Source: a virus (taxonomy: Duplodnaviria; Heunggongvirae; Uroviricota; Caudoviricetes). From it: a stretch of DNA of 3,492 nucleotides. Location of the stretch: IMG/VR virus record IMGVR_UViG_2737471838_000002; one strand, written 5' to 3'. Positions 1 through 3,492 of this stretch are shown piece after piece. Under the pieces are notes generated by a model that was given only the letters and a program-made list of their open reading frames with translations, searched no databases and had not been told where the DNA came from. Position 1 is the first letter of the stretch; each line of letters opens with the position of its first letter. The position numbers and the translations under genes were made by a program.

Positions 1-112
1 AACTGAAGTTGCCCTGAAAATGAAATTTTTTTGCACAACCGCAGAACTTTTCCGCAGGGCATCAGTCTTAATTAGTGCCACTGCTTTTCTTTGATGTCCC
101 CATTTTGTGGAG

Positions 113-155
113 CCCATCAACCCCGCCATTTCGGTTCAAGGTTGATGGGTTTTTT
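113..155 (+). terminator. Putative rho-independent terminator: perfect 10-bp inverted repeat followed by a T6 run
   Basis: Seen in sequence: CCCATCAACC (113-122) pairs perfectly with GGTTGATGGG (140-149), 6 G:C pairs, with a 17-nt loop, followed directly by TTTTTT (150-155). The T-run is on the + strand only, so it would stop transcription entering from the left. An open frame (frame 2, positions 2-100) ends at TGA 98-100 just upstream, consistent with the 3' end of a + strand gene. The loop is longer than typical, which lowers confidence. Confidence 0.45.
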
Positions 156-235
156 GTTGCCTGAAATTTAAGATGTTTAAAATCATGATGTTAGAAGCAC
201 TGTTTTTTAACGATGGCGACAAAATGGCGGCAGCG

Positions 236-454
236 TCAAAGAGAGAGCGCCACCTGTCCTGATTTCATTGGATGCGGCTGAACTGGATTCGACTCTTTTG
301 GTGTTGCAATCGAACGAACAAAAGTTTCATGGGTAACAAAAGTATGGCTGCAGTTAATGTTCTGGCACTGGTTATAACGCTCTTTGGTCAATGAAGATAC
401 CTGAAAACTGCTGCGAGTATGGGCGGCACTTCCACACAGTGGGCAAATCATCAT
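236..454 (-). CDS. ogr: Ogr/Delta-family zinc-finger transcriptional activator (P2 late-gene activator homolog), 72 aa
   Basis: The translation MMICPLCGSAAHTRSSFQVSSLTKERYNQCQNINCSHTF... carries the C-x2-C-x22-C-x4-C arrangement and the KERYxQCQN(V/I)NC block that I recall from P2 Ogr and P4 Delta. Start moved from the track's GTG at 487 to ATG at 454: this gives a 72-aa product (the length I recall for P2 Ogr) and a GGGGAG Shine-Dalgarno at 465-470, 10 nt upstream. The family call is from memory, not a search. Confidence 0.88.
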   Translation of the reverse strand: MMICPLCGSAAHTRSSFQVSSLTKERYNQCQNINCSHTFVTHETFVRSIATPKESNPVQPHPMKSGQVALSL

Positions 455-650
455 TTTTCGAGTTCTCCCCATTTTTGCTAAATTCACAACAATGATACCG
501 TATTATTCCATTTTGCAAACTTAAAAGTTCTCCATTGCGAAGAATCATTCCATTTCGAAATCATCAATCCTCACTTCAAGCTCCAGACTGGTCGTAAAAC
601 CGTTATCCGGGCTGACGGTATGTGTCAGGGTGGTAATGGTCCATTCCGCA

Positions 651-1133
651 TCATCTAACGGTATCAACTGCACTCGCCATCGCAGGATTAGCCTGTAAAC
701 GGGCCTGCAATGAAACAGCGGCCAGCGCCATCAGCCGTGTTACAGAGTTAATGCTGCTGATAGCATCACGACGACCTGCACTGGTTTTTACATCGCCGGA
801 TACCGCACCTGCAGCAACACGCCCGATCTCTGCGGTTGCACTCATGACATAATGCGGCAGTTTCTCTTTTGCCACCTCATTAATCGGTACACATGGCAGG
901 CAGTGAATCTGTGCCAGAAAGCCATCTACCAGCGTTGAATCTTCAGTCAGATCGGTAAGCAACCAGATTTCTGGTGCGGTTAATAAATGAGGTTGAGCTG
1001 GGTTCAGCTTGTTCCGCAGAATCTGTACATTCATGCCTGCACGTTCTGCCAGTTGCACCAGGTTGTGGCGCAGTGCGAATGCACGACAGGCTTCGTCAAA
1101 ATGTGGATGTTTGGAAACTTGGTAATCAAACAT
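651..1133 (-). CDS. cII: Phage 186 CII-like (CP76 family) lysogeny-establishment transcriptional activator, 160 aa
   Basis: It lies immediately downstream of the apl-like gene, in the position of 186 cII. The N-terminus [19 protein letters not shown] and the segment [17 protein letters not shown] resemble the 186 CII / Pfam Phage_CP76 helix-turn-helix region as I recall it. Start moved from the track's TTG at 1139 to ATG at 1133, which has a GAGG Shine-Dalgarno at 1142-1145, 8 nt upstream. Size is close to 186 CII (about 169 aa). Confidence 0.75.
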
Positions 1134-1165
1134 GGTCAATGCCTCTGATGTATTTCAGAATCGAA

Positions 1166-1387
1166 CTAATTAAGGTTTAGATTGCATTCTGAAAGCGCAT
1201 CAACGGTCATTGCTGCTATGTTGATCATCACTTTTTCGCGTTTTTTATCTTTGCGCAGTCGGTGACGGATAAGGCGTCCATCAGCCAACATGTCATTGAT
1301 GGTATCGATGGATAGCCCTGTCAGCTCGCTATAGCGTTCAATAGTCACATGAGGGGTGGTAAGAGTGATTGAAATGTTAGGTCTCAT
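1166..1387 (-). CDS. Apl/Cox-like small DNA-binding protein (excisionase and switch regulator candidate), 73 aa
   Basis: A 73-aa ORF with an ATG start at 1387, transcribed divergently from the repressor gene and directly upstream of the cII-like gene, which is the position of 186 apl and P2 cox. The segment [23 protein letters not shown] looks like an excisionase-type helix-turn-helix. The assignment rests on position, size and this motif only; sequence similarity to Apl/Cox was not verified. The GAGG upstream is 11 nt from the ATG, which is suboptimal. Confidence 0.55.
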
Positions 1388-1459
1388 GATGCAACATTCC
1401 TCGTTTAATGATGATTAATCAGGACGAATACGGATCGTTTGTATTTTGTGAACACCATA

Positions 1460-1488
1460 AACATACGATCGCACAGTGAAATCGTCAA
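1460..1488 (-). promoter_or_regulatory. Candidate sigma70 promoter for the leftward apl-cII(-ogr) transcript (pR-equivalent)
   Basis: On the - strand: -35 TTGACG (+ coordinates 1488-1483), a 17-nt spacer, and -10 TATGTT (1465-1460). The predicted start near 1453 gives a ~65-nt leader to the apl-like ATG at 1387. Its location near the repressor start codon matches the face-to-face promoter layout described for the 186 and P2 switches. Motif-based only. Confidence 0.35.
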
Positions 1489-1512
1489 GATAAAAGTTCA
1501 CTTGGAGTGACC

Positions 1513-2082
1513 ATGAATTTGGAGAAAGGCGGACGAGGCGCTATAGAGCGCATGGTAGAAGCTTATGGATTCAAGACTCGACAGGCGTTGTGCGATCATT
1601 TAGGAATCTCTAAAAGTACACTCGCCACACGCTACATGCGTGACTCATTCCCAGCAGAATGGGTAATCCAGTGCGCCCTTGAAACAGGCACCTCGCTTAA
1701 TTGGCTCACAACCGGGCATGGTTCAAAGCAAACTTCAGGTAATACAAATACTATGGAAGTTGCTAAATATGTATTATCTGATGGGGCCTTGTGTGAAGAC
1801 GGTTTTTATATTTTCGATAGAGAATTTCTACCGTCGGCATTCAAGAATCTTTTTGTAATCACAGATAATAATTCTGAATTTATTTGTGATAAGGAATTTG
1901 ATGATATACGTGATGGTAAATGGGTAATAAGTATTGATGGCGAAATAACGATCCGTGACATTACTCGTTTACCCGGTGGAAGAATCTTCGTCGAGGGTGG
2001 AAACAGAGCCTTCGAGTGCAAGATAGAAGATGTTGAAATAATTGGGAAAATTATAAGTTTAACAATTAAGTACGTTAGGTAA
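1513..2082 (+). CDS. cI: Phage 186 CI-like immunity repressor (Phage_CI_repr N-terminal HTH domain plus C-terminal domain), 189 aa
   Basis: The N-terminal ~70 aa (AIERMVEAYGFKTRQALCDHLGISKSTLATRYMRDSFPAEWVIQCALETGTSLNWLTTGHG) match the 186 CI-type helix-turn-helix domain pattern I recall (AYGF ... LxxRYxR ... CALETG ... WLxTG). Length is close to 186 CI (about 192 aa). It is divergent from the apl-like gene and upstream of int, as in 186. Start moved from the track's GTG at 1507 to ATG at 1513, with GGAG at 1504-1507, 5 nt upstream. Confidence 0.8.
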   Translation: MNLEKGGRGAIERMVEAYGFKTRQALCDHLGISKSTLATRYMRDSFPAEWVIQCALETGTSLNWLTTGHGSKQTSGNTNTMEVAKYVLSDGALCEDGFYIFDREFLPSAFKNLFVITDNNSEFICDKEFDDIRDGKWVISIDGEITIRDITRLPGGRIFVEGGNRAFECKIEDVEIIGKIISLTIKYVR

Positions 2083-2097
2083 TACCGGGAGGAAACT

Positions 2098-2289
2098 ATG
2101 CTTGGTAAGGTATTTTTTGTGGTTTTATCATGCTCTTTGTTATTAAACCCACTAACTACCTATGCTAAAAATTATCCTTGTTCTGGGAAAAAGGGAGGTG
2201 TCTCTCACTGTACCTCCGATGGAAAGTTCGTTTGCAATGATGGAACTATTAGTAAATCAAAAAAAATCTGTACTAAAAACTCGCGATAA
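2098..2289 (+). CDS. Small hypothetical secreted protein: predicted Sec signal peptide plus ~40-aa lysine-rich mature peptide with 4 Cys
   Basis: There is a strong Shine-Dalgarno GGGAGG at 2087-2092, 5 nt before the ATG at 2098, and only 15 nt separate it from the repressor stop, so it is probably co-transcribed. The N-terminus [23 protein letters not shown] has the n-, h- and c-regions of a signal peptide, with a likely cleavage after TYA. The mature part [40 protein letters not shown] is cationic with four Cys. The coding region is AT-rich. No confident family is recognised. Confidence 0.5.
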
Positions 2290-2422
2290 ATTTTGCTTTT
2301 ATATCTGCGCCTAATATAACAATGAGCCGCAGGCTAACCGCAAAAGTCACATACTCACATAGCAAAAAATAGCTAACTTCATTATGGCTTCAGTGAGATG
2401 TATGGTCGCAGGATTTCATACA

Positions 2423-2451
2423 TTGACACTGGTTATACATACAGTAAAAAT
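2423..2451 (+). promoter_or_regulatory. Candidate sigma70 promoter directly upstream of int
   Basis: A perfect -35 TTGACA sits at 2423-2428. After a 16-17 nt spacer comes an A-rich -10-like hexamer, TAAAAA (2445-2450) or AAAAAT (2446-2451). The int Shine-Dalgarno GGAGGG follows at 2463-2468 and the ATG at 2476. The -10 match is weak and the call is motif-based only. Confidence 0.3.
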
Positions 2452-2475
2452 GCTCTCTACTGGAGGGCATTTTTT

Positions 2476-3492
2476 ATGGCAGTACGAAAACTCACCACAG
2501 GAAAATGGCTTTGCGAATGTTACCCCGCCGGACGTAGTGGACGTCGTGTGCGTAAACAATTCGCCACCAAAGGCGAAGCTCTGGCTTTTGAGCGTCACAC
2601 GATGGAAGAAACCGAAGCAAAGCCCTGGCTGGGCGAATCAGTGGATCGTCGGACATTGAAAGACGTGATTGAGCTATGGTTCAAACTACATGGTAAATCT
2701 CTGACAGCTGGACAGCATGTCTATGACAAACTGCTGTTGATGGTTGACGCTCTGGGCAATCCCCTTGCAACTGATCTAACCTCTAAAATGTTTGCCCACT
2801 ATCGAGATAAACGCCTGACAGGTGAGATCTACTTCAGCGAGAAATGGAAGAAAGGAGCAAGCCCGGTCACCATTAACCTGGAGCAAAGCTATCTAAGTAG
2901 TGTTTTTAGCGAACTATCCCGCCTGGGCGAATGGTCGTATCCGAACCCACTGGAGAACATGCGAAAATTCACCATCGCAGAAAAAGAGATGGCATGGCTT
3001 ACCCATGAGCAGATTGTTGAACTGCTGGCTGATTGCAAACGTCAGGACCCAATTCTGGCACTGGTAGTCAAGATATGCCTAAGCACAGGCGCACGCTGGC
3101 GAGAAGCAATAAATCTTACCCGCTCGCAAGTGACCAAATACCGAATTACCTTTGTAAGAACGAAGGGGAAGAAAAACAGAAGCATCCCTATCAGTAAAGA
3201 GCTTTACGAAGAGATCATGGCGCTTGATGGGTTCAATTTCTTTACAGACTGCTATTTTCAATTTTTATCCGTGATGGAAAAAACGTCTATCGTGCTCCCT
3301 CGCGGTCAACTGACACACGTTCTGCGCCATACGTTTGCGGCGCACTTCATGATGTCGGGTGGAAATATCCTTGCTTTGCAAAAAATCTTCGGACATCACG
3401 ATATAAAAATGACTATGCGCTATGCCCATTTAGCACCCGATCATCTTGAGACGGCTCTGAGATTCAACCCCCTCGCAACGCTAGAAGTGTGA
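2476..3492 (+). CDS. int: P2/186-type tyrosine recombinase (phage integrase), 338 aa, complete
   Basis: The N-terminus MAVRKLTTGKWLCECYPAGRSGRRVRKQFATKGEALAFE parallels the P2 Int N-terminus as I recall it (MAIKKLDDGRYEV...GRNGKRIRRKF...EAVAFE). The C-terminal catalytic region has LSTGARWREA, HVLRHTFAAHFMMSGGNILALQKIFGH and MTMRYAHLAPDHL, which supply the Arg, His-x-x-Arg and Tyr residues of the tyrosine-recombinase active site. Start set at ATG 2476 (GGAGGG Shine-Dalgarno 7 nt upstream) rather than the track's ATG at 2398, because the 26-aa extension has no counterpart in P2 Int. The stop TGA is at 3490-3492. Confidence 0.93.
   Translation: MAVRKLTTGKWLCECYPAGRSGRRVRKQFATKGEALAFERHTMEETEAKPWLGESVDRRTLKDVIELWFKLHGKSLTAGQHVYDKLLLMVDALGNPLATDLTSKMFAHYRDKRLTGEIYFSEKWKKGASPVTINLEQSYLSSVFSELSRLGEWSYPNPLENMRKFTIAEKEMAWLTHEQIVELLADCKRQDPILALVVKICLSTGARWREAINLTRSQVTKYRITFVRTKGKKNRSIPISKELYEEIMALDGFNFFTDCYFQFLSVMEKTSIVLPRGQLTHVLRHTFAAHFMMSGGNILALQKIFGHHDIKMTMRYAHLAPDHLETALRFNPLATLEV

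Follow-up and report, generated by a model that had tools for sequence, protein, structure and literature searches.

A compact P2-like locus with a 186-type lysogeny switch in rybB of Escherichia coli ZYB62, very probably a prophage relic left by one deletion

The window (the whole stretch of DNA analysed, 3,492 nucleotides) was 100% identical to Escherichia coli ZYB62, in which it lies between ybjL/rybB and rcdA; ybjL ends just left of position 1 and rcdA lies ~600 bp to the right of the window. The features assigned are listed below in window positions, with a slash marking the bond at a breakpoint.

80–158, plus strand: rybB, host sRNA gene, complete (Rfam RF00110, 105 bits with the gathering score at 40; match over the full model, 1–79 of 79)
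144–157, no strand: attL core ATGGGTTTTTTGTT, the left element boundary (five-way att alignment; phage homology from 145)
214–235, plus strand: putative Int arm-type sites TGGCGACAAAATGGCGGCAGCG, in which TGGCGNCA occurs twice at a spacing of 11 bp (read from sequence)
236–454, minus strand: ogr, intact, 72-residue Ogr/Delta zinc-finger late activator (Pfam PF04606, E = 5e-22)
455–544, minus strand: native D–ogr intergenic region with a candidate ogr promoter (collinear with full-length phages)
545–657, minus strand: D′ pseudogene fragment, the last 37 codons and stop of tail gene D, 113 nt (phrog_52, phrog_12925)
657–658, no strand: deletion junction CATCATCTA/ACGGTATC (three-way comparison with parental sequences)
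651–1133, minus strand: cII, 159 native residues, then a foreign Arg and the stop codon, the last 10 residues lost (PF06892, E = 3e-42)
796–810, no strand: intact copy, within cII, of the recurrent breakpoint GGATA/CCGCACC (bond 802/803) used in other remnants
1107–1133, no strand: inverted repeat ATGTTTG-N13-CAAACAT across the cII start codon (read from sequence)
1166–1387, minus strand: apl/cox-like excisionase and repressor gene, 73 residues (phrog_575, E = 6e-31)
1388–1512, no strand: switch region (palindrome and promoter scan)
1513–2082, plus strand: cI, intact 186-type immunity repressor (PF07022, E = 3e-33; PF16452, E = 9e-27)
2098–2289, plus strand: 63-residue ORF, signal-like at its N terminus (phrog_6000; some records name it 'YdcA family')
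2476–3492, plus strand: int, 338-residue tyrosine integrase (PF24624 and PF00589)

The order in the window is ogr (−), D 3′ remnant (−), cII (−), apl (−), cI (+), small ORF (+) and int (+), with ogr transcribed leftward, int rightward and 2,021 bp between their start codons. The original prediction had named ogr, cI, apl, cII and int and had put ogr and int in these orientations ~2 kb apart; all of this was confirmed, the genes by Pfam/PHROGs profile matches. It had overlooked the 63-residue ORF as well as rybB with its att core. The accompanying claim that no replication, lysis or structural genes lie between ogr and int holds for complete genes, none of which was found in that interval by ORF and Pfam/PHROGs annotation, but the 3′ fragment of D had been missed.

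The ogr product scored 78 bits against PF04606 (cut-off 26.3); its identity is 51% with P2 Ogr and 54% with 186 B. The Cys-X2-Cys…Cys-X4-Cys motif is present, with C4, C7, C30 and C35 invariant with respect to P2 Ogr and 186 B. The protein is a member of the Ogr/Delta late-gene activators, for which late-promoter activation is predicted from the sequence, and it is identical (WP_000972391.1) in other remnants at the rybB site. A consensus scan gave the candidate ogr promoter (TTTGCA, 16-nt spacer, TATCAT; 519–492). Copies of the switch-region operator half-site were sought in the 455–544 interval upstream of ogr and none was found there, unlike 186, which has CI operator copies at pB. The D fragment lies in a 42-residue ORF (545–673, minus strand) that matches the C-terminal end of the phrog_52 and phrog_12925 profiles; it is labelled 'late control protein D, incomplete' by PGAP and is 97–98% identical to complete D genes up to 657–661.

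The window CII is 99% identical to REL606 CII and 69% identical to 186 CII. The inverted repeat across its start codon is predicted to be the CII site of a pE-type establishment promoter: the annotated CII site of 186 covers the first 28 nt of cII from the start codon, the window repeat lies at the same position and the 186 half-site is presumably also ATGTTTG. The similarity of the window Apl to 186 Apl is weak and the two are barely alignable. Within the switch region a palindrome with 18-nt arms (1433–1470) is a candidate CI operator, and copies of its half-site occur within cI at 1947–1956 and 1589–1597, reminiscent of the 186 FL site. A candidate pR (TTGACG, 17-nt spacer, TATGTT; minus strand, 1488–1460) was picked out by the scan, in which promoter-like matches were no more numerous than in shuffled sequence. 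CI is 32% identical to 186 CI, and the same protein (WP_001047321.1) is present in E. coli B. The composition of a 186-type switch is present, with the N- and C-terminal domains of CI, a divergent Apl/Cox gene and CII downstream of apl. The 63-residue ORF is probably cargo within the lysogenic (cI–int) operon. Int is 55% identical to 186 Int, the RYAH tyrosine region included; its divergence from other alleles starts at 3482/3483, and its last codons (3483 on) derive from a ~470-bp insertion that is also found in E. coli B.

In the K-12 annotation rybB sits between rcdA and ybjL. It is a sigma-E sRNA gene, the terminator of which contains the phage attachment core. The 14-bp core ATGGGTTTTTTGTT is common to K-12 attB (in rybB), the window attL, the ZYB62 attR and the CFSAN061772 attP. 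When these four were aligned together with the ETEC1706 attR, the arms were exchanged as expected on integration (BOB′/POP′ to BOP′/POB′). A direct-repeat core had been anticipated just left of ~235 and just right of 3492, and it was located at 144–157 and, beyond the window, at about +4081–4094 (L001 16081–16094). The putative arm-type motif TGGCGNCA is repeated near the int end of attP and resembles the annotated arm-site consensus of 186, YAYCGCCAYTY (NC_001317), binding of Int being a prediction from this resemblance. The rybB–attL–ogr joint was present in 1,106 of the 5,426 complete E. coli genomes surveyed, so that integration at this site is very common; a P2-like element occupies the 3′ end of rybB in about 20% of complete E. 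coli genomes.

The deletion junction was mapped by comparison with relatives. With CFSAN061772, which has a complete D and a complete cII, D-side homology covers 145–661 and cII-side homology covers 658–3482. Since D homology stops at 657–661 and cII homology begins at 658, there is one junction, 657/658, for which the parental bases were taken from relatives 97–99% identical. It joins D (L006 coordinate 9458) to cII (L006 coordinate 6001) with 0–1 nt of microhomology. A single junction had been predicted, correctly, but within 455–650, and its position falls just outside that interval. In REL606 the block corresponding to 658–3492 is present at 99.3% identity and runs on into fil, Dam, replication endonuclease, portal, terminase and tail genes. 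The junction occurs in one of the 5,426 complete genomes, ZYB62 alone, and both halves occur at separate places in about 1,300 genomes of the same set. A junction found in a single genome would also be produced by collapse of a prophage during assembly. Such an artefact is extremely improbable here: the ZYB62 record is a closed complete chromosome, the sequences joined at 657/658 share no collapse-prone repeat, and analogous small remnants at the rybB locus are found in several independently assembled genomes and in metagenome contigs.

The window is very probably nearly all of a ~3.95-kb P2-like (Peduoviridae) relic with a 186-type switch, produced by one deletion and integrated in the 3′ end of rybB in E. 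coli ZYB62. The first of two readings originally offered, an internally deleted cryptic prophage, is supported by the truncated D abutting the truncated cII at one junction, by the hybrid att sites and by the continuation in REL606, and no observation speaks against it. The order D–ogr–attP–int–repressor is seen in P2, 186 and CFSAN061772, and the P2-type order also fits the window; the annotated genomes of P2 and 186 bear out the original statement that attP is flanked there by ogr (B in 186) and int. Two findings that would have pointed to an ordinary full-length prophage were looked for. In place of phage genes left of position 1, the element is bordered on that side by host ybjL and rybB, and in place of an ogr paralog downstream of cII, 186 has B beside attP after D, as in P2. 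The structural remainder amounts to the 113 nt of D, and the element has no lysis or replication ORF and no cos; because the replication, lysis and head/tail set and cos are missing, it was classed as a remnant and not as a prophage. Taken alone, the locus is an ordinary, textbook cryptic-prophage relic.

The ancestral full-length prophage would have had the order attL-ogr-D-U-T…head genes…cos…A…fil-cII-apl-cI-orf-int-attR. A single illegitimate recombination with 0–1 nt of microhomology would have fused D, 113 nt short of its end, to cII, 30 nt short of its end, with the loss of about 30 kb comprising all structural, lysis and replication genes. Both att sites, intact int, intact CI with its predicted operator region, apl, CII minus 10 residues and intact ogr with its own candidate promoter are left.

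The second reading originally offered was a genuine minimal satellite-like mobile element, selected to retain a lysogeny switch and an integrase together with an activator working in trans on helper late genes, like Delta in P4. The genes do make a coherent set (both att sites and int, cI, apl and ogr are intact, as is most of cII), remnants of like content occur in at least eight genome records, and one junction type, A134/ET896, spans backgrounds about 5% diverged. The window junction, however, is a singleton in 5,426 genomes, so no propagated lineage is seen, and it cuts two genes, leaving a dead D fragment. The P2 cos 19-mer, with up to three mismatches allowed, had no match in the element. 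No primase/replicase, capsid-size or anti-repressor (derepression) gene is present; all ORFs of at least 30 residues were accounted for, and no alpha, sid, psu, delta or epsilon family match was obtained in Pfam or PHROGs. Ogr is a plain 72-residue protein and not of the Delta-type double-domain form. The remnants retain D, U and T in differing amounts, which fits decay and not design. It had been suggested that related genomes might carry the same compact element at the same site; the other remnants at rybB instead carry junctions different from that of the window, which shows repeated independent decay. With a singleton junction, no cos and no replication or hijacking gene, the satellite (or PICI) reading was rejected and is very improbable.

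Some breakpoints nevertheless recur among the related prophages. One exact cII breakpoint, TA/CCGCACC (window 802/803), is common to at least 13 independent deletions and is intact in the window. The window's own D-side breakpoint, CATCATCTA/, is also found in two other diverged remnants, giving three backgrounds and three partners in all; the window's cII-side end (658) was found as a recurrent site in 0 of 215 contigs. It is conceivable, and we propose it tentatively as something short of an even chance, that E. coli P2-like prophages carry site-specific strand discontinuities, with a plus-strand 5′ end at cII 802/803 and a 3′ end at D CATCATCTA/, arising from a nick, preferred priming or replication arrest by a phage or host activity. 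Large one-sided deletions would start from these ends time and again, a directed route that turns full prophages into harmless int/immunity/ogr mini-elements, the window being one product. If this were true, the shared breakpoints would record a specific DNA-processing event and would provide a mechanistic handle on prophage domestication.

The same product might have been reached by another route, in which a mini-circle (cII′-apl-cI-int-attP-ogr-D′) is formed from an excised or replicating genome by the joining of two site-specific strand ends and then enters rybB through its own Int or replaces the prophage there. On the circular phage map everything that was kept forms a single unbroken arc that starts in cII, passes attP and ends in D, and the recurrence of ends (the D-side one in three diverged backgrounds with three partners, cII 802/803 in at least 13 junctions) suggests that they are chemically defined. 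However, no enzyme is named for making such ends, the cII-side end of the window is non-recurrent, lytic replication normally kills the cell, and a circle without cos has no packaging route to a new host. The integrated product would be indistinguishable from that of a deletion in situ, and we consider the mini-circle unlikely.

Several other causes of the hot spot were considered and rejected. A hairpin is not indicated, as neither strand of the cII hot spot gives DNA folds stabler than those of shuffled sequence (z from −0.96 to +0.34). The hot spot was also compared with a pseudo-origin for the rolling-circle initiator A; all it has in common with the ori nick regions of P2, 186 and the B phage is CGG-NN-TCC, and both the polarity and the exact bond are mismatched. 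Int-mediated recombination at a secondary site was rejected because the hot spot is common to phages with different integrases and att sites, and IS-mediated adjacent deletion was rejected as no IS is present at any junction. Selection for an in-frame fusion or at the protein level does not fit either: cII–D appears to be in frame in E3 and out of frame in A134 (compared by eye from junction sequences and PGAP pseudogene coordinates), and frames vary by junction type. Common descent was rejected because the left partners lie in the D, U, T, terminase, portal and A genes, in backgrounds 3–15% diverged. A literature search for a P2/186 deletion hot spot returned nothing relevant. Small relics at rybB are few, and breakage is non-random.

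As a relic of a single deletion, the element would still make CI from the lysogenic promoter, so that apl–cII would be held off and immunity to phages of the same immunity type conferred. Judged by gene content, it should be unable to replicate, lyse the cell or be packaged. Excision by Int plus Apl may occur, and Ogr could act in trans on the late promoters of an incoming P2-like phage or P4-like satellite. One illegitimate deletion can thus disarm a P2-like prophage yet spare the repressor, the integrase, both att sites and the late activator. Since the immunity repressor was spared, the strain may remain protected against phages of that immunity type; a trans-acting Ogr is also still encoded.

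Like the window element, satellite P4 is small and integrative and encodes an integrase, a function for immunity and an activator of the Ogr family that can act on helper late promoters. Unlike P4-like elements, the window element has no cos, alpha primase-helicase, sid, psu or epsilon, and its Ogr is single-domain; it is a unique deletion product and not a propagated lineage. The K-12 remnant PR-X (cyaR-ogrK-yegZ) is likewise att-proximal, with an intact ogr and a D 3′ fragment beside the 3′ end of an sRNA gene; it is of P2-type sequence and has lost int and the immunity region, whereas the window retains the whole lysogeny module. The D–ogr–attP–int order is shared with P2, but the switch is of the 186 type and not the P2 C/cox type. 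In 186 (Eganvirus) the order D-B(ogr)-attP-int-cI, apl-cII is that of the window's lineage, and the PF07022/PF16452 domains of CI, PF06892 in CII, a CII site (predicted in the window) over the cII start and Int arm sites (putative in the window) with a TGGCG core are shared, at identities of 32% (CI), 55% (Int), 69% (CII) and 54% (B/Ogr). The attB differs, being tRNA ileY for 186 and rybB for the window element. The defective P2-like prophage of E. coli B (REL606/BL21) occupies the same attachment site (rybB–rcdA); over the stretch equivalent to 658–3492 (int, small ORF, cI, apl and cII) the two are 99.3% identical, and they have in common the CI protein and, at the int 3′ end, the ~470-bp insertion with its 110-residue ORF. 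The E. coli B prophage keeps fil, Dam, the replication endonuclease, a retron and head, lysis and tail genes, all of which the window element lost in one deletion.

The window was matched to the chromosome of Escherichia coli ZYB62 (NZ_CP074366.1, positions 3171832-3175323) with 100% identity over 3,492 bases. The stop codon of ybjL immediately precedes window position 1, and the right end of the element lies about 600 bp past the window, just short of rcdA. The genes called in the original prediction (ogr, cII, an apl-type gene, cI and int) were each confirmed with Pfam and PHROGs; a remnant of tail gene D, a 63-residue ORF and rybB had been overlooked. The annotated features were as follows.

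80-158, + strand: rybB, the complete gene for a sigma-E sRNA (Rfam, 105 bits)
236-454, - strand: ogr (PF04606, E = 5e-22)
within ORF 545-673, - strand: D', the 3'-terminal 37 codons of D, a tail gene (phrog_52/12925; annotated by PGAP as 'late control protein D, incomplete')
651-1133, - strand: cII (PF06892)
1166-1387, - strand: cox/apl-type excisionase-repressor gene (phrog_575)
1513-2082, + strand: 186-type CI repressor gene (PF07022 plus PF16452)
2098-2289, + strand: 63-residue ORF between cI and int; its product has four Cys and an N-terminus resembling a signal peptide (phrog_6000; 'YdcA family' in some records)
2476-3492, + strand: tyrosine integrase gene int (Pfam/PHROGs)

The window was compared with strain CFSAN061772, in which D and cII are complete. 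Collinearity extends over 145-661 for ogr-D and over 658-3482 for cII-apl-cI-int, and the joint, CATCATCTA/ACGGTATC at 657/658 (a slash marks the bond), carries microhomology of at most one base in a three-way comparison. CII retains 159 native residues followed by one foreign Arg and a stop codon, and thus lacks its last 10 residues. In E. coli B REL606 the 658-3492 block has 99.3% identity and encodes the same CI protein, and the genes leftward of it are those for fil, Dam methylase, replication endonuclease, retron, terminase, portal, lysis and tail functions. In the annotated P2 and 186 genomes, and at the int-attP-ogr-D joint of CFSAN061772, ogr/B and int lie on either side of attP, so that integration places them at opposite prophage ends, in agreement with the original prediction. 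A single internal deletion of about 30 kb, with its endpoints close to the 3' ends of cII and D, explains the whole layout. The collinearity with CFSAN061772, the continuation in REL606 and the single D/cII joint support this interpretation, which had been proposed from the sequence alone. A phage in int-attP-ogr order within the chromosome was observed in CFSAN061772 (5967-11959 of the record compared) and FDAARGOS_1248, which implies tandem or rearranged P2-like prophages, with a truncated tape-measure gene.

It had also been proposed that the locus might be a genuine minimal satellite-like element. When 5,426 complete E. coli genomes were screened with a 241-nt junction probe, a single one had the joint, and about 1,300 had the two junction halves at separate places. 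No cos-like sequence was found in the window, and Pfam and PHROGs searches of its ORFs gave no replication, capsid-size or derepression function. Ogr is an ordinary single-domain protein of 72 residues, with 51% identity to P2 Ogr and 54% to 186 B. At megablast sensitivity the ZYB62 genome contains no second match to any segment of the window, so that it lacks a closely related co-resident helper. The near-unique joint, the lack of cos and of hijack-type functions, the plain Ogr and the missing close helper argue against a propagated minimal satellite, and this alternative was rejected; the element is a strain-specific decay product.

The attachment site was defined by alignment of the K-12 empty site, the left end of the window, the right ends in ZYB62 and ETEC1706, and attP. 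A 14-bp common core, ATGGGTTTTTTGTT, is flanked by swapped arms (BOP'/POB'). The core corresponds to the T-run in the terminator of rybB; rybB is the attB target and is left intact. A 22-nt motif, TGGCGACAAAATGGCGGCAGCG (214-235), recurs on the int side of attP and resembles the 186 Int arm-site consensus; by this analogy we infer an arm-type Int site. Full-length matches to a rybB-attL-ogr probe occur in 1,106 of the same 5,426 genomes, which makes rybB a major P2-like integration site.

At the other end, the last 12 codons of int are replaced by an insertion of about 470 bp (window 3483-3492 plus 15493-15960 of the ZYB62 locus record with flanks) that is common to ZYB62 and E. coli B. It contains a 110-residue ORF for which Pfam and PHROG searches gave no match. 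In other strains a 270-nt ORF, or nothing, occupies the position between int and attR, and these alternative contents indicate a small variable cargo slot. The 63-residue ORF is probably also cargo, expressed in the lysogen from within the cI-int operon.

Small relics were collected with a chimeric probe, which picks up only those of the window's immunity type. Eight records representing seven strains were obtained, with at least five junction types. The table below also includes two relics that belong to another phage type and lie elsewhere in the chromosome.

Junctions of small P2-like relics (coordinates of CFSAN061772)
ZYB62: 9458/6001
E3: 9458/6146
A134, EC06, ET896: 10102/6146
ETEC1706: 10750/6146
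D97-1: 11096/6481
CAVP773 (different phage type, other site): 10324/6146
PK5 (different phage type, other site): 11349/6146

A134 and ET896 share an identical joint, with about 5% divergence on both sides of it and host flanks that are 99.8% identical. ET896 combines the A134-type junction with an additional 291-bp deletion inside D' (position 3645 of its record) at a 3-nt microhomology (TTC); this second deletion shows that the relic eroded stepwise.

The window locus itself is an ordinary prophage relic, and the sole surprise is the recurrence of nucleotide-exact breakpoints among related relics. The recurrent cII breakpoint, ...TA/CCGCACCTGCAG (window 796-810, bond 802/803), is unbroken in the window. 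The 46-mer to the right of position 803 was used to scan metagenome contigs and IMG/VR. It was present in 81 and 137 contigs, with a foreign left flank in four and five of these, respectively, and every foreign-flank contig was broken at the single bond TA/CCGCACC. At least 13 independent large P2-like prophage deletions carry this exact breakpoint (records and positions L003 4949, L005 4301, L007 4720, L008 4343 and L009 2157; further records L012, L018, L055, L095, L099, L101, L176 and L354), with at least 13 different left partners spread over D, U, T, terminase, portal and gene A. In 215 contigs, the adjoining 178 bp of cII on the left contained no other break. The reciprocal deletion product was found in none of about 120 contigs; it would delete cI and is therefore probably lethal. 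Microhomology at the joints is 2-7 nt, with the right side always anchored at TA. In L354 the site has a 9-nt match close by that was left unused, and the joint lies three bases further on, at GTA/CCGCACC.

The D-side end of the window, CATCATCTA/ (649-657), is also reused. It occurs in ZYB62, E3 (L009 2157) and L354 (3277) with three different right partners, being joined to the recurrent cII site in E3 and, in L354, to a region of head genes. Over the ogr-D' segment, ZYB62 is about 2.5% diverged from each of E3 and L354, so that the D-side events appear to be independent.

In the simplest reading, the cII side would have a plus-strand 5' end that is chemically fixed at C803, and D a preferred 3' end; the minus strand would then serve as the splint on which incoming ends are joined to C803. 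Forks run from int to ogr in the ZYB62 orientation, which makes the plus strand the lagging one; a site of preferred priming or of fork arrest is a candidate cause of the fixed breakpoint, though a speculative one. No unusual hairpin was found at the cII site. The likeness to a P2/186 origin nick is trivial, no IS element is present and the breakpoint is independent of any particular integrase; all four causes were rejected. A search of the accessible literature on such breakpoints returned nothing relevant.

The window encodes CI, Int, Apl and Ogr at full length, and its CI is identical to that of prophages in E. coli B and C. Within the switch region lie a palindrome with 18-nt arms (1433-1470) and candidate promoters identified by consensus match. 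From these features, CI would be expected to confer immunity to phages of its own immunity type, and Int/Apl-dependent excision is possible; Ogr could act in trans on late promoters of incoming P2-like or P4-like elements. An inverted repeat, ATGTTTG-N13-CAAACAT, spans the start of cII, at the same place as the CII site for pE in 186. The palindrome half-sites ACGGATCGTT and GATCGCACA (1430-1475) recur inverted inside cI at 1589-1597 and 1947-1956, about 120 and 500 bp from the palindrome, an arrangement that recalls FL, the flanking CI site of 186. No operator half-site copies were found upstream of ogr, whereas 186 carries operator copies at pB. The K-12 P2 relic also lies at the 3' end of an sRNA gene, but this is cyaR rather than rybB. 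This relic, PR-X (cyaR-ogrK-yegZ), is a known parallel that likewise retains ogr and a 3' fragment of D next to the sRNA gene; unlike the window element, it has lost the lysogeny module.

Follow-up and report, generated by a model that had tools for sequence, protein, structure and literature searches.

The analysed window, a stretch of 3,492 nt to which all positions refer, matches the E. coli ZYB62 chromosome between ybjL/rybB and rcdA at 100% identity, and its genes are arranged on both sides of a short intergenic spacer (Table 1). The initial annotation had described the two genes flanking this spacer as a divergent apl-like/cI-like pair, and domain and family searches agree with that description. 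CI contains the domains PF07022 (E=3e-33) and PF16452 (E=9e-27), aligns with the CI repressor of phage 186 over 175 residues at 32% identity (BLASTP, E=1e-37) and matches the crystal structures of 186 CI (PDB 2FJR, E=4e-31, and 2FKD). The Apl-like protein matches phrog_575, 'Cox-like excisionase and repressor' (E=6e-31), the PHROG to which 186 Apl also belongs, and the CII encoded behind it is 69% identical to that of 186. The gene set is thus of the 186 type, with a repressor of 186 domain composition, a divergent first lytic gene of the Cox/Apl type and then cII. The length of 125 bp given earlier for the spacer is likewise correct, the apl-like gene starting at 1387 and cI at its ATG at 1513. 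An Rfam search of the whole window at a permissive threshold returned the RybB small RNA as its sole match, with none in the spacer.

Table 1. Genes and predicted sequence elements of the window (a dot marks elements listed without a strand).
Feature	Positions	Strand	Remarks
RybB sRNA gene	80-158	+	Rfam, 105 bits
ogr/B-like zinc-finger gene	236-454	-	
Late gene D fragment	545-661	-	
cII, 3' end lost to internal deletion	651-1133	-	PF06892; 69% identical to 186 CII
Putative CII-binding site ATGTTTG-N13-CAAACAT	1106-1133	-	aligns with annotated 186 CII site; nearly invariant in relatives
Element GTTCGATTCTGAAATA at apl stop codon	1151-1166	-	position of distal 186 CI operator FR
apl/cox-like gene, 73 aa	1166-1387	-	first of lytic operon; phrog_575
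Predicted lysogenic promoter -35, TTGAAA	1369-1374	+	in apl codons 5-7; register of 186 pL; TTGnnA invariant
Weak dyad GGTCTCATGATGCAACA	1380-1396	.	over apl ATG and pL spacer/-10; same match at same place in L007
Predicted lysogenic promoter -10, CAACAT	1392-1397	+	aligns with 186 pL -10 CATGAT; CAnnAT invariant
Three direct repeats, 10-bp phased: GTATTC 1431-1426, TGATTA 1421-1416, TCATTA 1411-1406	1406-1431	-	
Perfect 10-bp palindrome TGATTAATCA	1412-1421	.	between the two predicted starts
38-bp imperfect palindrome	1433-1470	.	18-nt arms, 14/18 matched; centred on lytic start; ends GATCGT/ACGATC
Weak candidate dyad O3, GTTTGT-ATTTT-GTGAAC	1437-1453	.	over lytic start; one arm weak
Predicted lytic promoter -10, TATGTT	1460-1465	-	consensus scan; 17-bp spacer to -35
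Candidate dyad O2, GATCGC-ACAGT-GAAATC	1467-1483	.	fills lytic -35/-10 spacer; 6/8 arm positions symmetric
Predicted lytic promoter -35, TTGACG	1483-1488	-	consensus scan; conserved TTGAC
Candidate dyad O1, GTTCAC-TTGGA-GTGACC	1496-1512	.	upstream of lytic -35; overlaps cI ribosome-binding site
cI repressor gene, 189 aa	1513-2082	+	PF07022 + PF16452
Small secreted-protein gene	2098-2289	+	
Integrase gene	2476-3492	+	

Two copies of a 14-bp core, ATGGGTTTTTTGTT, enclose a prophage remnant of 3.3 kb. One copy forms the 3' end of rybB (145-158) and the other lies beyond int (L001 10083-10096). Through a deletion, cII now runs at its 3' end into a gene D fragment beside ogr and lacks the last 10 codons of its counterpart in PhiECO1, and the replication, lysis and structural genes are absent. 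Judged from its sequence, the window is an internally deleted remnant of a 'Rybb'-type P2/186-like prophage at rybB, in which the switch governs only int, cI, apl and the truncated cII, and in which it probably survives as an immunity module. Rybb prophages have been described in E. coli B, W and Crooks (PMC3032704), and E. coli HS and E. coli B ATCC 11303 have full-length prophages at this site, whose Apl-like protein is the same and whose CI is identical or almost so; these correspond to the Rybb prophages and to PhiECO1/PhiECO2 (PMC3448106).

The spacer is 100% identical to those of the intact prophage PhiECO1 (E. coli HS) and the E. coli B prophage, and strains REL606 and BL21 have it in identical form. 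CI (WP_001047321) shares 186 of 189 residues with PhiECO1 CI (98.4%, three differing residues) and the Apl-like protein (WP_001247707) is identical. PhiECO1, PhiECO2 and PhiSEN1 were grouped in silico as a likely CI immunity class by Nilsson et al. 2011 (PMC3448106), on the grounds that their CI proteins are more than 96% identical and their '125 nt long spacers' 98-100% identical. The window, integrated like them between rybB and rcdA, lies within both of these ranges and differs from the other members in being a 3.3-kb remnant. The immunity class of its switch was already noted in silico in 2011, and the switch belongs to the 186-type family as a heteroimmune member. DNA homologous to most of the region 1340-1560 was detected in ~10% of complete E. 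coli genomes (539 of 5426), including B/BL21, HS and Crooks, and in the literature searched we found no experimental mapping of promoters, starts or operators for the PhiECO1-type immunity class. P2 Hy dis, a hybrid carrying the immunity region of an E. coli B prophage, was considered as a source and rejected, its repressor being a P2-type C protein (PMC1904268); we infer that its immunity probably came from the other B prophage, P2*B at cyaR (PMC3032704).

The initial annotation had placed a leftward promoter, TTGACG-17-TATGTT, close to the start of cI, and this pair is indeed present on the minus strand (1488-1460), where it adjoins cI as the lytic promoter of 186 does. It is the best minus-strand candidate and is listed by a consensus scan at 9/12, a match that would not be significant alone, given that the window contains five promoter-like sites against 6.2 expected by shuffling. 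Support for this predicted lytic promoter comes from conservation and not from the scan score. We assembled 19 related loci, one genome per species, and sought the best sigma-70-like hexamer pair on each strand. The top-scoring pair fell at the same place in 18 of these loci and in 186, in the form TTGAC(G/A)-17-TAnnnT adjoining cI among the relatives, the one exception being L006, in which the -10 is mutated to TGTGTT. The GenBank record of 186 (Eganvirus ev186, NC_001317) annotates pR, pL and pE plus the CI, Apl and CII sites, and its pR reads TTTACT-17-TATATT. With the start offsets of 186, the leftward transcript would begin at about 1451-1454 and run toward apl.

The distance from the lytic -35 to the cI ATG is just 24 bp in the window, against 14 bp for the -35 of 186 pR, so that any promoter for cI must lie downstream of the lytic start and hence be convergent with it. 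A lambda-like layout, with back-to-back divergent promoters and a cI promoter that lies without overlap between the lytic promoter and cI, has the divergent gene order in its favour and nothing else, and we regard it as extremely improbable. These 24 bp leave no room for such a promoter, no plus-strand candidate scoring at least 7/12 has its -10 downstream of 1488, and the characterised relatives of P2 and 186 all have face-to-face promoters (PMC7498355, PMC1904268).

The initial annotation listed no convincing plus-strand promoter for cI and supposed that it might be intrinsically weak or lie within the 5' region of apl. Both suppositions appear to apply to TTGAAA-17-CAACAT, the best plus-strand candidate within 1330-1490, which has a poor -10 and a -35 embedded in the 5' coding part of apl; its score of 8/12 is just below the threshold of the scan, which explains its absence from both the scan output and that annotation. 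The best plus-strand pair has the form TTGAAA-17-CA(A/G)(C/T)AT in all 19 loci, at a constant offset from the apl ATG that equals the offset of annotated 186 pL (TTGCGA-17-CATGAT), whose -10 occupies the positions 5-10 bp upstream of the apl ATG and whose -35 lies at +13 to +18 inside apl. In an ungapped alignment (A1) of 186, the window and five relatives, which brings together three different Apl families, TTGnnA, CAnnAT and a TGCA abutting or overlapping the -10 are all invariant, and the lysogenic hexamers fit those of 186 pL without gaps. Part of the conservation of the -35 is attributable to the coding constraint on apl, since the codons concerned encode a conserved Ile-Ser-Ile.

With the start offsets of 186, the rightward transcript would begin at about 1403-1405 and cross the lytic promoter on its way to cI. 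Measured between their inner edges, the two -10 hexamers are 62 bp apart in the window, 14 bp less than the 76 bp of 186 and within the 62-79 bp of the relatives, and the predicted starts are separated by ~48 bp, compared with 62 bp in 186 and inside the range of 40-60 bp given for P2-like phages (PMC7498355). Register and conservation over the 19 loci hence support, on grounds of homology, the convergent and overlapping layout that had been proposed by comparison with 186 pR/pL, with promoters that would be face-to-face and transcripts that would overlap by ~48 bp.

It could also be argued that the lytic promoter is real while TTGAAA-17-CAACAT does not work at all, cI being transcribed only from the CII-dependent establishment promoter at the apl/cII junction or from another start, and the segment 1361-1400 being conserved for apl coding and translation initiation. 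The low score and the poor -10, which kept the pair out of a standard scan, would suit this explanation, as would the overlap of the -35 with conserved codons and the good conservation of the CII site and the pE-like region. However, the hexamers align base for base with an annotated and experimentally studied promoter, 186 pL; the intergenic -10 and its TGCA are invariant over three Apl families although free of coding constraint; and stable lysogeny needs a cI promoter independent of CII. We consider this explanation improbable, and even without a lysogenic promoter the transcription of cI would converge on the lytic one.

Two palindromic elements had been put forward as candidate binding sites for the repressor or the Apl-like protein. 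The first, the perfect palindrome TGATTAATCA, is present where it was reported, but its value as an operator is doubtful, given that a perfect palindrome of at least 10 bp arises in 14% of shuffles of this spacer (38% GC) and that only its TAATCA(C) half, on the minus strand, is kept in loci with the same Apl-like protein (L007, L004, L008). As to the second, an inverted pair GTGAAC/GTTCAC, GTGAAC does lie at 1448-1453, while GTTCAC occupies 1496-1501 and not 1497-1502, and the inverted pairing itself is at chance level, the spacer holding three 6-mer inverted pairs against 2.2 expected (P=0.37). That TGATTAATCA is a dyad for a dimeric CI or Apl-like protein and that GTGAAC (1448) and GTTCAC (1496) form a single long-range inverted repeat is unlikely. 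In its favour, the whole 3.5-kb window has only two copies of GTTCAC/GTGAAC, both inside the spacer, where they flank the lytic promoter with their centres 48 bp apart, and TGATTAATCA is invariant in 80 population samples, its centre (1416.5) lying 28.5 bp from O3 and from the pL dyad alike and so in register with the other dyads. Against it stand, besides the shuffling results and the loss of one palindrome half in loci whose Apl-like protein is nearly identical, the habit of Apl and Cox proteins of binding direct and not inverted repeats (PMC7498355) and the existence, for each GTTCAC/GTGAAC copy, of a nearer partner 5 bp away. The two hexamers are better read as halves of the separate dyads O1 and O3, and TGATTAATCA could be a weak repressor contact in register with these dyads.

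Between the promoters and also at att, proteins of the Apl/Cox family are reported to bind 6-bp direct repeats with a spacing of 10-11 bp (PMC7498355). The three phased repeats of Table 1, to which the conserved half of TGATTAATCA belongs, may be an array of this kind for the Apl-like protein, a suggestion that we make with low confidence. Phased repeats are also found beside the att core, inverted relative to those of the switch as in 186, the motifs in both places being AT-rich and of low information. An Apl-like motif derived from att fits both yCAC and TNATTA types, on the basis of two att regions, both at rybB (L001, L006). No IHF consensus was seen by eye near the palindrome.

The search for repressor operators led to three dyad-like 17-mers that cover the lytic promoter. 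O1 is the best candidate, by its likeness to the operators of 186: it is one mismatch away from the B-type core of 186, TTCAC-N5-GTGAA, is the only match in the window with at most one mismatch, and is conserved in L005 and L006. O2 sits where 186 has its central CI operator and shows a symmetric double change, CAC.GTG to CAT.ATG, in L005, L006 and L028, the carriers including one population variant. Counted from the first base of the lytic -35, O1, O2 and O3 are centred at -16, +13 and +43, with spacings of 29 and 30 bp, and the symmetry is weak in two of the three. Matches occur at the same three offsets in L007, whose CI is 54% identical and whose spacer is much diverged; there the third dyad carries its strong half-site on the opposite arm with its centre unchanged (+43). 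The three centres relative to the -35 are identical in the window, L005 and L007. Analogous triplets are found in L004 and L008 at -17.5, +13.5 and +46.5, and within the L008 triplet the copies agree with one another in 13-14 positions out of 16 (11 pairs of this quality, with 0.44 expected).

Symmetric sequence is enriched in this region in general, with 11 dyads of 8-bp arms observed against 2.8 ± 2.2 expected, and in the region of the 38-bp imperfect palindrome three 16-mer inverted pairs reach 12/16 or more where 0.76 are expected; in L008 a comparable inverted repeat with 23-nt arms sits in the same place. The weak dyad at 1380-1396 is a possible repressor contact over pL, and in 186 poorly defined CI contacts are known to reach over pL (PMC3675496). 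Folding of the RNA of both predicted leaders gave no significant structure (z = -1.06 and +0.93 versus shuffles), which makes the dyads more likely to be protein sites on DNA than RNA elements.

The map of O1, O2 and O3 over the lytic promoter is nevertheless tentative, and we hold it at somewhat less than even odds because the half-site is loose, the loci compared are related and so not independent, and the spacing is unlike that of 186. In a scan of a 32-kb prophage the half-site G-N-T-C-N-C gave 13 matches against 12 expected, a chance level in keeping with its low information, while the stricter B-type core of 186 gave five matches with at most one mismatch in a whole-prophage scan against about one expected, one of the five being a perfect site at L105 8960-8976. 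At the ogr promoter, exactly as at the lytic promoter, GAACTTTTA is found upstream of the -35 at a distance of 7 nt, and GTGAAT directly follows the ogr -10. We rejected this promoter as an independent set of CI sites, phage KP12 having a nearly identical ogr promoter with different CI and pR-region sequences.

Sequence variation within the class was surveyed in the 135 nt upstream of apl in 80 IMG/VR loci whose Apl-like protein is 100% identical. These loci comprise 22 haplotypes. Of the 22 distinct changes, 17 cluster in a stretch of 37 nt around the core of the lytic promoter (binomial P ~1e-6), with a single varying locus in 1388-1449. The hexamers are weakened by several of the changes (TTGACG to TTTACG, TTGGCG or TTGATG; TATGTT to TATGCT), and the centre of O2 (1475-1476) shows at least eight allele combinations, or ten when 1474 is counted. 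A1475G belongs mostly to one clade, the other variants being scattered over different backgrounds. This pattern looks like decay of the lytic promoter in resident prophages, or like selection there for a quieter one. A GATC (1467-1470) located one base upstream of the lytic -10 is invariant in the 19 relatives and has no counterpart in 186; full-length relatives encode a Dam methylase.

At the junction of apl and cII, a conserved CII-binding site would mark a pE-like establishment promoter on the plus strand directed toward cI, as its alignment with the annotated site of 186 suggests, with a rightward start predicted near 1160 and a -10 that is not confidently placed. At the apl stop codon, alignment A2 sets GTTCGATTCTGAAATA under ATTCACTTTATGTGAAT, the distal CI operator FR of 186, and AGTTCGAT is conserved in L004 and L007; this conservation could arise instead from the constraints on the pE promoter. 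No dyad resembling FL was found in cI, where a lone GTGAAG lies near 1793.

Taken together, we estimate at roughly 80% the probability that the spacer forms the lysis-lysogeny switch in a P2-like prophage of 186 type and PhiECO1/Rybb immunity class, with face-to-face promoters and a mechanism like that of 186. Since the window has the same parts list as 186 (CI, an Apl-family protein, CII and a CII site), the same logic is the most likely one, and it is by analogy that we infer promoter activity, relative strength, interference and all the protein-binding sites. A fairly strong lytic promoter would fire leftward from ~1452 into apl-cII, and a weak lysogenic promoter would fire rightward from ~1404 through the lytic promoter into cI-int. 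By analogy with 186, the unrepressed lytic promoter would suppress the lysogenic one through transcriptional interference; in that phage the strong, convergent pR inhibits the weak pL 5.6-fold, mainly through the removal of polymerase that waits there, and repression of pR by CI relieves this effect (PMC6593788). CI bound to the dyads at 1496-1512, 1467-1483 and 1437-1453, about three helical turns apart, would cover the lytic promoter and stop its transcription, thereby freeing its own promoter from interference. The Apl-like protein, on the phased repeats between the two starts, might damp the switch during induction, and CII would turn on the upstream establishment promoter at the apl/cII junction. 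In 186, CI forms a wheel of seven dimers that contacts pR through three operators and pL through weaker sequences, with loops to the distal sites FL and FR, ~300 bp away (PMC3675496).

The likeness to 186 extends over the gene order (int, cI, divergent apl, cII), the domain architecture of CI, the lytic promoter adjoining cI, the register of the lysogenic hexamers, the CII site at the start of cII, the element in the position of FR and one B-type-like dyad. However, the two CI proteins share just 32% identity and the Apl-like protein can hardly be aligned with 186 Apl, a divergence that implies a different immunity. The window also differs in its lack of the A-type sequences of 186, in the spacing of its candidate operators (~29-30 bp as opposed to two helical turns) and in its att, which is rybB and not an Ile tRNA gene. 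With P2-type switches (Pe/Pc; P2, P2 Hy dis, WPhi) it shares a first lytic gene of the Cox/Apl type, which is also the excisionase. The C repressors of P2 have ~100 aa, are unrelated in sequence to CI and bind two direct repeats, and P2 has neither cII nor an establishment promoter, whereas the window encodes a 189-aa repressor with 186 domains together with cII and consequently falls outside the C/Cox type.

The switch of 186 is a textbook case of convergent promoters coupled to a repressor wheel, and the window offers a second, heteroimmune version, which would let the generality of 186 features such as start separation, operator spacing and distal sites be tested. Its value is incremental, since the architecture is already well established. 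A more specific proposal, which we think improbable, is that the repressor of this class and those of L004, L007 and L008 contact three operators at intervals of about three helical turns (29-33 bp, and not two turns as in 186), with weaker in-register contacts over the 10-bp palindrome and pL, and that the invariant GATC makes the lytic promoter or the central operator methylation-sensitive; if true, the three-turn spacing implies a different geometry of wrapping on the CI wheel. Such remnants probably continue to produce CI, and would hence confer immunity to related phages.

The attachment core of the prophage, ATGGGTTTTTTGTT, coincides with the 3' end of the RybB terminator (window 145-158), and a duplicate occurs past int in the locus that extends beyond this gene (L001, 10083-10096). 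The same core is used by the prophage of Klebsiella sp. R390 and by phage KP12. Two sequences resembling the arm-type consensus of the 186 integrase, YAYCGCCAYTY, on the opposite strand, were also observed, namely GATGGCGACAAAATGGCGGCAG at window 212-233 and AATGGCGACAAAGTGGCGGCAG past int (L001, ~9965-9990). The internal deletion of the window (Table) corresponds to ~28 kb of PhiECO1, the related prophage of E. coli HS, and has removed the last 10 residues of CII. The 63-aa protein encoded downstream of cI displays, as judged by eye, a signal-peptide-like N-terminus and several cysteines, and its gene is probably a moron; other cargo occupies the interval between cI and int in relatives, as exemplified by the ATPase of KP12.

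Table. Coordinates of features in the window
Feature	Position	Description
RybB sRNA gene	80-158	Rfam match, 105 bits
ogr promoter candidate	492-532	TTTGCA-16-TATCAT
Prophage-internal deletion joint	545-661	cII 3' end fused to late gene D C-terminal fragment, adjoining ogr
Perfect 9-bp inverted repeat	1153-1161 / 1186-1194	TTTCAGAAT / ATTCTGAAA; arms separated by 24 nt
63-aa gene	2098-2289	between cI and int; matches NF007463/PRK10040 and phrog_6000

The candidate ogr promoter and the lytic promoter, the pR-like promoter of the - strand that adjoins cI and reads toward apl, have an upstream sequence in common. The sequence GAACTTTTA is located 7 nt upstream of the ogr -35 and is identically placed at the lytic promoter, corresponding to TAAAAGTTC at 522-530 and 1491-1499, respectively; GTGAAT lies directly past the -10 of the ogr promoter. 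Phage KP12 has a nearly identical ogr promoter region, yet its CI differs. As a separate observation, GTTCAC-CTATC-GTGAAT in PhiECO1 (L105, 8960-8976) matches perfectly the B-type operator core of 186. The gene in which this site sits is hypothetical and follows a DinI-like one, and ~0.03 perfect matches to the core would be expected in 32 kb; the site may be a distal repressor site. In the window, the inverted repeat covers the 3' end of apl and overlaps the element at the position of FR, the distal CI operator of 186.

Among the 80 population copies of the switch, whose Apl-like protein is 100% identical to that of the window, polymorphism was concentrated at the lytic promoter core (window 1460-1488), above all at 1475-1476. 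In these copies, 17 of the 22 distinct changes were confined to 37 nt at this core and included down-mutations of both the -35 and the -10, with nearly no variation elsewhere in the spacer. Positions 1475-1476 displayed at least eight combinations of alleles, and 10 when the adjacent 1474 was counted.

A GATC is located at window 1467-1470, and at the same position in loci L004-L021 of the related set, upstream of the lytic -10 by one base. All 19 related loci carry GATC beside the lytic -10, whereas 186 does not. The second GATC of the window (1433-1436) forms, together with that at 1467-1470, both ends of a 38-bp palindrome. A gene for a DNA adenine methylase is present in full-length relatives. 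The lytic promoter may be sensitive to methylation.

Follow-up and report, generated by a model that had tools for sequence, protein, structure and literature searches.

An AT-rich block over the repressor C-terminal domain, a YdcA-family gene and a spacer in a 186-like prophage remnant of Escherichia coli

The locus and its closest described relatives

Phage 186 has the gene order cII-apl / cI-int, and its CI repressor is built of two domains, an N-terminal helix-turn-helix (HTH) domain (NTD) matching Pfam PF07022 and a C-terminal oligomerisation domain (CTD) matching PF16452. The stop codon of cI abuts the start of int and no cargo lies between them. A flanking operator, FL, is located at +269 of cI, and the part encoding the CTD is shifted to AT just mildly (GC 0.43 versus 0.47).

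Morons, of which the repressor-linked cI-rexA-rexB genes of lambda are an example, are extra genes of atypical, AT-rich composition that are present in some relatives, missing from others, and can be expressed from the prophage. Classical morons bring their own promoter and terminator. The moron concept and such genes were reportedly described by Juhala et al. 2000 and Hendrix et al. 2000.

In K139-like P2-related Vibrio phages, a defence hotspot between cI and int has already been described (Rousset et al. 2022, PMC9122126). The K139 record shows the order cI-orf2-glo-int, with Glo annotated as periplasmic and as acting in phage exclusion (annotation also from PMC4870250).

The DNA analysed here, 3,492 nucleotides in length and referred to as the window, was matched at 100% by the chromosome of E. 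coli ZYB62, where it is placed between ybjL/rybB and rcdA. It is what remains, at rybB, of a 186-like E. coli prophage. REL606 carries an intact prophage in which cI, ydcA and int follow each other in the same way, and of 5426 complete E. coli genomes 602 cover at least 80% of the cI-ydcA stretch. RybB was the sole Rfam match in the window and lies outside the AT-rich block described below. Similarity to database phages was absent from 1401 to 2416.

The gene order of 186 was found in the window as well. The apl/cox-type gene apl (1166-1387, minus strand; phrog_575) and cII (GC 0.503; PF06892) are divergent to cI and lie beyond face-to-face promoters, as in 186-type CI loci; a motif scan placed a pR-like promoter on the minus strand at 1488-1460 and located no pL. 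The cI gene (1513-2082, plus strand) encodes a 186-type immunity repressor of 189 aa, and int (2476-3492, plus strand; GC 0.477) a tyrosine integrase. The HTH domain of CI occupies residues 9-72 (nt 1537-1728; PF07022, Phage_CI_repr, 114.5 bits against a cut-off of 22). It is followed by a linker of about residues 73-82 and by the oligomerisation domain, from residue 83 to at least 181 (from nt 1759; PF16452, Phage_CI_C, 93.8 bits), which is collinear with the profile, as positions 2-100 of 101 were matched. The 186 CI structures PDB 2FJR and 2FKD were hit with E-values of 4e-31 and 3e-14, with residues 83-183 matched. The window repressor thus has the same collinear two-domain build as that of 186, at 31-32% identity. 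These genes, as well as a 63-aa ORF belonging to the YdcA family (NF007463, phrog_6000), had been called correctly in the sequence-only reading that preceded this analysis.

In contrast to 186, 393 nt are inserted between cI and int, int has a leader of its own, 60 nt long and conserved, which contains a hairpin, and the part encoding the CTD has a GC content of 0.342. As in 186, a flanking operator is likely to lie within cI, where a candidate was located.

The interval between cI and int

The ydcA gene (2098-2289, plus strand) starts 15 nt after the cI stop codon and is preceded by a Shine-Dalgarno sequence, GGGAGG, at 2087-2092. The variable interval is closed by a non-coding AT-rich spacer (2290-2415), and homology to loci with other cargo resumes at 2413-2417, a right anchor that was fixed in at least 16 loci. 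This anchor is the conserved int leader (2416-2475, plus strand), with a -35-like hexamer TTGACA (2423-2428) and a hairpin (2446-2474, dG -17.5 kcal/mol), after which a T-run extends as far as the int ATG. The 3' arm of the hairpin contains GGAGG, the Shine-Dalgarno sequence of int, and the hairpin was conserved in 16 loci with compensatory changes at one pair.

Across the 31 species-level loci bearing cargo, the cargo measures 0.4-3.3 kb with a GC content of 0.30-0.41 and starts 2-68 nt past the cI stop codon, and every cargo ORF is oriented as cI. A YdcA gene was carried by eight of the 48 surveyed loci. It directly follows cI in Escherichia, Klebsiella, Kosakonia, Citrobacter, Yersinia and Haemophilus (HP2/S2), and is also found behind the repressor in the laboratory strains E. 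coli B, BL21 and C. Four loci (L005, L007, L010 and L140) hold YdcA together with a KAP NTPase/PDC-S20 (PDC-S20 at 569 bits). Elsewhere the slot contains PD-Lambda-1 (L024, 393 bits), an OLD/AriA-like protein (L043), PDC-M11A/B (L011), PDC-M18A (L030) or HEC-01A (L031, 500 bits). It is empty in 186, and the earlier proposal that the interval holds acquired cargo is upheld by the lack of any gene there in that phage. Judged by gene content, the interval serves as a hotspot for cargo and defence genes, with fixed boundaries and with recognised anti-phage systems in related loci. It differs from that of the K139-like phages in host clade, the window belonging to the Enterobacterales, and in CI subfamily; a tblastn search of a phage collection with the YdcA peptide returned no Vibrio phage among the matches listed.

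The cargo is presumably transcribed together with cI in the lysogen, because of its orientation and spacing and because no terminator or promoter was detected between them. No sigma-70-like site was found upstream of 2098, the sole nearby one being inside the ORF (2102-2131), and the first terminator-like hairpin on the plus strand is that of the int leader, at 2446-2474. Like the classical morons, ydcA is an atypical AT-rich extra gene (GC 0.349 versus 0.477 for int and 0.496 for the NTD) at a site that is empty in 186 and holds other genes in other relatives, and it is placed where expression from the prophage is expected. Unlike them, it has no detected promoter and terminator of its own at its flanks and seems to ride on the cI transcript as a passenger.

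Base composition and the history of the repressor gene

The sequence-only reading had described, by eye, an AT-rich stretch from about 1741 to 2289 between regions of balanced composition. This was confirmed by computation, with a GC content of 0.350 for 1741-2289 against 0.458 for the remaining window (z=4.7), and the uniform GC profile that had been named as speaking against it was not seen. By feature, GC was 0.503 for cII, 0.496 for the cI NTD and 0.477 for int, all balanced as had been claimed, and 0.342 for the CTD coding part (1741-2082, plus strand), 0.349 for the small ORF and 0.376 for 2290-2475. Maximum-likelihood segmentation with two change points placed the boundaries at 1721 and 2477 (block 1721-2476; GC 0.356 inside, 0.465 outside). 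The left edge coincides with the CI linker, close to the proposed start, and the right edge with the int ATG at 2476, past the non-coding spacer, so that the proposed right limit fell about 190 nt short. Codon-level composition was measured by GC1/2/3 and by the FYMINK and GARP amino-acid fractions. All three codon positions were lowered in the CTD (GC1/2/3 of 0.43/0.33/0.28, against 0.51/0.51/0.46 in the NTD), and the FYMINK fraction was 0.37 in the CTD and 0.21 in the NTD.

The AT-rich CTD was found to be the rule in the family. CTD GC was below NTD GC in 46 of 48 loci, with a mean gap of 0.093, and the window CTD ranked 12th lowest of the 31 cargo-bearing species-level loci. The gap was 0.102 in cargo-bearing loci and 0.046 where cI abuts int (Mann-Whitney p=8e-4), an association confounded by phylogeny, the loci without cargo all being distant relatives of 186 proper. 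Compared with the CIs of Citrobacter, Kosakonia and Salmonella, identity was 96% in the NTD and 54% in the CTD. A domain swap as the cause of this contrast was ruled out: dS was saturated in both halves, with dN of 0.01-0.04 in the NTD and 0.35 in the CTD, and the contrast is therefore one of constraint and not of exchange. A recent islet from a low-GC donor should have a composition that its relatives lack, whereas the AT-rich CTD is common to every close relative and to most of the clade. The claim that low GC marks a recently exchanged CTD is not supported in view of collinear CTDs that are AT-rich elsewhere too, which is largely the finding that had been named as speaking against it. As far as the sequences tell, low GC is no mark of recent transfer and does not date one.

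We consider it probable that the block represents a 3' portion, accessory and weakly constrained, of a 186-like lysogenic (pL/pE) operon, made up of the CI oligomerisation domain, the YdcA cargo gene and the spacer, and that it is an ordinary feature of the family and not a one-off recent import. The slot would then be the interval from the cI stop codon to the conserved 60-nt int leader, which may be empty or hold YdcA alone, YdcA with a KAP NTPase, or other defence candidates. The low GC would have two sources: cargo and spacer with the AT-rich composition usual for moron-type DNA, and a CTD in which amino-acid replacements are much better tolerated than in the HTH domain and which may have drifted, clade-wide, to AT-rich codons and AT-coded amino acids. 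Drift under weak constraint alone is an insufficient explanation for the GC3 gap inside one gene, in which the synonymous sites remain richer in AT in the CTD (GC3 0.28) than in the NTD (0.46), both being saturated over the clade. As a secondary reading, the enduring AT-richness of synonymous sites in the CTD may reflect selection on the DNA itself, for cassette exchange or silencing.

Selection for low GC at the DNA level is an unlikely account of the block as a whole. It would act through H-NS damping of the cargo and int in the lysogen, through flexible DNA that the CI 14-mer could wrap or loop between pR and a flanking operator, or through Rho-dependent suppression of antisense transcription. 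The low GC3 of the CTD, persisting over lineages in which synonymous sites are saturated, fits such selection, as does a strong G>C skew (0.3-0.39) across 1750-2100. It is also in line with the inverted repeat TCAGGTAATACAAAT-N17-ATATGTATTATCTGA at 1735-1781, a candidate flanking CI operator analogous to FL of 186. This repeat shares its motif with the pR operator region (1438-1451), and four matches to the motif were found against 0.42 expected. Its position coincides with the left boundary of the block, and its distance from the pR site, about 310 bp, is like that in 186. The match at +222 (two mismatches) was found in three of four diverged relatives of the same immunity (L007, L011 and L013) and was absent from the fourth, L010. 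However, the NTD coding region between pR and the candidate operator is not AT-rich, 186 has a CTD GC of 0.43 with a proven FL site, and promoter- and terminator-like sites were no commoner in the block than in shuffled sequence. The same site counts, and the position of the only Rfam match, led to the rejection of a hidden RNA or a regulatory element behind the low GC. No tandem repeats were noted in the block, and its direct repeats are short and two-copy.

Less likely still is the proposal of the sequence-only reading, by which the C-terminal half of cI was exchanged for one low-GC, horizontally acquired segment that also carried in the small ORF, with the conserved DNA-binding domain left in place. 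The sharp compositional edge at the domain linker and the loss of phage-database similarity from 1401 to 2416 agree with it. So does the synonymous divergence of close E. coli relatives that share the same immunity, which was five- to sevenfold higher in the CTD (dS 0.14-0.38) than in the NTD (0.02-0.06), with dN/dS of about 0.1. Relatives of the L121/L004 type show the reverse pattern, with dS of about 0.4 in the CTD and 1.05-1.7 in the NTD. Here apl is 78% identical, the operators cannot be aligned and the NTD is 80% identical, against 90-97% for cII, CTD, ydcA and int. The clearest swapped unit is thus not the CTD but an immunity-specificity module (1131-1670) of apl (1166-1387, minus strand), the pR/pL operator region (1388-1512) and the cI NTD.

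Breakpoints were also found within the block. In a triplet comparison the informative sites flipped from 23:0 before to 0:35 after about position 2000, a sharp breakpoint inside the CTD, in addition to a divergent patch at 1800-1900 with breakpoints at about 1800-1900. The stretch 2000-2400, with the end of the CTD, ydcA and the spacer, does recombine as a unit, as a single segment would predict, but just the last 80 nt or so of the CTD travel with ydcA. Since the breakpoint near 2000 splits the CTD, most of this domain has a history apart from that of the small ORF. The two histories are separable in relatives too: in those of the L091 type the CTD is 93.6% and ydcA 100% identical, in those of the L063 type ydcA is 93.2% and the CTD 97.3% identical. 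Identical cargo was found beside CTDs that share just 30-42% identity, and cargo sharing tracks CTD identity no better than NTD or Int identity, so that a CTD co-travelling with the cargo cassette was rejected. Separate nearest relatives for the CTD, which had been proposed as a check, were not found either: tblastn with the CTD alone returned the same phages as the whole CI (813R9 and KP12), with no discordance at that depth.

By these patterns of identity and informative sites, recombination has made the region a mosaic in the E. coli population, its junctions lying near 1130, 1670-1800, 1900, 2000 and 2400. The junctions do not bound the AT-rich block as a single unit. Of the earlier view of the repressor as a mosaic, exchange within the gene stands, on the dS contrast between the domains, the swaps of the NTD module and the breakpoint near 2000; low GC as the sign of an exchanged CTD does not, and neither does the joint arrival of CTD and small ORF.

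A meaningless local fluctuation of base composition, for which the short window and dips to a GC of about 0.40 at around 1100-1300 and 350-550 might be cited, is scarcely credible, as the scan statistic was reached by only 0, 1 and 0 of 300 shuffles (10-, 30- and 60-nt blocks) and the pattern was seen again at the corresponding site of dozens of independent loci.

The YdcA-family peptide and the meaning of the locus

The 63-aa product was assigned to the YdcA family (NF007463/PRK10040, Pfam PF27300, phrog_6000) by an NCBIfam match of 116.1 bits to NF007463, against a cut-off of 93, and by its match to phrog_6000; it shares the signal peptide and the conserved motif of that family. The signal peptide comprises residues 1-23, with cleavage predicted between TYA and KNYPC. 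The mature peptide of about 40 aa contains four cysteines, of which C28, C38 and C46 were invariant in the alignment and C58 nearly so. While signal peptides diverge, the mature part showed dN of 0.012-0.031 with saturated dS, and where CI and Int have diverged to 31-41% and 48% identity (Yersinia, L138) it still shares 89-95%. From these alignments, mature YdcA is under extreme purifying selection and the gene is real and selected.

PADLOC models gave no match to the YdcA-like protein at E<=1e-5, which leaves it outside the known defence genes of that collection, and a literature search on YdcA function returned nothing relevant. A weak but repeated match was obtained to lobe 1 of Dis2 (Lpg0823) of the Legionella Dot/Icm system, at E-values of 3e-5 by sequence and 8e-5 by profile, and Dis2 was also the top Foldseek hit (probability 0.96, E 0.14). 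Dis2 is a disulfide-rich subunit of the type IV secretion system (T4SS) cap, close to the outer membrane (PMC8486379). It has two lobes and five disulfides and is part of a secretion machine that has no counterpart here. At the sequence and fold level the similarity is too weak for transfer of function.

K139 Glo, a periplasmic protein annotated for exclusion, occupies the slot that in the window holds the predicted secreted peptide. By analogy, YdcA may possibly be a factor that is made by the lysogen and acts in its periplasm or envelope, for instance in superinfection exclusion, a suggestion that we favour but regard as tentative. No more likely is the further reading that YdcA is a conserved partner of the repressor, made by the lysogen, exported to the periplasm or outer membrane, kin to a Dis2 lobe and blocking superinfecting phages or another DNA-uptake or secretion machine. 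If true, an envelope-blocking YdcA would explain both the nearly frozen mature sequence (dN about 0.01-0.03 at saturated dS) and the repeated occurrence of the gene immediately behind cI, from Escherichia through Yersinia to Haemophilus.

A compositional step at a domain boundary within a gene need not date a transfer. The step is here a property of the clade, and the true recombination junctions sit elsewhere, where they are revealed by synonymous divergence and block patterns. The cI-int defence hotspot of the K139-like Vibrio phages extends to enterobacterial 186-like prophages, where its candidates include PD-Lambda-1, the KAP NTPase and HEC-01. A concrete context is gained for the widespread YdcA family (phrog_6000), that of a strongly conserved, apparently secreted peptide encoded behind the repressor. 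That a 3.3-kb remnant has retained just the switch, int and the peptide gene suggests that a benefit to the host keeps the surviving genes.

Identity and integration site of the prophage remnant

The chromosome of E. coli ZYB62 matches all 3492 bases of the window at 100%, in the ybjL-rcdA interval. The host DNA at positions 1-144 was found in 5423 of the 5426 complete E. coli genomes. The RybB sRNA was found in full length at 80-158 (+) (Rfam RF00110, 105 bits), which locates the prophage at the 3′ end of rybB. Since phage-derived similarity begins at about position 145, the attachment core overlaps the rybB 3′ end and terminator, and the last bases of the sRNA gene are supplied by the phage.

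The non-host remainder, about 3.3 kb, is what is left of a 186-like (Peduoviridae) prophage. The reverse strand carries an ogr/B-type zinc-finger gene (236-487), a 3′ fragment of tail gene D (545-673), cII (651-1139) and apl (1166-1387); cI (1513-2082), a 63-aa ORF (2098-2289) and int (2476-3492) are located on the forward strand. The tail gene D fragment is fused to the 3′ end of cII, indicating a deletion of roughly 25-30 kb that removed replication and structural genes but left the whole switch, int and the small ORF. In E. coli B REL606 the prophage is intact; it shares cI, the small ORF and int with the window and has a retron St85-family effector close by. The stretch from cI to int was present over at least 80% of its length in 602 of the 5426 E. 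coli genomes.

Composition and history of the repressor gene

The repressor, CI (189 aa), contains PF07022 and PF16452, the two Pfam domains of the 186 repressor, and is collinear with the solved 186 CI structures 2FJR and 2FKD, the latter of the wheel formed by the C-terminal domain (CTD). Homologues of about 300 aa (P0009, P0010, P0014, P0016, P0020, P0023, P0045 and others) have an N-terminal extension of 105-125 aa before the helix-turn-helix domain; in P0019 and P0028 this domain comes first, followed by an insert ahead of the CTD. The motif TWTGTATTWYSTGA occurs four times against 0.42 expected, with a copy at 1438-1451 in the pR operator region and an inverted pair at 1735-1781, in cI at the interdomain linker and about 310 bp from the pR-region copy. 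A match with two mismatches is present at the +222 position in three out of four diverged relatives of the same immunity, being absent in L010. The inverted pair is a candidate analogue of FL, the flanking CI operator of phage 186.

The sequence-only reading, which had placed an AT-rich block at 1741-2289, was borne out in composition, with a G+C content of 0.496 in the N-terminal domain (NTD, 1513-1740) of cI against 0.342 in the CTD and 0.349 in the small ORF. A two-change-point likelihood scan set the edges at 1721 and 2477 (G+C 0.356 inside, 0.465 outside), the scan statistic being matched by 0, 1 and 0 of 300 shuffles in blocks of 10, 30 and 60 nt respectively. The left edge had been placed correctly and lies in the linker between the two CI domains, but the right edge had been put too early: low G+C continues through the spacer (2290-2475, 0.376) up to the start of int (0.477). 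Within the CTD, G+C is lower at all three codon positions (GC3 0.28 versus 0.46 in the NTD) and the residues are shifted to amino acids with AT-rich codons (FYMINK 0.37 versus 0.21).

This composition had been taken as the mark of an exchanged CTD. In a survey of 48 loci, mostly one per species, it proved to be no such mark: the AT shift is family-wide, the NTD exceeding the CTD in G+C in 46 loci (mean gap 0.093). CTD values ranged from 0.284 to 0.429 in the 31 loci with cargo genes between cI and int, the window being 12th lowest. The refuting case named in the sequence-only reading, typical CTDs being collinear and just as AT-rich, therefore largely holds in this clade, though not in 186 proper (0.43). 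The NTD-CTD gap was 0.046 where cI abuts int, including 186, versus 0.102 with cargo (Mann-Whitney p = 8e-4), although the abutting loci are all distant relatives, so that phylogeny is confounded with cargo. The low G+C of the CTD would result from weak protein constraint under AT-biased change, in a gene pool shared across hosts. Within this one gene, however, synonymous sites stay richer in A+T in the CTD than in the NTD, which leaves room for some selection on the DNA itself.

The repressor had also been proposed to be a mosaic, and here synonymous divergence supports different histories for the two domains. Among close E. coli relatives sharing the window's immunity, dS was 0.02-0.06 in the NTD and 0.14-0.38 in the CTD, with dN/dS near 0.1. 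L004/L121-type prophages show the opposite pattern (NTD dS 1.05-1.7, CTD dS about 0.4): identity is 78% in apl and 80% in the NTD, and the operator region cannot be aligned, against 90-97% identity in cII, the CTD, the small ORF and int. Here the immunity-specificity module has been swapped. Triplet informative sites fall into sharp blocks: in 1700-1999, 23 sites unite the window with the related locus L063 and none with L091, and in 2000-2399 the counts are 35 for L091 and none for L063; a 15-site patch in 1800-1899 is common to L091 and L121. As judged from these comparisons cI is a mosaic, with junctions near 1130, 1670-1800, 1900, 2000 and 2400. Together these do not set off the AT-rich block as one unit, and one of them cuts the CTD. 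Protein identities by domain seem decisive at first sight. In a set of E. coli CIs, the NTD is 81-83% and the CTD 87-89% identical. For many CIs of Citrobacter, Kosakonia, Salmonella and Enterobacter, identity is 88-97% in the NTD and 45-57% in the CTD, but domain exchange was rejected as the source of this gap, dS being saturated in both halves; with dN of 0.01-0.04 in the NTD versus 0.35 in the CTD, it reflects very strong purifying selection on the NTD and unequal constraint.

Arrival of the small ORF and CTD as a single unit was contradicted by discordant relatives. L091-type prophages have an identical small ORF (100%) and a CTD of 93.6% identity, whereas the L063 type shows 97.3% in the CTD and 93.2% in the small ORF. 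At triplet informative sites, the block that holds the small ORF and spacer takes in only about 80 nt of cI, at its 3′ end, and across species the same cargo adjoins CTDs that are only 30-42% identical.

The cargo slot between cI and int

Phage 186 has no gene between cI and int, the stop of one abutting the start of the other; the window has the small ORF and spacer at this position. In at least 16 loci with unrelated cargo, homology to the window restarts at 2413-2417, which defines a fixed right boundary about 60 nt upstream of int. All cargo ORFs are on the cI strand, start 2-68 nt past the cI stop and have a G+C content of 0.30-0.41. Among the contents of the slot in related loci are a YdcA-family gene alone, such a gene with a KAP NTPase (PDC-S20, 569 bits), PD-Lambda-1 (393 bits), an OLD/AriA-like ATPase, PDC-M11A/B, PDC-M18A and HEC-01A (500 bits). 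The same kind of hotspot has been described in K139-like, P2-related Vibrio phages (PMC9122126). The K139 record gives the order cI-orf2-glo-int, and its annotation describes Glo as periplasmic and as taking part in phage exclusion. A BRCT-domain protein adjoins cI both in K139 (orf2; L142 2194-3099) and in a Hafnia prophage (L017 4574-6507), where a KAP NTPase follows; its position in both hints at a shared two-gene cargo.

The int leader (2416-2475), lacking in phage 186, is conserved in 16 loci with differing cargo. It comprises a TTGACA −35-like hexamer, an ACTG...CAGT inverted repeat and a GCYCTC-loop-GAGGGC hairpin (dG −17.5 kcal/mol), whose 3′ arm contains the int Shine-Dalgarno sequence; a T6 stretch then leads into the int ATG. 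The hairpin looks like a terminator or translation-blocking structure parting cI and cargo from int.

The YdcA-family peptide

The small ORF is a member of the YdcA family (NCBIfam NF007463, 116 bits, cut-off 93; phrog_6000), with Pfam PF27300 assigned in the precomputed annotation. It starts 15 nt past the cI stop and has a strong Shine-Dalgarno sequence; its product combines a signal peptide with a mature part in which four cysteines are conserved. A second Cys-rich lobe is present in longer members of the family (P0176-P0182). A YdcA-like gene directly follows cI in prophages of Escherichia, Klebsiella, Kosakonia, Citrobacter and Yersinia. An unannotated family member was also located immediately downstream of cI in Haemophilus phages HP2 (L014, 2489-2683 (−), HMM 83 bits) and S2; orf1(S), with a weak Sie-like PHROG match, and int come after it. 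Moraxella and Acinetobacter phages carry the gene elsewhere in the genome.

Even where identity is 31-41% in CI and 48% in Int, the mature peptide retains 89-95%, and signal peptides diverge freely. Its dN of 0.012-0.031 with saturated synonymous sites indicates a real and strongly selected gene. In one strain, E. coli MB50 (L006 3196-4560), the gene is split by an ISKpn13 (IS5-like) insertion, which shows that it can be lost while the prophage remains.

No PADLOC model matched the YdcA-like protein, and no functional literature on YdcA was found. The domain is weakly but repeatedly similar to one lobe of Dis2 (Lpg0823; PDB 7MUC chain AN), by sequence (E 3e-5), by profile (E 8e-5) and as top Foldseek match of the AlphaFold model (mean pLDDT 78; probability 0.96, E 0.14). 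Dis2 is a subunit of the Legionella Dot/Icm cap, close to the outer membrane, and is rich in disulfides; its authors reported no structural relatives for it (PMC8486379). We regard this similarity as a lead only. In the lysogen, cI and the peptide gene would be co-transcribed from pL/pE, and the peptide may be active in the periplasm or envelope, where the analogy with Glo would make exclusion a possible role.

The observation of an AT-rich block was sound and its interpretation half right: the feature is an ordinary case of a repressor-linked cargo slot in a P2-related prophage, of a known kind. Its most interesting loose end is the uncharacterised, highly conserved YdcA peptide.

Follow-up and report, generated by a model that had tools for sequence, protein, structure and literature searches.

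A YdcA-family peptide gene between the repressor and integrase genes of a 186-like prophage remnant in Escherichia coli, a candidate lysogenic-conversion or exclusion factor

Exclusion lipoproteins of the Ltp and Cor/Llp types act at the envelope of the lysogen, against incoming phage DNA or receptors. Ltp of TP-J34 is a small exported prophage protein, the gene of which adjoins int in the lysogeny module (PMC3952083), and in the Vibrio phage K139, a P2/HP1-like member of the Peduoviridae, the gene glo is found in the order PL-cI-orf2-glo-int (PMC3952083, PMC4870250), its product Glo being annotated as "periplasmic protein; involved in phage exclusion". In phage 186, the annotated lysogenic operon, transcribed from pL and from the CII-activated pE, comprises cI, int and orf69, with a terminator beyond attP, and cI and int overlap by 1 nt with no gene between them. 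Two other proteins are of relevance here. On the one hand, Dis2 of Legionella consists of two similar lobes pinned by five disulfides and resides near the outer membrane (PMC8486379); a later study treats it as being without obvious homologues in organisms with prototypical type IV secretion systems (T4SSs) and found it dispensable (PMC12716638). On the other hand, YdcA of Escherichia coli (b1419; NF007462, PRK10040; PF27300) is a 57-aa protein encoded by a core chromosomal gene located between cybB and trg; deletion of ydcA makes E. coli W sensitive to 300 mM 3-hydroxypropionate, and acid-induced, YdcI-dependent expression of the gene is cited in the same study (PMC7642389).

The window, i.e., the whole stretch of DNA that was analysed (3,492 bases), is 100% identical over its full length to the chromosome of E. 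coli strain ZYB62. It starts at the end of ybjL, followed by rybB, and the remainder is a prophage remnant. The features are as follows (coordinates, strand, nature and support):

80-158: rybB sRNA gene (Rfam, 105 bits)
145..170, plus strand: probable att core, a 26-nt direct repeat overlapping the RybB terminator, with a second copy ~600 nt beyond int in the full locus
236-454, minus strand: ogr/delta-type zinc-finger gene
651..1139, minus strand: cII-type activator gene (Phage_CP76, 2.8e-42; RefSeq annotation of the identical locus)
1166..1387, minus strand: apl/cox-type excisionase-repressor gene, first of the divergent lytic operon (phrog_575, 6.1e-31)
1460..1488, minus strand: pR-like promoter TTGACG-17-TATGTT of the cI/apl switch (consensus scan only; position matching pR of phage 186)
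1513..2082, plus strand: 186-type CI repressor gene, first of the lysogenic operon (Phage_CI_repr, 2.8e-33; Phage_CI_C, 8.5e-27)
2087..2092, plus strand: Shine-Dalgarno sequence GGGAGG, 5 nt before the ATG (from the sequence; kept in E. coli alleles)
2098..2289, plus strand: YdcA-family gene, 63 codons and a stop, ATG start (RefSeq WP_001321204.1; ORF list, NF007463, phrog_6000)
2098..2166, plus strand: part coding for the putative Sec signal peptide, residues 1-23, with cleavage predicted between TYA and KN (hydropathy, homologue alignment)
2167..2286, plus strand: part coding for the mature 40-aa domain, net charge about +7, four invariant Cys (alignments, AF2 models, Dis2 match)
2446..2474, plus strand: 13-bp hairpin with a U-run, ending 1 nt before the int ATG (dG -17.5 kcal/mol, z -5.9)
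2476..3492, plus strand: tyrosine integrase gene (Int_N, 2.5e-32; Phage_integrase, 1.6e-21)

What the window shows is a 186-like prophage, sited in the 3' end of rybB and reduced by deletion to a remnant. The cII-type gene has lost its 3' end by a deletion joining cII to a D pseudogene, and strain N17 harbours at the same site an intact 186-like prophage encoding the same CI, peptide and Int proteins. Another deletion derivative, with identical cI, peptide and int genes, is present in E. coli BL21, where the defective prophage bearing this module also carries a retron effector. The CI protein of the window is 32% identical to CI of HP2 and likewise to CI of phage 186, and the promoter consensus scan gave no match for pL in the window.

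The small gene of interest here is tightly coupled to the repressor gene, as had first been noticed in a reading of the DNA without database searches (hereafter the sequence-only reading): the TAA stop of cI at 2080-2082 and the open reading frame (ORF) are separated by 15 nt (2083-2097), within which the strong Shine-Dalgarno sequence GGGAGG is confirmed. As for a promoter of its own, the only promoter-like site nearby (2102-2131, a 9/12 match) lies inside the ORF and was given no weight, and in the Rfam scan of the ORF and its vicinity RybB (80-158) was the sole RNA element found. The ORF is a real gene under strong purifying selection, the product of which is a member of the YdcA family (NF007463 / PRK10040; PF27300). 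The NCBIfam model NF007463, whose curated cut-off stands at 93 bits, matches the peptide with 116.1 bits over model positions 1-58 of 58; PHROG 6000 (phrog_6000) matches it with an E of 4.6e-34; the PF27300 assignment is the precomputed annotation of a 97%-identical cluster representative; and the newer RefSeq annotation of the peptide reads "YdcA family protein". Twelve distinct alleles occur in E. coli, the most divergent of which differs by 11 synonymous and 2 non-synonymous changes, i.e., a dN/dS of ~0.05 (for 42.7 synonymous and 146.3 non-synonymous sites). The copies from three Yersinia species encode a mature peptide with 81-83% identity and show many differences at third codon positions, and the flanking proteins are 37% (CI) and 49% (Int) identical. 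The very same 192-nt ORF is present in 654 of 5426 complete E. coli genomes, those of B, BL21 and ATCC 8739 included, and IMG/VR viral contigs contain 403 relatives, typically ~1.2 kb from the contig end, which is the expected place of a gene just inside int.

Because phage 186 has no gene at the cI-int junction, the ORF corresponds to an insertion into the lysogenic operon, and its strand and place are those covered in phage 186 by the pL/pE lysogenic transcript. That it is an accessory (moron) gene between cI and int of a 186-like prophage holds. The sequence-only reading had set such a peptide outside the canonical 186 switch, and rightly so: besides the 1-nt overlap in phage 186 itself, of the 145 phages with such a cI whose genomes are deposited, only two encode a homologue, namely the Haemophilus phages HP2 and S2. 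In these, the homologue is an unannotated 60-codon ORF, the ATG of which overlaps the cI stop by one base, and it is followed by a gene for a 254-aa secreted protein and then by int. Conservation of the ORF between cI and int in related prophages, which the same reading had proposed to look for, was found in E. coli, Yersinia and HP2/S2, and the order cI-peptide-int is kept in E. coli prophages of other immunity alleles (different Apl and CI) as well as in the three Yersinia species.

The association with repressors extends beyond the 186-like elements. Among 77 species-level genome loci, five (Escherichia, Yersinia) show the order cI-peptide-int, and in a further six the peptide gene is preceded, on the same strand, by a gene for an HTH or HTH/S24 repressor. 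For four of these six, from Comamonas avium, C. testosteroni, Aquabacterium and Methylobacterium, the repressor is two genes upstream, and the intervening gene, which overlaps, abuts or nearly abuts the peptide gene, encodes a secreted, membrane or lipoprotein product; for C. suwonensis and Acinetobacter lwoffii, opposite-strand genes lie between repressor and peptide gene. The S24 domain of the Methylobacterium repressor was confirmed by Pfam. Repressors from at least two unrelated families thus have the peptide gene in their operon, which is the one expressed by the prophage. The repressor is not adjacent in the Moraxella Mcat and Acinetobacter Vieuvirus phages, where the neighbours are genes of unknown function, the peptide gene being upstream of a tail protein gene in Mcat17 and upstream of a very large gene in Ab11510-phi; homologues are also encoded by Acinetobacter and Rhizobium plasmids. 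Back in E. coli, strain IH5 harbours between the peptide gene and int a gene for a 443-aa P-loop NTPase matching PDC-S20 (1e-171). This candidate defence NTPase and Glo of K139, both encoded at the junction, indicate that cI-int is a cargo site, which bears out the earlier claim of a moron-type locus.

The N-terminus of the product has the features typical of a Sec signal peptide, with a predicted cut after A23, namely an n-region with a single lysine (MLGK), an h-region of 12 residues with a mean Kyte-Doolittle value of 2.86, and a c-region (NPLTTYA) with T at -3 and A at -1. In an alignment of 26 homologues, the leaders have nearly no common sequence but keep the tripartite shape, the Ala at -1 is invariant and the residue at -3 small, and the mature core is almost invariant; such variable leaders, together with the invariant -1 Ala and the near-invariant core, are the hallmark of signal peptides that are cleaved off. 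With few exceptions among the homologues, the first residue of the domain falls at positions 20-38, directly after the hydrophobic N-terminus. A lipoprotein was considered and rejected, as the only leader Cys (Cys12) is replaced in most homologues of the alignment; the stretch VLSC at residues 9-12 is too near the N-terminus for a lipobox. Upon recounting, the mature part comprises 8 K, 1 R, 2 D, 0 E, 4 C and 1 H, in agreement with the ~40-aa peptide with 8 Lys, 1 Arg and 4 Cys behind a signal peptide initially put forward, with the leader qualified as predicted.

Two stretches of the mature peptide, C-x-D-G-T-x-S-x-S-K and GGVSHC, had been singled out as noteworthy, and both turn out to be the invariant core of the family, P-C-S-x-x-K-G-G ... 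F-x-C-x-D-G-x-x-S-x-S-K-x-x-C, every invariant column of which is present in the window peptide in three alignments. Their proposed resemblance to DUF3761 (PF12587) was not borne out: by eye, DUF3761 proteins have similar motifs (C-x-DGT-x-S-x-S, GGV) but in the opposite order, and Pfam, in a copy without PF27300, gave no match of any kind at E <= 1, be it with the native peptide or with two circular permutations, i.e., constructs setting the peptide motifs in the DUF3761 order. What stands of the sequence-only reading as a whole is a real, repressor-linked gene with a cationic, four-Cys product and predicted export, and what falls is the guess of a DUF3761 family.

The window gene and the uncharacterised core gene ydcA of E. 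coli are paralogues. Like the peptide, YdcA consists of a signal peptide and a 35-aa core; the two share PCSGxKGG[VI]SHC...FVCNDG[ST]xSxSKKxC, are 51% identical overall and each match the subfamily model of the other, core ydcA belonging to the sister subfamily NF007462 (145 bits) and the peptide to NF007463 (116 bits). They differ in genomic setting, i.e., a core chromosomal gene for the one and a prophage-borne gene in a lysogenic operon for the other. Beyond this pair, a search of 1.8 billion representatives with the profile of the mature domain retrieved, at E <= 1e-3, 331 clusters when clustering was at 50% identity. For clustering at 90% identity the number was 743, and the best 120 listed of these are all stand-alone proteins. 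In the genome scan, the family spans alpha-, beta- and gammaproteobacteria. The majority are proteins of 55-70 aa that stand alone, some members have the domain in two or three tandem copies (P0080, P0082 and P0083), and many beta-proteobacterial and Pseudomonas members have a C-terminal CTGPRGGxYC tail with a weak Pfam PBCV_basic_adap match. Over its 35 residues the domain has a mean net charge of +3.5, against +7 in the window peptide, and the lysines are conserved.

Where other domains are recognisable in the multi-domain proteins of the 148 best representatives, they are mostly secreted nucleases, with two fusions to SNase, one to Endonuclease_NS together with one partial, and one to a PLD-type nuclease (Nuc-like; PLDc_2). 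In each nuclease fusion the YdcA domain comes first, right after the signal peptide. More fusions to Endonuclease_NS and SNase are found in Methylococcales genomes, and altogether nuclease fusions are a small minority, i.e., ~5 of the 148 representatives and 4 of the 77 genome loci. In Methylobacterium, a prophage operon of overlapping genes encodes the S24 repressor, a secreted protein, a YdcA protein (60 aa) and an SNase (238 aa). Fusion in one lineage and adjacency in another are a classic sign of a functional link between YdcA and nucleases, and the simplest view of a small, basic module at the N-terminus of three unrelated nucleases is that it binds the substrate or tethers the protein to the envelope.

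As regards structure, the profile searches and structure predictions suggested in the sequence-only reading led to the YdcA family, as described above, and to a small beta-hairpin with Dis2 as top relative. Two AlphaFold2 runs, based on 16 and 75 aligned sequences, gave the same fold with a mean pLDDT of 78-79. In profile searches, the top PDB match was Legionella Dis2 (7muc/7mud chain AN), with E of 0.12 and 0.062, the alignment falling on the Dis2 segment CS-KMGGINYC..GRLVCNNGFYS and a second, partial match on the second lobe. Foldseek with the two models likewise placed Dis2 on top (probability 0.75-0.89, TM-score 0.60-0.65, 36-38% identity), all other matches having probabilities of 0.12 or below. 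This similarity is below formal significance, weak but reproducible. A Dis2 lobe is periplasmic, disulfide-pinned and of ~38 residues, as is predicted for the domain of the peptide, with the shared pattern CS-K-GG[IV]xxC...G[KR][FL]VCN[DN]GxxS, and homology of the YdcA domain to a Dis2 lobe is likely. The two proteins differ in that Dis2 is a secretion-machine subunit with two lobes and five disulfides, whereas the window protein has one lobe and four Cys; in the loci examined no T4SS genes were found near the peptide gene, its neighbours in the window being cI and int.

The reading that we favour, with a probability of about 0.55, is that of a cI-linked, exported polyanion-binding module acting as a conversion or exclusion factor; in the identity of the peptide and in its placement in the operon, confidence is high. 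According to this reading, (i) the peptide would be made in lysogens together with CI, by co-transcription, (ii) it would be exported by Sec and cut after Ala23, (iii) it would be oxidised in the periplasm into a two-disulfide beta-hairpin mini-domain, as in each Dis2 lobe, and (iv) the mature domain, small and cationic, would bind, or act as a tether to, a polyanionic partner in the envelope. Most likely, this partner would be either DNA in transit or the outer membrane with its anionic inner face, as suggested by the domain being the N-terminal module of SNase, Endonuclease_NS and PLD nucleases, by its adjacency to SNase and by the position of Dis2 against the outer membrane. The stand-alone prophage protein would then most likely be a periplasmic lysogenic-conversion or superinfection-exclusion factor, through interference with incoming nucleic acid or through an envelope change benefiting the lysogen. 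That exclusion would be directed at DNA specifically is held with low confidence. Against the favoured reading stand the small share of nuclease fusions in a family of mostly stand-alone members, the Moraxella and Acinetobacter phages in which no repressor gene adjoins, the negative outcomes of the pL scan and of the PADLOC comparison described below, and the stress-related phenotype of ydcA. A broader proposal, namely that the YdcA domain would be a previously unrecognised periplasmic DNA-binding or tethering module, common to secreted nucleases, Dis2 and hundreds of mini-proteins, with the prophage copy capturing or misrouting foreign DNA, is unlikely. Foreign DNA, in that proposal, would be phage, plasmid or transforming DNA, possibly handed to a periplasmic nuclease, and the copy behind the prophage repressor would represent a novel type of exclusion factor.

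With the Glo/Ltp/Sie2009-type exclusion proteins, taken as a functional class and not as a homology family, the peptide shares the position between repressor and integrase and the predicted export. Glo occupies the same site as the peptide but is 137 aa long and does not resemble the Cys-rich core of YdcA; the analogy is one of position only, and homology to Glo was tried and rejected, at an hhalign probability of 0.2. Ltp and the Cor/Llp-type proteins are lipoproteins, whereas the window peptide is without a lipobox and has no sequence relationship to them. None of the PADLOC-DB 2.0 defence models matched the peptide at E <= 0.01. In the literature, no paper was found that mentions the YdcA family or PF27300 in connection with exclusion or with nucleases, and it appears that neither the recurrent capture of the gene by lysogeny operons nor the fusions to nucleases nor the probable Dis2 link has been described.

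Among the alternatives, the one that survives best is a host-fitness conversion factor acting in the periplasm, where it would help against acid or organic-acid stress as YdcA may do, with no role against phages or DNA. It draws on the paralogy to core ydcA, with both subfamily models matching, and on the sole reported ydcA phenotype, i.e., the sensitivity to 3-hydroxypropionate together with the acid-induced, YdcI-dependent expression mentioned above, which points to stress tolerance rather than exclusion; a cationic fold that is proximal to the outer membrane, as in Dis2, would also suit an envelope role. The phenotype, however, is a single and indirect one, from one study and without a mechanism, E. 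coli already has ydcA so that a second copy needs another rationale, and the reading accounts neither for the nuclease fusions nor for the fact that unrelated phages repeatedly have the gene in their lysogeny operons. We regard such a stress factor as rather doubtful.

Quite unlikely is an adaptor or inhibitor docking on an outer-membrane complex of the host (a secretin, a porin, a pilus or a conjugation channel), where it would block a receptor or entry by protein-protein contact. The best structural relative is indeed the subunit of a T4SS outer-membrane cap, Dis2 on Dot/Icm (PMC8486379), one source labels this exact protein "conjugal transfer protein", and the Acinetobacter and Rhizobium plasmids would be in line with it; yet this label is automatic and unverified, the loci examined contain no adjoining T4SS or secretin genes, and the lysines and the whole 35-aa core are extremely conserved across three proteobacterial classes, which suggests a universal ligand rather than a protein partner specific to one lineage. 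As for a secreted bacteriocin- or microcin-like cationic peptide directed at competitors of the lysogen, which the small size, the net charge of about +7, the two possible disulfides and the signal peptide might evoke, it is highly improbable, since no immunity, modification or dedicated export gene adjoins in any context examined, the paralogue is a core E. coli gene, a position as N-terminal module of enzymes and in tandem arrays is what binding domains typically show and toxins do not, and a Sec signal alone ends in the Gram-negative periplasm.

Should the favoured polyanion-binding reading be true, i.e., should the prophage copy act on incoming DNA or on the envelope, it would provide the first function for a family of at least 331 clusters including a core E. 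coli gene, a fold relative for Dis2, which is held to be without obvious homologues outside the Legionellales, and a compact (40-aa) exclusion or conversion factor to add to the repertoire of P2/186-like prophages. Should the peptide only duplicate the host stress protein, it would be an ordinary moron. Since precisely this module, cI-peptide-int, is present in E. coli B, BL21 and ATCC 8739, a direct test is unusually easy.

Of note, the hairpin located at 2446-2474, between the peptide gene and int, pairs within it the Shine-Dalgarno sequence of int (GGAGGG); it is identical in E. coli alleles, and in Yersinia a different hairpin is found at the same place. It may be the terminator of the cI-peptide transcript or a brake on int translation in lysogens, and, if acting so, efficient expression from the maintenance transcript would end with the peptide gene.

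At one boundary, the 186-like prophage directly adjoins the gene of the small RNA RybB, and the first copy of a 26-nt direct repeat overlaps the RybB terminator, the second being found some 600 nt (~600 nt) beyond int in L003, i.e., the full chromosomal locus around the window. The features concerned, together with those considered further below, are as follows:

Window 80-158, + strand: RybB sRNA gene (Rfam RF00110, 105 bits)
Window 145-170, second copy at L003 10083-10108: 26-nt direct repeat, ATGGGTTTTTTGTTGCCTGAAATTTA
Window about 545-661, - strand: deletion junction, where a late-control-D pseudogene fragment is joined to cII
Window 2446-2474, + strand: strong hairpin with U-run (-17.5 kcal/mol, z -5.9)

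Because the prophage end adjoins rybB and the repeat overlapping its terminator recurs past int, the 3' end of rybB is the apparent integration site of the prophage, which would bring a replacement terminator with it. Between int and the att repeat, just outside the window (L003 9601-9933), lies a conserved gene encoding a hypothetical protein of 110 aa (WP_000974872.1), which is without match among the PADLOC models of anti-phage defence proteins and the position of which corresponds to that of orf69 in phage 186.

Respective to the rest of the prophage, the short D pseudogene fragment is fused to a cII gene deprived of its 3' part, and this remnant therefore lacks the whole stretch from fil to D. 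The genes of the repressor (cI), the peptide and the integrase (int) are all intact. In Escherichia coli BL21, the prophage deletion differs from that of the window, and the same three genes are spared there too. This defective BL21 prophage, with its identical cI-peptide-int module, also carries an effector gene of the retron St85 family (L176, the BL21 locus, 1-505); this presumably corresponds to the retron locus of E. coli B.

Upstream of int, the hairpin ends 1 nt before the ATG and holds the int Shine-Dalgarno (GGAGGG) in paired form, and a promoter-like TTGACA-17-AAAAAT is present at window 2423-2451. In Yersinia prophages, a different hairpin occupies the unchanged position before int. 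This structure may act as a terminator or in the translational control of int.

In E. coli IH5 (L011 2633-3964), a gene encoding a P-loop NTPase of 443 aa is located between the YdcA-like gene and int. Among the PADLOC families, this NTPase has a match at 1e-171 to PDC-S20, a candidate defence family; the cI-int junction of 186-like prophages thus serves as a hotspot for cargo or defence.

In Haemophilus phage HP2, an unannotated YdcA-family ORF of 60 codons (locus L001 2920-3102, i.e., record 2486-2668) has an ATG sharing one base with the cI stop codon, and the next gene, annotated orf1(S), also starts with a signal-peptide-like leader; phage S2 likewise has such an unannotated ORF overlapping the cI stop codon. 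In Methylobacterium oryzihabitans, an operon of prophage type (L146 2650-4815) comprises successively the genes for an S24 repressor, a secreted protein of 163 aa, a YdcA-family protein of 60 aa and a secreted SNase-family nuclease of 238 aa, the last two sharing 13 nt. In Acinetobacter, the YdcA-family gene is directly followed on the same strand by a conserved gene for a protein of 105-215 aa at 11 loci (L104, L134, L136-L138, L142, L148, L152, L165, L168 and L169). The partner protein has a glycine/lysine-rich N-terminus and a hydrophobic segment at the C-terminal end, and the two genes seem to form a second conserved pair.
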